From the NCBI GenBank assembly GCA_037445065.1, contig JBBILD010000023.1:1-59028 (forward strand): a DNA stretch of 59,028 nt. Reading direction: 5' to 3'. Below are positions 1-59,028 of the stretch, one piece after another. The notes below the pieces were generated by a model. The model worked only from the letters and a program-made list of their open reading frames with translations. It did no database searches and was not told the origin of the DNA. The translations under genes were made by a program, and so were the position numbers. Origin of the DNA: Myxococcales bacterium (GTDB taxonomy: Bacteria; Desulfobacterota; Binatia; HRBIN30). Numbering within the stretch: position 1 is the first letter of the stretch; each line of letters begins with the position of its first letter.

Positions 1-389
1 GTGCGCCGCTGTGCTTCGGCCAACGCCTCGACTCTTTCTTCCGTGCGCCGCTGAGCTTCGGCGAGTTCGGCCATGCGTTGTTCGAGCAGGTTGAGCCGCT
101 CCTCGGTACGCCGCTGAGCTTCGGCTAATGCCTCGAGTCGCTCTTCGGTGCGCCGTTGTGCCTCGGCGAGGGAGGCAACGGCTACTTGGAGTTCGTGTAC
201 CGCGCTCGTAAGTGTGGCGAGCCTTTCTTCACTTTTTTCCTGCGCTTGAGCCAGTTCGGCTACGGCGCGGGTTAGCTGCGTCCACGGTGCGGGCTCACCG
301 AGCAAGAGATCCCGCAACGTCTTCCGCCACTCGGGATGCTCGTTCAAGAAGTGAAGAAAATCTTGCCAGTCCGCAGCACTGAAAGGCAC
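1..389 (-). CDS. Heptad-repeat coiled-coil protein (LAEAQRRTEER repeats), N-terminal part; truncated by the window start
   Basis: Not in the ORF track. Manual translation from GTG at 389 gives MPFSAADWQDFLHFLNEHPEWRKTLRDLLLGEP...LAEAQRRTEERLEALAEAQRRTEERLNLLEQRMAELAEAQRRTEERVEALAEAQRR, open to base 1. Confidence 0.85.
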   Translation of the reverse strand, partial: MPFSAADWQDFLHFLNEHPEWRKTLRDLLLGEPAPWTQLTRAVAELAQAQEKSEERLATLTSAVHELQVAVASLAEAQRRTEERLEALAEAQRRTEERLNLLEQRMAELAEAQRRTEERVEALAEAQRR

Positions 390-534
390 TGTGTCTGTAT
401 AACACAGCGACGAGGAGTCGTGCACTAGGACTTTGACCAAAAACAACAATTGTCAAATCTGTAGGCGACGGGTAAGCTCGGCGGTTCGAGCGCATCGGGT
501 CGCCTGGGGCCGGAGAAGCTCGGTGGCTTCGTTG

Positions 535-799
535 CTGTTGCCTCGCACGGCAGAGCGGCTCCGGCTGTGGCACTTGAGCGGGGCATGTGGGCAGGACTGG
601 GCGGTGGTGGCGTGTCGTCGCTATGCGCGCGCTGCCGCGAAGGTGCTTACCTGCCAGCTCCGGTGAGGGACTTACAGCGATCGTTCCCACAACATGGCTA
701 GACCGGGCTCGAAGGGGTGGCCTCTCGGGGGCTTGAAGCGAACGGGAGTGTAGCCCTTGCTGGTGGCGAGCCTGTTGCCTCGCACGATCTCGGCTCCGG
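535..799. repeat. Imperfect intergenic direct repeat pair CTGTTGCCTCGCACG-N4/6-CGGCTCCGG
   Basis: Copies at 535-564 and 772-799, each with GGTGGC shortly upstream. Confidence 0.6.
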
Positions 800-979
800 G
801 GTAGACTCGTTCATGCGAGCCGCTGGCGGCCTTCGGTTGCTGTGGCAAATCGCAGGCTGACCGCTTTCCAACGGAGGAGCGACTCCGCAGAGGCGGTGCC
901 GAGGCGGGGGCTGCGCAGGCGCTGGAGTCAGTTGCCTGAAAGAGTGTGTTTGACTAATTCGCGGCTCCCTCAATTGCGG

Positions 980-2710
980 ATGGATCCCTCAGTAGAGACA
1001 GCCCCTCGCTCTGCGCCAGCCAATTTTCTGGTCCGGCTCGCCTCTAACCCGCTGGTTGCGTGGTCGTTTGTAGCCGGCCTGGCGGCAACCCTCTTGTTTT
1101 GGAATCTAGGCAGTTCGCCCTTGAGCGATCCCGACGAGGCTCGGCATGCCGAGATCGCGCGAGAGGCGCTGGTCACAGGCCAGTTCGTTACACCGGTGCT
1201 GGCTTTCCAGCCCTACCACGATAAGCCGATGCCATTTTACTGGCTTGTGGCCGGCAGCTTTTGGCTGTTCGGACTCAATGAGTTTGCGGCACGCCTGCCG
1301 TCGGCCCTTGCTGCGTTTCTCGTGGTCATGCTCACGGCTGTTTGGACTCGGCGTTACGTCGGCCCGCTGGAAGGGATACTTGCCGGCACGGTGTTGGGGA
1401 CGGCTGTGGCATTCGTAGCCCTCGGTCGCGTGGTGCTCGTCGATATGAGTTTCTCTGCGTGGGTGAGCGTTGCTGCGTTTTACGGAGGTGCCTGGCTTCT
1501 TGAAGGAGTCCGCGTAGGCTGGCCCGTCTGGCCGATGTGGGTCGCACTCGGGGTCGCAGTGTTGCTCAAAGGACCGGTGGCAGTGGTCCTGGTAGCAATT
1601 CCGCTGGCCGCTTTCACGGCGATGCGAGGGTGCTGGGGGGACGTTCGCGGCCTTCGGCCGGTGCAGGGGCTGTTGCTCGTCTCGCTCATCGCAGGGAGTT
1701 GGTATCTGGCCGCCTACCTGCACGACCCAGAGTATTTGCGGGAGTTTTTGCTCCAGCACAACGTGAACCGCTTTGTTTCGGGAAATCCCGGCCACCCGAA
1801 AAATCCGTGTTTCTTTTTCTACACTCTGCCCGTGCTGGCGTTGCCCTGGAGCCTTTTCTGGCCAGTGGCGGGACGGCGCGTGTGGGGGCGCTTGCGCCGG
1901 GGAGAGAACGCGCTGCTGTTTTGCGCGTTGTGGTTTGCGGCAGTGCTGCTGTTTTTCTCCGCGAGCCGTTCCAAGCTGGCGACATACGTCCTGCCGTTAT
2001 TTCCGCCAGCGGCTGTCCTCACTGCGGCGGGACTGGCGGATTTTCTACGCGATCCCAGCGAAGCGGGCGTAGAGGCGCGCGCCTTGTTCGCAGGCTGTGC
2101 TCTGCTCGCTGCTTTGGGGCTGCTCGCTCCGGGCGTGGCTTCCGGGTTCTTGCTTTACCTGCACGAGGAGTTGTTGGCGCGAGCCGCGCTGAAGGCCTGG
2201 CTCGTTTTGGCTCCCGTCTCGGTGCTTACGCTCGTGCTTTTGCGCTGGCGTAATCCAGTCGTGGGCTTGGTGACTGTGCTTGTTTTCGCGCTCGTCGCAG
2301 AGATCGGCTTCTATCGCGTCATCGCTCCGGAAGCGATCGCCCGTTACACGTTGCGCGATGCCGCGCAGCTCGTCCGTCAGCTCTCGGAGCCCGCTGCTTT
2401 GTTTTCCTGGAGTGCCACGCCGAACTCGCTGATGTTTTACTCCGGCCAGCCGGTTACACGGCTGGCAGAGGTGGCGGAAGCAGCACAGGCACTGGCGCGC
2501 CCGCAAAGTGTGTTGCTCACAAAACAGGATCGTGTGCCGGAGTTGCTGTGCGTTGTGCAAACAAGCGTGTACGAGTGGTGGCGCGGCGCCAATCGCAAGG
2601 TCTTGTTGTCGACCAATCCTCATCCGGTTGCCGGTGGTCGCAAAATTCCGCCGCCCAGCGACTGCCCCGCAGTAGAGCCGGCTGCGATCAGGCTTGGTGC
2701 GGGAAAGTAA
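980..2710 (+). CDS. ArnT-like (GT83/PMT_2) integral-membrane glycosyltransferase
   Basis: Motifs DPDEARHAEIARE, DKPMPFYW, EFAARLPSA, LKGPV and SRSKLATYVLP, with many TM segments. ATG at 980 preferred over 842. Confidence 0.85.
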   Translation: MDPSVETAPRSAPANFLVRLASNPLVAWSFVAGLAATLLFWNLGSSPLSDPDEARHAEIAREALVTGQFVTPVLAFQPYHDKPMPFYWLVAGSFWLFGLNEFAARLPSALAAFLVVMLTAVWTRRYVGPLEGILAGTVLGTAVAFVALGRVVLVDMSFSAWVSVAAFYGGAWLLEGVRVGWPVWPMWVALGVAVLLKGPVAVVLVAIPLAAFTAMRGCWGDVRGLRPVQGLLLVSLIAGSWYLAAYLHDPEYLREFLLQHNVNRFVSGNPGHPKNPCFFFYTLPVLALPWSLFWPVAGRRVWGRLRRGENALLFCALWFAAVLLFFSASRSKLATYVLPLFPPAAVLTAAGLADFLRDPSEAGVEARALFAGCALLAALGLLAPGVASGFLLYLHEELLARAALKAWLVLAPVSVLTLVLLRWRNPVVGLVTVLVFALVAEIGFYRVIAPEAIARYTLRDAAQLVRQLSEPAALFSWSATPNSLMFYSGQPVTRLAEVAEAAQALARPQSVLLTKQDRVPELLCVVQTSVYEWWRGANRKVLLSTNPHPVAGGRKIPPPSDCPAVEPAAIRLGAGK

Positions 2711-2770
2711 GCGGATTCTTCTGCCGTCTCGCTCCTCGCCTGCGAGCCGGCGAATGCGGGTGCGGTTCGC

Positions 2771-3889
2771 TCAGATGGCACCGCTGGGTGCTTGTGTCGG
2801 CGTGCGACGCACGCCGGGGCACCTGTGCGCACCGCCGATGGCCGCCTCGCTTGCCAATTGCCCGCACGCTGCTTGCACTTCCGCGCCGTGGGTGATCCGC
2901 CGCTTCGCAAACACCCCGCGCGCACGCAACTCTTGTAAGAACGCAAGCACGACTCCTTCCGCGGGGGGGTCGAAGAGCGGCGGCCGCTGTGGATTGTAAG
3001 GGATCAAATTGACCACGCACGGGAGCTCGCTGCACCACTGAGCCAAAGCGCGGGCGTGGCTCAAAGAGTCATTGATGCCGCGCAACAGAACGTATTGAAA
3101 CAGGAAGCGGCCACGCGGCGGCAGCGGAAAAGCGCGCAGAACACGTTTCAGCTCGGCAAGCGGCATTGCGCGGGCGATCGGCACAAGGGTGCGGCGCAGC
3201 TCGTCGTCCGCGGCGTGGAGCGACACGGCAATGCGCAGTTTGCGCCATTCTGCCTCCTCGCGCGCTAGCGCTGCCAAGCGCTCCAGGCCCGGCACGTGCC
3301 CGACCGTGGAGAGTGTCATCTTTGCGCGCGGGAAACCGATCCCGCGTGGATCGCTCAGCACCCGGATTGCCTGCGCCACTGCCTCGAAGTTGTCGAGCGG
3401 CTCGCCCATGCCCATGAAGACGAGGTTGCGCAAGTCGTAGAGATCGAAGCGGTAGGGCCCGGGCGGTGGCCCGTGGCGCTCGCACAAGAGGGTTCGGGCG
3501 GCGAGCAGTTGCGCCACGATCTCTGCAGCGCTGAGATTGCGCACAAGCCCCATCCTGCCGGTGGCGCAAAACACGCAGCCCATGCGGCACCCAGCCTGCG
3601 TAGATACGCACAACGTGCGCCAGGACGCGGCTCGGTAGCTATCCATCGGGATCACTACCGACTCTACTTCTACTCCCCCTGCGAGCGTCAGAGAGAACTT
3701 GAGCAGTTGCCCGCTCTCCCGCACGCGAATCGGCAGCGACACGCTTACGGTTGGTCTACGGAACAGGGTCGGGTACCTGAGCCGGCCTGCCTCGAAGGGC
3801 AGGCCGGCCTCTTCCAGATACTGGTTGAAGGTAAGGCCCCACACCGGATCCGCGGTCGTCGCGGTGGTCGGAGAAGTGCAGGGAATCAC
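2771..3889 (-). CDS. rlmN: RlmN-family radical SAM RNA methyltransferase (short N-terminus)
   Basis: Motifs LCVSTQAGCRMGCVFCATG, MGMGEP, SLHA, VNLIPYNP and AACGQL. The start overlaps the thiolase stop (GTGA). Confidence 0.8.
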   Translation of the reverse strand: MIPCTSPTTATTADPVWGLTFNQYLEEAGLPFEAGRLRYPTLFRRPTVSVSLPIRVRESGQLLKFSLTLAGGVEVESVVIPMDSYRAASWRTLCVSTQAGCRMGCVFCATGRMGLVRNLSAAEIVAQLLAARTLLCERHGPPPGPYRFDLYDLRNLVFMGMGEPLDNFEAVAQAIRVLSDPRGIGFPRAKMTLSTVGHVPGLERLAALAREEAEWRKLRIAVSLHAADDELRRTLVPIARAMPLAELKRVLRAFPLPPRGRFLFQYVLLRGINDSLSHARALAQWCSELPCVVNLIPYNPQRPPLFDPPAEGVVLAFLQELRARGVFAKRRITHGAEVQAACGQLASEAAIGGAHRCPGVRRTPTQAPSGAI

Positions 3890-5049
3890 AGCCGCTCAAT
3901 GATCGTTCCGGTACCCAGCCCACCGCCACAACACATGGAGATTAAAGCATAGCGCCGCTGGGTACGCTCGAGTTCGTGCAAAGCAGTGGTGATGAGACGC
4001 GCACCCGTGCAACCGGTGGGGTGCCCGAGTGCGATCGCACCTCCGTTCGGGTTCACCCGCTCGGGGTTGGGCTCGCACGCCTTCATCCACGCCAGCACGA
4101 CAGAAGCGAACGCCTCGTTGACCTCGAACACGTCAATGTCATCCACCTTGAGCCCGGTTTGCTGCAACAGCTTGCGCGTGGCCGGGATCGGCCCCTTGAG
4201 CATGGTGACTGGATCGACGCCCACGAGCGTGGTGGCGACAATGCGGGCGCGCGGCTTGAGCCCCAGGCGCTCGAGACCTTGCTTGGAGGCCAGTAACACC
4301 GCCGCCGCACCGTCCGATACCTGCGAGGACGTGCCCGCGGTGTGGATTCCGTCCGGTTCGACAGGCTGGAGGGCGGCGAGTTTTTCGAGCGAGGTCTCGC
4401 GCAACCCTTCATCCCGCTCGATCACCCGTGTTTCGCCGGTGGGGGTGCCGTTTTCATCCAGCACGGGCGCTTCGATGGGCACCACCTCGCGCGCGAAACG
4501 TCCCTCCCGCCACGCCTGTTGGGCGAGAGTTTGGCTACGCAGGCCGAAGCGGTCGGTATCCTCGCGCGTGATGCCGAACTCCTTCGCAATCATTTCCGCG
4601 CCTTGGAACTGGGTGGCAAACGCGTAGTGCTCGGCGTACGAGGGAGGGAACGGAGAGCCGCCGCGCATGTTCGAGCCGAGTGGAACGCGCGTCATCATCT
4701 CCACGCCGCAGGCCAGCACCACGTCCTCGATGCCACAACCAATGAGTCCCGCAGCCAGCGTGGTGGCTTGCTGGCTCGACCCGCACTGACTGTCCACCGT
4801 GGTCGCGGGCACCTCCATGGGCAAGCCCTCTGCGAGCCAGGCGGTGCGAGCGATGTTGAAGGACTGCTCTCCAACCTGCGACACGCAGCCGCCCACCACC
4901 TGCCCGATGGCGCGCGGATCAATACCGGCGCGCTCGATGACAGCACGTTGGATCTTACCGAGCAAAGCCCCAGGGTGCAGTCCTGCGAGACCTCCTTTGC
5001 GCTTGCCGATGGCACTGCGAGCAGCAGCAACGATGTATACCTCGTTCAT
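3886..5049 (-). CDS. Acetyl-CoA C-acyltransferase (thiolase), FadA5-like
   Basis: Catalytic motifs QCGSSQQA, NEAFA, GGAIALGHP and MCCGGG. AGGAGG RBS upstream. Confidence 0.92.
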   Translation of the reverse strand: MNEVYIVAAARSAIGKRKGGLAGLHPGALLGKIQRAVIERAGIDPRAIGQVVGGCVSQVGEQSFNIARTAWLAEGLPMEVPATTVDSQCGSSQQATTLAAGLIGCGIEDVVLACGVEMMTRVPLGSNMRGGSPFPPSYAEHYAFATQFQGAEMIAKEFGITREDTDRFGLRSQTLAQQAWREGRFAREVVPIEAPVLDENGTPTGETRVIERDEGLRETSLEKLAALQPVEPDGIHTAGTSSQVSDGAAAVLLASKQGLERLGLKPRARIVATTLVGVDPVTMLKGPIPATRKLLQQTGLKVDDIDVFEVNEAFASVVLAWMKACEPNPERVNPNGGAIALGHPTGCTGARLITTALHELERTQRRYALISMCCGGGLGTGTIIERL

Positions 5050-5279
5050 GATTCCTCCTTATGCGATCTGGCCCGCGCCTGCCTGCACAACCGCAGACAC
5101 CGCGGTCCTAGCCAAACAAGCAAAGGTGAGGGCACGCTGCCAGCGGCCGGAGCAATGGACGGCCTGGAACGCAGAAAGTGCCGTGGCAGCAAGACTGTCG
5201 CGCGGTGGCAAGCCGATCCACTGGCTCTTGCGTGCATACGGCGCGCGATGATACGCGGCCCGCCGCGATATAAGGCAAA

Positions 5280-5567
5280 TTGACAGCCCGCTCCGCTCGT
5301 GCGGCCCTGGCGGTACTCACGGGCTTGCTCCTGCTGGCTGGGTTTGTCGCCCTCAAGCATCGCCACAGCAGCGGTGTGGTGGCCCATGCAGCAACCCAGT
5401 GCGCAGCCTGTACTCTAGCGAGCGGCGTGCGCACCGTGGTGCTGGAGGACGCGTGCGTCCTCCCGAATCCAGTTGCTGTAGTTGGCGCAGCGCCTTGCGA
5501 GGCACCGCCGCTGCTCGTTGTTCGCTTTAGCGCACCCGTCGCGGTGCGAGCTCCGCCCGTGGTCTAG
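5280..5567 (+). CDS. DUF2946/CutF/CruR-like leader (arrest) peptide
   Basis: Hydrophobic N-terminal segment, KHRH...H, CAAC, Pro-rich linker and C-terminal RAPPVV-stop. TTG start. Confidence 0.75.
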   Translation: MTARSARAALAVLTGLLLLAGFVALKHRHSSGVVAHAATQCAACTLASGVRTVVLEDACVLPNPVAVVGAAPCEAPPLLVVRFSAPVAVRAPPVV

Positions 5568-5742
5568 AGGCAGTTCCTTTGTCGCTTCCGCGAGCTGGGC
5601 CGCTCCCGGGCGGAGTGCACGGGAGTGGGCCCCGGCTGGTGGTTTGAGGAATCAGGTTGGAGCGGTCGCGTCAGAGCGCGTTACGACTCAGCCGCTCTGC
5701 CTATTTCGATACGGCACTTTGGAGTCTGTCACGGGTGGTCTA

Positions 5743-6326
5743 ATGCAAGGGCAGAACGAATTTGGGCAGAAGAGTTCCAAGCGACAGTGGAAGCCGTTGC
5801 GGCGAGTCGCTGTTTGGACGGTGGGGCTCGGGCTTGTAGTGGTTGCGTGCGGTCCGGAGAAGCCACCAGAATTCGATAAACTTTTTCGACATCGGGACAT
5901 TGTCGTGGCTGCGTCTCCTGCTGGACGCTTGATCGCAGTGTGGGAGGAAGCAGAGGCACGGAGCGCGACTTGCGAGCCAATTGGGCCTGCCGTCTACTGC
6001 TCCACGACGGATCCTGACTTCGCGGCGCTGGAGCAGGCCGCAGAGAACGCGTTGCCCCTGGATCCGCGGGTGTCGGTTATCGCGGAAATCGTGGCATTGA
6101 CGCCAGGTGCACGCCTGCGCCTCGAACAGACAGTCGCCGATGCCCCGGGGGCGAGAGTTTTGCTCGGCTCTGGCGACGAGATCCACGTACACGCGGCGTG
6201 GAGTACCTGAGTGCGGAACGGCTAAGCGAGATGCAAATTTCGTTTTGCTTGCTTGCCAACCCGCCCTTATACGAGCCGTCACCGACGTATACGGCGACCT
6301 TTCTGCTGGTCGGTGCTGAGGGTTGA
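5743..6326 (+). pseudogene. HxD...HxH lipoprotein, frameshifted at about 6200
   Basis: ATG at 5743 and lipobox VVAC-G. The ORF stops at IHVHAAWST (6210). Restoring one G at 6199-6201 continues WEYLSAERLSEMQISFCLLANPPLYEPSPTYTATFLLVGAEG to TGA 6324-6326, colinear with the 6802 paralog. Confidence 0.7.
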
Positions 6327-6334
6327 TCCTACTG

Positions 6335-6628
6335 ATGGGGTTCATCGAATCCTTTCGGGGGCGGGCCAGGCACTGGGTCTCTGCGCTCTTATTGGTCGTC
6401 CTCACCGCCGCTCTTGCAGCTGAGCGAGCGCACGCGGCGCGCTTCCTTGGACACCATGCTGTTACGTGCGCGGCGTGTGCTGCGGGGTCGCTGCCAGCGG
6501 TTTCGCCGCCTCCGGACCCCGCGCTCGCGCCGCCTGCGACTGGAGCGAGGTGTAATCGCGGGCCCACTTTGGCATGGTGCGCTGTCGCACCGAGGAGCTG
6601 CTCGGTGCCGCGTACGGGGACGCTGTAG
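6335..6628 (+). CDS. Second His/CAAC leader-like secreted peptide (no intact terminal RAPP)
   Basis: MGFIESF..., hydrophobic stretch, HAARFLGHHAVTCAAC and Pro-rich linker. Same layout as 5280-5567. Confidence 0.6.
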   Translation: MGFIESFRGRARHWVSALLLVVLTAALAAERAHAARFLGHHAVTCAACAAGSLPAVSPPPDPALAPPATGARCNRGPTLAWCAVAPRSCSVPRTGTL

Positions 6629-6725
6629 AGAAGCTGGAGGACTTCCAAGCGCGGCCGTCGCAGGGAGGAGATCCCCTACGGGAGTACTTCCCCTGCATGC
6701 GCTCGCGCCAGCACTGAAACTGAGA

Positions 6726-6758
6726 CGGGTCGGGGTGGCTTTCGGCCACCCCGACCCG
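6726..6758 (+). promoter_or_regulatory. Perfect 14-bp GC-rich hairpin in the spacer upstream of the 6802 gene
   Basis: CGGGTCGGGGTGGC-TTTCG-GCCACCCCGACCCG with no U-tract. A second hairpin (GAAATC/GATTTC core) follows, just before the AGGAG SD. Confidence 0.6.
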
Positions 6759-6801
6759 ATCCCCAGAAATCGCGGATTTCAGCGGGACAGGAGAAACCGT
6801 A

Positions 6802-7716
6802 ATGGCTCTTGTATTGGTGCTCGTTGTGTTGCTGGCGTTCCACCTTCCACGCCCGAGCGATGGTGAGACCCATGCTGACTTTGTCGTCGGCTCTGATCGA
6901 GAAGGCGGCGGGCGGCTTGTTGCCCTGGGCGCGGGAGAGACGAGAATCGGGCTGCGCCAGGTCGTTTGCGTGGCGGGGGGCTGTTTATGGGGAGCGAGCG
7001 ATCCCGGCTTTCTCGCCCTGCAGGAGGCACGCAGTGGCGCCTACCCGTTGCGTTCTGGTACCCGCGTGCGTTTCGAACTCACTTCGACCCAGCCTGAGGT
7101 AAGTATTCGAGTCGGTAGCACGATCCTGCGGGCTCCAGGTGAGACGGCCCTGTCGGGAACCGCTCCAGGTCTACACCTCCACCCGAGCTGGCAACTGACC
7201 TTGCCGGAGGGCACAGGCGGTACGTACGAAATCTCTCTCAGATTGATCCCGGAGGGAGGCGCTTATTCTCCTTCGTTGCCTTTGCTTCTCAGCTTGGTAG
7301 CCGAGGTCGCGCCTCCACCAAGTGCAACGGCGACGATGACTTCGACCCCCACCCCGACTTCCACGCTCACGCCTTCGCACACGGCTTCGCCATCCGCGAC
7401 CTCAGTACCAACGCTCACACCCACCCCAGCTGAGCCAACCGTCACGGCTTCGGCAACCTCCTCGCCGACCTCACCGCCCTCCCCCACGGCCACCGCGACT
7501 GCGACGTGGAGTCCGCCCACGCCCCCCGTTTGCCGAGGCGACTGCAACCAGAGCGTTGAGGTCACGGTGGACTAGCTGTTGCTGGCGGTCCGGATCGGCC
7601 TCAGCTTGGAGAGCGCCGCGGCGTGTGCTGCTGCCGATCGCGACCGCGACGGAGAAGTCACCATTGATGAGATCGTCGCCGCGGTCGGGGTTGCACTGAC
7701 TGGATGCAACTGGTGA
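6802..7716 (+). pseudogene. Secreted HxD...HxH domain + Pro/Thr linker + CxGDC dockerin-like domain; in-frame TAG at 7573-7575
   Basis: Reading through the TAG gives CRGDCNQSVEVTVD*LLLAVRIGLSLESAAACAAADRDRDGEVTIDEIVAAVGVALTGCNW-stop (7716). The second repeat has VTIDE at the equivalent position. Confidence 0.8.
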
Positions 7717-8331
7717 GTTTTCCTTCCGATCGCGCCTTCAGTTCAGAATCGCACGGCAGGAGCGGAGAGAATATTCGCCGCACCGCACGAGCGGCTTGTG
7801 GCGCGTGGCCGGCAGCGCGCGGCGCCGGGCCGCGCGGACACCGCGTGGGGATGGCTCGGTTCCTCCCCGGCGCTAGCAGCTTTGCCCCCAGCGTTGCTTA
7901 AGGCGGCGTACGATGGTGGTCGGTCCCTCGGGGGCGTCGGCAACCCGCCGGGTCGGCGCCGGCGACGGCTTTGCGGCTCGGTGCCTGGCTTGAGCCGCTG
8001 CTTCGCCGTGCCACCCGACGCGACTTTCGGCGCCAAGTTGACTGCGATGTCGTACTGCAAGGTTCTGCGTGAACGAGGGGTCTACGTTTTCCGCTCCCGT
8101 GAGGCTGCTGTGCCCTTCGAGGGCTGTGGGGGACGGGCAGACCCTGGGTCTGGGAGCCGCGGGCAACGCCAGCTCTCGGTGCTGCGAATGCTTGGTCCTC
8201 CCGCGACTGGCTGAGAAGCTCGATGAGCGCGGCCCACCATTGGGCGGTTTGTCTGCCCAGGCTGTCCCGCTGTTGGCCGAGCATCAGGGGCCGTGCTAGG
8301 CGATGCCCGCTCGCAGAGAGGAGGAAAACAC

Positions 8332-9147
8332 GTGGACCCGTTTCGAGGCCGGGTAGCTGTAATCACAGGTGGCGCGGGAGGGATTGGGCAGGCGCTCGCG
8401 GAGGCGTTTGCGGCCCGCGGCGCATCCTTGGTGCTGGCCGATTTGGATGCACAAGCACTGGCTTCGGTCGTGGAGCGCATGCGCGCCGCTGGGCACACGG
8501 TTACCGGGGTGGTTACCGATGTCACCCGGCGCGAGAGTGTCGAAGCGCTGGCCAAGGAGGCGGTGGCGCAATTCGGCAAGGTGCACATCGTCTGCAACAA
8601 CGCGGGTGTGGCTGTGTTCGGGCCGTTGCGCGAGGCACGGTACGAGGACTGGCAGTTCGCGATGGGCGTGAACTTTTGGGGTGTGGTGCATGGCGTGCAC
8701 GCGTTTCTCCCTCTCCTACTCGCGCACGCTGAGGGCGGGCACATCGTCAACACGGCCTCGATGGCGGGTTTGGTAGGGATGGAGTGGCTTGGGGTGTACT
8801 GCGCTTCCAAATTCGCGGTGGTCGGGCTCAGCGAGTCGCTGTATCGTGAACTCAAACCACTCGGCATCGGGGTAAGCGTGTTGTGCCCGATGATCGTGGA
8901 CACGCGCATCAATGAAAACTCGGTACGCCTGCGCCCGGCCGCCCTGCGGCCACCGGGAGTGGAGCCGGTGGTGCCGCCGGCGGAAGCGATGAAGGGCGGC
9001 GTGATTGCTCCGCAGGAGGTGGCGCGCCGGGTCGTGCGCGCCATCGAGCGCAAGGACCTCTACATCCTGACCCACCCCGAGCAACGTGAGTTTTTGCGCC
9101 GTCGGGCGGCGCGACTCGACCGCATGTTCGATCCCGATCTTTGGTGA
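8332..9147 (+). CDS. Short-chain dehydrogenase/reductase
   Basis: Motifs TGGAGGIG, NNAG and YCASK. GAGGAGG RBS before GTG 8332. Confidence 0.92.
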   Translation: MDPFRGRVAVITGGAGGIGQALAEAFAARGASLVLADLDAQALASVVERMRAAGHTVTGVVTDVTRRESVEALAKEAVAQFGKVHIVCNNAGVAVFGPLREARYEDWQFAMGVNFWGVVHGVHAFLPLLLAHAEGGHIVNTASMAGLVGMEWLGVYCASKFAVVGLSESLYRELKPLGIGVSVLCPMIVDTRINENSVRLRPAALRPPGVEPVVPPAEAMKGGVIAPQEVARRVVRAIERKDLYILTHPEQREFLRRRAARLDRMFDPDLW

Positions 9148-9169
9148 AAACGGTCTACAGGGAGGGAGC

Positions 9170-9937
9170 GTGAAGAACCTCTTCGATGTCTCAGGAAAGG
9201 TCGCTTTGGTCACCGGTGGCTCGCGCGGAATCGGGCTCATGATCGCGCGCGGTTTCGTGGAAAATGGTGCGCGGGTGTACATTTCTTCGCGTAAGAAGGA
9301 GGCGTGCGACCAAGTCGCGGCCGAGCTCTCGCGCCTGGGCACGTGCGTGTCGCTCCCGGCGGACCTTTCCACTGAGGCGGAATGCCGCCGCCTGGCAAGC
9401 GAGCTGGCGGCACGGGAGCCAGAACTGCATATCTTGGTGAACAATGCGGGAGCCAATTGGGGCGCGCCCCTACAAGAGTATCCGGACAGCGCGTGGGACA
9501 AGGTGTTGGCCTTGAATGTCAAAGCGGTGTTTCACCTCACCCGCGCGCTGCTGCCCCAACTGGAGGCGGCGGCGCGTGCGGGCGATCCGGCACGGGTCAT
9601 CAACATCGGCTCGATTGATGGCTTGCGCGTCCCCATGTTGGAGACCTACGCGTACTCGGCAAGCAAGGCCGCGGTGCACCACCTCACCCGCGTGCTGGCG
9701 GTGCAACTCGCTGCCCGCAACATCACCGTGAACGCGGTGGCTCCCGGCCCCTTCGAGAGCAAGATGATGGCTGCGACGCTCGAACGCTTTCGCGATGCGA
9801 TCGTGGCTGCCTGCCCCCTCGGCCGCATTGGCGAACCCGAGGACATGGCCGGCGTCGCCCTGTACTTGGCCTCTCGTGCGGCCGCGTACGTGACCGGCGC
9901 AGTGATCCCGGTTGACGGCGGATTGAGCCTACGCTGA
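9170..9937 (+). CDS. Short-chain dehydrogenase/reductase (RhlG-like)
   Basis: Motifs [17 protein letters not shown] and PVDGG. GGAGG RBS before GTG 9170. Confidence 0.92.
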
Positions 9938-9989
9938 AAGAGGATTGCGCTGCGCGCGAGGCGGGCCGAGGCAGGGTTGCCGAGCAGCG

Positions 9990-10478
9990 ATGGAGCGAGG
10001 CAAAGGCGAGATCGTGGTTCCTGTACGCAGGCTGCGGCCGGAGCGCGAGCCGCTGCTCCCGCTACCTGCCTATGCGACCGCCGGCGCCGCAGGGATGGAT
10101 TTGTACGCTGACCTCGATGAACCGATCGAGCTTCAGGTCGGTGCACGCTGCGCGGTGCCCACTGGCATCGCGATCGCCCTGCCGCCAGGGTATGAAGCTC
10201 AAGTGCGTCCACGCTCGGGATGGGCGCTGCATGCGGGGGTGACGCTGCTGAATAGCCCCGGTACCATTGATTCGGATTACCGGGGCGAAATTCAGGTAAT
10301 CGTGGTTAATCTGGGCTCCGCGCCGGTTCGGATCGAGCGGGGTGACCGCATTGCGCAACTGGTGATCGCCCCAGTGAGCCGCGTCCGTTGGCAAGAACTG
10401 GGAGAGCTGCCGGACACCGAGCGCGGAAGTGGGGGGTTCGGCCACACGGGAGGCGCAGGTGGCTTGGGCGGCAGGTGA
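9990..10478 (+). CDS. dut: dUTP diphosphatase
   Basis: Motifs [20 protein letters not shown] and [10 protein letters not shown]. Confidence 0.95.
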
Positions 10479-10628
10479 GGACGGACGGCAAGCAGGCTGA
10501 CGTGGTGTGGCAGGCAAGCTAGATTGCCTGCATCTTGGTTCTGCTTGTGGCTTTTCGGCCAAGGCAGACACGGTGGGAGTGGCGGCCGCCTTCAGTTCAA
10601 AAGGACAATACGAGCGGAGTGTTCGTGC

Positions 10629-11339
10629 ATGACGAAGGGCAAGCTTTTGTACGAGGGAAAAGCCAAGCAGATCTTTGCCACCGAGGATCCAGACTTGGTC
10701 ATCCAGCGCTTCAAAGACGATGCGACCGCTTTCAACGCCCAGAAGCGAGGTTCGATCGAAGGCAAGGGGATCTTCAACAACGCCATCAGCGCCACCTTGT
10801 TCGAACTGCTCACTCGCCACGGCATTCCCAACCATTTCGTGCGGCGCCTGAACGAGCGCGAGATGTTGGTCCAACGCGTGCGGATCGTTCCGGTGGAAAT
10901 GGTGGTGCGCAACATCGTCGCCGGCAGCTTGGCCAAGCGCTTGGGCTTGGAAGAGGGCCGGGAATTACCCCGGCCAATTTTAGAGTACTATTACAAAAGC
11001 GATGCCCTAGGAGACCCGATGATCAATCAGTGGCACATTACCGTGCTGGGCATGGCGAGCGAGGCCGAGCTGCAGCGCATGGATGAGCTTGCCTTGCGCG
11101 TCAACGAGATCTTGCGCAGCTTTTTTCAAGAGCGCTCGCTGCTGCTCGTGGACTTCAAACTCGAGTTCGGCCGTTTCCATGGGGATCTCTTGCTGGCCGA
11201 TGAGATCAGCCCAGACACCTGCCGGTTTTGGGACGCGCACACGCGCGAAAAGCTCGACAAGGATCGCTTTCGTTTCGACTTGGGGCAGGTAGAACAAGCG
11301 TATGCGGAAGTGCACCGCCGCGTTTGCGGCAGCGCTTGA
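10629..11339 (+). CDS. purC: SAICAR synthetase
   Basis: Motifs [22 protein letters not shown] and LDKDRFR. Confidence 0.96.
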
Positions 11340-11349
11340 GGAGGGCGAG

Positions 11350-11595
11350 GTGCGAGTACACGTGATCGTAACCCCGAAGCGAGAAGTGCTGGATCCGCAA
11401 GGGCAGGCGGTAGCGCATTCGCTGCACGCGCTCGGCTTCGCGGAAGTGCAAGAGGTGCGGATCGGGAAGTTCATCGAACTCGAGATCGAAGAATCGGATC
11501 GCCAGCGTGCAGCGGCTCGGGTAGAGGAAATGTGCCGGCGGTTGCTGGCCAACGGTGTGATCGAGGACTTCCGTTTTCAGATCGAGGGAGCGTGA
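11350..11595 (+). CDS. purS: FGAM synthase subunit PurS
   Basis: Motifs VLDPQG, VRIGK and LLANGVIEDF. Lies between purC and purQ. Confidence 0.93.
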   Translation: MRVHVIVTPKREVLDPQGQAVAHSLHALGFAEVQEVRIGKFIELEIEESDRQRAAARVEEMCRRLLANGVIEDFRFQIEGA

Positions 11596-12326
11596 TGCGC
11601 TGGGGGGTTGTGATCTTTCCCGGGTCGAATGATGATCAAGACGCCCTTTGGGCGATCGAGCAGGTGCTGGGGGAAACCGCCGTCCCCCTCTGGCACAAAG
11701 AGCGGGACCTCAAAGGGGTGGATCTTGTCCTCCTGCCCGGGGGCTTTTCCTTCGGCGATTACTTGCGCTGCGGAGCCCTGGCGCGCTTTTCCCCGGTGAT
11801 GGATAGCGTCATCCAGTTCGCCCGCGCGGGCGGGCTGGTGTGGGGGATTTGCAACGGTTTTCAGGTGCTCTGCGAAGCGGGGCTGTTACCGGGTGCGCTG
11901 GTGCGCAACCGTTCGCGGCGCTTCGTGTGCGGCATGGTCAATGTGCGCGTGGAAACCACCGACACTCCGTTCACGCGCTTGTGCCGCCGGGGCGAGGTGC
12001 TGGAAATCCCCATCAAACACGGCGAGGGCTGTTACGTCGCAGACGCGCAGACGCTGCAGCGCCTGGAGGAAAACCACCAAGTGGTGCTGCGGTATGTGGA
12101 TGCCACTGGGCGTGCGGTCGAGGAAGCCAACCCAAACGGGTCCCTGCGCAACATTGCGGGTGTGGTCAACCACACCCGCAACGTGTTCGGGCTCATGCCG
12201 CACCCGGAGCACGCAGTAGAAAAATGGATGGGTAGCGACGACGGGCTCAAGTTGTTCCAATCGGTGCTGTCTGCTCAGCGGCAAGCGGGCAGCACTGAGT
12301 CGGCCGCTGTGGTACCGGGGCACTGA
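11595..12326 (+). CDS. purQ: FGAM synthase glutaminase subunit PurQ
   Basis: Motifs [23 protein letters not shown] and MPHPE. Confidence 0.96.
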
Positions 12327-12329
12327 ATC

Positions 12330-14582
12330 ATGGATCTGGACAAGCTGCTACGCCCCGTAGATGAGTACCACGCGGTCGAGCACGGGCTCACCCCGGAGGA
12401 GTTCGAGCTGCTTTGCCGCAAGCTCGGCCGCCCACCGAACCTCGTGGAGCTGGGCGTGGTTTCGGTGATGTGGTCCGAACACTGCAGCTACAAAAGCTCG
12501 CGCGTGCACTTGAAGAAGCTTCCCACTCATGGGCCGCGGGTTCTTCAGGGGCCGGGCGAAAACGCGGGAGTGGTGGACATCGGCGACGGCTTGGCCGTGG
12601 TCTTCAAAATGGAAAGTCACAACCATCCCTCGTATGTGGAGCCCTATCAGGGAGCCGCCACAGGCGTGGGAGGGATCCTGCGCGACGTTTTTACCATGGG
12701 CGCGCGGCCGATCGCCTCGCTCGATTCTTTGCGTTTCGGGAGCTTCGATCACCCTCGGACCCGCTACTTGCTCTCCGGGGTGGTGGGCGGAATCGGGGGC
12801 TATGGCAACTGCGTGGGAGTGCCGACCGTGGGCGGCGAGACCTACTTCGACTCGGGCTATGATCTCAACATCCTGGTCAATGCGTTCACCCTGGGCGTGG
12901 TCGAGAAAGACCGCATTTTTCGCGCCCGCGCCGCGGGTCCGGGCAATCCGATCATGTACGTTGGCGCCAAGACTGGCCGCGACGGAATTCACGGCGCCAG
13001 CCTCCTCGCCTCGGCCGAATTCCGGGGTGAGGCAGAGGACAAGCGGCCTACCGTACAGGTGGGCGACCCGTTCACCGAAAAGCTCCTGCTGGAGGCGTGC
13101 CTCGAACTCATGGCGCACGACGCAATCGTGGCGATCCAAGACATGGGAGCGGCGGGGTTGACCAGTTCGAGCGCCGAGATGGCAGCGCGGGGAGGCACGG
13201 GGGTGTGGCTCGATCTGGACCGTGTGCCGACCCGGGCCGCAGGCATGACTCCGTACGAGATCCTTCTCTCGGAGTCGCAAGAGCGCATGTTGCTGGTTGC
13301 ACAAGCGGGCAAGGAAGAGGTGGTCCGCGAGGTGTTCCGCAAGTGGGACCTGGACGCGGTGGTCATTGGCCAAGTCACCGATGATGGTTTGTTCCGTGCC
13401 CAGTTTGCGGGCCGCGAAGTGGTGCGCCTGCCGGTCCGCCTGCTTGCCGACGACGCCCCGCTCTACGAGCGCCCGGTGCGCGTCCCGGCCGATCTCGAAG
13501 AGCGCCAGACCTTGCGCTTCGAAGACATTGCGCCGCCCGAGGACTGGAATCAGGCACTGCTCGCCATGCTCGATTCCCCCAACCTGGCAAGCAAAGCCTG
13601 GATTTATTCGCAGTACGACTTCCTCGTGCGCGGCAACACCGTGGTTGGCCCAGGCTCCGATGCGGCTGTGCTGCGCATCAAGGGAACCGACAAAGGCATT
13701 GCCGTGAGCGTGGATTGCAACAGCCGGTACTGCCTGCAAGACCCGTACGTGGGCGCGGTCATCGCCGTAGCCGAGGCGGCCCGCAACGTGAGTTGCGCCG
13801 GTGCAGAGCCAATCGGCCTGACCGACTGCTTGAACTTTGGCAGCCCCGAAAAACCCGAGGTGATGTGGCAGTTCGAACAGGCCGTTTGCGGCATCCGCGA
13901 CGCATGCGTGGCGCTGGAGGTCCCGGTGGTGAGCGGCAATGTGAGCTTTTACAACGAAACCGAGGGTCGCTCGATCCCGCCCACACCCACCATTGCCATG
14001 GTTGGGCTGCTTCCCAACGTGCGACACTTTGCCACGCAGTGGTTCAAGGAAGAAGGGGACGTCATCGTGTTGCTGGGGAGGACCCGGGAAGAGCTGGGTG
14101 CTTCGGAGTACCTGGCTTGGGTCCACGGCAGAGTGGCTGGCGTACCTCCGTGGATTGACCTGGCGCTGGAGAAGAAGGTCCAGCAGGTGGTGCGGCGCGC
14201 CGTGCAAGACGGCTTGGTGCGCTCGGCGCACGACGTCAGTGAAGGAGGTCTGGCGGTCGCCCTGGCCGAGTGCTGCATGAGCCGCCCGGGTGCCGCCATG
14301 GGCGCCGAGGTAGATCTACCGATCGAAGGCATGCGCGTGGACGCCTTGCTGTTTGGCGAGAGCCAATCGCGCGTCATTCTTTCCCTGCACCGCCGACACG
14401 TGGCGCGGGTGCGCGACTTGGCGACTGCGGCCGGAGTTCCGTTCGTGGCGATCGGTGAGGTAGGCGGGCGCCGCTTGGTGATCCGGCCGTGGATCGATGT
14501 GCCGGTGGAGGAGCTGCGCCGGGTGTGGGGCCAAGCCCTTGCGCGCCGAGCTGAGGTGGCAACGGGTGCGGCAGCAGGGTAG
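12330..14582 (+). CDS. purL: FGAM synthase subunit PurL (small type)
   Basis: Motifs [24 protein letters not shown] and SESQERM. Confidence 0.97.
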
Positions 14583-14591
14583 GGGAATCCA

Positions 14592-16028
14592 GTGATGACA
14601 GGCGAGGAGTTCACCGCTCGCGCATGGCAGGAAAAGTGTGGCGTGGTCGGGGTGTTCGGTCATCCCGAAGCTGCCAACCTGGTGTACCTGAGCTTGTACG
14701 CGCTCCAGCACCGCGGCCAGGAGGGAGCGGGCATCGTTTCGGCACACGAGGGGGTGCTGCTGTCGCATCGCGGGCTCGGGCTGGTGGCGGACATATTTCC
14801 GGAAAGCATCATTCGCCAGCTCAAGGGGTCAGCGGCGATTGGTCATAACCGGTACTCCACATCAGGGCAGACCTTGCTCAAAAACACGCAGCCCTTTGTG
14901 GTCGAGTACGGCCGCGGCGGGCTGGCGGTGGCGCACAACGGCAACTTGGTCAACGCCCTCGAGCTACGCGAGCGGCTGGAGGCGCAAGGCTCGATTTTCC
15001 AGTCCAACGTCGACACGGAAGTGATCATTCACTTGATCGCGAGCGCGCGGGGGGAATCCCTGGTGGAGCGCATTTGCGCGGCGCTCGCCCAGGTACGCGG
15101 GGCGTACTCGCTGGTGTTTCTGACTCCCAACGAATTGGTGGTGGCGCGCGATCCGCACGGGTTTCGGCCGCTCGTCCTTGGGCGCATTCGCGAAGGTTGG
15201 ATCGCTGCTTCCGAGACCTGTGCCTTCGACCTGATCGGTGCTTCGTACGAACGCGAGATCGAGCCTGGGGAAGTGCTGCGCATTTCCAGCCAAGGGTTGC
15301 AAAGCGCACATCCGTTTCCCCGTGCGCCGGGCGCTGCCTGTGTGTTCGAGTACGTGTATTTCTCGCGCCCGGATAGCCGCGTGTTCGGCCGTAACGTTTA
15401 CGAGATTCGCAAAGAACTGGGCCGCCAGCTTGCGCGCGAACAGCCAGCGGATGGCGACATTGTGGTGCCCGTGCCCGACTCCGGTGTGCCGGCAGCACTG
15501 GGGTATGCGGAAGAGTCAGGACTGCCCTTCGAGATGGGGCTGATCCGTAACCACTACGTGGGCCGTACCTTCATCGAGCCGCAGGAATCGATCCGGCACT
15601 TCGGGGTGCGGGTCAAGCTCAACGCCCAGGCTGATGTGCTGCGTGGCAAGCGCGTGGTGATCGTGGACGACTCGATCGTGCGCGGGACGACCAGCAAGAA
15701 AATCGTGCAAATGGTGCGGCAGGCCGGTGCGACGGCGGTGCACATGCGCATTAGTTCGCCGCCCACCATCGGTTCGTGCTTTTATGGGGTGGACACGCCA
15801 ACCACCGAAGAACTCATCGCCTCGCAATTGCCGGTGGAAGAAATCTGCAAGTTCATCACCGCCGACAGCCTGGGCTACTTGAGCGAGCAGGGTCTCTTTG
15901 CGTTCGCTCACGGCAACCCAGCAGGATTTTGCGCTGCCTGTTTTACCCGGCGCTACCCGGTGCCAGTCCCCGACCAAGGGCGCAAAAACCAGCTCTGGCT
16001 GTTCGAGGTGGCAGAACTCGCCCGCTAA
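14592..16028 (+). CDS. purF: Amidophosphoribosyltransferase
   Basis: Short propeptide followed by CGVVG, then LQHRGQE, VPVPDSG and [10 protein letters not shown]. Confidence 0.97.
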
Positions 16029-16107
16029 CGCCAAGCTGGCCGTTAGCACCGCCGTTGCTGGCTGCTTGCAAGCAGCCCGGCTTCCGGTTTTAGGTAACGT
16101 CTCTCCC

Positions 16108-16599
16108 ATGAAATGCCCGTTTTGCCAGCACCCAGAAAACCACGTGATCGACTCGCGTGTGGGGCGCGACGGGCGCAGCATCCGCCGGCGCCGCGTCTGC
16201 CAGCGCTGCAAGCGCCGCTTTACCACCTATGAGCGGGTGGAGGAGATTTTGCCGGTGGTGGTGAAAAAGGATGGCCGGCGCGAACCTTACGATCGGCAAA
16301 AGGTGCTGGCTGGCCTCAAGAAGGCATGCGAAAAACGCCCGGTCAGCACGAGCGCCATCGAACAAGCCGTGGATCGGATCGAGCAGTGGTTGCAGGAACG
16401 CGGCGAAAAGGAGGTGCCGAGTTCTCTGATCGGTGAAGCCGCGATGCGCGAGCTGCACCGGCTCGATCAAGTCGCCTACGTTCGCTTTGCCTCCGTGTAC
16501 CGGGAGTTCAAGGACGTGGACGAGTTCATGCGCGAACTCAAGCGGCTCATGAAGGGCCGCCGTACCGCTCGCAAGGGAGGGCGGGGCGGGCACGCGTAG
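16108..16599 (+). CDS. nrdR: Transcriptional repressor NrdR
   Basis: MKCPFC, IRRRRVC..C, RFTTYE, ATP-cone and AYVRFASVY. Confidence 0.96.
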
Positions 16600-16614
16600 C
16601 GCAGGAGCCAACGA

Positions 16615-17727
16615 ATGGCGCACTCCAGCGACCCGCGGGCTGTTCTCGATCGAAAACTCATGCAGCTTGCCCTGCGCCTGGCGCGGCGCGGGGTTGGCCG
16701 CACCCGCCCGAACCCACCGGTCGGAGCAGTGGTGGCACACAATGGGGAGGTGGTGGGCCGCGGCTTCCACCGCCGCGCCGGCCTGCCCCACGCGGAAGTG
16801 GAGGCCCTGCGTGAGGCGGGAGAGCGGGCGCGGGGAGGAACACTCTACGTCACGCTCGAGCCGTGCAACCACACCGGGCGGACCCCGCCCTGTACCGAGG
16901 CCATCTTGGCGGCTGGCATCCGCCGCGTCGTGGTGGGTGTGCGCGACCCCAATCCTGGCGTGCGTGGGGGAGGGGTAAACGTCCTCAGGCAAGCCGGAAT
17001 CGAGGTCGTGGAGGGGATCGAGGGGGAGCGCTGCGCTGAACTCGTGGCTCCGTTTCGCAAGTGGGTGACCAGTGGCCGGCCATGGGTGACGCTCAAGATC
17101 GCCGCCTCGCTGGACGGCAAAATTGCGACCGCGACCGGTGACTCCCGCTGGATCACGAATGAACGGAGCCGCCGTTACGTGCACCGCCTGCGTGACGAGC
17201 ACGACGCGGTTTTGGTCGGTGCCGGCACGGTGCTGGCCGACGATCCAGAGCTGACTTGCCGGCGCCGTGGCGGGCGCAACCCCCTGCGCGTCATCCTCGA
17301 CGGCCGCCTGCGCTCGCCGCTTACCGCGCGGGTGTTCGACACCGAGAAGGCTGCCACACTGGTGCTGACGTCTGCGGTAGCGCCGGCGCGCAAACGCGCG
17401 CAACTGCAGGCGCGCGGCGTCGAGGTGGAAGAGGTGGGCGCGCATGCCTGCCTCGAGTGGGAAGCCGTGCTCGGCGCCCTCGGCCGCCGCGGCGTGCTCG
17501 CTGTACTGGTGGAAGGCGGGGCGCAAGTGGCGGCGCAGGCGCTCCGCCAAGGTGGCGTAGATCGCCTTTTGCTTTTCCTTGCGCCTCTCCTCATTGGCGG
17601 TGACGGGCGGCCGTGGCTGGCGAGCTTAGGTGTGCGCACAATTGCCGAGGCTCTGCGCCTGCCGGAACTGGAAGTGCGCCGATTTGCAGGGGACATCCTG
17701 GTTGCTACACAGTGGCGCGCCGCATGA
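16615..17727 (+). CDS. ribD: Riboflavin biosynthesis deaminase/reductase
   Basis: Motifs PNPPVGAV, HAE, TLEPCNHTGRTPPC, SLDGKIA and VEGG. Confidence 0.96.
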   Translation: MAHSSDPRAVLDRKLMQLALRLARRGVGRTRPNPPVGAVVAHNGEVVGRGFHRRAGLPHAEVEALREAGERARGGTLYVTLEPCNHTGRTPPCTEAILAAGIRRVVVGVRDPNPGVRGGGVNVLRQAGIEVVEGIEGERCAELVAPFRKWVTSGRPWVTLKIAASLDGKIATATGDSRWITNERSRRYVHRLRDEHDAVLVGAGTVLADDPELTCRRRGGRNPLRVILDGRLRSPLTARVFDTEKAATLVLTSAVAPARKRAQLQARGVEVEEVGAHACLEWEAVLGALGRRGVLAVLVEGGAQVAAQALRQGGVDRLLLFLAPLLIGGDGRPWLASLGVRTIAEALRLPELEVRRFAGDILVATQWRAA

Positions 17728-18938
17728 CACGGGAGTCGCTCGACTCAGTTCTAGCCGCTTTGCGCCGCGGCCAAATCGTAATTCTCTCGGATCCGCAAGA
17801 GAGCGAGGCTGTGCTCTGCCTGGCGGCGCAGTTTGTCACGCCAGAGGCGGTGAACTTCCTGACCCGCCATGGACGCGGGTTGGTCGAACTGGTGATGACC
17901 CGCCAGCGCATGCAGCAATTGGGGATCCCGCTGCTCGGCGACGAGAAGGGCAAAGTGCGCAAGCGCTTCGGCGCCTCGATCGAAGCGCGCCGTGGCGTGA
18001 CCACCGGCATTTCCGCTGCCGACCGCGCCGCCACCATTCGTGCGGCTGCAGCCGACAAGGCCACCGCGGATGATTTGGTGATGCCCGGGCATGTGTTCCC
18101 CGTACTCGCGCAAGACGGCGGCGTGCTGGCCAAGCGCTCCCTGCCCGAAGCGGCGCTCGACTTGGTTCGCCTAGCGGGTTTGCGCCCGCTGGCGGTGATC
18201 TGTGAGGTGCTGGACGAAGCCGGCAACCTCGCCACCGAGCCGGACCTCCAAGCCTTGGCCGAGCTGTTCTCGCTTCCTCTGGTGAGCGTGGATGAGGTGG
18301 TATCGCACCGCATGCGCGAGGACGTTCTCGTGCAGCGCGCTGTGGACGTGCCGATTGTCACCGCCTTTGGCACGAAGTTTCGCATGGTGGTGTACCGCAG
18401 CGAGATTGACCGGCATGAGCATATCGCGGTCATCAAAGGCCGCTGGAAGGCAAGCGAGGGGGTGTTGGTCCGCATTCACTCGGAGTGCCTGACGGGCGAT
18501 GTGTTCGGCTCGCTACGCTGTGACTGCGGGGAGCAGTTACGCGGCGCTCTCGAGGCCATTGACCGCGCTGGCCGCGGCGTGCTGGTATATATGCAACAGG
18601 AGGGGCGCGGAATCGGGCTTGCCAACAAGATCCGCGCGTATGCCTTACAGGACCGCGGGCTCGACACCGTGCAAGCCAACCTCGAACTGGGCTTCGAAGA
18701 CGATAGCCGCGACTACGGCATTGCGGCGCAAATCCTGCGCGATTTGGGTATATCCCGCGTGCGCTTGCTCACCAACAACCCGCGCAAGCTCGAAGGCTTG
18801 GCCCATTACGGGCTCCAGGTGGTGGAGCGCGTGCCCCTGGAGGTGAAGCCGCACGAGGGCAATTTGCACTACCTCAAAACCAAGCGCGAGAAACTCGGCC
18901 ACTTGCTGAGCGTGCTGAGCGCGGACAAGGAGAGCTGA
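17724..18938 (+). CDS. ribBA: RibBA fusion: intact GTP cyclohydrolase II, degenerate DHBP synthase domain
   Basis: RibA motifs RIHSECLTGDVFGSLRCDC, QEGRGIGL and TNNP are intact. RibB fold motifs TTGISAADR and PGHVFP are present, but RENEGD and GHTE are absent. Confidence 0.9.
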   Translation: MTRESLDSVLAALRRGQIVILSDPQESEAVLCLAAQFVTPEAVNFLTRHGRGLVELVMTRQRMQQLGIPLLGDEKGKVRKRFGASIEARRGVTTGISAADRAATIRAAAADKATADDLVMPGHVFPVLAQDGGVLAKRSLPEAALDLVRLAGLRPLAVICEVLDEAGNLATEPDLQALAELFSLPLVSVDEVVSHRMREDVLVQRAVDVPIVTAFGTKFRMVVYRSEIDRHEHIAVIKGRWKASEGVLVRIHSECLTGDVFGSLRCDCGEQLRGALEAIDRAGRGVLVYMQQEGRGIGLANKIRAYALQDRGLDTVQANLELGFEDDSRDYGIAAQILRDLGISRVRLLTNNPRKLEGLAHYGLQVVERVPLEVKPHEGNLHYLKTKREKLGHLLSVLSADKES

Positions 18939-18941
18939 GCC

Positions 18942-19409
18942 GTGCCCGTCGAGCACCGAGCGCAACCGAGGGGAGAGGGGGCGCGAGTGGGCATCGTGGT
19001 GTCGCGCTTCAACGAAGTGGTGACCGAGCGCTTGCTGCGCGGTGCCTTGCGCGCACTGGCCGAGGCGGGGGTTGCGGACGAGCGCATCGAAGTCGTGTAC
19101 GTCCCGGGTGCCTTCGAAATTCCGTTGTTTGCCGAGCTACTGGCAAGCCGCGGTTGTTTCGCAGCGCTGGTGTGCTTGGGCGCCATCGTTCGTGGCGAGA
19201 CTCAGCACCACGACTACCTAGCGCGGGCCGTGTTCCAAGCGTTGCAAGAGATCCAAGTGTCTCGCCACGTCCCTATGGGCGTCGGGATCCTCACCACCGA
19301 AGACCTCGCACAGGCGCTGGCGCGAGCTGGGGACGACCCTGGCAACAAGGGCTACGAGGCGGCGCGCGTGGCGCTCGAGTGCGCGAGTTTGCATCGCGAG
19401 TTGGGCTGA
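18942..19409 (+). CDS. ribH: 6,7-dimethyl-8-ribityllumazine synthase
   Basis: Motifs VVSRFN, VPGAFEIP, RGETQH and NKGYEAA. Confidence 0.95.
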   Translation: MPVEHRAQPRGEGARVGIVVSRFNEVVTERLLRGALRALAEAGVADERIEVVYVPGAFEIPLFAELLASRGCFAALVCLGAIVRGETQHHDYLARAVFQALQEIQVSRHVPMGVGILTTEDLAQALARAGDDPGNKGYEAARVALECASLHRELG

Positions 19410-19418
19410 GGGAGAACC

Positions 19419-19856
19419 ATGGGGATGCGCCGGCGAGGCCGCGAGTTGGCCATGCAAGCGTTGTATCAGATCGAGGTGACGGGCCGGTACGATCCGGTCG
19501 CCATCGCTGCGTGCTGGGAGTCTGCAAAAGCGGGAGAGGAGGCGCGCCGCTTTGCCAGCGAACTGCTGCGTGGAGTGCGCGAGCGGCAGGTGGAGATTGA
19601 CCACCTCATTGCTCAGGCCGCCGAAAACTGGCGGCTCGAGCGCATGGCGGCGGTGGACCTGTGTATCTTGCGCGTGGCAACGTACGAACTGCTGTCGAGC
19701 GAGGTGCCCATGACCGCTGTGATCATCAACGAGGCGATCGAAATCGCCAAGCGCTTCGGCTCGAAGGACTCGCCCGTGTTTGTCAATGGCGTGCTCGACC
19801 GGATCGCGGCTGTGCTCGGAGTCAAAGAGCCGGCCGCGCGGTCCGACCAGGAGTGA
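19419..19856 (+). CDS. nusB: Transcription antitermination factor NusB
   Basis: Motifs RRRGRELAMQALYQ, INEAIEIAKRF and FVNGVLD. Confidence 0.95.
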   Translation: MGMRRRGRELAMQALYQIEVTGRYDPVAIAACWESAKAGEEARRFASELLRGVRERQVEIDHLIAQAAENWRLERMAAVDLCILRVATYELLSSEVPMTAVIINEAIEIAKRFGSKDSPVFVNGVLDRIAAVLGVKEPAARSDQE

Positions 19857-19865
19857 GGCGCAGCA

Positions 19866-22280
19866 ATGGAGGAACGCTACAACCCAGCCGTGATCGAAGC
19901 GAAATGGCAACGCCGGTGGGAGGAGCGGGGTACCAACCGCGTCGATTTGGAGCAGGCAACGCGCCCCTACTACAACCTGATGATGTTCCCCTACCCGTCG
20001 GCCGAGGGACTGCACGTGGGGCATGCGTTTGCCTTTCCGGGGGCCGACATCCACGGCCGCTTTCGCCGTTTGCAGGGTTATGACGTGTTCGAGCCGATGG
20101 GCTTCGATGCCTTCGGGATTCACTCCGAGAATTACGCCCTCAAGATTGGCGCTCACCCGGCCGAACTCATCCCGCGCACGGTGGCTAAGTTTCGCTCGCA
20201 GCTCAACCGCTTGGGGCTTATGTTGGACTGGTCCCACGCCGTCGATACGACGGATCCCGGCTACTACCGCTGGACGCAGTGGATTTTTCTCAAGTTGTAT
20301 CACTTTGGGCTGGCGGAGCGGAAAAAGGCGCCGGTGAACTGGTGTCCGGCATGCCATACGGTGTTGGCGAACGAGCAGGTGATTGACGGGTACTGCGAGC
20401 GCCACCCGGAGGTCGCCGTCGAGCAGCGTTTTGCCGAGCAGTGGTTCTTTAAGATCACGCGCTACGCCGAACGGCTACTGCGCAACCTCGACTGGATCGA
20501 TTGGTCAGAGACCACCAAGACCGCACAGCGCAACTGGATCGGGCGCTCCGAAGGAGCGGCGATCGAATTTCCCTTGAACGACGGCAGCGGGTTGCGCATC
20601 CGGGTGTTTACGACCCGTCCTGACACCCTGTTCGGTGCCACCTACTTGGTGCTCGCCCCGGAGCACGAGTTGGTCGCTCGCATCACCTCGCCCGCACAGC
20701 GCGGTGCGGTGGATGCCTACGTGCAGCGCACGCTCAAGATGGACCTGGTGCGCCGCCGCTCGGTGCGCGACAAGACCGGAGTGTTCACCGGCGCGTACGC
20801 GCTGAACCCGGCCACCCAGAAGCTCATTCCGATTTGGATCGCGGATTACGTGTTGGCCGAATACGGTACGGGCGCCATCATGGCTGTGCCCGCCCATGAC
20901 CAGCGCGATTTCGAGTTTGCGGCGGCCTTTGGCTTGCCGGTTGTGCAGGTCATCCAGCCGCCTCCTGGAACGCGGGTCGAGCAAGACACTGCCTACGAGG
21001 GGCCCGGCGTACTGGTCAACAGTGGCCCGTTCGACGGCATGGCTTCGGCCGAGGCAAAAAAGGCGATTACCGCTTGGCTGGCAGAGCGAGGCTTCGGGGA
21101 GGAGCGAGTCGAGTACAAGTTGCACGACTGGTGCATTTCGCGCCAGCGCTACTGGGGGCCCCCGATCCCGATGATTTACTGCGACCACTGCGGCGTGGTG
21201 CCGGTACCGGAGCAGGACCTGCCGGTCCTGCTCCCCTTCGTAGAGAACTTCCGCCCCGATGAAAGCGGCGTGAGTCCGCTCGCGCGTGTGCGAGAGTTTT
21301 ACGAGGTGAGCTGCCCGCGCTGCCGCGCTCTGGCCCGCCGCGAGACCGATGTGTCCGATACGTTTCTCGATTCGGCCTGGTACTTCTTGCGGTACCCGTC
21401 GGCCCATCGCAGCGATGTCGCGTTCGATCCGGAACTTACTTGCAAGTGGCTGCCGGTAGACATGTACATCGGCGGGAACGAGCACGCCGTCCTGCACCTC
21501 ATGTACACCCGCTTCATCACCATGGCCTTGCACGACATGGGGTTGCTGCCCTTCGAAGAGCCGTTCCGGAAGTTCCGCGCCCATGGGTTGATCACCAAGG
21601 ATGGCGCCAAGATGTCGAAGTCGCGCGGGAACGTGGTGAACCCGGATCAGTACATTGACCAGTACGGTGCCGACGTGTTCCGCATGTACATGATGTTTCT
21701 CGGCCCGTACACCGAGGGTGGTGACTTCCGCGACGAAGGCATCGCTGGCGTGCAGCGGTTTTTGGAAGCGGTCTGGCGACTGGTGCGCCAGTTCGACCCA
21801 CAGGCGCAAGCCTCGCCAGTTTTGCGCCGGAGCGTGCACCGGACGATCGCTAAGGTGCAGGAGGATCTCGAGGAGCTGCGGTACAACACCGCCATTGCCG
21901 CCCTCATGAGCCTCGCCAACGACATCCGGCGTTACGGGCCGCCCGACCGCTGGGTGCTGGAATGCTTGCTGATCATGATCGCGCCGTTTGCGCCGCATTT
22001 GGCAGAGGAGCTGTGGGAGGCACTCGGGCACCAGACCAGTATCTTTGATGCGCGCTGGCCACAGTACGACCCGCAAGCGCTCCTGGAGGAACAGGTGGAG
22101 CTGGCCGTGCAAGTAAACGGCAAGGTGCGCGGGCGCATCACCGTGGCACGCACGGCGAGCGATGAGGAAATCGTGCGCGCCGCGCAGGAGATTCCCTCGG
22201 TGCGCGCACACCTGCAAGGGAAAACCATCCGCAAGCAGGTGGTGGTGCCCGGACGGCTCGTGAGTTTCGTGGTCGGATGA
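19866..22280 (+). CDS. leuS: Leucine--tRNA ligase
   Basis: Motifs MFPYPS.EGLHVGH, FTTRPDT (editing domain), WCISRQRYWG, KMSKS and VQVNGKVR. Confidence 0.97.
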   Translation: MEERYNPAVIEAKWQRRWEERGTNRVDLEQATRPYYNLMMFPYPSAEGLHVGHAFAFPGADIHGRFRRLQGYDVFEPMGFDAFGIHSENYALKIGAHPAELIPRTVAKFRSQLNRLGLMLDWSHAVDTTDPGYYRWTQWIFLKLYHFGLAERKKAPVNWCPACHTVLANEQVIDGYCERHPEVAVEQRFAEQWFFKITRYAERLLRNLDWIDWSETTKTAQRNWIGRSEGAAIEFPLNDGSGLRIRVFTTRPDTLFGATYLVLAPEHELVARITSPAQRGAVDAYVQRTLKMDLVRRRSVRDKTGVFTGAYALNPATQKLIPIWIADYVLAEYGTGAIMAVPAHDQRDFEFAAAFGLPVVQVIQPPPGTRVEQDTAYEGPGVLVNSGPFDGMASAEAKKAITAWLAERGFGEERVEYKLHDWCISRQRYWGPPIPMIYCDHCGVVPVPEQDLPVLLPFVENFRPDESGVSPLARVREFYEVSCPRCRALARRETDVSDTFLDSAWYFLRYPSAHRSDVAFDPELTCKWLPVDMYIGGNEHAVLHLMYTRFITMALHDMGLLPFEEPFRKFRAHGLITKDGAKMSKSRGNVVNPDQYIDQYGADVFRMYMMFLGPYTEGGDFRDEGIAGVQRFLEAVWRLVRQFDPQAQASPVLRRSVHRTIAKVQEDLEELRYNTAIAALMSLANDIRRYGPPDRWVLECLLIMIAPFAPHLAEELWEALGHQTSIFDARWPQYDPQALLEEQVELAVQVNGKVRGRITVARTASDEEIVRAAQEIPSVRAHLQGKTIRKQVVVPGRLVSFVVG

Positions 22281-22888
22281 AAGGCGCGTTACTCGGCGTG
22301 CTTCTCCTCTGCGGATGTGGCTACCACTTTGCCGGTGTGGAGGTGGGCTTGCCGCCCGAGGTGCGTAGCGTGAGTGTTGCCACGATTGACAATCGCTCTA
22401 CCGAGCAGGCGTTGGACAAGTTGCTCGCTTTCGCGTTCGAGCGGGAAGTTCTGGCACGCGGGCAACTCCGCTGGGAGCAGGCCCCGGCAGCCGCGGACGC
22501 GGTCGTGAAAGGAACCATCCGCAGCCTGAGCATCCGCCCGGTGGCATTCAACAGACGCGACGAGGCGGTGCAATATGAAGTGATTTTGTCTCTCGACTTG
22601 AGCTTGGAGCTCACCTCAGACGGCGCTGTGCTGTGGCAAGTGGAGGGATACCGGGTAGAAGGCGAGTATGCGAGCAGCCCGGGAGTCGTGGTGGTGAGTT
22701 CCGCTGCGTTTCAACAGCAGACACTCGACGCAGCCAACCTGCGCGACCCGGAGTGGAGCCCACAGGCAGCGGCGGATGCCAACGCCATCAACCCGCAACT
22801 GGCCGAGGGCTTCAAGCGGGAACTGCTGCGTGCCCTGGCCCAACGCGCGGCGCGCGACCTTTACGCGCAAATGGTGGAAGGGTTCTGA
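22277..22888 (+). CDS. lptE: LPS-assembly lipoprotein LptE-like
   Basis: Lipobox CGCGYHF and the canonical position directly after leuS. Confidence 0.75.
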   Translation: MKGALLGVLLLCGCGYHFAGVEVGLPPEVRSVSVATIDNRSTEQALDKLLAFAFEREVLARGQLRWEQAPAAADAVVKGTIRSLSIRPVAFNRRDEAVQYEVILSLDLSLELTSDGAVLWQVEGYRVEGEYASSPGVVVVSSAAFQQQTLDAANLRDPEWSPQAAADANAINPQLAEGFKRELLRALAQRAARDLYAQMVEGF

Positions 22889-22914
22889 GCATGCGCGGGC
22901 AACCCACGCCGCAC

Positions 22915-23196
22915 TCAAGCGGCCGCTTGCTGGCGCAAGCGAGCCACCCGCTGGCTCAGGCGGGCAATCCGACGGGAAGCATTGTTCCGGTGCAGCACCC
23001 CTTTGCTCACCGCCTTGGACAAGGTCTTCATGGCTAGGCGCAACTTTTCCTCTGCCGCAGCCACATTCCCTTGGGCGATGGTTTCGCGCAGCTCGCGCAG
23101 CACGTGCTTGACGCGCGTGCGCACCGCCTTGTTGCGGGCTGCGCGCTTGAGTGATTGGCGATGGCGTTTGATGGCAGACTTGTGACGTAGTGCCAC
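22915..23196 (-). CDS. rpsT: 30S ribosomal protein S20
   Basis: Motifs HKSAIKRHRQS and KGVLHRNNASRRIARL. GGAGG RBS before GTG 23196. Confidence 0.95.
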   Translation of the reverse strand: MALRHKSAIKRHRQSLKRAARNKAVRTRVKHVLRELRETIAQGNVAAAEEKLRLAMKTLSKAVSKGVLHRNNASRRIARLSQRVARLRQQAAA

Positions 23197-23227
23197 GAAC
23201 AACTACCTCCCGTGTGCGAGTCGGCCA

Positions 23228-23256
23228 TGCGTAGCGACGGCGTCTTCTTGCGTCAA
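23228..23256 (-). promoter_or_regulatory. Putative sigma70 promoter of rpsT
   Basis: TTGACG-N17-TACGCA on the minus strand; the -10 element is weak. Confidence 0.35.
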
Positions 23257-23306
23257 CCCACCGTCGCCAGTCCCTGTCTTCACCAGCGAGCAACCGGGGC
23301 CGGGGC

Positions 23307-24965
23307 GTGAGCGAGAATCGGCAAATCGCACGCGCTGCGGGTCTGGTGGCTGCTTTTACGTTCGTCAGCCGCATCGCTGGCCTCGTGCGCGATGCGGTGG
23401 TCGGATACTTCTTCGGCACTGGGCTTGCGGCCGATGCGTTCTTTGTCGCCTTTCGCATCCCGAACTTGCTGCGCCGCTTCGTTGCCGAGGGTGCCATGAG
23501 CACGGCGTTTATCCCGATTTTCACCGAGTACTGGACTCTGCGCAGCCGCAGCGAAGCGATCGAGGCGGCGCGGGTGCTGGCCACCAGCTTGGCGGTCGTG
23601 GTCGGCTCGATTGCCATGGCCGGGGTGGTGTGCGCGCCTTGGCTCACGCGCTGGTTTGCACCGGGCTTTGTTGCCGATCCGGAAAAGTTCGCGCTCACGG
23701 TGAGCCTCACCCGCTGGACCTTCCCTTACATTGCTTTGGTGAGCCTGGTGGCTCTGTGCAGCGGGATTTTGAATTCCTTGCGCCACTTTGCCGCACCCGC
23801 GATGTCGCCCATCTTCCTCAACCTGGCGATGATTGCCGCAGCGCTAGTGAGTCCCTGGCTCGACCCACCGGTTCACGCCCTCGCTTATGGGGTGGTGCTC
23901 GGGGGTGTGGTTCAGCTTCTCACCCAGCTCGTTCCGCTGTGGCGGTACGGAATCAGTTTGCGCCCGCGCTGGGATTGGGGCCATGAAGCGGTGCGGCGCG
24001 CGGGGCGCTTGATGCTCCCGATGGTCATCGGTGCGGCTGTGTACCAGATCAATTTGTTGGTAGACACCATCCTCGCCTCTGCCCTTCCACCCGGAAGCGT
24101 TTCCTATCTTTGGTATGCGGATCGCGTCTTCGAGTTCCCGCTGGGCTTGTTCGCGGTGGCGTTGGGCACTGCGGCGCTGCCCAGCTTTTCTGCTCTGGCA
24201 GCGCGTGGCGATCTCGAAGGCATGCGGCGCAGTTTGCGTTTTGCCGTGCGCTTGACCAGTTTCATCGTCCTGCCGGCCTCGGCCGGGCTCTTGCTGCTCG
24301 CCGTGCCCATCACCTCGGTTCTCTTCGAGCGCGGGGCCTTTACGTACGATCAAGCCGTGCTCACCGCACGAGCGCTGGCTGGTTTCGCGCTCGGCCTGTG
24401 GCCGGTCGCCGTGCTGCGCGTGATCGTACCGGCGTTCTACGCTCTGCAAGATACGCGCACACCGGTGTGGAGCGCAGCCGCCGCCTTCGTTGTGAACTTG
24501 CTGGCGAGCCTGTGCCTGATGGGCCCGGTGGCGGCTCGAGCCGACGCCCCCCTGCTGGTTTTGCTTGCCACCGCCACGCAGTGGCTCGGAGTGGCTGATC
24601 TGCGCCACGCGGGACTGGCGGTGGCGACTTCGGTGGCCGCCGCGGCCAACCTCGCGTTGTTGGTCGTTTGCTTGCGGCGGCGCCTCGGCCCCTTGGGCCT
24701 GCGCGAACTCGGGCCGGGTCTGGCGCGCGACGCGCTGGCGCTCGCCGCCATGTGCCCGCTCGTGTGGTGGGTGCAGGGCCTGGTGTCGTGGGAGACCGCG
24801 CCGCTTGTGGAGCGCGCGGGCTCGCTTTGCCTCGCGGTGCTGGCTGGGGCGGCGGCGTACGGGGTTGCCCACTGGTTGCTGGGTGGAGAGGAAACCGTGG
24901 CCATGCTGCGCTTGCTGCGCGGGCGCTGGCGGCGGGAGCCGAGCAGCGAACAGGCGAGCCGATAA
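23307..24965 (+). CDS. murJ: Lipid II flippase MurJ
   Basis: Motifs SRIAGLVRD, AFRIPNLLRRFVAEGA, YADRVFEFPLG and FYALQDTRTP. Confidence 0.95.
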   Translation: MSENRQIARAAGLVAAFTFVSRIAGLVRDAVVGYFFGTGLAADAFFVAFRIPNLLRRFVAEGAMSTAFIPIFTEYWTLRSRSEAIEAARVLATSLAVVVGSIAMAGVVCAPWLTRWFAPGFVADPEKFALTVSLTRWTFPYIALVSLVALCSGILNSLRHFAAPAMSPIFLNLAMIAAALVSPWLDPPVHALAYGVVLGGVVQLLTQLVPLWRYGISLRPRWDWGHEAVRRAGRLMLPMVIGAAVYQINLLVDTILASALPPGSVSYLWYADRVFEFPLGLFAVALGTAALPSFSALAARGDLEGMRRSLRFAVRLTSFIVLPASAGLLLLAVPITSVLFERGAFTYDQAVLTARALAGFALGLWPVAVLRVIVPAFYALQDTRTPVWSAAAAFVVNLLASLCLMGPVAARADAPLLVLLATATQWLGVADLRHAGLAVATSVAAAANLALLVVCLRRRLGPLGLRELGPGLARDALALAAMCPLVWWVQGLVSWETAPLVERAGSLCLAVLAGAAAYGVAHWLLGGEETVAMLRLLRGRWRREPSSEQASR

Positions 24966-25115
24966 GCAGCCAAGCGAGCGCCCGCGGGGGCGAAAGCGGC
25001 GCTGGTCCGGGGAAAGCCGGCTCGCGCCCCGGCGTCGTTGAGCGGAAGCGGCTCGTTCGGATCAGCCACGGGGGCTCGCCGCGCCACCGCTACCGGTGGC
25101 GGAGGCCCGGGACGA

Positions 25116-25901
25116 TCAGTCCGGCACGCTGCGCTTGGCGCGCTCCCACCACTCGTCCCACTGCTCGGCAGAGAGGCCGTGGGCGTCCTTGCCAGCGGCA
25201 ACAAGCTGCTCCTCGATCCACTGAAAGCGGGCGAGAAAGCGATCGTTGGCGGCCTGCAGAGCGTCTTCGGCGTGGAAGCGCAAATGACGGGCGAGAGAGG
25301 CGAGGGCAAAGAGCAGGTCGCCCAGTTCGGCGCTGATCCGCTGCCGGTCACCGGCCGCCAGCGCTGCCTCGAACTCGGCCAGCTCTTCGTGTACTTTGCC
25401 GAGCACGGCAGTAGGTTCAGCCCAATCGAACCCCACCTGCGCTGCCTTCTCCGCCAGCCGATGCGCGCGCTGCAGAGCTGGGAGAGAGCGCGGCACACCG
25501 GAGAGGAGCGAGCGGTCTTGCTCGCCTTTTTCTTCCTGCTTGATGCGGGCCCAGTTGCGCAGCACTTCAGCGGAGGTCGTGGCCGTTGCGTCACCGAACA
25601 CATGCGGGTGGCGGCGCTGCATCTTTTCATTGATCGCACGCAGCACGTCTTCGATCGTAAAGCGGCCCTGCTCGCGCGCCATTTGTGCGTGAAAGACCAC
25701 TTGCAGGAGCAGGTCGCCCAACTCCGCGCACAGCTCGGTGTCGTCTTCCCGATCGATGGCTTCGGCCACCTCGTGTGCTTCTTCGATCACGTAGCGCTTG
25801 ATGGACTGGTGCGTTTGTTCCCGATCCCAGGGGCAACCGCCTGGCCCACGCAGGCGATCCATGATGCGCACAAGCTCGCCGAACTGTTCCTCTGCACTCA
25901 T
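25116..25901 (-). CDS. mazG: Nucleoside triphosphate pyrophosphohydrolase MazG
   Basis: Motifs GCPWDREQT, EEAHEV, ELGDLL (twice), RRHPHVF and GFDW. Confidence 0.95.
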   Translation of the reverse strand: MSAEEQFGELVRIMDRLRGPGGCPWDREQTHQSIKRYVIEEAHEVAEAIDREDDTELCAELGDLLLQVVFHAQMAREQGRFTIEDVLRAINEKMQRRHPHVFGDATATTSAEVLRNWARIKQEEKGEQDRSLLSGVPRSLPALQRAHRLAEKAAQVGFDWAEPTAVLGKVHEELAEFEAALAAGDRQRISAELGDLLFALASLARHLRFHAEDALQAANDRFLARFQWIEEQLVAAGKDAHGLSAEQWDEWWERAKRSVPD

Positions 25902-26036
25902 GACCTGCAGGCGCTAGCAAGCTTGCCGGACGCCTTCCATGCCAGGCTCGAACCGTCGGTGAGAGGAGTCGCGAGAGTCCCCTTGGTTTAGCACGTGCGT
26001 TGAGTAAGTTCGGATCATACGCAGCGACCAACGGCC

Positions 26037-26306
26037 ATGGAATCCAAAGCGAGAATCGTAGTGTACACCACTACTTACTGCCCGTATTGCGTGGCGGCAA
26101 AGCGGCTGCTGAGCGAACGCGGGTTGGAGTATCAGGAAATTGACGTCACCGGGGCGGACGACCTGCGCCGCTGGCTGGTGGAGGTATCGGGCCAGCGCAC
26201 GGTCCCGCAAATTTTTATCGATGGCCGCCCGATTGGAGGGTACACCGAACTCGCTGAGCTGGACCGCAGCGGGGAACTCGCAGCTTTACTCGGGAGCGCA
26301 GCGTAG
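26037..26306 (+). CDS. grxC: Glutaredoxin 3
   Basis: Motifs CPYC, TVPQIFI and IGG. Confidence 0.92.
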   Translation: MESKARIVVYTTTYCPYCVAAKRLLSERGLEYQEIDVTGADDLRRWLVEVSGQRTVPQIFIDGRPIGGYTELAELDRSGELAALLGSAA

Positions 26307-26656
26307 GGAACCCGCGGGAACGTGGGTCCGCGATTCTCAAGGGCGCGTATCGGCCGTGCTCGGGAGCGGCAAAGAACTCTTGTTGACCTCGTTGAACTTG
26401 CCTCAACTAGCTGCCGCTCTTGCGGGATCGCTTTGCGAATCTGCACGCTTTCGCTGAAGACACAGCAGTAGGGCCCTTCGTGATCCTCGGTGAGAGCGAG
26501 CAAGACCAGTGGCGCATCTGGGAGCCACGCTAGGGCCCTTGAGCTGCCTTGAGACGCGCCTCTGCACACGGCTCGCCGCCTCGTCAATGCTTACGCGACC
26601 GTCCGGATGTTGCCCCGGAAGCGTGTTCTCGAGCGTGTCGCAGGGCGCGCCTGGGC

Positions 26657-26743
26657 GTGGGGTCGCCCCTCGTGGCCGCCCCGGGCGCGATTCCGCATCG
26701 GTGGCGTGGTTCGGACACGGGCAGGCACGAGGCCTGCCCCTAG
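26657..26743. repeat. Degenerate REP pair (REPIN-like)
   Basis: GTGGGGTCGCCCCTCGTGGCCGCCC (26657-26681) faces GGGCAGGCACGAGGCCTGCCCCTAG (26719-26743). This resembles GTAG-type REP palindromes in inverted orientation. Confidence 0.55.
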
Positions 26744-26942
26744 AGGGGCTGACGGCACGGTTCCGCTGGGGACATGAGCGTCCTTTTCGCTCGTACGAGG
26801 GGTTCGTTGAAGCCAGGGGCAGAGCTTGCGGAGACTCTGCTTGCAGGATGAGGTTCGCGCGGCAAGCGAGGCGCCGATCAAGTGGGTCGTTCGCCTGCAC
26901 TGGTGACCCGGAGGGGGGAGCCAGGGGCGTGCGTAGGGAGGG

Positions 26943-26973
26943 GGTGCGAGGGACGTGAGCGGTCCCTCGCACC
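26943..26973. repeat. Perfect 12-bp inverted repeat
   Basis: GGTGCGAGGGAC-GTGAGCG-GTCCCTCGCACC. Confidence 0.8.
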
Positions 26974-27111
26974 GTAGGCGCACGGCTTCAGGAGAGGCGG
27001 TCTCGCCAAACCCGCGCGCGCAGCCGTTCCGTCAAACGTTCGAACAGTTGGCACCAGGCGGCAGACTCGGCTGCCCGCTCGAGGCAAACGCTCGCAGCCG
27101 GTAGCCTGCGC

Positions 27112-27223
27112 CGATGGTGTGCTGCGCGAGGCACCCGCAAGGAAAAGACGAATGTGCGGGAGGAAGGAGCGGGAGGCAACGAGGGGAGGCGAAGGGTTCG
27201 TCTTTCCTTGCGAGTAGCCATCG
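27112..27223. repeat. Long imperfect inverted repeat with purine-rich spacer
   Basis: ACCCGCAAGGAAAAGACGAA (27133-27152) pairs with TTCGTCTTTCCTTGCGAGT (27197-27215), with outer CGATGG/CCATCG. Confidence 0.7.
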
Positions 27224-27470
27224 TGGGGGCATTGAGCACCTCTCGTGCCAGCGCCCCGGTTCTGGCGCGCGTGGTGAGGATGGTGAGCGGCGAGGTAAGC
27301 GAGTCCGCTGCAGCAGACTGCGGCAGGGAGCTTGTCCGCAATTTCAGACACCCGCGCTGAGCGGGTGCGAGGACGATGCTGAGCCCCAGGGCGAGGGGCT
27401 GTCGTGCAATTCAGTGCCGAAGCCGAGCCCGCTCTGAGCCTCTGGCGAGGGTACCGGGTGCGCCTGCTCT

Positions 27471-28292
27471 TTACAGATGCAAGGCGGTGGCGAGGTGCTC
27501 TGGCGTCACCCGGATGCCCACGTAAAACGGCCCGAAGATGCCGTACACAGCGCTCGCTTCGTCGTAGCGTAGCTCGTAGACGATGTCGCGAATTGCCTTG
27601 AGGTCGTGCGCAAACAAAGTGACGCCCCATTCCCAGTCATCAATGCCGGTGCAGGTGGTGATGAGCTGGGTAACCCGGTCGGCGAAGCGCCGCCCAGCCT
27701 CGCCGTGCTGGAGCATGAGCCGCTTGCGGTCCTCGAAGCTCAGGCGGTACCAGTTCTCCTGGTCGCGGCGCGCTTTTGCCATCGGGTAAAAACACACGAT
27801 GGGGTAGTTGTCCGGCAAGCGCGGATGAATGCGCGAGTCGGCGTAAATGGAAGTCCGCTTGCGCAACTGGGCAAAACGGGTGGCGAACTCGGGAGAGGTC
27901 GGATCGAGGTGCTCTTTCTCCCACAGCAGTCGCATCCAATCGATTTCGTTGGTGATGTATTCGCTCGCCTCGGTGAGCGACAAAAATTCTGCCACTGGCT
28001 CTAGGCAGGCCCCGAACGCAGTGGCAGCCAGTTGCTGACGCAAGCTTTGCGTACGGCGCAGGCTCGGATGGATCGTCATGATCCCGAAATCGAACTTGGT
28101 GACGCCTGCTTGCGGTACGATTTGCAGCTCCCGCTCGTCGAGCGAAGCAAGCCAGCGTTGCACTTCATCGATCGCGGCTGTCCGTTGCTCGGCATCGAAG
28201 CTGCGCCAACGCTGGCGCTGCAACCGGTAGAACCCGTGGAAAACGACCCATCCAGCCGACGGTCGCAGTTCGTCTTGACTCGCGTTCGACAT
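27471..28292 (-). CDS. Chlorite dismutase-family heme protein, coproheme decarboxylase (ChdC/HemQ)-like
   Basis: Motifs CFYPMAK.R, WYRL...RKRLMLQHGEAGR, GIDDWEWGVTLF and LRYDEASA.YG.FGPFYVG. Confidence 0.82.
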   Translation of the reverse strand: MSNASQDELRPSAGWVVFHGFYRLQRQRWRSFDAEQRTAAIDEVQRWLASLDERELQIVPQAGVTKFDFGIMTIHPSLRRTQSLRQQLAATAFGACLEPVAEFLSLTEASEYITNEIDWMRLLWEKEHLDPTSPEFATRFAQLRKRTSIYADSRIHPRLPDNYPIVCFYPMAKARRDQENWYRLSFEDRKRLMLQHGEAGRRFADRVTQLITTCTGIDDWEWGVTLFAHDLKAIRDIVYELRYDEASAVYGIFGPFYVGIRVTPEHLATALHL

Positions 28293-28575
28293 GTCCTCAG
28301 CCTCGCGCTTCCCTACATAACCCTCACTCAGCCTGCAACGCGGCCGGCGCACAGGCCGCGGACTCCCCGCGCTGCCCAATTCGCGCACCCCTTGCTAGCC
28401 CGGCGCCGGTTGGGTCCGGTGGCGGTCCGCGACCTGAGAACTCGGCATCCGGGCGCAGGCCGGGTCCCCACTGCTGCGCCGCGATTCGCACGGCTCGGAA
28501 CGGCTCCCTTGGCTGCCTCCTGGCCGCGGTGGAACCCTTGCGCGCCGGGACCAGCGGGTCCAATTCGTCCGCCGT

Positions 28576-29113
28576 TTGTTCCAGTTCGGCCACCTCCGCA
28601 GTGAGCCCGTGGTAGCTCGCGCCGTGGGGCTCCCTCAGCCCACACTGCATCATTGGTTGAACCCGCTCGAGACCTCGCACTTTTTGCTGTGCCGTCCAGC
28701 CTACGCCCGTGGCTGCACCAAGCGACTCATCAGGTCGCCCAAACTCTCCTCGAGCGACATCGGGCTCGCCCCTTGACCTCGCGGGGCTGGAAGAGCCTAC
28801 GGGCGCTTCCCTGGAGAACCTGGTGCTGCCGGACTTCGTCGCCGGGCGGGACGCGCGCTCGGACCGTACCGAGGTGCACGACTGGCGCGCGGCCGTGCGA
28901 CAGGAAGTGGACTTCGTGGTCGAGAGCGGCGGCCACCTGATGCCGGTCGAGGTCAGTGCCACCTCCTGCCCACGCCTGGTGGACGCCGCCAGCTTCAGCC
29001 TTCTCCGCGCTGAGTACGGCGAGCACGCTCGGGCTGGACTTCTGCTCCACACCGGTAAAACGCGCGAGTGGCTGGCACCGGGAATCTTGGCAGCTCCGTG
29101 GTGGAGGGTGTTG
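28576..29113 (+). pseudogene. Remnant of an AAA ATPase-DUF4143 gene (C-terminal half)
   Basis: VGLPQPTLHHWLNPLETS..KRLIRSPKL..DIGLA, a frameshift near 28770, then LENLVL...QEVDFVVE...PVEV...AAPWWRVL. No N-terminal ATPase is visible. Confidence 0.72.
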
Positions 29114-29306
29114 GTTGTAAGAGCAGCCTCGGGCGCCGGCAGCCGACCTAGCGGTACGGGTTCGCTTGCGCACGGAAAGCTCGGAGCTTCGCCTTGCCGA
29201 GTCCGTTGCCTTCGCGCCTCTTCCCCGCCGGAAAACATCTCGCGCCTGCGGATGATGGGTCCCGCCCCTCGTGACCCAGCCTCCGGCCGCCGATAGAATC
29301 GCATGC

Positions 29307-30593
29307 ATGAGCGACGCAGGTTCCGCTTCGGTGACGCAGGCCCGGGTGGAGGTCATGACCTACGGTCCGCACGGCCTCGCGCGCCTGGACGGTAAGGTGA
29401 TTTTCCTGCGTCACGTCGCCCCGGGCGACGAAGTGGAACTCGCGATCGAGGAAGACCACGGCTCGTATGCGTACGCGTCGCTCGTGCGCCTTCTCCGTCC
29501 CTCTGCGGAACGTCGTGAGCCACCTTGCCCGTATTTACCCCGCTGTGGTGGTTGCCCGTGGCAGCATTTGGCCTACCCGGCGCAGCTTGCTGCCAAACAG
29601 CGCAACCTCGCCGACCACCTCGAGCGGATCGCCAAGCTCGATGCTCCGGCATTGCGGCCTCCCCTCCCGGCGCCAGCAGAGTTCGGCTACCGGCACCGCC
29701 TGTCGTTGCGCGTGGAAAATGGCCGAGTTGGCTTCTTTGCCGCTGCTTCGCACGAGCTGGTCGAAGTCGAGCGCTGCCTGCTGGGTAGCGAAGCCGTGAA
29801 TGCCCTGCTCGCCCCGGCGCGCCGTTTGGTGCGCGCTTTGCGCATGCGGGTGAAGCGCTTGGAGCTGGCGGCCGAAGGAGCGAGTGCGCGGGCTGCGTTG
29901 GCGCTCGAAGCGGAAGGGGGCTGGGTCGAAGCGGACGGACAGGTGATCGCCGGCTGGCTCGCAGAGAACCCGAATGTTGCAGGCGTGGTGGCGCGCGGGC
30001 GCGGCTGGCGCCGGGTCTGGGGCGATCCAACTGTGCGGCTCGAGGTGGCGCCGGGTCAATTCGTGCGCGTGCATGCGGGGGTGTTCACACAAGTCCATCC
30101 GACTGCAAACCGCATCCTGGTCGGCTCAGTGCTGGCTTGCCTACAGTTGCGCCCGGGTGCGAGAGTGGCCGATGCGTATTGCGGTGCCGGCAACTTTACC
30201 TTGCCGTTAGCGGCGCAGGGAGCGCGGGTGGTCGCCATCGAGCAGGACGCTACCGCTTGTGCCGACCTGCGCGCGAACTTGGAGTGCGCCGGTCTCGCGG
30301 CACGCGTGATCGAGAAGCCAGCCCACGTCGCCTTGCGGCGTCTGGTGGAGGAACACGCTCGGATTGACGCTCTGCTGCTCGACCCGCCGCGCGGTGGGGC
30401 GAGAGAAACCATCCCGTACATCCTCGAATTGCTGCCAGCCCGCATTGTGTACGTCTCCTGCCACTCGGCCGCGCTGGCGCGCGACCTGGCTGCTTTGCGC
30501 TCGCGTTACCAGGTGGAGAGCGTGCAACTTCTCGACATGTTTCCGCAGACATACCACGCCGAGGCGGTGGCGAATCTCGTATTGACTTGCTGA
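29307..30593 (+). CDS. rlmD: TRAM-domain RNA m5U methyltransferase (RlmD/TrmA family)
   Basis: Motifs CPYLPRCGGCPWQH, FTQVH, DAYCGAGNF, LDPPRGG, YVSC and DMFPQTYHAE. Confidence 0.85.
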   Translation: MSDAGSASVTQARVEVMTYGPHGLARLDGKVIFLRHVAPGDEVELAIEEDHGSYAYASLVRLLRPSAERREPPCPYLPRCGGCPWQHLAYPAQLAAKQRNLADHLERIAKLDAPALRPPLPAPAEFGYRHRLSLRVENGRVGFFAAASHELVEVERCLLGSEAVNALLAPARRLVRALRMRVKRLELAAEGASARAALALEAEGGWVEADGQVIAGWLAENPNVAGVVARGRGWRRVWGDPTVRLEVAPGQFVRVHAGVFTQVHPTANRILVGSVLACLQLRPGARVADAYCGAGNFTLPLAAQGARVVAIEQDATACADLRANLECAGLAARVIEKPAHVALRRLVEEHARIDALLLDPPRGGARETIPYILELLPARIVYVSCHSAALARDLAALRSRYQVESVQLLDMFPQTYHAEAVANLVLTC

Positions 30594-30610
30594 CGGGCTG
30601 CCCCTATGAG
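30582..30610 (+). promoter_or_regulatory. Putative sigma70 promoter
   Basis: TTGACT-N17-TATGAG, overlapping the end of the upstream gene. Confidence 0.4.
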
Positions 30611-30710
30611 CGAGTCATCTGGCCCTCACTCCGGCGATGGCATGCGCGCGAGAATCGTGGATCGGAACGCGGTCGGGTGCTTGCCAGTCGCGGATCGTGT
30701 GGAGACGGTT

Positions 30711-30953
30711 ATGAAACAGCAGGAGTCGCTTCGGCCTAAAATCACCATCATCCCCGGCAAGGGTGTGGCGCAAACGCTGAACTACTTGCTGGAGGATCGC
30801 GACCAGCTCGAGTGGTTGGTGGCGGTGGGGCGCAACAAGAACGGGGAGATCCTGTTTTACGATACCGGAGGCGACATCATCGAAGACCTCGGCACGCTCG
30901 AGTACCTGAAACAACGAATCGTGCGTGCCCACTTCGGCGAAGAACCCGAGTGA
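30711..30953 (+). CDS. Small hypothetical protein (80 aa)
   Basis: GGAG RBS before ATG 30711 and a globular-looking composition. The stop overlaps the ggt start (GTGA). Confidence 0.7.
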   Translation: MKQQESLRPKITIIPGKGVAQTLNYLLEDRDQLEWLVAVGRNKNGEILFYDTGGDIIEDLGTLEYLKQRIVRAHFGEEPE

Positions 30954-32683
30954 GGTACGGTCTCGGCGGCTGGGCTCGGGACGCGGCGCTCGCGCTTGCC
31001 CAGGCTGCTGCTTGGTTCGCTGTCCTCTCCTGGCTCCTGTGGGGTGCGCCGGGGCGGGCCGCCCCACAACTCGCAAGCCGCGGGATGGTGGCGGCGGAGC
31101 ATCCGCGCGCCGCGGAGGCCGGGGCCGCCTTGCTCGAAGAGGGCGGCAACGCCTTCGACGCTGCGGTCGCCACCGCCTTCGCCGTGTGTGTGGTGAACCC
31201 TTCGTCGTGCGGGATTGGTGGCGGAGGGTTCGCAGTCGCGTACGATGCACGCAGCCGCAGCTTGGTGGCTCTGGATTTCCGCGAAACGGCTCCGGCTGGC
31301 TTGCGCGCCGAGCACTTCGTGGCTGGCGGCAAGGTTGATCCGAAGCGCAGTCTGCGCGGCGGCCTCGCCGTGGGCGTGCCGGGCGAAGTGGCTGGGCTTG
31401 CCTCGCTCCACCGCCGTTTTGGTCGCTTGCCGTGGGCGGTGGTGCTGGAACCTGCCGTGCGCCTGGCGCGCGATGGCTTTGCAGTAGGGGGACATCTGGC
31501 CGAGCAAATTACGCGTTACCGAGACGAACTGCGGGCCGATCCCATGCTCGCGCGGGTTTTCCTGCACCCGGATGGTTCGCCACGCAAGGCGGGAGATTGG
31601 CTGCGGCAGCCGGAACTCGCGCGCACACTGGCCGCCGTCGCAGAGAAGGGGCCGGAGGCGTTTTACCGAGGGCCGATTGCGCACGAGATCGTGCGCGCGG
31701 TGCAGGCAGCCGGCGGGGTGATGCGGGAGGAAGACCTGGCGCGCTATCGCCCCCTCTGGCGCCAGCCTCTCGAGGCGGAGTGGCGGGGCTACCGCGTCGC
31801 CAGCATGCCGCCACCCAGCTCGGGCGGGGGCGTGCTGCTCGCTGCCTTGGGGATGCTGGCGCAGGATCCGCTACGCGAACTCGGGCACAACTCGCCCACC
31901 TACCTGCATTTGCTTGCCGAGACCATGAAGCACGTGTTTGCCGACCGCGCGCGGTACTACGGAGACCCGGATTTCGTGTTCGTTCCCCTCGACCGTTTGC
32001 TGTCTGCGAACACGCTTTCCATGCTGCGTCGGCGCATCACCGCGACCCGAACGTACGAGCCGGAATGGTACGGTGCCGGGGCGATCCGCGGTGGCGAGAT
32101 GCCCGAGGATCGAGGCACGGCACACTTGTCGGTGATGGACCGTGAAGGCAACGCCGTGGCGTGCACCACCACCATCAACACCGCCTTCGGGGCGTTGCTC
32201 GTGGGAGGCAGCAGTGGTGTAGTGCTCAATAACCAAATAGACGATTTTTCTTTGGCCCCTGGGGTGGCAAATGCGTACGGGTTGGTGGGTTCCGCGCCCA
32301 ATCGCGTGGAGCCGAACAAACGCCCGCTGAGCAGTATGACCCCGACGTTGGTGTTCGCCGGCGGGCAGCCGATCCTAGCCGCCGGCGGCTCGGGCGGCCC
32401 GATGATTATCTCCGGCACCCTACAGGTCTTGCTCAACGTGCTGGCGTTTGGTTTCGACGCGGAGGCAGCGGTGACTGCCGCTCGCATTCATCACCAGTGG
32501 CAGCCGCCGGTGCTGTATGTGGACGAGGGAATCGCCCCGGCCGTGCGCGGGGCGCTTGAAAGAATCGGGCACACGGTGAAAGAGGGAAGCTCCATGGCGG
32601 CAATTCAGATCGTGCGGCGGGTCGGTGACGGGTTCGAAGGTGCGGCCGACCCGCGCAAAGGCGGGGCTGCAAGCGGGTGGTAG
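30950..32683 (+). CDS. ggt: Gamma-glutamyltransferase (exported)
   Basis: Motifs GGNAFDAA, GIGGGGF, DFRETAP, catalytic T in GTAHLSV, KRPLSSMTP and ADPRK. Confidence 0.95.
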   Translation: MRYGLGGWARDAALALAQAAAWFAVLSWLLWGAPGRAAPQLASRGMVAAEHPRAAEAGAALLEEGGNAFDAAVATAFAVCVVNPSSCGIGGGGFAVAYDARSRSLVALDFRETAPAGLRAEHFVAGGKVDPKRSLRGGLAVGVPGEVAGLASLHRRFGRLPWAVVLEPAVRLARDGFAVGGHLAEQITRYRDELRADPMLARVFLHPDGSPRKAGDWLRQPELARTLAAVAEKGPEAFYRGPIAHEIVRAVQAAGGVMREEDLARYRPLWRQPLEAEWRGYRVASMPPPSSGGGVLLAALGMLAQDPLRELGHNSPTYLHLLAETMKHVFADRARYYGDPDFVFVPLDRLLSANTLSMLRRRITATRTYEPEWYGAGAIRGGEMPEDRGTAHLSVMDREGNAVACTTTINTAFGALLVGGSSGVVLNNQIDDFSLAPGVANAYGLVGSAPNRVEPNKRPLSSMTPTLVFAGGQPILAAGGSGGPMIISGTLQVLLNVLAFGFDAEAAVTAARIHHQWQPPVLYVDEGIAPAVRGALERIGHTVKEGSSMAAIQIVRRVGDGFEGAADPRKGGAASGW

Positions 32684-32686
32684 TAC

Positions 32687-33679
32687 ATGGCGAGTAACCA
32701 ACAGCCGCCGGTGTGGTCGCGCTGGTGGTTCAAAGCAGCCATCAGCCTCGCTGTTCTTGTTTTCCTGTTTTACCGGGTTGAGCGGCGCGAGCTGCAGATG
32801 GCCCTCCTCGAGGCCGATCCGCGCTGGGTGGCTGCAGCGCTGGGTGCATACTTGTTGAGCATGGTGGTGAGCTGCTTGCGGTGGACGCTGTTGGCTCGGC
32901 CACTCGGATTTTCTCAGCCGCTCTCCCATTTTTTCGGCTCGTACTTCACCGGTATGTACATGAATCTGTTCGGGGTGAGTACAGTGGCGGGGGATATCGG
33001 CCGGGCCTTGCTGCTGGCGGGCGGACCCGGCAGGCGCGCTTTGGCACTGACGACCGTGCTTGCCGACCGCGGGCTCGGCTTCGTGGTGCTGGTGTGGATC
33101 GGTGCGTTCGCGGTGATCCTCCAGCCTTGGTATCGCTTGCCGGTGCCGCTGTATTACGCGGCGTGGCTCGTCCCGCCAGCCAGTGTGCTCGCCTGGCTGT
33201 ACGGCCCTCAATGGATGGTCCGCATTCTCCGCCCGGAGAACCGCTACCGGCGGATGGTGGAGGTGGAGCTGCAACCGTATTGGGGCGACGCCCGCCTGCT
33301 CCTCGGGACCAGCCTGGTCGCGGTGGTCTTTCACACCTTGCAAATTGTTTCGCAGGTCTTCCTGGGTTGGGGTCTGGGCCTAAGGGTGCCTTGGGGGTAC
33401 TATTTTATCTTCGTCCCGGTCGTGAACATCGCTGGGATGTTGCCCATTACCTTCAGCGGGATCGGCATCCGCGAGGCCGGCTACATTTTCTTTTTGCGCC
33501 GGGTGGGCGGCGATCCGCACGCGGCCATGGCGCTGGGCCTGTTGGCCAGCGCCATCGTGCTGGCTTCGGGGCTGGCGGGAGGCATCGTGTATCTGTTTTG
33601 GTCTGGAGGCAAAAGCGAGGCCCTGGCCAGCGCCGACGAACAAGACTCCCTGCGCAAGTGTTCTTCGGCTGGCCGATAA
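32687..33679 (+). CDS. Lysylphosphatidylglycerol synthase TM / flippase-like (UPF0104) membrane protein
   Basis: Multi-TM protein with RW, GDIGR, DR and LPITFSGIGIREA. Confidence 0.85.
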   Translation: MASNQQPPVWSRWWFKAAISLAVLVFLFYRVERRELQMALLEADPRWVAAALGAYLLSMVVSCLRWTLLARPLGFSQPLSHFFGSYFTGMYMNLFGVSTVAGDIGRALLLAGGPGRRALALTTVLADRGLGFVVLVWIGAFAVILQPWYRLPVPLYYAAWLVPPASVLAWLYGPQWMVRILRPENRYRRMVEVELQPYWGDARLLLGTSLVAVVFHTLQIVSQVFLGWGLGLRVPWGYYFIFVPVVNIAGMLPITFSGIGIREAGYIFFLRRVGGDPHAAMALGLLASAIVLASGLAGGIVYLFWSGGKSEALASADEQDSLRKCSSAGR

Positions 33680-33688
33680 GGAGAAGCC

Positions 33689-34729
33689 GTGGCGGAGCAC
33701 TCCGAGAAGGTGGAGACGGGCGGCTCGGTCGCAAGCTTGGTGCAAGAGTTGCGGCTTGCGCAGTACCTGCCCGGGCAACGGCGGGGGCACTACGAAAGCT
33801 ACTTCTTTCGCGCCAATCACGCGCAGCGTCCGCTCGCGTTTTGGATCCGCTACACGCTCTTTAGCCCCCACCGCCAACCGTACCGCGCGATCGGCGAGCT
33901 GTGGGGGATTTGGTTCGACGGCGAGACCAACCGTCACGTGGCAGTCAAAAAGGAACTCCCGCTCGGCCACTGCGTGTTCAGCCGCGAGGAGTTTCACGTC
34001 GGGGTCGGCAACGCGGGAGCGAACGGGCGAGAGCTGTGGGGCGAAGCTGAGAGCAATGGCGAACGTTTACGCTGGCGCTTGTCGTACCGGGGGGAGGAGC
34101 CACCGCTGTTGCTGCTCCCACCCCTTATGTACCGAGCGCGGCTGCCCCGAGCCAAGAGCCTGGTGCTGCTGCCCAATGCTCGCTTCGAGGGGGAAATCGA
34201 GGTCAACGGCCGTACGGAACGCATCGAGCAGTGGGTGGGCAGCCAGAACCACAACTGGGGCTCGCGGCATACGGACCAATACGCGTGGGGTCAGGTGGCC
34301 GGGTTCGATAACGCTCCCGAATCGTTCCTCGAGGTTGCCACCGCGCGGGTAAAATTCGGCTGGTTTTGGACCCCACCGCTCACCCCGCTAGTGCTGCGGC
34401 ACGCGGGCCGCGAGCATCGCTTCACCGAACTTGCGCAAACCCGCCGGGCAAAGGGGCAGTGGGATTTTTTCTGGTGGAAGTTTGCGAGCGAAAACCCCGA
34501 GTTGCGCATCGAAGGGGAGATCCGCGCCCCCGCCGAGCGTTTTGTCGCTCTGCGCTACTACAACCCGCCTGGCGGTGAGAAGCATTGTTTGAACAGTAAA
34601 CTCGCGCGTTGCCAGCTCCGCTTGCACTGGAAGCGAGAGGGGCGAAGCGAGGATCTCCTAAGCGAACACCGCGCCGCCTTCGAGATTCTCACCGACCGTC
34701 GCGATCACGGCTTGCTAGTGCGGGTGTAA
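33689..34729 (+). CDS. Conserved hypothetical protein, tocopherol-cyclase/CrtC-like beta fold
   Basis: Motifs GHYESYF, AFWIRYT and GSQNHNWG.RH..YAW. The fold call is tentative. Confidence 0.55.
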   Translation: MAEHSEKVETGGSVASLVQELRLAQYLPGQRRGHYESYFFRANHAQRPLAFWIRYTLFSPHRQPYRAIGELWGIWFDGETNRHVAVKKELPLGHCVFSREEFHVGVGNAGANGRELWGEAESNGERLRWRLSYRGEEPPLLLLPPLMYRARLPRAKSLVLLPNARFEGEIEVNGRTERIEQWVGSQNHNWGSRHTDQYAWGQVAGFDNAPESFLEVATARVKFGWFWTPPLTPLVLRHAGREHRFTELAQTRRAKGQWDFFWWKFASENPELRIEGEIRAPAERFVALRYYNPPGGEKHCLNSKLARCQLRLHWKREGRSEDLLSEHRAAFEILTDRRDHGLLVRV

Positions 34730-34741
34730 ACCGCTGGAACG

Positions 34742-36022
34742 CTAGGCAAGCGCCCTTTCCCGCAGTTCGCTCGGATAGCCGAAGCGCTCTTGCGCCGCCT
34801 GCGCCGCGCGCGCCCGGAATTCTTCCGGCACAAATACGTAAAAGCGCCACAACTCCTCGTAGCGGGCCTGCAAGGCGCGGATCTCGCCACTTCGGTCGTA
34901 GCGTTCGAGCGGAGAGACTCCGCTCGCCGTCAGTGCCAAGGCACGCGCTTCCTTCATCACCGTTAGTGCCGGGCAATACACCACCACTTCGCTACTGGCG
35001 CAGCCGATGGCCTGGGCCAGCTCCTCTTCGGCACGGCGCCGCTCTGCGGCGTTTTCGTGGTACTGAGCGACAAAACGTGCCCGCTCGGCGAGATCCAATA
35101 CTTGCGCGGAAAGGGCATAGCCCCGTTTGAGCAACCGGCGCTGTTCGAGGCGCTCGACGAGCCGCACGATCGCAGCATCGGGGGAACGGGTCGAGGGAAC
35201 GCAGCGCAGCCGCTCGAATAACTTGGCGTCAGTCAGCGCCAGCAGCTCGCGCTCCCCCAGCTGGCCGTACCGGTGCGCCAATTCGACCGCTTTCGACACC
35301 ATCGCCCCGGCTGCCACCTTAGTGTGGTGGTAGTACACGCGTTCCGTGAGAAAATAGCGGAGCCGCAACACCTGCACCGTCTCCGAGTACGCATCCGCCC
35401 GCTCCATTCCATGGCGCGCCAGCGCCACGCAGAGCTGCTCGTCATGAACGGTGAAGTAGCGGAACACTCGCTCGTCGTAGCGCGGCGCTAGCCCGGCGAA
35501 GTACGCGTCGCGTTTGAGATAGTCCAACAGGTCGGCATCGAGAGTACTCGAAACCACCTGGCAAGCCCAGGGCGGAACGGTTTTGCGCGGCACCGCACCG
35601 AGTAGCTCGCAAACCGCGCCATCCAACCCCCAGCGGGCGAGTGCCTCGCGCAGACCTCCTTCCAACAGCCAGGTACGACGGCTCCCCTTGTCGTGGCGCG
35701 GGAACAGCCGCCGCTCGTCCTCGAACGTATGCCCGAAAGGAACATGGGTCGCGTCGTGCAACAGGGCCGCAATCCCGATCGCCCGCGCGAGCTCCGCTTC
35801 GATGGCGAATCCCTGCGCGCGCAGCGACTCCACGATGCGCTGCGCCATGGCGCAGGTGCCGAGCGAATGATCGAAGCGGGTGTGGAGAGCGCCGGGGTAG
35901 ACGAGGTAGGCGGTGCCGAGCTGCTTGACACCACGCAGGCGTTGCACCTCGGGGCGGTCGAGCAGGGATGCTTGCGCCGGGTCCAACTCGATGTCGCCAT
36001 GCACCGGGTCCCGCACCACCAT
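34742..36022 (-). CDS. HD-domain phosphohydrolase (SAMHD1-like dNTPase family)
   Basis: Motifs RDPVHG, QRLRGVKQLG, HTRFDHSLG, LLHD, DADLLDYLKRD and VYYHHT. Confidence 0.9.
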   Translation of the reverse strand: MVVRDPVHGDIELDPAQASLLDRPEVQRLRGVKQLGTAYLVYPGALHTRFDHSLGTCAMAQRIVESLRAQGFAIEAELARAIGIAALLHDATHVPFGHTFEDERRLFPRHDKGSRRTWLLEGGLREALARWGLDGAVCELLGAVPRKTVPPWACQVVSSTLDADLLDYLKRDAYFAGLAPRYDERVFRYFTVHDEQLCVALARHGMERADAYSETVQVLRLRYFLTERVYYHHTKVAAGAMVSKAVELAHRYGQLGERELLALTDAKLFERLRCVPSTRSPDAAIVRLVERLEQRRLLKRGYALSAQVLDLAERARFVAQYHENAAERRRAEEELAQAIGCASSEVVVYCPALTVMKEARALALTASGVSPLERYDRSGEIRALQARYEELWRFYVFVPEEFRARAAQAAQERFGYPSELRERALA

Positions 36023-36139
36023 GCACGTACGCTAGCGCGCGCCGCCCGTGGCGGGCAACGCAGCCCGTCGGATTCGTGTTGCGTCTTCTGCCCTAGCTCA
36101 GGAACGGCAATTGCCGTATGAAAGGGCTCCCCAGGAGCT

Positions 36140-39100
36140 GTGGCGATGCGTGCGATTCGGTGGCTGGTGGTGGCATGGGCCGTGGTAGGGTACGCGCCGG
36201 TCGCCGGGGCAGCAACTGTGATTGACTCCTTCGAGTCGCTGGCTGGCTGGACCACGCACGCCTCCGACAACGCCAGCGTGGAGATTTCTCTCGAAGAAGG
36301 AATCGAGGGCAAGGCAATGCGAGTGGATTTCGACATCGCTCCTGGCGGCAGCTTCGTGATCGTGCGCAAGGCTGTGGCGCTGACCTTTCCCAAGGCGTTC
36401 GCCCTCAAACTGTGGATGCGTGGCGATGCACCCGCCAACGACTTTCAGTTGAAGCTCGTGGACCGCAGCGGGCGAAACGTGTGGTGGTACCGGCAGCGGC
36501 CGTGCCGGTTTCCGCACGATTGGCGCCTGCTTACCGTGCGCGACTCGCGACTCGAGTTCGCCTGGGGGGATCGGCCGACCGCGCGGCCGCGCGAGGTCGG
36601 CTTCATCGAACTCGCGATTGCCGCAGGAGAAGGTGGCCGCGGCTCGTTTTGGGTGGACGAGCTGGTCTGGGAACCGCGGCGGCCGTTCAGTGACCCGCTG
36701 CCGCCACCCAAAGTGGAGGCCTCCACCTCGTTGCCGGGAAGTGGAGCGGAGCTGGTCCTCGACACCGACCCGCACACTGCCTGGCGCAGCGGCACGCTTG
36801 TGTCCGAGCAGTGGTTGCAACTCGATTTTCAAGTGCCGCGCGAATACGGCGCGCTGGTGATCGAGTGGGACCCACTCGACTACGCCCGGGAGTACCGGGT
36901 GATGGCCTCGGAAGAAGGCGAGCATTGGTGGATGCTGTACCGCAGCGAGCACGGTGATGGGGGGCGGGACTTGATCCCGACAGGGGAGGCGGTGTCTCGC
37001 TACATCCGTATCGAGCTGCAACGCAGTAGCCGGGGCTTGGGTTACGGCATCCGCTCCCTTGCCATCAAGCCGTACGAGTTGGCGGCCTCGCCCAACCAGT
37101 TTTTCACAGCCGTAGCAGAGGAGGCTCGCCCTGGTTTGTTCCCCCGGTACTTCACTCCCGAGCAAACCTATTGGACCGTGCTCGGCCGACCCGAGGGTGG
37201 CAAGCAAGCGTTGCTCAGCACGGACGGGGTGATCGAGCCCTTCCCGGGGGGCTTTTCGCTCGAGCCGTTCGTGTACCGGAACGGTGAGCTGCTCACTTGG
37301 AAAGACCTGACCGCGACTGCGGAACTCGCCGCTCCTTCTCTGCCGTTGCCGAGCGTGGTGTTGGAGCACGACTGGCTGCGCTTGCGGGTGGTTGCAGTGA
37401 GTGGTGGAAGCGCGCAGGCACGGGCCGTGTACGCCCGCTACGAGCTGACCAACCGGCTCGCCGAGCAAGCCGAGTTCACGTTCTTCCTCGCCGTGCGCCC
37501 CTTCCAGGTTCTCCCACCTTGGCAAAACCTGAACCTCGTGGGCGGGGTGTCGAGCGTGCGCGACCTGACCTTCGACGGCCGCACCTTGTGGGTGAACGAG
37601 CGGCCGGCGCTCATCGTGCAGACTTCCCCGCACCACTTTGGTGCCGCACTGTTCGAAGAGGGGATGATCACGAAATTCCTGCAAGAGGGCACCGTTCCGC
37701 AGCGGCAAGAGATCACCGACCCACTCGGTTACGGCTCGGGGGCGCTCGAGTACCGCTTTGCCCTGGCCCCTGGAGCGAGCGCCAGCGTATACGTTGTGCT
37801 GCCGTGGCCGGGCGACCCGGTGGAGCAACTGCCCTTGCCCGTGGATGGCGTCGCAGAACATTTTGAGGGGGAACTCGCTCGCTTGCAGAGCGGATGGCGG
37901 CAGGCCCTCGAGCGGGTGGAAATTCGGGTGCCCGCGGCTGCCGAACTGGTGGACGCACTCCGTGCTTCCCTGGGCCACATTCTTGCCAACCGCTCCGGTG
38001 CGGCCTTGCACCCGGGGCCGCGCACCTACCAGCGCGCCTGGATTCGCGACGGCGCCTCGATGGCGACAGCCCTGCTGCAGATGGGAGCCGCCGACGAGGC
38101 CCGTGCCTTTGTCCGTTGGTACGCCGCCTACCAGATGCCCGATGGCCGCATCCCCTGCTGCATTGACCGGCGCGGGGCGGACGTCGTTCCCGAGCACGAC
38201 GCAAACGGCGAGTTCGTGTTTATCGTAGCCGAGGTTTACCGTTACACGCGCGACATTGGCCTCGTGGCCGATCTGTGGCCGCAGGTGGTGCGGGCGGTGG
38301 AGTGGATCGAGCGGGCGCGCGCCCTACGCATGACCGAAGAGTACCGCACTCCAGCCAAGAAAGTGTTTTTTGGTTTGTTGCCGGAGTCCATCAGTCACGA
38401 AGGGTATTCGGCCAAACCGGTGCATTCGTATTGGGACGATTTTTGGGCGTTACGCGGCCTCAAGGATGCGGCAACCCTGGCCGCAGTGATGGGAAACCAC
38501 GAGCGAGCCGCAGCGTTTGCGGCCCTGCGCGACGACTTCCGGCGTACCTTGCTCGACTCGCTGGCGGCAGTGATGGCGCGGGGCCGCTTGGACTTTTTGC
38601 CCGGCTCGGTGGAGCTGCTCGACTTCGATCCGAACTCGACCGCCATCGCTCTTTATCCCGTGGAAGAACTGGCTGCGTTGCCTCGCCCAGCAGTAGAGCG
38701 GACCTTCCGGCGGTACTTGGAGGTGGTCGAGCGCCGCTTAGCTGGGCAGGATACAGGGGAATCCTATACCCCGTACGAGCTGCGTACCGTGCCGGCCTTG
38801 ATTCGGCTCGGCTGGCGGAACGAAGCGTGGCGCATTTTGCAAGCCGTGTTTGCCGACCGGCGGCCGCGGCCCTGGCAGCAGTGGCCCGAAATTTTGTGGC
38901 GCGATCCGACGTGGCCCCGCTTCATCGGCGACATGCCTCACGCTTGGATCAGTGCCTTGTGGATCGAAGCGGTTCGCCATTTGTTCGCGTACGAGCGGGA
39001 AAGCGATGCATCTCTGGTCTTGGGCGCAGGTTTGCCGTTGGAGTGGATTGAGCAAGGCGTGAGCGTCCGCCGCCTGCCGACCCACTACGGCCCGCTGCAT

Positions 39101-39322
39101 TTCGATTTGCACGCCGAGTCGGTCACACAGTGGCGCCTGCGTTTGTTTGGCGACGTGCAGGTGCCGCCGGGTGGCGTTGTACTGCCGATCCCGGAAGCAC
39201 GCCGACTGAAGGCGGCAGCGATCAACGGAGTCCCTGCCACTCTGACCTCGGAACGAGAACTGCGAATCTTGGCCCTGCCTGCGGAGGTGTTGGTGTTGCT
39301 CGAGGAGCCGGTGCAGCCGTGA
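36140..39322 (+). CDS. Secreted multidomain protein: carbohydrate-binding/discoidin (F5/8C) modules + six-hairpin glycosidase-like domain
   Basis: Signal peptide, discoidin-like TAWRS...QWLQLDF, PGPRTYQRAWIRDG and ESISHEGYSAKPVHSYWDD. Confidence 0.75.
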   Translation: MAMRAIRWLVVAWAVVGYAPVAGAATVIDSFESLAGWTTHASDNASVEISLEEGIEGKAMRVDFDIAPGGSFVIVRKAVALTFPKAFALKLWMRGDAPANDFQLKLVDRSGRNVWWYRQRPCRFPHDWRLLTVRDSRLEFAWGDRPTARPREVGFIELAIAAGEGGRGSFWVDELVWEPRRPFSDPLPPPKVEASTSLPGSGAELVLDTDPHTAWRSGTLVSEQWLQLDFQVPREYGALVIEWDPLDYAREYRVMASEEGEHWWMLYRSEHGDGGRDLIPTGEAVSRYIRIELQRSSRGLGYGIRSLAIKPYELAASPNQFFTAVAEEARPGLFPRYFTPEQTYWTVLGRPEGGKQALLSTDGVIEPFPGGFSLEPFVYRNGELLTWKDLTATAELAAPSLPLPSVVLEHDWLRLRVVAVSGGSAQARAVYARYELTNRLAEQAEFTFFLAVRPFQVLPPWQNLNLVGGVSSVRDLTFDGRTLWVNERPALIVQTSPHHFGAALFEEGMITKFLQEGTVPQRQEITDPLGYGSGALEYRFALAPGASASVYVVLPWPGDPVEQLPLPVDGVAEHFEGELARLQSGWRQALERVEIRVPAAAELVDALRASLGHILANRSGAALHPGPRTYQRAWIRDGASMATALLQMGAADEARAFVRWYAAYQMPDGRIPCCIDRRGADVVPEHDANGEFVFIVAEVYRYTRDIGLVADLWPQVVRAVEWIERARALRMTEEYRTPAKKVFFGLLPESISHEGYSAKPVHSYWDDFWALRGLKDAATLAAVMGNHERAAAFAALRDDFRRTLLDSLAAVMARGRLDFLPGSVELLDFDPNSTAIALYPVEELAALPRPAVERTFRRYLEVVERRLAGQDTGESYTPYELRTVPALIRLGWRNEAWRILQAVFADRRPRPWQQWPEILWRDPTWPRFIGDMPHAWISALWIEAVRHLFAYERESDASLVLGAGLPLEWIEQGVSVRRLPTHYGPLHFDLHAESVTQWRLRLFGDVQVPPGGVVLPIPEARRLKAAAINGVPATLTSERELRILALPAEVLVLLEEPVQP

Positions 39323-42300
39323 GCCGCAAGAACATGGATCCCTATTGGATTGCGCGCAACGGCCGCCTTTTGGGCAATGGCCGCTACCGCGTCTTTCTCG
39401 ACGCGCGTGGCGGAGGGGTGTCGTTTTGGGAGGGCGTGCAACTCTCCGCTTGGGAGCCGGATCCGGTGCTGGCCGCTGGGGGTTGGTGGATCGCGCTCCA
39501 GGAAGAAGGTGAGGACAGCGCCTGGTTTACAAGCCCGGGCCCACCTGGGGCACGGCTCGTCCGCTCTCGCATCGAGCGTCATCCGGCCACGCAGGTATAC
39601 TGCACGGCTCGAGGGCGCGTGCGGGCGTGCCTCGAAGTTTGGGTGGATGCGGAGCGGGACTTCGAGGTCCGCCGCCTCACGGTGCAGAACAGCGGCCTAC
39701 GCCCTGTGCGCTTGCTGGTCACGAGCTGCGCGGACGTGGTCTTGAACGACTTTCACGCCCACCGCGCGCACCCGGCGTTTTCCAAACTCTTCGTGCAGAG
39801 CGAGTGGGACGCAGAACTGCAGGCACTCTGCTTCCGCCGGCGCCCGCGCAGCGCTGAGGAACATTGGCCGGTATTGGCGCTGATGGTGTGCGAACGGCGC
39901 GCGTGCGAATGGGAGAGCGAGCGCGCCAAGTGCTTGGGCCGCTACCGCACGATCGCAAGCGCACGCGCTTTCTGCTCTGCGCAGCCGCTGAGCGGCAGTG
40001 CCGGTTCGGTCCTCGACCCCACCGCCGCGCTCCGGCAACGGCTTTTGCTCGCGCCGGGAGAACGGGCTCAGGTCACGTTTGTGGCGGCGGTGGCGGCCAC
40101 GCGCAGCGAGCTGCGCGCTTTGCTGGCCTCCGTGCGCCGCGCCAGCGCGATTGCTGCCTCCCGAGAGCGCAGTGACCGCGCCGCCCGGCAGTGGTTGCAA
40201 CAGCATGGTCTCGGGCTGGGCGAGGCCTTGGACAGCGAGGAAGTCGCGGTGGCGCTGCAGTACGGCTGTGGTGCACCCCGGCTCGAACCGGTGGAGCGGC
40301 GCCAGGCACGGGTCTACGCGAGTCAGCTCGGTGGACATTCGGCTCCGCTCCTCTTGTGGAATGCCGAGCCGAGTGCGCAGAGCAAAACCCGCGCTGCACG
40401 TCTGCTCGCTTTGTGGCAAGCGCGAGGCTTTGCGGTGGACGCCGTCGTCCGCGCGGAAGGGGCGCGCTCAGCCGAGGTGTGGCAGCGTCACAGCGGCTCT
40501 TGGGTCAAGGCGCCCCACTGGGCAAAGGTTCCGCCCGCGGTCCTGCGCCGGATGGCGGCCTGTACCATTCCGGGCCCCAGACTCGCCTTGCTTGAGCCGC
40601 TCAAAGAGCGTCAGCCCAAAGAGCGTCAGCCCAAAGCGCGTTATCGGCCGCGCGTCCTGAGCGGCAAACAACCGCGGGGCGACGGTGGACTCGAACTGGG
40701 AAACGGTTACGGCGGCTTTGAACCGCAGAGTGCGGACTATGTGATCCTGCTGCAGCGCGACCGCGTCCCCCCCATGCCTTGGGCCAACGTGATCGCCAAC
40801 CCGAGCTTCGGCTGCTTGGTAAGCGAGCGGGGCACGATCCACACCTGGGGCCAGAACAGCCGCGAGTGGCGCCTGACTCCCTGGAGCAACGATCCAGTCG
40901 GTGACCCGTTCGCGCAGGCGCTCTATGTGCGTGACGAGCAGCGCGGCGTGTTTTGGTCGCCGTTGCCCGGGCCGGCCCCCAGCGCACCGGGCTGCGTGGT
41001 CCGGCACAGCCGCGGTTTCAGCGAGTGGCGGAGCGAGTGCAACGGCTTGGTGCAAGCGGTGCGGGTGCTGGTTGCCGCTGAGGATCCGGTACAACTCGTC
41101 CAACTCGACCTCGAAAACCCGAGCACGACGCGGCGCGAACTCTCCGTGTGGTGGTACGCACAGCTCGTGCTCGGGGATTTGCCAGAGAAGAGCCGCCGCT
41201 GGGTGTCTGTGCAGTGGGAGTCGCGTTCCAACCTTTTGCTGGCCGAGCGGAGCGACGTGGAGCAGCGGTTTTCCAGGGTAGCGTTTGCCACTGCGAGCGG
41301 CGGGCACGCGATCTTCGCGAACGGTTGCCGGCAGCACTTTTTCGGCGTGGGCGGCTCGCTCGGCGCGCCGCGGGCAGTGTGCGAGGACGAGCATCTCGTG
41401 TGGTGCGGCGGCGACCACAGCGATCCCGCCTTTGTCTTACAAGTACGCGTGACGGTGCCAGCGCAGGCGCGGGCGCAAGTGGTCATCGTGTTCGGAGAAG
41501 CGCGCGACCGCGCGCAAGCGGCCTTGCTGGCGCGCAAGTACGCGCGGCGGGATGCGGACACAGCGCTCCGCGAGGTGCAGGAGCGGTGGCGTGCTTTGCT
41601 CGCGCCGGTAGAAGTGCGCACACCGGTACCGGCGTTGGATCGGCTTCTCAATCCGTGGAGCCTGTACCAGGCGCTGAGTTGCCGGCTGTGGGGGCGAACC
41701 GCCTTTTACCAGTCGGGAGGGGCCTTTGGCTTCCGCGACCAACTGCAGGATGCGACCGCGTTGCTCTGGGTGGATCCCAGCATCACCCGGGAGCAGATTC
41801 TGCTGCATGCCTCCCATCAGTTCCCCGAGGGAGATGTTTTGCACTGGTGGCACCCCCCGTGGGAGCGGGGCACACGTACGCGTTTTTCCGATGACTTGCT
41901 ATGGCTGCCGTGGGCCGTGAACGAGTATTGCGCGTTCACGGGCGATGTTCGGATTTTGCAGGAGCCCGCTCCCTTTGTTTGCGCGCGCGACCTCGAACCA
42001 GGGGAGGACGAAGCTTACCTCGCGGTCCAGCGCATGTCTCTGACTGCCGACTTGTACCTGCACTGTTGCTTGGCCATCGAGCGCGCGCTGACCCGCGGAG
42101 CGCACGGTCTGCCGCTCATGGGCACGGGTGACTGGAATGACGGCATGAATCGCGTGGGCCGGCTGGGCAAAGGGGAAAGCGTGTGGCTCGGCTTCTTCTT
42201 GACCATGGTGATCGAGAGGTTCGTGAGTTTTTGTGTGTATCGGGGTGACCGAACGCAGGCACGGCGCTACCAACGCTATTTGCGCGAGTTGCGCCAGGCG

Positions 42301-43116
42301 CTGGAGACGGCGGGTTGGGACGGCCGCTGGTACCGTCGCGCGTACTACGACGACGGCTCGCCGCTAGGCTCCGCGAGCAACCAGGAGTGCCGCATTGATG
42401 CGCTCGTTCAGGCATGGGCGGTGATCTCCGGCGTTGCGCCACCCGCGCGTGCGAACTCTGCGCTGGACGCAGTGAACGAGTTCCTGGTGGACCCGGAGGC
42501 CGGTTTGATTCGGCTGCTCGCGCCGCCATTCGATCGCGATCCGCACGATCCCGGCTACATCAAAGGCTATCTCCCCGGGATCCGAGAAAACGGCGGCCAG
42601 TATACGCATGCCGCCCTGTGGGTGGTGCAGGCGTTTGCCCTGCTCGGGCGGCGCAACGAAGCGGGGCGCCTCCTGGAACGACTCCTACCACAATGGCATG
42701 CGCGCGATCCGCAAGCTGTAGAGCGGTATCAAGTCGAGCCGTACGTGGTGGCAGCCGACATTTACGGTGCCGAGCCTCATCGCGGGCGGGGTGGGTGGAC
42801 GTGGTACACGGGCTCTGCTGGTTGGCTGTTCCGGGTGGCCGTGGAGACCATTCTCGGATTGCGAATTGCAAACGGCATGAGCCTAGTGGTGTCGCCCCGT
42901 ATTCCTGACTGGTGGCCTGGCTACGAAGCCACGGTTCGCCCGCCGGGTGCAGTTGTGACGTACCGGGTACGGGTCGAGAACCAAAACGGTTGCGCGGCGC
43001 GGATTGTTCGAGCCAGGCTGGATGGACGCCCGGTCTACCCCTACGGCGACAAGGTCATGGTGCCTTTGCTCAAGGATTCGGGCGAACACGAACTCGTGTT
43101 GGAACTGGGCTACTGA
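39319..43116 (+). CDS. GH94 glycoside phosphorylase (NdvB/Cgs C-terminal-like)
   Basis: Motifs AHPAFSKLF, RLTPWSNDPV, YQSGGAFGFRDQLQD, GDWNDGMN and RENGGQYTHA. The GTG at 39319 overlaps the upstream stop. Confidence 0.88.
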   Translation: MSRKNMDPYWIARNGRLLGNGRYRVFLDARGGGVSFWEGVQLSAWEPDPVLAAGGWWIALQEEGEDSAWFTSPGPPGARLVRSRIERHPATQVYCTARGRVRACLEVWVDAERDFEVRRLTVQNSGLRPVRLLVTSCADVVLNDFHAHRAHPAFSKLFVQSEWDAELQALCFRRRPRSAEEHWPVLALMVCERRACEWESERAKCLGRYRTIASARAFCSAQPLSGSAGSVLDPTAALRQRLLLAPGERAQVTFVAAVAATRSELRALLASVRRASAIAASRERSDRAARQWLQQHGLGLGEALDSEEVAVALQYGCGAPRLEPVERRQARVYASQLGGHSAPLLLWNAEPSAQSKTRAARLLALWQARGFAVDAVVRAEGARSAEVWQRHSGSWVKAPHWAKVPPAVLRRMAACTIPGPRLALLEPLKERQPKERQPKARYRPRVLSGKQPRGDGGLELGNGYGGFEPQSADYVILLQRDRVPPMPWANVIANPSFGCLVSERGTIHTWGQNSREWRLTPWSNDPVGDPFAQALYVRDEQRGVFWSPLPGPAPSAPGCVVRHSRGFSEWRSECNGLVQAVRVLVAAEDPVQLVQLDLENPSTTRRELSVWWYAQLVLGDLPEKSRRWVSVQWESRSNLLLAERSDVEQRFSRVAFATASGGHAIFANGCRQHFFGVGGSLGAPRAVCEDEHLVWCGGDHSDPAFVLQVRVTVPAQARAQVVIVFGEARDRAQAALLARKYARRDADTALREVQERWRALLAPVEVRTPVPALDRLLNPWSLYQALSCRLWGRTAFYQSGGAFGFRDQLQDATALLWVDPSITREQILLHASHQFPEGDVLHWWHPPWERGTRTRFSDDLLWLPWAVNEYCAFTGDVRILQEPAPFVCARDLEPGEDEAYLAVQRMSLTADLYLHCCLAIERALTRGAHGLPLMGTGDWNDGMNRVGRLGKGESVWLGFFLTMVIERFVSFCVYRGDRTQARRYQRYLRELRQALETAGWDGRWYRRAYYDDGSPLGSASNQECRIDALVQAWAVISGVAPPARANSALDAVNEFLVDPEAGLIRLLAPPFDRDPHDPGYIKGYLPGIRENGGQYTHAALWVVQAFALLGRRNEAGRLLERLLPQWHARDPQAVERYQVEPYVVAADIYGAEPHRGRGGWTWYTGSAGWLFRVAVETILGLRIANGMSLVVSPRIPDWWPGYEATVRPPGAVVTYRVRVENQNGCAARIVRARLDGRPVYPYGDKVMVPLLKDSGEHELVLELGY
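40602..40636 (+). repeat. In-frame 15-bp tandem duplication (KERQP twice)
   Basis: CAAAGAGCGTCAGCC twice, followed by CAAAG. Confidence 0.9.
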
Positions 43117-43242
43117 ACAGGCGACTGTCGCCGGCGCAGTCCGCTTTTGCCGTCTGCCCTGAGCCGTGGCTCCGGCGAGGTATGGAAACTTGTAACCCTC
43201 TTGAATCCCGAGGGTCGTAGGGAGGAGCAAGGGTCCCGGCGC

Positions 43243-43629
43243 TCAGCGCTCTGTTGCCTGTTTGAACTGTTTGACCAGGTCGGTCAGCGCGACCACGAGC
43301 TTACCGAGGCTGAACTCGACTCGTGCCATGGCCGACGGCAACGGCTCCGAGCGGCGCTCGCGCGCCAGCAGTTCGAGGCGCAGCGTGGACTGGACCAGTG
43401 CTTCGGCGCCGAAGATGGCGGCCGAGCCCCGCAGGGAATGCGCCAAGGACGCAATGGCCGCCAAGTCGTTTGTTGCCAGAGCTTCGTGGAGGGCACCGAT
43501 ACGCCGCGGCACATCGTCAAGAAACAACTCTGCGATTTCGCACAAGATCGCGCGGTCGCCGCCGGCGGCGGCAAGGGCCCTCGTTGCATCGAACCAGCGT
43601 TCCTCGGACATGCTTGCCATCGGATTCAA
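43243..43629 (-). CDS. Stand-alone Hpt (histidine phosphotransfer) protein
   Basis: LAHSLRGSAAIFGA motif in an all-helical protein of about 125 aa. GAGGAGG RBS. Confidence 0.88.
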   Translation of the reverse strand: MNPMASMSEERWFDATRALAAAGGDRAILCEIAELFLDDVPRRIGALHEALATNDLAAIASLAHSLRGSAAIFGAEALVQSTLRLELLARERRSEPLPSAMARVEFSLGKLVVALTDLVKQFKQATER

Positions 43630-43655
43630 TCCTCAAACCTCCTCTCTTTTGCCAG

Positions 43656-46058
43656 TCAAGCGCAAGCGAGATGGCTGCGCGGCTGGGCTTCATTCGGTCG
43701 GCCTTCGCGCGTTGTGCCTTCGTATCCGTAGGTACGCTGCAAAATGCGGCGCACGCGAGCCACCAGCTCATCGCGCGAAAACGGTTTGGTCAAGTAGTCG
43801 TCTGTGCCGAGCAAAAACGCTCGGGTGCGGTGTTCGCTGCTGTCTAGCGCTGTGAGCATCAAGACCGGCAAAAAGGCGGTGCGAATGTCGCTGCGCAGGC
43901 GTTCGCAAAGCTCGAATCCACTCATCCCTGGCATCATCACGTCGAGCACGAGCAAGTGAGGCAGGGCGGCTTCGATCCGCTCCAGGGCTTCGCCTCCGCT
44001 TTCTGCCGTGCGGACCACGAGTGGCAGGCCGCTCCGTTCCAGGACGCGTTGTACCAAGCGGCGCGCGTCAGGCTCGTCTTCCACCACCAGCACGTCGAAC
44101 GAAGGCGGTCGGGCGCCCGCGGGCTGCTTTTGCAGGGGAGGGCCCGCGGGCGAGGGGGTGACCGCCTGGCTTGCTGCGGGCTGGGGGGTCGTCGCCGGCC
44201 CGCAGCAAGGGGAGGGATCGGATCCGCTCACCTCGGAGCGGTTTGCACTGCGCTTCGATGCTTCCTCTTGGCCATCGGCAAACGGATTCCCGGCGGGCGT
44301 GGCAAAAGCGGTTCGCTGGTGCGGGCAAACGCTGCTCCCTTCGTCTCCAGCCAGTACGCGCCACGCCTCTTCCACCGTCGTCGAGCCTTCGAGGACCAGA
44401 CGGGCAAGTTCCTCGGTGAGGCCCGGAGTTTTTCCGTGTTGCAGGGCAAAGCGCAGGTCCTGTTCGCTGCGCACGGAGGGCAAAAAAGCGCGGATCTCGG
44501 GCGAGATCGGGAGAAATTGGAACACCGGAACGCGGCCGCGGTAACCGGTCTTGCGGCACGCTCCGCAACCCCGCCCGCGTACGTAGCATTGGCTCGATGC
44601 GGGCACATGCAAGCGCACAAGCAGACCGCGTTCCGGTTCGTACGGCTCTTGGCAGTGGGCGCACACCTTGCGTGGTAAGGCTTGGGCGATCACGAGACCC
44701 AGCCCTTTGGTGACGAGGGACGGGTCGTCTGCGAGTTCAAAGAGGTGCCAGAGCGCCCCCACCGCGTCGGTGCAGTCGCTTTCGGCCAGCACGAGCCAAC
44801 CGTTGCTGGCCATTTGCAGCGCGAATCGTGCGGCGGACGAATCTGCAATTCTTCCCGTCACGAGAGTGAGTTGGGGAGATGCTGGAGACTGAGCCAGCAC
44901 ACCCTCCGGATCGGAAAGGTTCGGGGCGTAGCGGGAGGCGTGACTGTCCGCGGCGCTTCCGGGATCGAACCAGTACGAGCCATCGATCGGGAAGACCGGA
45001 CCCTGCTGCGCGCACAACAAGGCCAAGGCGTTCAAGGTCGTGCTCTTGCCGCTGTGTGGCCCGCCTGCCACCAGCACGAGACCGCTTCCGCGACGCAAGG
45101 TGTGGTGGACTTGCTGCAAGGCGCCCGCCTCCATGCCGAGTTCCTCGACGGCAAGTGCCCCGCGTGTGCTTTCGCGCCAGCGAAAGGCCAGATGCACGCC
45201 GACAGCGCTTGGTTCGGCCCAGCCCTCGAGTGTGCCGCTCCGGCCGGACAATACCAAGCACACCGCTCCACGCCGCCCGATGGGCCGTGCCGCTGGGTCG
45301 AGGCCGATGAGAGCCTTTCCAGCGCGCACCAGGGCTTGCTCGAGCCACTTGGGAAAGCGCAGAAATTCCTCGTACACGCCGTCAATGCGTACCCACACGT
45401 AGAGTGCTTCCGCGGTAGGCTCGAGGTGAATTTCTTCCGCTCCGCAGGCGATTGCTTTTTCCAGTACGGTGCGCAGGAGCTGATCTTCGCTGGCGGCAGC
45501 GGCGGCGCCGCGAGTGGCGCGCTGCAGGCTCGCGTCCCGGCTCGCTCGGGTCGTCTTGCCGGCTTGCTCCCCTGCGAGCGCCCTGGCGAGGTATTGTGCC
45601 ACGGTCTCTTCCGCTTGGTAGGCCAGTGCCGTTGCCTCGCGGATTGCGCGTGGCGAGGCAACGACCAATTGCACCGGCTTGCCGCTTGCCGCCTGGACAC
45701 GCTGGATTGCGTTCCGGTCGAACGGGTTTGCAATGGCGATGCTCACCGTCGCCGAGGATTCGCCCACCCCTACGAGTTGGTATCGCTCGGCGACTTCTCG
45801 GGTAATGCCGGGAATGGGCGAGGCCGCACCCGACAAAGTTCCGGGCGAAGCGTATGGGAGGTGGAGCTTGGCGGCAACCCCTTGGGCGAGTGCCTCCTCA
45901 TCCGTGTCCGTTCGCGAGCCGAGCCAATCCCAGACCCGTCCGAAGCCCTCGTTTTGGAACGCCTGTTCCAGCTCCAAACAAATCGCTTCCGGTAGCAGCC
46001 CATGGCGGATCAAAAACCGCGCGAAGGCTTTCTCCCCATGGATCTCTTGTACAGTCAC
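43656..46058 (-). CDS. PilB/GspE-like ATPase (degenerate) fused to a C-terminal receiver domain
   Basis: T2SSE-like IANPFD, EIHLEP and VRIDG; Walker A GPHSGKST; CAHC...CGAC zinc motif; GYRGR. The REC domain has VEDE, LDVMMPG and YLTKPF. Confidence 0.85.
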   Translation of the reverse strand: MTVQEIHGEKAFARFLIRHGLLPEAICLELEQAFQNEGFGRVWDWLGSRTDTDEEALAQGVAAKLHLPYASPGTLSGAASPIPGITREVAERYQLVGVGESSATVSIAIANPFDRNAIQRVQAASGKPVQLVVASPRAIREATALAYQAEETVAQYLARALAGEQAGKTTRASRDASLQRATRGAAAAASEDQLLRTVLEKAIACGAEEIHLEPTAEALYVWVRIDGVYEEFLRFPKWLEQALVRAGKALIGLDPAARPIGRRGAVCLVLSGRSGTLEGWAEPSAVGVHLAFRWRESTRGALAVEELGMEAGALQQVHHTLRRGSGLVLVAGGPHSGKSTTLNALALLCAQQGPVFPIDGSYWFDPGSAADSHASRYAPNLSDPEGVLAQSPASPQLTLVTGRIADSSAARFALQMASNGWLVLAESDCTDAVGALWHLFELADDPSLVTKGLGLVIAQALPRKVCAHCQEPYEPERGLLVRLHVPASSQCYVRGRGCGACRKTGYRGRVPVFQFLPISPEIRAFLPSVRSEQDLRFALQHGKTPGLTEELARLVLEGSTTVEEAWRVLAGDEGSSVCPHQRTAFATPAGNPFADGQEEASKRSANRSEVSGSDPSPCCGPATTPQPAASQAVTPSPAGPPLQKQPAGARPPSFDVLVVEDEPDARRLVQRVLERSGLPLVVRTAESGGEALERIEAALPHLLVLDVMMPGMSGFELCERLRSDIRTAFLPVLMLTALDSSEHRTRAFLLGTDDYLTKPFSRDELVARVRRILQRTYGYEGTTREGRPNEAQPRSHLACA

Positions 46059-46257
46059 GCCCCGATGCTCCGCGGCAGGCGATCACCAAGAGTTGTGCCA
46101 CCGCGGCCTCCTCGTCGCCCGGTTCGGCTGTTGTTCGATCCGCGGCGGGCCTCGCCACTGAGGGAGTGTCAATTGGCTGCCAAAAATCCGGGATTGTCCG
46201 ATCTGCAACGCACTGTGGGTCTGGAACGAGGACTGGCGAGGCCGTAGAGGAACGGGC

Positions 46258-47784
46258 ATGCGTTGGACGTCGTTCTCAGGGCCGGTCGGTTTGTTCCTTC
46301 TCATCTGGATCATTGCGGGCAGCGGTTGTGGGAGCGACGGCGATCCTCCCGGCGCGACCCTACCCGAATTGATGGCATTGCACGCCCGGCGCGGGGCGGC
46401 GGCTGGAATCTACGACAGCGCCGGCCGGCAGGTGTTGTTGCGGGGCGTCAATCTCAACAGTCTCGGCGATTATTACCAGGATGATCCGCAGTTGCCGACC
46501 GTGGTGCCGGCCACGCGACGCGATTTCGCGGCCATGGCCGAGTTGGGATTTAATGTTGTGCGCCTGGTGTTGAGCTGGTCGCGCCTCGAGCCGGAACCCG
46601 GGGTGATCGATCGGGGCTACATCGCAGCAATCCGTCAGTCCGTGCAGTGGGCAAAGGAGAACGGGTTGTACACCGTGCTGGACATGCACCAAGACGCTTG
46701 GGGCAAGTTTATCGCCACACCGCCGGGCACGCTTTGTACGGGCGAGCGGGAAGCAGCCATTGGCTGGGACGGTGCTCCCCAATGGGCCACCTTCACCGAT
46801 GGTCGCAGTACCTGCAGGGTGCGCGGCGTGCGCGAGTTATCGCCGGCAGTGTCGGCTGCGTTCGAGAACTTTTATGCGAACCGCGACGGCATCCAGGACC
46901 ACTTTGTGCGTGCCTGGGCTTCGCTTGTTGCAGAGTTCGCGAGCGAGACGGCGGTGGCCGGGTACGATTTGTTCAACGAACCACACTTCGGCGCCAGTCT
47001 GACAGGCGGAGCGGAAAAGCTCGCTGGCCTGTACCGCAGTCTAGTCCCAGCCCTGCGCGAAGCGGAACGACGGGCAGGCGGCTTCCCGCACATCATCTTC
47101 TTTGAGCCGGTGATCCTGTGGCCGGTCGGCGACTCGCTGCCAGCAGAGGATTTTATCCTGGATGATTCGTTTGTCTTTGCACCGCACAATTACGCGGAGT
47201 CGATTACCGGGTTCAATTCCCTGACCATCGAGCAGGCGTTTGCACGAGCTGTTGAAGACGCGGCCCGATACGGCACCACATTTTGGATTGGCGAGTATGG
47301 GTGGTTTTCCGATCCGGCGGACAACGCGGAGCGGCTTGGCCGCTACGCTGCCGAAGAGGATCGCTTGCTCGTCGGCGGCGCTTGGTGGCAGTGGCGGCAG
47401 GCGTGTGGCGACCCGCACAGCATCTGGGTTCCCGGTGGGCGGCCCCCAGCGGTCCTGATTCACCTACACCGCACGGGCTGCCCGGGCGACATGGACTTGG
47501 GCCTCGTGCCCGAATGGGTCGGTGTGTTGTCTCGCCCCTATGTGCGCGCAGCGCCGGGAAAGCTGCGCACGATGCAAAGCGATCCGAATCGTGCATGGCT
47601 GCGCTTCGCGGGGGAAACTGATTTAATAGGTATAGCGGACGTGTGGGTCCCGGCGCGCGGCGGGCACGTGCCCCAAGTGCGTGCAGAAAACGCGGTTGGC
47701 TGGGCAGTGGTTGAAGTGCCTGGCGGCTTCCGCGTATTCGTGCGCGTTGCGCAGGCGTATCGAGTCGAGGTCGGTTACTTTTGA
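46258..47784 (+). CDS. GH5 endoglycoceramidase-like exported protein (probable lipoprotein)
   Basis: SGC lipobox-like motif, GRQVLLRGVN, WSRLEPEPG, LDMHQD, FNEP (acid/base), GEYG (nucleophile) and LSRPY.RA.PG. Confidence 0.82.
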   Translation: MRWTSFSGPVGLFLLIWIIAGSGCGSDGDPPGATLPELMALHARRGAAAGIYDSAGRQVLLRGVNLNSLGDYYQDDPQLPTVVPATRRDFAAMAELGFNVVRLVLSWSRLEPEPGVIDRGYIAAIRQSVQWAKENGLYTVLDMHQDAWGKFIATPPGTLCTGEREAAIGWDGAPQWATFTDGRSTCRVRGVRELSPAVSAAFENFYANRDGIQDHFVRAWASLVAEFASETAVAGYDLFNEPHFGASLTGGAEKLAGLYRSLVPALREAERRAGGFPHIIFFEPVILWPVGDSLPAEDFILDDSFVFAPHNYAESITGFNSLTIEQAFARAVEDAARYGTTFWIGEYGWFSDPADNAERLGRYAAEEDRLLVGGAWWQWRQACGDPHSIWVPGGRPPAVLIHLHRTGCPGDMDLGLVPEWVGVLSRPYVRAAPGKLRTMQSDPNRAWLRFAGETDLIGIADVWVPARGGHVPQVRAENAVGWAVVEVPGGFRVFVRVAQAYRVEVGYF

Positions 47785-47879
47785 AACCTGTGTGCCCGCT
47801 GGGGTTCCCCGCCCGCGGAGCCACTCGTTTCGCGAATGGTGGGTGGAGGGCACAAAAGGTGTCGGCGCTTGCCAACGGT

Positions 47880-47899
47880 TCCCGCGAAGCGGGGTTTTT
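47880..47899 (+). terminator. Possible intrinsic terminator
   Basis: TCCCGC-GAA-GCGGGG followed by TTTTT, between convergent genes. Confidence 0.4.
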
Positions 47900-47987
47900 G
47901 CTGCTAGCGCTGAAGCGCCGTGCTTCCTGGTTGCCGACTCTGGCTCGTCCTGGCGGTTGGCTCTCGCTCCCGGACCTTGGGGCGGGC

Positions 47988-48494
47988 TCAGTGGCGGCCG
48001 CTCGCTAGTTCACGCACGATGCGCACCAGCTCGGACTGTTGGACAGTACGGGTGAGGGCGTGGTCGTCGTCCACCTCGATGAGCCGGACCAGCTCCGGGG
48101 AGCCCGTTCTGGCGAGCTGGCGGCTATCCTCGATGCGCACCACCGTGTCGTTGCGGCCGTGTACGATCCACACTGGGACGCCGGGAGGCAGATGTCGCGG
48201 CACGGGGTAGTGAAATACCGCTGGCGCGAGTAGCAGGGTGGGGCCTCTCCAACGGCCGCGATGGAGCAGTGCCACGGCGACCGCTCCCCCGAAAGAAGAA
48301 CCGACCAAAACCTGCGGTTGAAACTCCCCCAGCACTCGTTCGTGGAGTTCGACGCAGCCCCAAAAGTCGGAAGTGTCCATGGCAGGCGTGTAGGCATCGA
48401 AATGGCGGGAAAAAAGCTGCGCCTTGGTGCCCCGCGGGCTGCCTTCGAGGCCGTGGATGAACTGCAAACGGATCGCCGTTGCCATGCGCCCCAT
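47988..48494 (-). CDS. Small alpha/beta hydrolase (YqiA-like)
   Basis: Motifs HGLEGSP, GSSFGG, HGRND and DDDH. Confidence 0.85.
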   Translation of the reverse strand: MGRMATAIRLQFIHGLEGSPRGTKAQLFSRHFDAYTPAMDTSDFWGCVELHERVLGEFQPQVLVGSSFGGAVAVALLHRGRWRGPTLLLAPAVFHYPVPRHLPPGVPVWIVHGRNDTVVRIEDSRQLARTGSPELVRLIEVDDDHALTRTVQQSELVRIVRELASGRH

Positions 48495-48625
48495 TGTGCC
48501 GGACGGACACGGAATCGCAAACCCCGTGCGTGGCTCCTGTTACCGACTAAGCGCGGCGGCCTGCGCGACGGTGTTCTTTCTTTGCTGCCAGGCCTGTGCT
48601 TGATAGCCGCGGCGGAGGAGGAAGT

Positions 48626-49285
48626 ATGGACTTGGCAACTGTGGATCATCTGCTCACCACCACACGCTCGGTGCGCAAGCGGCTCGATTTGCGCCGACCC
48701 GTGCCGCTCGAGGTGATCGAGAAGTGCATCGAAATCGCGATTCAGGCTCCCACCGGTTCCAATGCGCAGAACTGGCATTTTGTGGTGGTCACCGATGCCG
48801 ATAAGCGACGTGCGGTGGCAGACCTGTACCGGCGCGCCTTTACGGCGTACCGTGAGATGAACACGGATGCGCCGCAGCTACGCCCCGGAGACCCGCGGCG
48901 GGAGCAGACGCTGCGCATCGTGGATTCGGCGTCGTACCTCGCCGAGCATTTGCACGAGGTGCCGGTCCACATCATCCCTTGTGTCGAAGGGCGCGCCGAG
49001 CACGGCCCGCTGGTCATGCAGGCATCTCTGTACGGTTCGATCCTGCCGGCGACGTGGTCGCTGATGCTGGCCTTGCGCGCACGCGGAATCGGCTCCGCCT
49101 GGACCACTCTGCACCTGGTCTACGAGAAAGAAGCCGCCGCGGTACTGGGGATTCCGGAACACGTGACGCAGGCGGCGCTTCTGCCGGTGGCGTATTTCAC
49201 CGGGGAGGATTTCAAGCCAGCCAAGCGCCTACCGGTCCGCCGCTTTATTTCTTTGAATCGTTGGGGCGGGCCCCTGCCAGGGTAA
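48626..49285 (+). CDS. Nitroreductase-family protein
   Basis: Motifs TTRSVRKRL, APTGSN.Q.W.F and RARGIGSAWTT. GGAGGAGG RBS. Confidence 0.9.
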   Translation: MDLATVDHLLTTTRSVRKRLDLRRPVPLEVIEKCIEIAIQAPTGSNAQNWHFVVVTDADKRRAVADLYRRAFTAYREMNTDAPQLRPGDPRREQTLRIVDSASYLAEHLHEVPVHIIPCVEGRAEHGPLVMQASLYGSILPATWSLMLALRARGIGSAWTTLHLVYEKEAAAVLGIPEHVTQAALLPVAYFTGEDFKPAKRLPVRRFISLNRWGGPLPG

Positions 49286-49319
49286 TCAGCGCGCAGGCCT
49301 CACGGCGCTCGGGCCGGGC

Positions 49320-50114
49320 CTAGCGGCCGCGAAAGTTTGGCGGGCGGCGTTCGAGAAACGAGCGCACACCCTCTTGCATGTCTTCGGATTGGGCCACGAT
49401 GCACTGGGCCAGCCCTTCTTCCTCGAGCGCGGTGTCCAAATCGCTTTCCAAGGAGCGGTTGAGTAGCCGTTTGGACATGGCCAGCGCCACCGTGGGCCCG
49501 TTGGCCAGGCGCTGAGCCCACTCGCGCCCCGTGGCTTCGAGCTGCTCCGGGGGGAGCACCCGATTCACTAGGCCCCAGCGCGCAGCCTCTTCCGCATGGA
49601 GATCGTCGCCAAAGAACACCAGCTCCTTGGCGCGGCGCAGTCCGACCAAGCGGGGCAACAAGAACGCACCGCCCGCATCTACCGCCAGGCCGCGCCGAAC
49701 GAACACCTCGATGAAACGCGCTTCGGTGGAAGCAAGCACGAAGTCGCACGCGAACGCTAGGTGCGCGCCGAGGCCGGCAGCCACGCCGTGCACCACCGCT
49801 AGGGTCGGCTTTTCGAGTTCCCACAAGGTGCGGATCAAGCGCTGCGAGCTTGCCTTCATGATCAGGCGGGTGGCACCGGGCCCGCTCGGCCCGGGGGCAC
49901 GCGGGCCGCTCAAGTCGGCTCCCGTACAAAAGCCCTTGCCCGCTCCGCTCAACACAACAGCGCGGATGTCGGGGTTCGTCTGAGCGTCGCTCAGCACCTG
50001 CAGCAGTTCGTCCCGCATTTGGGCGTTGACTGCGTTGCGTTGTTCGGGCCGGTTCAGAGCGACCCAGCAGATGTGCTCTTCGAGACGAACAAGCAGAGTT
50101 CCGAAATCCGTCAT
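49320..50114 (-). CDS. Enoyl-CoA hydratase/isomerase
   Basis: Motifs LNRPEQRNA, FCTGADL, GVAAGLG and EGVRSFLERRPPNF. Confidence 0.92.
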   Translation of the reverse strand: MTDFGTLLVRLEEHICWVALNRPEQRNAVNAQMRDELLQVLSDAQTNPDIRAVVLSGAGKGFCTGADLSGPRAPGPSGPGATRLIMKASSQRLIRTLWELEKPTLAVVHGVAAGLGAHLAFACDFVLASTEARFIEVFVRRGLAVDAGGAFLLPRLVGLRRAKELVFFGDDLHAEEAARWGLVNRVLPPEQLEATGREWAQRLANGPTVALAMSKRLLNRSLESDLDTALEEEGLAQCIVAQSEDMQEGVRSFLERRPPNFRGR

Positions 50115-50148
50115 GGTGCAGGCTCCGATGGGGTCTTGCCGTCTTGGT

Positions 50149-51498
50149 TTACTTGCCGAAGCGATTCAGCGTGGCGTAGTCGAAAAAGCCACTCGGGAAG
50201 CGTACCTTGCGGTCGTTCGGTACGTCCTTACCTGCGGGCAGCAGACCACCGAGAGTGGCACGCTGCATCTTCACGTTTTCAGCGCACTGATACGAGAAAT
50301 GCGAGGACCATTGGTATTCGATCTTGCCATCGGTTGGGCGACGGTTTTTGTCTCTCTGGTAGGTGAGCACTTGCAGGGTGTTGACCAGCTCGCCATTCCA
50401 CCCGAACTTGCGGTTCCAGGCGCCGAGATACGTTTCTTTGTCGATGTACAGTTGAATGCGCCCGTAAAGGTAGTAGCGGTCTTTAGGTACCCCCTCGATG
50501 ATCCACATCGGCCGTTTTGCCAACGCGGCGCGCACGGGTGCCCAGGCAACACCCGTCCAGCCCGGCTTCTGGAACCCCACCACCGGTTGGTCGTCCCAAA
50601 TCGTGCGCCAGCCGCCTTCGGGAAGCCAGCGTCGCTCCGGCATGCGTTCGAAGCTTTCCGCGTCTACCAACCGGAACATCTCTGTTTCGCCCACATACGA
50701 CCAAGTGAAGTCTTCCGGCTTGCCGTCGAAGAAGGGGCCATCGTCTTGGCTCATGTCGGAGCCGAGAAAGCCGTCTGAGCGGTTGGCCGGACTGACCGCG
50801 CGAATCCGGCGTAAGGCTGGCACGTAGGCCCAGTTCGAGTCGCGCTTGTTGGGGTCGCGGTAGCGCCATGTGAGAGACGCCGTACCGTGGAGGTCGGCGG
50901 GTGCAGTGGCGACGGCGACGAACTGACTCAAGAAGTTGTTCGGGTTCTCGAGGCGATAATCCGGGTCTTGCCCGTCGTAGTAAAGGAAGTAGACGTCTTG
51001 GATCGCTTGCCGGTCTACTCCCGCAGGGCGCGCCCAGACGAGCAGCACGAGGTTGCGCGAACTGCCCTCGTTCCAATAATGGTAGAAGAAATTCCACAAG
51101 ATCTTGATGCCGGCATTGGGGTCGTTTTTGGCGTCAATGTCAGGAAACGGTAGTCCGTAAATAAACGGGGGCTGCTGGCGGGTGTCCACGCTGATCACGG
51201 TGCCCTCGGGGCTCACCGTGTACCGGCCTTTGTTCGTTTCGGTGGCCTGCAAGAAATTCGGGTCCCAGCGGTACACGCCGAGCGGAAAGTCAATGATGCG
51301 GTTTGTGTAATGCCCCTGCCGGTAGTGTTCGAGGATCTCGGGCGGCAACAGTCCTTGTGCTAAATGCCAGTTGTCTTTGCTCAGTACATCTCCTGGCTTG
51401 AGGCCGCCCCCTGCTGGCGCAGTTTCCGTGGACTGTGCCAGCGCCGCGCCACACCAAAGCACCCAAGCTGCATAAGCCAGCCATCTCATCCGTCGCAT
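50149..51498 (-). CDS. DUF1329-domain exported protein
   Basis: Signal peptide, GLPFP, PADLHGTASL and WAYVPALRRIR. Sits next to an RND and a YCF48 gene. Confidence 0.8.
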   Translation of the reverse strand: MRRMRWLAYAAWVLWCGAALAQSTETAPAGGGLKPGDVLSKDNWHLAQGLLPPEILEHYRQGHYTNRIIDFPLGVYRWDPNFLQATETNKGRYTVSPEGTVISVDTRQQPPFIYGLPFPDIDAKNDPNAGIKILWNFFYHYWNEGSSRNLVLLVWARPAGVDRQAIQDVYFLYYDGQDPDYRLENPNNFLSQFVAVATAPADLHGTASLTWRYRDPNKRDSNWAYVPALRRIRAVSPANRSDGFLGSDMSQDDGPFFDGKPEDFTWSYVGETEMFRLVDAESFERMPERRWLPEGGWRTIWDDQPVVGFQKPGWTGVAWAPVRAALAKRPMWIIEGVPKDRYYLYGRIQLYIDKETYLGAWNRKFGWNGELVNTLQVLTYQRDKNRRPTDGKIEYQWSSHFSYQCAENVKMQRATLGGLLPAGKDVPNDRKVRFPSGFFDYATLNRFGK

Positions 51499-51531
51499 CG
51501 CCTCACCTCGGGTAGAGCTGCGCCCTATTTG

Positions 51532-53928
51532 TCACCGACTCGCACCGGCTTGCAAGAGCACTGCCTCGCTTCGGTGATTGGCACGCTCGGTGGCAAAACG
51601 CGGGCGCAGGAGGGAGACCATGGCGGGGATGAAGATCAAGGCGCCTGCTGCGTGGAAAATCATGAGCAGCATCAACACCAGCGCCATTTCCGCTTGGAAC
51701 TTGAGCGGAAAGAACAGCCAGAAGACGACGCTTACCACCAGCGTAGTGCATGTGAAGATGATGGCCTTGCCTGTCGTCAGGATTGTGCGTTGGTTGGCCT
51801 GATCGAAGTCGGGGGTTTGCTCGTACTCCTCGACGATGCGGCTCAGCACGTAGTAACCGTAGTCAATGCCGATCCCGATACCCACCGCGGCCACGGGCAA
51901 AGAGTTAATGTTGAAGTCGATTCCCAGCAGGTACATCACCGCCTCCGAGAGCGGCTGGGCGACGATGGAGGGAATCATCACGATCAGCGCCCCGATCACT
52001 GACCAGTAGGTGAGAAAACTGAGCACGAAGACCACGAAGAAGATCAAGGGTACGTTGACGCGATACGACCACTCCACCTCCTCGTTGGTCGCAGCGAGGA
52101 TCCCGAGCAGGCCACCCGCGAGGAGGTAACGGACACTGTCTTCGGGTTGGCTGTTCTCGCGAATGTACGCCTTGGCCCGGTCAATGGCGTTGTGGATGAT
52201 CTCGTTGTTGTAGTTCCGGTAGAGGATGGTGATGGTGGCGTTGGTGTAATCGGGGCTGAAGAAGCGGTCCATCTCGCCGCGGCTCGTGCCAGCGGTGAGT
52301 AGGTAGAAAAGCTGCCCGATGTGATCGTCGCGGGTGGGGAGCATTTCCCACTTGGGGTCCCCCTCCCGAAAGGTGCGGTAGATCTTCTTGAGCAGGGTGG
52401 CGGCGGTGATGTTTCCGTTGGCACCGTCGCCCTGCGTCATGTGGCGGGCGAAGAGTTCGATGTTGTTGAGGGTTCTTGCGTCCTTGATCGCTTCGGGTTT
52501 CTTCCCTTCGGCGATAATCACGAGCTGGCTGGCCACGCCAACGAACTTTTCGTTGAGTTTGCGGAAGGCGACGTTGTACGGGTGATCGGGGTAGAGCAGC
52601 GCGGCTCCCGGTTCTGTGTCTCCGGTCTTGAGCTTGTGTGCGAAGTACAGACCGAAGACCATCGTTGCCGCGAACAGAGCCACTACAAACCAGCGCAGGT
52701 TCCCCTGCCCGACGGCAATGAGCCCGCGGCTGATCCCGCCATAAATCGCGTCCGAGAGGCGCCCGACCTGCGGCTGCTCTTTGGGCGGCCGTACAAAGGT
52801 CAAGATAATCGGATGCAGCGTCACCACGCTCAAGAAGATGCTGATGATCCAGAAGCTGGCTACAAAGGCGAGCTTCTGCATCAGTGGAATGCTGGCCACG
52901 GCGATGGTGAGAATGGCAACGCCATCGGCGACGATCGAAACCATCGCCGGCGGAAACAGCGCCCGGTAGGAGCGCACGATGGCCTCGTGCTTGTCGTGGC
53001 AGAGGTAGTACTCGTCGTGGTAGCGCTCCATGGACTGCACGGAGTGGCTCAGGGCGCGGGCGGTGATCAGTACAAAGACCACCAGCACCAGCGGATCGAG
53101 CGTGAAGCCGCAGAGCCCAGCGAAACCCAGCCCCCAAATGGCGCTCATCAGCCCCGAGAACACGGGGATCAGCACGCCTTGCAAGGAGCGGAAGTAAAAC
53201 CACAGCAGCACGACGATCGCCACGCCCGTGGCCAAGAACACGTATCCCATTTTGCCCAATGCTTCGTTGAAGTACGCGTACAGCACGGGCGGACCGGCCA
53301 CGTAGATTTTGACGAGCCCGTCGGCTTCTTCCCGTTGCACGATCTCTTGCACGCGCCGCCACATGGTCTTCAGGTCGAAGTACTCCTCCCAGAAGCCGGC
53401 GGTGATCAGCGTGGCGGTGTCGTCGGGTGACACGAAGAAACCGCGCACCCCCTCCGTCGTGTACACCTTCTGGCGCAGGAACTCCATGTCCTCCTGATCG
53501 CGCGGCAGGCGCGGGTACATGAGCGGTACGACCTTGATGCCCGAGCCTGAGGTCAGCGTGGTTTTGAGTTTCGGGTGCGTGATGGAGAGCACCTGCTCGC
53601 CATTGACGCCCGGCACCGTGTGCAAGAGGTCTACGGTGATGCGGTCCACCTTTTCGATGATCCGCGGGTCGTCGAAAATCGTGCCCTGCTTGGCTTCGAC
53701 CACCATCACCAGTTGGTTGGCCGTGCCGAACATGTTTCGGTACTTGATGTACAGTTGGATATACGGGTGGTTCGGCGGCATGAGATCGAAGAAGCTCGTG
53801 AAAATGGTGAGCTGTGTAGCGGTGAACCACACGAAAAAGAGCGTGCCGAGCCCGACCACGACCGACACCGCAACACGGTGGCGGAGGAGAAAGTAGAGGT
53901 AGGCTTCGATCCAACCTTTCGGCAGCAT
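51532..53928 (-). CDS. MMPL/RND-family transporter
   Basis: Two repeats of a periplasmic domain plus TM bundle, with ARALSHSVQ..ERY, GIGIGIDY and TTGKAI. Confidence 0.9.
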   Translation of the reverse strand: MLPKGWIEAYLYFLLRHRVAVSVVVGLGTLFFVWFTATQLTIFTSFFDLMPPNHPYIQLYIKYRNMFGTANQLVMVVEAKQGTIFDDPRIIEKVDRITVDLLHTVPGVNGEQVLSITHPKLKTTLTSGSGIKVVPLMYPRLPRDQEDMEFLRQKVYTTEGVRGFFVSPDDTATLITAGFWEEYFDLKTMWRRVQEIVQREEADGLVKIYVAGPPVLYAYFNEALGKMGYVFLATGVAIVVLLWFYFRSLQGVLIPVFSGLMSAIWGLGFAGLCGFTLDPLVLVVFVLITARALSHSVQSMERYHDEYYLCHDKHEAIVRSYRALFPPAMVSIVADGVAILTIAVASIPLMQKLAFVASFWIISIFLSVVTLHPIILTFVRPPKEQPQVGRLSDAIYGGISRGLIAVGQGNLRWFVVALFAATMVFGLYFAHKLKTGDTEPGAALLYPDHPYNVAFRKLNEKFVGVASQLVIIAEGKKPEAIKDARTLNNIELFARHMTQGDGANGNITAATLLKKIYRTFREGDPKWEMLPTRDDHIGQLFYLLTAGTSRGEMDRFFSPDYTNATITILYRNYNNEIIHNAIDRAKAYIRENSQPEDSVRYLLAGGLLGILAATNEEVEWSYRVNVPLIFFVVFVLSFLTYWSVIGALIVMIPSIVAQPLSEAVMYLLGIDFNINSLPVAAVGIGIGIDYGYYVLSRIVEEYEQTPDFDQANQRTILTTGKAIIFTCTTLVVSVVFWLFFPLKFQAEMALVLMLLMIFHAAGALIFIPAMVSLLRPRFATERANHRSEAVLLQAGASR

Positions 53929-53931
53929 ACG

Positions 53932-54966
53932 CTAACGCCCCGCAGGCAGCTTGAGGTTTTCGCCGTCCACACGCACGGTGAGCCCACCGGCGCCAACGAA
54001 CAGGCCGGCGCCGTTGGAGACCAGGCTCACGCTGCGAATCCAACCGAGGCGCCACGCTGCCGGCACCGGCTTTCGCTCCCAGGTCGTACCCCCGTCGGTG
54101 CTAACGAACACCGTGCCGATGTCTCCCACCGCGATTCCCATCCTCCCGCGCACGACAATGTCGTAGAGACTCGCGTTTTCCATCGCCTCTGCCACTCCCA
54201 CCTGTTCTAGTGCCCCGATCTCCGGATCGCCCCGCACCACTTGCCAGGTCGTACCCCCGTCGCGCGTGCGCAGGATGAGGCCGTCGAGCCCACAGGCCCA
54301 GCCGTTTTGCGTGTCGGCGAAATGCACCCCGAACAAGGTTTTCGCCACGCCGGGGTCCTGCTCGATCCAGGTCTGTCCGCCGTCCTTGGTGTGCAGCACT
54401 GTACCCGCTTCACCCACAAGCCAGCCGTGGCCCGGGTCGGGCCAGGACTGGCTGTACAGGATGACGTCCCGCTCGAACGAACGGTCCTCCCACGTTTCAC
54501 CCCCGTCGCGTGTGAACAGGAGTGCACCCCAGTCCCCCGCCGCCCACGCCCTCCGCTCGTCCAGGCCAGCGACGTGAAAGAGGTGCTTGCCGCCACCGAC
54601 GACTTGCTTGCGCCAGCGCGCCCCACCATCGCGCGTATGCAGGATGACCCCTTGCCGGCCTACGGCCCAGCCTACGCGGGAATTGACGAAGTCCACCGAA
54701 AAGAGTGGCTCCTGCGTACCCGACGCCTGCATCTGCCAGCGCTCGCCCCCGTCGCTGGTGTGGTAAATCGTGCCAAACGCACCGACGACCCAACCCTCAT
54801 CCGCGCTGACGAAATCGGCGGCGTAAAGGTTGTCTACAATCCGCTGCACCAGCGCATCGGCTCGCGCCACCGCCAGGCCCACCGCTGCGACTGCGACAGC
54901 CCACAAGAACCACGCGGCGACTCCCTGTTCTTCCCTTGCTCTGACTCGTTGCACCTTCCTGCTCAC
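53932..54966 (-). CDS. YCF48-like BNR/Asp-box beta-propeller protein
   Basis: Repeated T.DGG..W motifs and an N-terminal signal/TM segment. Confidence 0.88.
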   Translation of the reverse strand: MSRKVQRVRAREEQGVAAWFLWAVAVAAVGLAVARADALVQRIVDNLYAADFVSADEGWVVGAFGTIYHTSDGGERWQMQASGTQEPLFSVDFVNSRVGWAVGRQGVILHTRDGGARWRKQVVGGGKHLFHVAGLDERRAWAAGDWGALLFTRDGGETWEDRSFERDVILYSQSWPDPGHGWLVGEAGTVLHTKDGGQTWIEQDPGVAKTLFGVHFADTQNGWACGLDGLILRTRDGGTTWQVVRGDPEIGALEQVGVAEAMENASLYDIVVRGRMGIAVGDIGTVFVSTDGGTTWERKPVPAAWRLGWIRSVSLVSNGAGLFVGAGGLTVRVDGENLKLPAGR

Positions 54967-54983
54967 GGCTGAAGGATTCCTGC

Positions 54984-55013
54984 CATATACGGCGTGCGAA
55001 CGCTGCGAGTCAA
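54984..55013 (-). promoter_or_regulatory. Putative sigma70 promoter of the YCF48-RND-DUF1329 operon
   Basis: TTGACT-N18-TATATG on the minus strand, just upstream of GTG 54966. Confidence 0.45.
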
Positions 55014-56688
55014 CTACAGGTTAACAACTGATAATTGCGGCTGGCTCCCGGTTTCTGTTTCTCAGGCCAGTGGCGCCGGCGCCGAGACGCCATGGGTGCT
55101 CCTGCATTTTTGGCCCTGCCTGTATGCCTGAATCCAGGAGCGTGGATCGGGTTTGCTCGCGTTCGTCTCGCACCCCGCGCGAGGAGCAAGGGGTTTTGTG
55201 AGCCCAGATCCGTTGCATGAGGCAAAGCTTCTCGAGTGATGGTGAGTTGCTCAAGTGCTCTATCGAGAGGGAAGAAATGGAAGTCGCCCTTTGTGGGACG
55301 CGGAAACCGGATGTGTCTAACAACGCGAAGAGTCCACGGAGTGGGAGCCCGTTGGTAAGCGACGTACTTTCTCCGCAAGCGCAGTCGAACGAAAGTAAGG
55401 CAGGACTCGCTGTTTCTGCGACGGGGCAAGGGGAGGAAAAAGCCCTCCGAACAGGATATGTTTGCAAAGCCAAGCGGTTGTTCGGTCGTGCACAAGACCA
55501 GTTCCCCGGTTTACTCGCCGGGGCCGTGCAAGCGAGATGCGCGTCCGCATCGCAGCAGCGTGTTCTGCTTCACATCGTTGGCGTTCGCCTTGCAGGGGCG
55601 CAGGCTTTCGCCTGCGGTGCATGCCTCGCAGGCTCTCCGGGATGCTGCGGAAGAGGCGGATCTTCACTGGCTCGCGCGCCACGGCGACGGCGCTTTGCTT
55701 GACTGGGACGTGCCGGGTCGTCCACGTCTTCGGTCGGATGTGCCGGCACGCGGCGTGCCTTTTTACGTTCTCGGGGAGACGTCTGTAACCAGGACTTATA
55801 CCTGAGCCCTCGGGGCTGGATGCTGGCAACCTTGTTGGGGCTCTCCAGCGGGAGCGGCCGGGGGCGCCAGGCGCTCTTCATCTCAGCAGGCGGGCGCCAC
55901 GAAGCAGACGAAATTCGGTGCAGGACGAGTCGCCGGCGCTGGCCTACCTGCCCGCCTTGCGCCGCAGTGCACCTTCACGCCCGCGCCTCCGTCCGCTTAT
56001 AGTCGAGTGAATGTTGCAAAGAAGCCGGCTACGAGTTCCGCAGGTCAAAAGCGGCGGCCCGCGCCGCTGGGAAACGACCATGATTGCGCAGCTTCTCAGG
56101 AACCTTTGCTCGCTGTTGGACCTGCCCCGACAGGGCGCTGCAGACAAGCTTGTCTCGTTGGGGGCGATTTCAACTCATTGCGGCACGTACAGGCGTCACA
56201 GCGAAGCCCGGCATACGTTGGTCTTTCTGGGCGTGGCACCGAAACCGCCCTCGAACGGCGTGCTGCTCGGCGCGGGTGCGAGGGCCTCCTGCAGCGCGCA
56301 GCCGCACGATCACCCGCGGCGCGGCGGAGAGACGCGAGGCGTCTTCGGCATTGCAGAGGTTCCGCGCCGCATCGAGCCGCTGGCCGGGACAAAATTCAGC
56401 GCAGGAAGTTCTTCGGGGGCGGTTTTTCGGGTGACATCCCCGGCCCCTGGTATTGGAGCGTTCCCGAGACAATGTTGATGCCGAACCGCGCGCGGGAACC
56501 CGGGGGGTGTTGCACTCAGCGCCTGGTTGCGTCGCGGAACGGTTGCTTGCGGAGAGTCGCTTTGGCTGGCTTCACTTCTCGGCAACTGACGGCTTCCCCG
56601 CGGAGCAGCGGCGGTGCGGGCGAGGCCGCGTGGAGCTCCGGCGCCCGGCAATAGTGTGGAGCGCGCTTGGGCCCGAGGCCGCAGGCAC

Positions 56689-57909
56689 ATGAGGTGGGCA
56701 GCGAGCTCAAAGGATCTTTGCGCGCGCCTAGCGCTGGTCGTGCTTGGTGTGCTCGGCGGTATGCTGGTGGCAGAAGCGGCGCTGCGGACCAGCGGCTGGA
56801 GGCGTCAGTTTGCGCGGCCCGACGCCGTGGTCGGGTACGTGCTGGAGCCGAACTTTCAGCGCTCCGTACCCGTGCACGGGTTTCCCGGAGGTTCGGTCGT
56901 GCTTCGGACGAACAATGTCGGATTGCGATGTGACACCGACGTGCCGCTCGCCAAACCTGCGGGAACGGCGCGCATCCTGGTGCTGGGGGATTCGCAAGCC
57001 GAGGGCATCGTCCCCAACGGTGACACTTTCAGTAGTCGGATCGAACGTGCTCTGAACCGATCCCAAGGGGGCGCAGCCGGCTTCCGCATCGAGGTACTGA
57101 ACGCCGCCGTGAGCGGTTACTCACCGCTGCTCGAGTACCTGTGGATGGCAGGCTACGGGCGAGCCTTGCACCCTGATTTGGTCCTCCTGGCGGTGTACGT
57201 CGGTAACGACGTCGCGGACGTATTGATGCATGAGGTAGACTTCGGAGGGTTTGGACGGCGCTTTCAGATCGCCTCGCTCGATTGGCAAAGATGGCGAATG
57301 GCAGATCCTTCTTTCGGTCTAGCGCGGTGGCCGCCTGCGACGAGCGAATTGGCTGCTGCAGTGCCACTCGGGGCTCTACTCTCTGCTGCGCCGCACCGTG
57401 GGCCGAAGTTCACGGGAGGACGGCGTCTGAAAACGTGTCGCGCAGCACTGTTTTGGATGCCTGCAGAGCTTCTGGCAAGCCGCGGTGGTGCATACAGATC
57501 CGGCGCAGCCTGCAGAAGGTTTTGAGCGCCTCGACTATGTGTTCGGCTTGTTGGTAGAAGCGTCGCGGACCGGTGGCATGCCCCTGCTCGCAGTTGTGAT
57601 TCCCACCAAGGTCGAGGGGGCTCCGTGCAAGAAGAGATGCAGCGCGCCGCCGAGATGCTTGGCCTTCTATGCGATGCTGCCGCCTTCGGCGGCGCGGTGG
57701 GCGAGAGGATCGTGGGGTTGCTGGAGCGACGGGGTGCTCCGACGGTGGATCTTTTGCCGGCGCTGCGCGCTGCGTTTGCCGCGCAGGGAGCACCGCTTTT
57801 CTGGGCGGCCGATTGGCACCTCAATGTGGCTGGGCACGCCGTTGTCGCGGACACCGTAGTACCGGTCCTTGGGCGCATTCTCGCGCGTGAGCACTCGCCG
57901 ATGCCTTGA
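56689..57909 (+). pseudogene. SGNH/GDSL hydrolase-like pseudogene
   Basis: RILVLGDS, NAAVSGY and VGND lie in frame 1. After a shift near 57288, frame 2 carries stops at 57320 and 57428. After a shift near 57620, frame 1 carries DWHLNVAGH. Confidence 0.8.
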
Positions 57910-58762
57910 TGCCGTCGTCGCCTCTTCGTAGAGGGTGGAGTACAAGCTTCCCGGATGGGAGCGTGCCGCCGGAGTGCTGCGTGGCGGCAAACCTGGCGCC
58001 GTTGTGGCCTGCCACCCGGCGGACGCTGCCGTTGATGATCAGCACCACAGATGCGCACTTGCCTTGCAACGCTGCGCTTTTCGAATGCGCTCCGCGAACC
58101 AAGGTCGCCGCTGCACACGATGGAGCGCGCTTCTGCGCGTTTGCGCCTCCGCGCAAGGCCGGTTCTGGAGGGTGTTTGGGTGCGACGAAGCCGAGCGGAG
58201 GAGTGGTTGCAGCGCTTCCGCGCCGAGTCCGTGCGCTGGTTGTCCGCGGCGTGGGAGACCGGTAGTGCATCTTTGCGCCAGGACGCTTGTCGCTGGTGGG
58301 CCAGGACTCGAGCGTGTTGATTGGCTCGATTCGCGTTCCCTTCCGTTTTTTCCGGGGCCTCTTTTCCGGCACCGCGCTGTCAGGCCGTATGGCTCTCCGG
58401 TTTACGTCGCGGCCGCCGCGGCAACGGTTGCCGCGCTGGACCCGGCGGCTCCGACGAACATCGAAATCATGCACGCAGCTACCACAGCTTCCCGAGTGGT
58501 GGTGTGGTTCCCAGCGGCTCGGCCATCCCTGGCGCCAGCTTCCGCTGTGCGGGGAAGGCCGCCTCGTCGACCGTGTCGGCGGGCGGCAGTGCAATGAAGG
58601 ATTGCAATCCGGGGCACCTTTTCGCCAGCTCGCAGTGGCTTAGGTTGTCCGCGCGATCTGGTCGGATGCCAAGGTGCGCTCGGGGTCTGGGAGCTGGGCA
58701 GCGAGGGCTACGCGGGCATGGAGGAGGGGCGGACTTGCTGTCTGCGGTCGCGACACGGTGCT

Positions 58763-59028
58763 TCATTTTGCTCGCCTGTCCGTGCCGGCAGGAACACGGT
58801 CGTACTCCCGCACCACGATCTCGAGAAAGCGCAGAGTCTCTTCCAAAGCCCCGAGCGGGATGCGCTCGGCGCGGTCCTGCGCGCTGTGTAAGCCGCGCGG
58901 AATGCCGAACGGGGGAACGGGATTCAACACCGTGGCCGCAGGGCGGCCGGCACGCAAGAACGACCAGGCATCGGTGAGCCCACTGAGATCAAGCACGGGA
59001 ATGGGCTTTTTGCGCAGCCGCTGGTGGG
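58763..59028 (-). CDS. C-terminus of an M28/M20-family metallopeptidase (truncated by the window end)
   Basis: TDAWSFLRAGRPA...LHSAQDRAERI..LEE; the frame is open to the window end. Confidence 0.65.
   Translation of the reverse strand, partial: HQRLRKKPIPVLDLSGLTDAWSFLRAGRPAATVLNPVPPFGIPRGLHSAQDRAERIPLGALEETLRFLEIVVREYDRVPAGTDRRAK

Follow-up and report, generated by a model that had tools for sequence, protein, structure and literature searches.

Does the segment at positions 5280–7716 of the window (the whole stretch of DNA analysed, 59,028 nt; all features below lie on its forward strand) hold two repeated units, each a leader peptide ahead of an exported metal-binding protein, as an earlier note had proposed? 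Comparison with related genomes points to a different plan. The order leader 1, cargo A, leader 2, cargo B, cargo C is intact in genomes G024 and G002 and occurs in variant forms in G004, G020, G017, G030 and G182. The locus in the window, whose genome (G000) is 97.7% complete, is probably a decayed copy of this five-part metal-capture operon. Three lesions mark it: cargo A is frameshifted, a deletion of about 1.1 kb took the RAPP end of leader 2 and most of cargo B, and cargo C carries an in-frame TAG. Of its products, leader 1 and the cargo C domain are the only two that could still be made whole. The apparent tandem module is thus a remnant, and its interest is chiefly cautionary: a broken operon can pass for a neat tandem design.

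Leader 1 (5280–5567, 95 residues) is intact and carries CAAC and a C-terminal RAPP as originally described. A hydrophobic N-terminal run read off the sequence at residues 9–25, a candidate export or transmembrane segment, is followed by His27-x-His29, His36, CAAC at residues 41–44 (5400–5411) and RAPP at residues 90–93 (5547–5558); 45 residues separate CAAC from RAPP and two residues follow RAPP. Judged by this anatomy, leader 1 is a real, CruR-like leader. Its assignment to the DUF2946 type is sustained by the anatomy but not by Pfam, since the PF11162 score of 10.9 bits lies below the 23.7 cut-off. The leaders of relatives score 16.7–19.7 bits in four of eight cases, with no match in the other four, and in five genomes searched no protein reached the cut-off. 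Both Cys of the CxxC are invariant across 14 aligned leaders, a His pair precedes it in 28 of 32, and the distance from CxxC to the Arg is 43–45 residues in all 13 leaders chosen with no filter on spacing and in 32 of 32 overall. A promoter pattern close to the leader start was found for 17 of the 32. The window copy fails this pattern: the TTGAC -35 box of relatives is absent at the matching distance upstream of leader 1, and a possible -10 hexamer lies at 5268–5273, six bases before the start. A standard scan of the window found no sigma-70 promoter and only chance-level terminator-like matches, and an Rfam search of the window gave no match.

CruR of Bordetella pertussis (Bp2923, a DUF2946/PF11162 upstream ORF; PMC9426467, PMC12992588) likewise combines an export signal, CxxC, a C-terminal RAPP and first place in its operon. 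According to PMC9426467, CruR has 45 residues between CxxC and RAPP, a spacing its family holds within one or two, its spacer is 162 nt against 175 nt in the window (both long), its downstream genes are of the uptake type, and MbnPH-like genes are among the family's neighbours. Unlike CruR, the leaders studied here fall below the Pfam cut-off, have an extra conserved His pair and include a second leader inside the operon; behind them stand an unnamed surface family, a porin with a ZnuA-type ABC system, or TonB receptors.

Cargo A (5743–6326) is a lipoprotein gene with HxD at 5890–5898 and HxH at 6184–6192, and the lipobox Cys (5851–5853) bears out the lipid anchor claimed for it. It is not one ORF, as had been thought: a frameshift at about 6199–6204 leads into a TGA at 6208–6210 and leaves the C-terminal 40 codons, with the ISFCL and YEPS motifs, in the next frame. 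Read through with an X, cargo A shares 36% identity with its intact G024 counterpart across 177 columns, and it sits on a long branch (1.58, against a median of 0.59). Cargo C consists of a signal peptide and a His-motif beta-sandwich domain (6802–7311; HxD 6871–6879, a Cys pair, HxH 7174–7182, Trp 7189–7191) and of a Pro/Thr/Ser linker with a CxGDC dockerin-like domain (7312–7716). Across 312 columns it shares 41% identity with its intact G024 counterpart. The proposed tether is present, although the TAG at 7573–7575 interrupts the tail and 6802–7716 is not the continuous frame that was assumed. Against Pfam, this tail gave EF-hand matches alone, below cut-off; Dockerin_1 (PF00404) matched seven of 131 cargo family members (best E=3.4e-8). 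The homology of the two cargo domains, suggested by eye, is confirmed by BLASTP (E=1e-11, 31% over 108 aa) and by a Smith-Waterman score of 134 against a maximum of 52 among 2000 shuffles.

The region between A and C looks different from what its reading frames suggest. The surviving 5' part of leader 2 (6335–6520; profile E=0.03) encodes a hydrophobic segment, His-His and CAAC at 6467–6478, and its ORF then continues to 6628 out of frame across the remnant of B. The C-terminal RAPP is absent, so 6335–6628 can no longer be read as a true CxxC/RAPP leader. It aligns weakly with leader 1, at a BLASTP E of 0.045 and with a score that 2 of 2000 shuffles reach. RAPP is kept in the second leaders of G024, G002, G004 and G182; leader 2 of the window is a chimera because the deletion removed that end along with most of B. 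What remains of B is its last 64 codons (6523–6717), 55% identical by tblastn to an intact relative (E=3e-17), with a stop of its own (TAA, 6553–6555) and, in run X2, a further stop variant at 6646. The deletion measures about 1.0–1.2 kb, lies directly upstream of this remnant and has its junction at about 6515–6535; the motif-to-motif distance across it is 98 nt in the window, whereas four relatives have 1171, 1125, 1181 and 1305 nt. The junction is spanned by run X1 only, which may be the source of the assembly.

That the lesions are assembly errors, or are recoded by frameshifting and TAG read-through so that a functional two-unit tandem remains, is very improbable and largely refuted. The one extra base at 6199 by which related strains (runs X5 and X6) keep A in frame, and a third paralogue on contig C10, likewise frameshifted, would fit such a reading. 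Against it, the frameshifted A allele and the TAG of C, both found in run X1, are carried independently by run X2, and the remnant of B with its own stop is inexplicable by recoding. Recoding of the TAG was rejected on the dockerin-like matches of the genome, 47 of 48 of which are free of stops, the tail of cargo C being the lone exception.

The cargo domain is a real family without name or annotation, a beta-sandwich with at least 293 representatives at 50% identity, present in 23 of the 41 genomes searched. Cargos A, B and C are homologous and share one domain of about 150 residues on different anchors (lipid, a Cys-rich tail or a dockerin-like tail). The His residues of HxH are kept in 129 and 125 of 131 members and the Trp in 119; the N-terminal His and Asp are kept in 88 and 80. 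The family consensus is LHxHPxW, a third conserved His nearby is absent, and one lipoprotein subgroup shows a His-to-Asp exchange in HxH. These motifs indicate a probable metal site. The predicted structure is an all-beta sandwich (pLDDT 95.9), and a search by sequence for a solved structure of the domain found none. Among solved folds, pilins and adhesin domains come closest (Z 8.3, rmsd 3.6, 123 aligned). A Z near 8 reflects a common arrangement and says nothing on function, and such generic matches neither name nor exclude a family.

CruR-like leaders lie immediately upstream of cargo in 8 of 40 loci, or 9 when a locus with a TonB receptor between them is included. The pairing of leader and cargo thus exists in intact relatives, but most cargo loci have no leader. 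MbnP above cut-off adjoins or is fused to cargo in 17 of the 40. MbnP and MbnH (TIGR04052, TIGR04039), frequent neighbours and fusion partners of the family (cargo-MbnP and cargo-MbnH fusions were seen), are absent from the window locus. Loci of the MbnP type mostly have no leaders, and cargo types B and C are found in both contexts. The earlier idea of surface metal-binding proteins under leader control therefore gains from leaders directly upstream in intact relatives and from the metal-handling neighbourhood, and loses generality from the 17 loci that adjoin MbnP instead. Seen from the leaders, a porin-like gene is the partner met most often (15 of 32, counted by eye), and in the four loci read far enough a ZnuA-type ABC system comes after it; other partners are the cargo family and TonB receptors. 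G000 itself has a further intact leader ahead of a porin-like gene and a ZnuA/ABC-3 operon.

Broader searches returned little. A phylum-wide scan, whose alignment included the dockerin-like tail, matched 4 of 301 genomes, with the cargo domain matched in G000 and G182 only. A word-index protein search, nearly blind to the cargo family, returned the query or window protein alone, or six proteins. The related-locus search with P0044 over named genomes gave one short match, probably unrelated, and a plasmid search gave no match. The sequencing runs listed included no RNA run, which has no bearing on expression.

The spacers had been described as a matching pair, hairpin-rich and about 175 nt long. 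The lengths hold (175 and 173 nt), but their equality is coincidental and spacer 1 folds modestly. Spacer 1 (5568–5742), which contains the ribosome-binding region 5729–5738, has a folding z of -2.1 (7 of 200 shuffles as good). Spacer 2 folds well (z=-5.75) because half of it is coding remnant of B and because it includes a perfect 14-bp hairpin at 6726–6758, which belongs to the B–C intergenic region rather than to a leader spacer. All four loci folded have a strong hairpin between B and C, with a different sequence in G024, G020 and G002. A conserved RNA structure of the leader-to-A spacer was rejected: with four related spacers the consensus is -3.6 kcal/mol and the covariation term unfavourable.

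A candidate link between leader 1 and cargo A is an anti-Shine-Dalgarno stretch inside its Pro-Pro-Val-Val codons (5553–5562), predicted to pair with 5729–5738 at -19.2 and -20.5 kcal/mol, values equalled or bettered by 6 and 12 of 1000 shuffles (z about -3). The helix has a probability of about 0.3 in the free fold, and the predicted cost of opening the start region falls from 12.2 to 3.3 kcal/mol under a stalled ribosome. In relatives, the Arg codon marks the peak of pairing between a leader and its own start region. Leaving the window out, the mean z is -1.32 ± 0.31 for own partners and -0.46 for swapped ones (n=26). The effect of cognate pairing is modest (swap test, 31 of 20000 permutations): no cognate pair is best in its own row, and start sites were picked partly by Shine-Dalgarno strength. 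A stretch 80 nt upstream pairs nearly as well (-16.7 versus -17.2). Pro codons can pair with any GGAGG. The start region is opened in 16 of 27 cases by a ribosome that terminates and in 14 of 27 by one that stalls; folding alone therefore leaves the sign of the switch unfixed. A second duplex (5574–5587 with 5779–5792) would mask an alternative TTG start of A at 5797. An anti-Shine-Dalgarno stretch just past the leader stop was given up as a trait of the family, the z being -0.31 for own and -0.61 for swapped partners, and for that reason this TTG, still a possible start, was dropped as the preferred one.

For the intact operon, the most likely reading of these sequences is that a stall opens the start site and metal binding closes it again, in the service of capturing zinc or copper. 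The leader would be translated, in many relatives from an mRNA starting almost at the start codon, and its N-terminus exported. When metal is scarce the ribosome would stall at RAPP or RGPP and cover the anti-Shine-Dalgarno codons, leaving the cargo start site free so that surface proteins are made. Metal would be bound by the His pair and CxxC, which at a distance of 43–45 residues would have just emerged from the exit tunnel; the nascent chain would then be pulled free as it folds or is exported, the helix would re-form and cargo would be off. The second leader would gate B and C anew, and the cargo domain may bind metal at the N-terminal His/Asp and HxH (or HxD) and pass it to uptake systems. 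Stalling at this motif is established for CruR, which arrests with the two Pro codons in the P and A sites (PMC12992588). The proposed unmasking of the next ribosome-binding site by a stalled ribosome resembles SecM and CutF of Rhodobacter capsulatus (PMC9973294; bioRxiv 10.1101/2025.02.05.636593), and, as there, Rho would be unnecessary. CutF differs in having CxxxC and a polyproline end in place of CxxC and RAPP, and it stalls with copper present and turns on a detoxifying oxidase. The genes behind the leaders studied here look like uptake genes, and the opposite sign of the switch is therefore predicted.

CruR needs Rho, and a rho gene was not found in G000 or in any of five sister-genus genomes (95–99% complete); Rho was found in 33 of the 41 genomes. 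One could suppose that the leaders worked by Bordetella-like Rho-dependent termination and became useless, with their operons, once Rho was lost. Of the six genomes without Rho, two (G000 and G020) have a decayed operon, and in three it was not found. Yet it is intact in G024, with both leaders retained; G000, itself without Rho, still has intact leaders heading ABC operons that look intact, and in G018 an intact leader precedes a porin-like gene. RAPP:Shine-Dalgarno complementarity is retained in the window, and leader loci are damaged also in the Rho-bearing G004, G017 and G030. We regard this explanation as improbable. Only slightly less so, and still unlikely, is that the leaders are metal-blind monitors of export or the envelope (SecM-like, or sensing disulfide formation through CxxC) and that the cargo beta-sandwich has a structural or adhesive role, its His motif being incidental. 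RAPP/RGPP upstream ORFs also precede sec and thioredoxin genes (PMC12992588), TlpA-like genes and RegBA-like regulators lie near several cargo loci, and the nearest solved folds are pilins and adhesins, a likeness that at such a Z carries no functional meaning. Set against this are the nearly invariant HxH with its His-to-Asp exchange, the conserved His pair of the leaders, and neighbours dominated by metal transport and MbnPH.

The closest competitor, which we consider possible but doubtful, makes the whole a copper system, with leaders as divergent CruR orthologues sensing copper through CxxC and cargo as surface copper chaperones working with MbnP/MbnH. The MbnP loci and fusions, the MbnPH-like neighbours of the CruR family, a leader spacing exactly that of CruR and the copper sensing of both tested prototypes (CruR and CutF) speak for it. 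But leader and MbnP co-occur in one locus only (L034), and the leaders are followed most often by the porin-like gene and then, in the four loci read far enough, by ZnuA-type ABC systems, a class not known to import copper. On sequence grounds we favour zinc slightly: it has about an even chance, copper a somewhat smaller one and any other metal a minor share. The pointers are best NCBIfam matches to AztC/A/B in the leader-headed ABC operons, a ZnuD-like receptor and weak matches of 6 of 131 cargo members to the All3515/ZepA zinc exoprotein family (E<=0.01); the AztC, ZnuD and All3515 matches are all below their cut-offs, and the 3His+Asp set of the ABC binding protein would suit Mn or Fe as well as Zn. 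Two further pointers to zinc are the His pair of the leaders and the lack of a Zur-like protein among the two Fur-family genes in each of five genomes. We tentatively suggest, as a bolder reading that is less likely than not, a zinc-starvation response that does without Zur in this class and without Rho as well in one lineage: His/Cys nascent-chain sensors would precede each uptake block, even twice per operon, with RAPP stalls unmasking the next start, and the cargo would be a new surface zinc-capture family, distantly akin to ZepA. In the literature found, nascent-peptide metal sensing is reported for copper only (CruR and CutF), with different signal routes to the next gene. The leaders offer a natural test set for distinguishing transcriptional from translational routes: their CxxC-RAPP geometry is fixed, they carry an additional His pair, they have partners of the zinc type, some are stacked within one operon, and some of the genomes lack Rho.

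Actinobacterial surface proteins of the choice-of-anchor M and TIGR03769/TIGR03773 type share the motif order HxD...HxHxxW with the cargo. The likeness once drawn to them was not borne out at the profile cut-offs: NF038134 and TIGR03769 reached cut-off in none of five genomes, with weak matches away from cargo loci, and TIGR03773 weakly matched 3 of 131 members (best E=2.9e-5). ZepA/All3515 of Anabaena (PMC10957091; NF040463) is, like the cargo, exported and surface-anchored, with a His cluster and a His/acidic N-terminus, and has an Ig-like beta-sandwich whose fold the cargo may share. It differs in its H-X2-9-H-F/Y-H motif and second domain, unmatched in the cargo family (PMC10957091), in a PEP-CTERM anchor where cargo has lipid or dockerin-like anchors, and in its control by Zur. 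NF040463 did not match the cargos of the window; in the wider family its C-terminal half matched with a best E of 1.4e-5 (P0083 23.5 bits, cargo A of G024 14 bits, cut-off 75). A PEP motif occurs in 2 of 150 family matches, and the predicted fold matches an unnamed PEP-CTERM cluster of cyanobacteria (314 aa, TM 0.75) and a cluster from planctomycetes (TM 0.84).

At the window locus lies what remains of a real operon after three lesions. An earlier note had described a tandem two-unit metal-acquisition module, each unit comprising a leader peptide, a hairpin spacer and an exported HxD...HxH protein (here, cargo); the observation is partly confirmed and the interpretation partly supported. Three-frame translation bears out the first leader as an ORF at 5280-5567 ending in RAPPVV. 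Neither cargo gene is the complete ORF proposed: the first, lipoprotein A, meets a stop (TGA) at 6208-6210 and has its final 40 codons in a different frame, and the second, which has a dockerin-like tail (C), contains an in-frame TAG at 7573-7575. The second leader (6335-6628) has the CAAC motif but lacks the RAPP end, and its alignment to the first is barely detectable. The two cargo domains are homologous (E=1e-11; score far above 2000 shuffles). Pfam and NCBIfam gave no name to any part of the locus, and the DUF2946 profile reached the first leader at E=0.79.

The cargo 2 domain was matched in 23 of 41 related genomes, counting the source genome G000 (3.79 Mb, 97.7% complete), whose contig C23 is the window, and flanks were taken for 40 cargo loci of 24 genomes, window included. 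In genomes G024 and G002 the gene order is leader 1, lipoprotein A, leader 2, B and C, where B is a cargo domain with a Cys-rich tail. Window positions 6523-6717 correspond to the last 64 residues of this tail (55% identity, E=3e-17). The distance from the leader 2 CxxC to a conserved motif in the B tail is 98 nt in the window versus 1125-1305 nt in four relatives, thus approximately 1.0-1.2 kb has been deleted from the window. At the estimated junction, positions 6494-6538 hold a pair of imperfect direct repeats of 21 nt (76%), possibly microhomology. The hairpin described in the second spacer is real, but it is the B–C intergenic hairpin, found at the same place in all four loci folded.

The lesions were checked against assembled contigs, rather than reads, from four of six listed sequencing runs. 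Two runs from one study (X1 and X2) carry the same frameshifted A allele and the same TAG as the window; X1 is possibly the source of the window assembly. Contigs from two other studies (X5 and X6; depth <4 in each) have one extra base after 6199 that places A in frame, and the deletion and TAG lie outside their coverage. Among the four runs, X1 alone spans the deletion junction. Only one of the 48 dockerin-like matches in the genome, the window copy, contains a stop. The G020 copy decayed separately: its two leaders are damaged, B carries a stop and C has frameshifts. A third G000 paralogue (contig C10; L001:7505-9530, minus strand) combines a cargo domain with a dockerin-like domain and a cytochrome-c-like tail; it is frameshifted near 9320-9343 and then continues in frame into MbnP, with MbnH on a different contig.

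We chose 13 leaders that end in a RAPP-type motif and have a CxxC at any position within their final 130 residues, two more pattern matches without a hydrophobic segment (L047, L051) having been discarded by eye beforehand. The CxxC–RAPP distance is 43-45 residues in all 13, and 45 in leader 1. At E<=0.05, a 14-leader profile found matches, weak ones among them, in 29 of the 41 genomes. The same spacing holds in all 32 distinct complete leaders, a count that is not independent, since 18 newer ones were found with the profile or with spacing-limited patterns. CruR itself has 45 residues, with its family within one or two (PMC9426467). A His pair precedes the CxxC in 28 of the 32 leaders. By eye, their partners are a porin-like gene (15), a cargo operon (10), a TonB receptor (4) or other genes (3). 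ABC genes lie 3' of the porin-like gene in the four loci read far enough, one of them intact in G000. A TTGAC–16-18 nt–TA promoter pattern, devised after the sequences were inspected, occurs 4-12 nt before an in-frame start in 17/32 leaders, compared with 6/6400 shuffles; window leader 1 lacks it. Judging from this pattern, mRNA of the 17 leaders (L090-L122, L052, L089) would begin on the leader start codon or no more than a few bases from it (leaderless-type).

The proposed pairing of leader and cargo is real but restricted: a leader lies directly 5' of cargo in 8 of 40 loci, of which those of the window, G020 and G017 are damaged, and mostly not in the others, several of which are short contigs where leaders can go unseen. 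In a ninth, the leader is followed by a ZnuD-like receptor and then A. Profiles were scanned against 120 genes chosen by hand, the majority of them among the 228 predicted around cargo loci, and against two C10 genes. MbnP scored above cut-off in 17/40 loci, with cargo fused to MbnP in four and to MbnH in three; leader and MbnP occur together in a single one of the 40 loci. RegBA-like regulators beside five cargo loci form a second, leader-free regulatory context. The ActS/RegB and ActR/RegA-like pair adjoins cargo genes in L034, L037, L043, L047 and L064; three of these loci also encode a TlpA-like thioredoxin together with an unnamed protein whose N-terminus carries a CDxC motif.

We give zinc about an even chance of being the sensed metal. 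On its side are the ZnuA-type ABC and ZnuD-like partners, the His plus Cys ligands of the leaders, and the ZepA-like traits of the cargo family (PMC10957091). A divergent leader in both G002 and G030 is followed by a porin-like gene and by ABC-system genes with best matches, below cut-off, to AztC/A/B. Copper, to which the MbnP/MbnH links and the CruR/CutF prototypes point, is a credible but less probable candidate, and any other metal is unlikely. Also on the side of zinc, five genomes (L126, L128, L123-L132) each encode two Fur-family proteins with best matches to Fur and PerR, which does not prove specificity, and Zur weakest or absent; no Zur-like gene was found in these five, and one has a marginal DtxR-type domain. 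CutF-like leaders have been proposed to include Ni/Co sensors (bioRxiv 10.1101/2025.02.05.636593), and in Caulobacter a DUF2946 gene lies 5' of an RND operon for zinc efflux (PMC4176598; bioRxiv 10.1101/072470).

Rho was not found in G000, in any of five sister-genus genomes, in G012 (83% complete) or in G026, and is present in 33 of 41 genomes. The rho-less genomes that are 95-99% complete are G000, genus g9 (G008, G018, G020, G022, G024) and G026. Judged from gene content, lineage-wide loss of Rho is probable, and the Rho route of Bordetella is unavailable here because rho was not found in the lineage. We consider a Rho-independent start-site switch probable. Across 27 leader-partner pairs (5/32 were dropped, three without a clear partner start and two near-duplicates; the window entered with TTG 5797 as start), leader ends pair with their own partner start at -17.2 kcal/mol and with swapped ones at -15.6 +/- 0.5 (31/20000 permutations), a modest effect among related pairs that are not independent. 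With an 18-nt sliding window over 23 offsets, window copy excluded, pairing peaks at the RAPP Arg codon (z -1.32 +/- 0.31 vs swapped -0.46). In the window, the Pro-Pro-Val-Val codons are complementary (z about -3) to the 10 bases that precede ATG 5743. This folding supports an anti-SD inside the arrest codons. The cost of opening start 5743 falls from 12.2 to 3.3 kcal/mol with a stalled ribosome footprint masked and is 3.6 with a stop-codon ribosome, so folding cannot tell stalling from termination. By analogy with SecM, only a stalled ribosome would stay long enough to keep the start site open. Such ribosome-dwell unmasking is described as an established mechanism in SecM and as a proposal for CutF (PMC9973294; bioRxiv 10.1101/2025.02.05.636593), and CruR arrest as occurring with the P and A sites occupied by the two Pro codons (PMC12992588). 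Going by CruR and the uptake-type partners, the switch would be on when metal is scarce. Contig C12 of the Rho-less genome G000 (L086:5200-10009) carries a second leader, intact and of the CxxC-45-RAPP type, with genes for a porin-like protein and a ZnuA/ABC-3 metal importer downstream; this leader is the best bench candidate in the organism.

The system belongs to the CruR/CutF kind, and RAPP/RGPP uORFs before metal genes are reported to be widespread (PMC12992588). It combines an unnamed cargo family with a probable Rho-independent start-site switch and, possibly, zinc specificity. In the mostly non-subscription papers covered, we found no account of the cargo family or of leader stacking, nor any report that leaders of this type precede ZnuA-type operons; the neighbour tables of PMC9973294 and PMC12992588 may hold cases.

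A full search with the cargo domain gave 293 representatives at E<=0.001. In an alignment of 131 of 150 listed (the query and 130 matches, mostly long ones omitted), His-x-His is kept in 129/131 and 125/131 rows, the following Trp in 119/131, the N-terminal His in 88/131, Asp in 80/131, and the Cys pair in 63/131 and 53/131. The structure model, a confident one, is an all-beta sandwich (pLDDT 95.9). Solved structures include no specific relative; the best is the pilin CfaB (Z 8.3, rmsd 3.6, 123 aligned). Among predicted structures, the neighbours of one family member are PEP-CTERM clusters that lack a name (Planctomycetota, TM 0.84; Cyanobacteriota, TM 0.75), and its top feature-based cluster, a lead only, is auto-named MbnP-type protein (0.89-0.91). 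The All3515/ZepA and TIGR03773 profiles match 6/131 and 3/131 members weakly, all below cut-off; the suggested likeness to choice-of-anchor M is not borne out at profile level, where neither that profile nor TIGR03769 matches cargo loci in five genomes. In a 301-genome phylum sample the domain was found in only two genomes of one class, G000 and G182. Sixty-nine domains placed in a tree group largely by anchor type, with window A on a long branch, and HxD replaces HxH in many MbnPH-linked-type lipoproteins.

One protein of 3239 residues (P0016) has 29 short matches to cargo-domain residues 45-103 and is either a repeat protein or an artefact. The CxGDC dockerin-like domain (48 copies in G000, E<=1e-4) is attached to numerous exported proteins, MbnP and MbnH among them, a distribution suggestive of an uncharacterised surface-display tag. 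G182 (L052:7080-13437) has five consecutive cargo genes and two leaders, then a di-haem peroxidase-like gene. In G004 (L034:5531-6559), two tandem leaders are separated by 386 gene-free nt, and gene A seems to have been lost at this locus.
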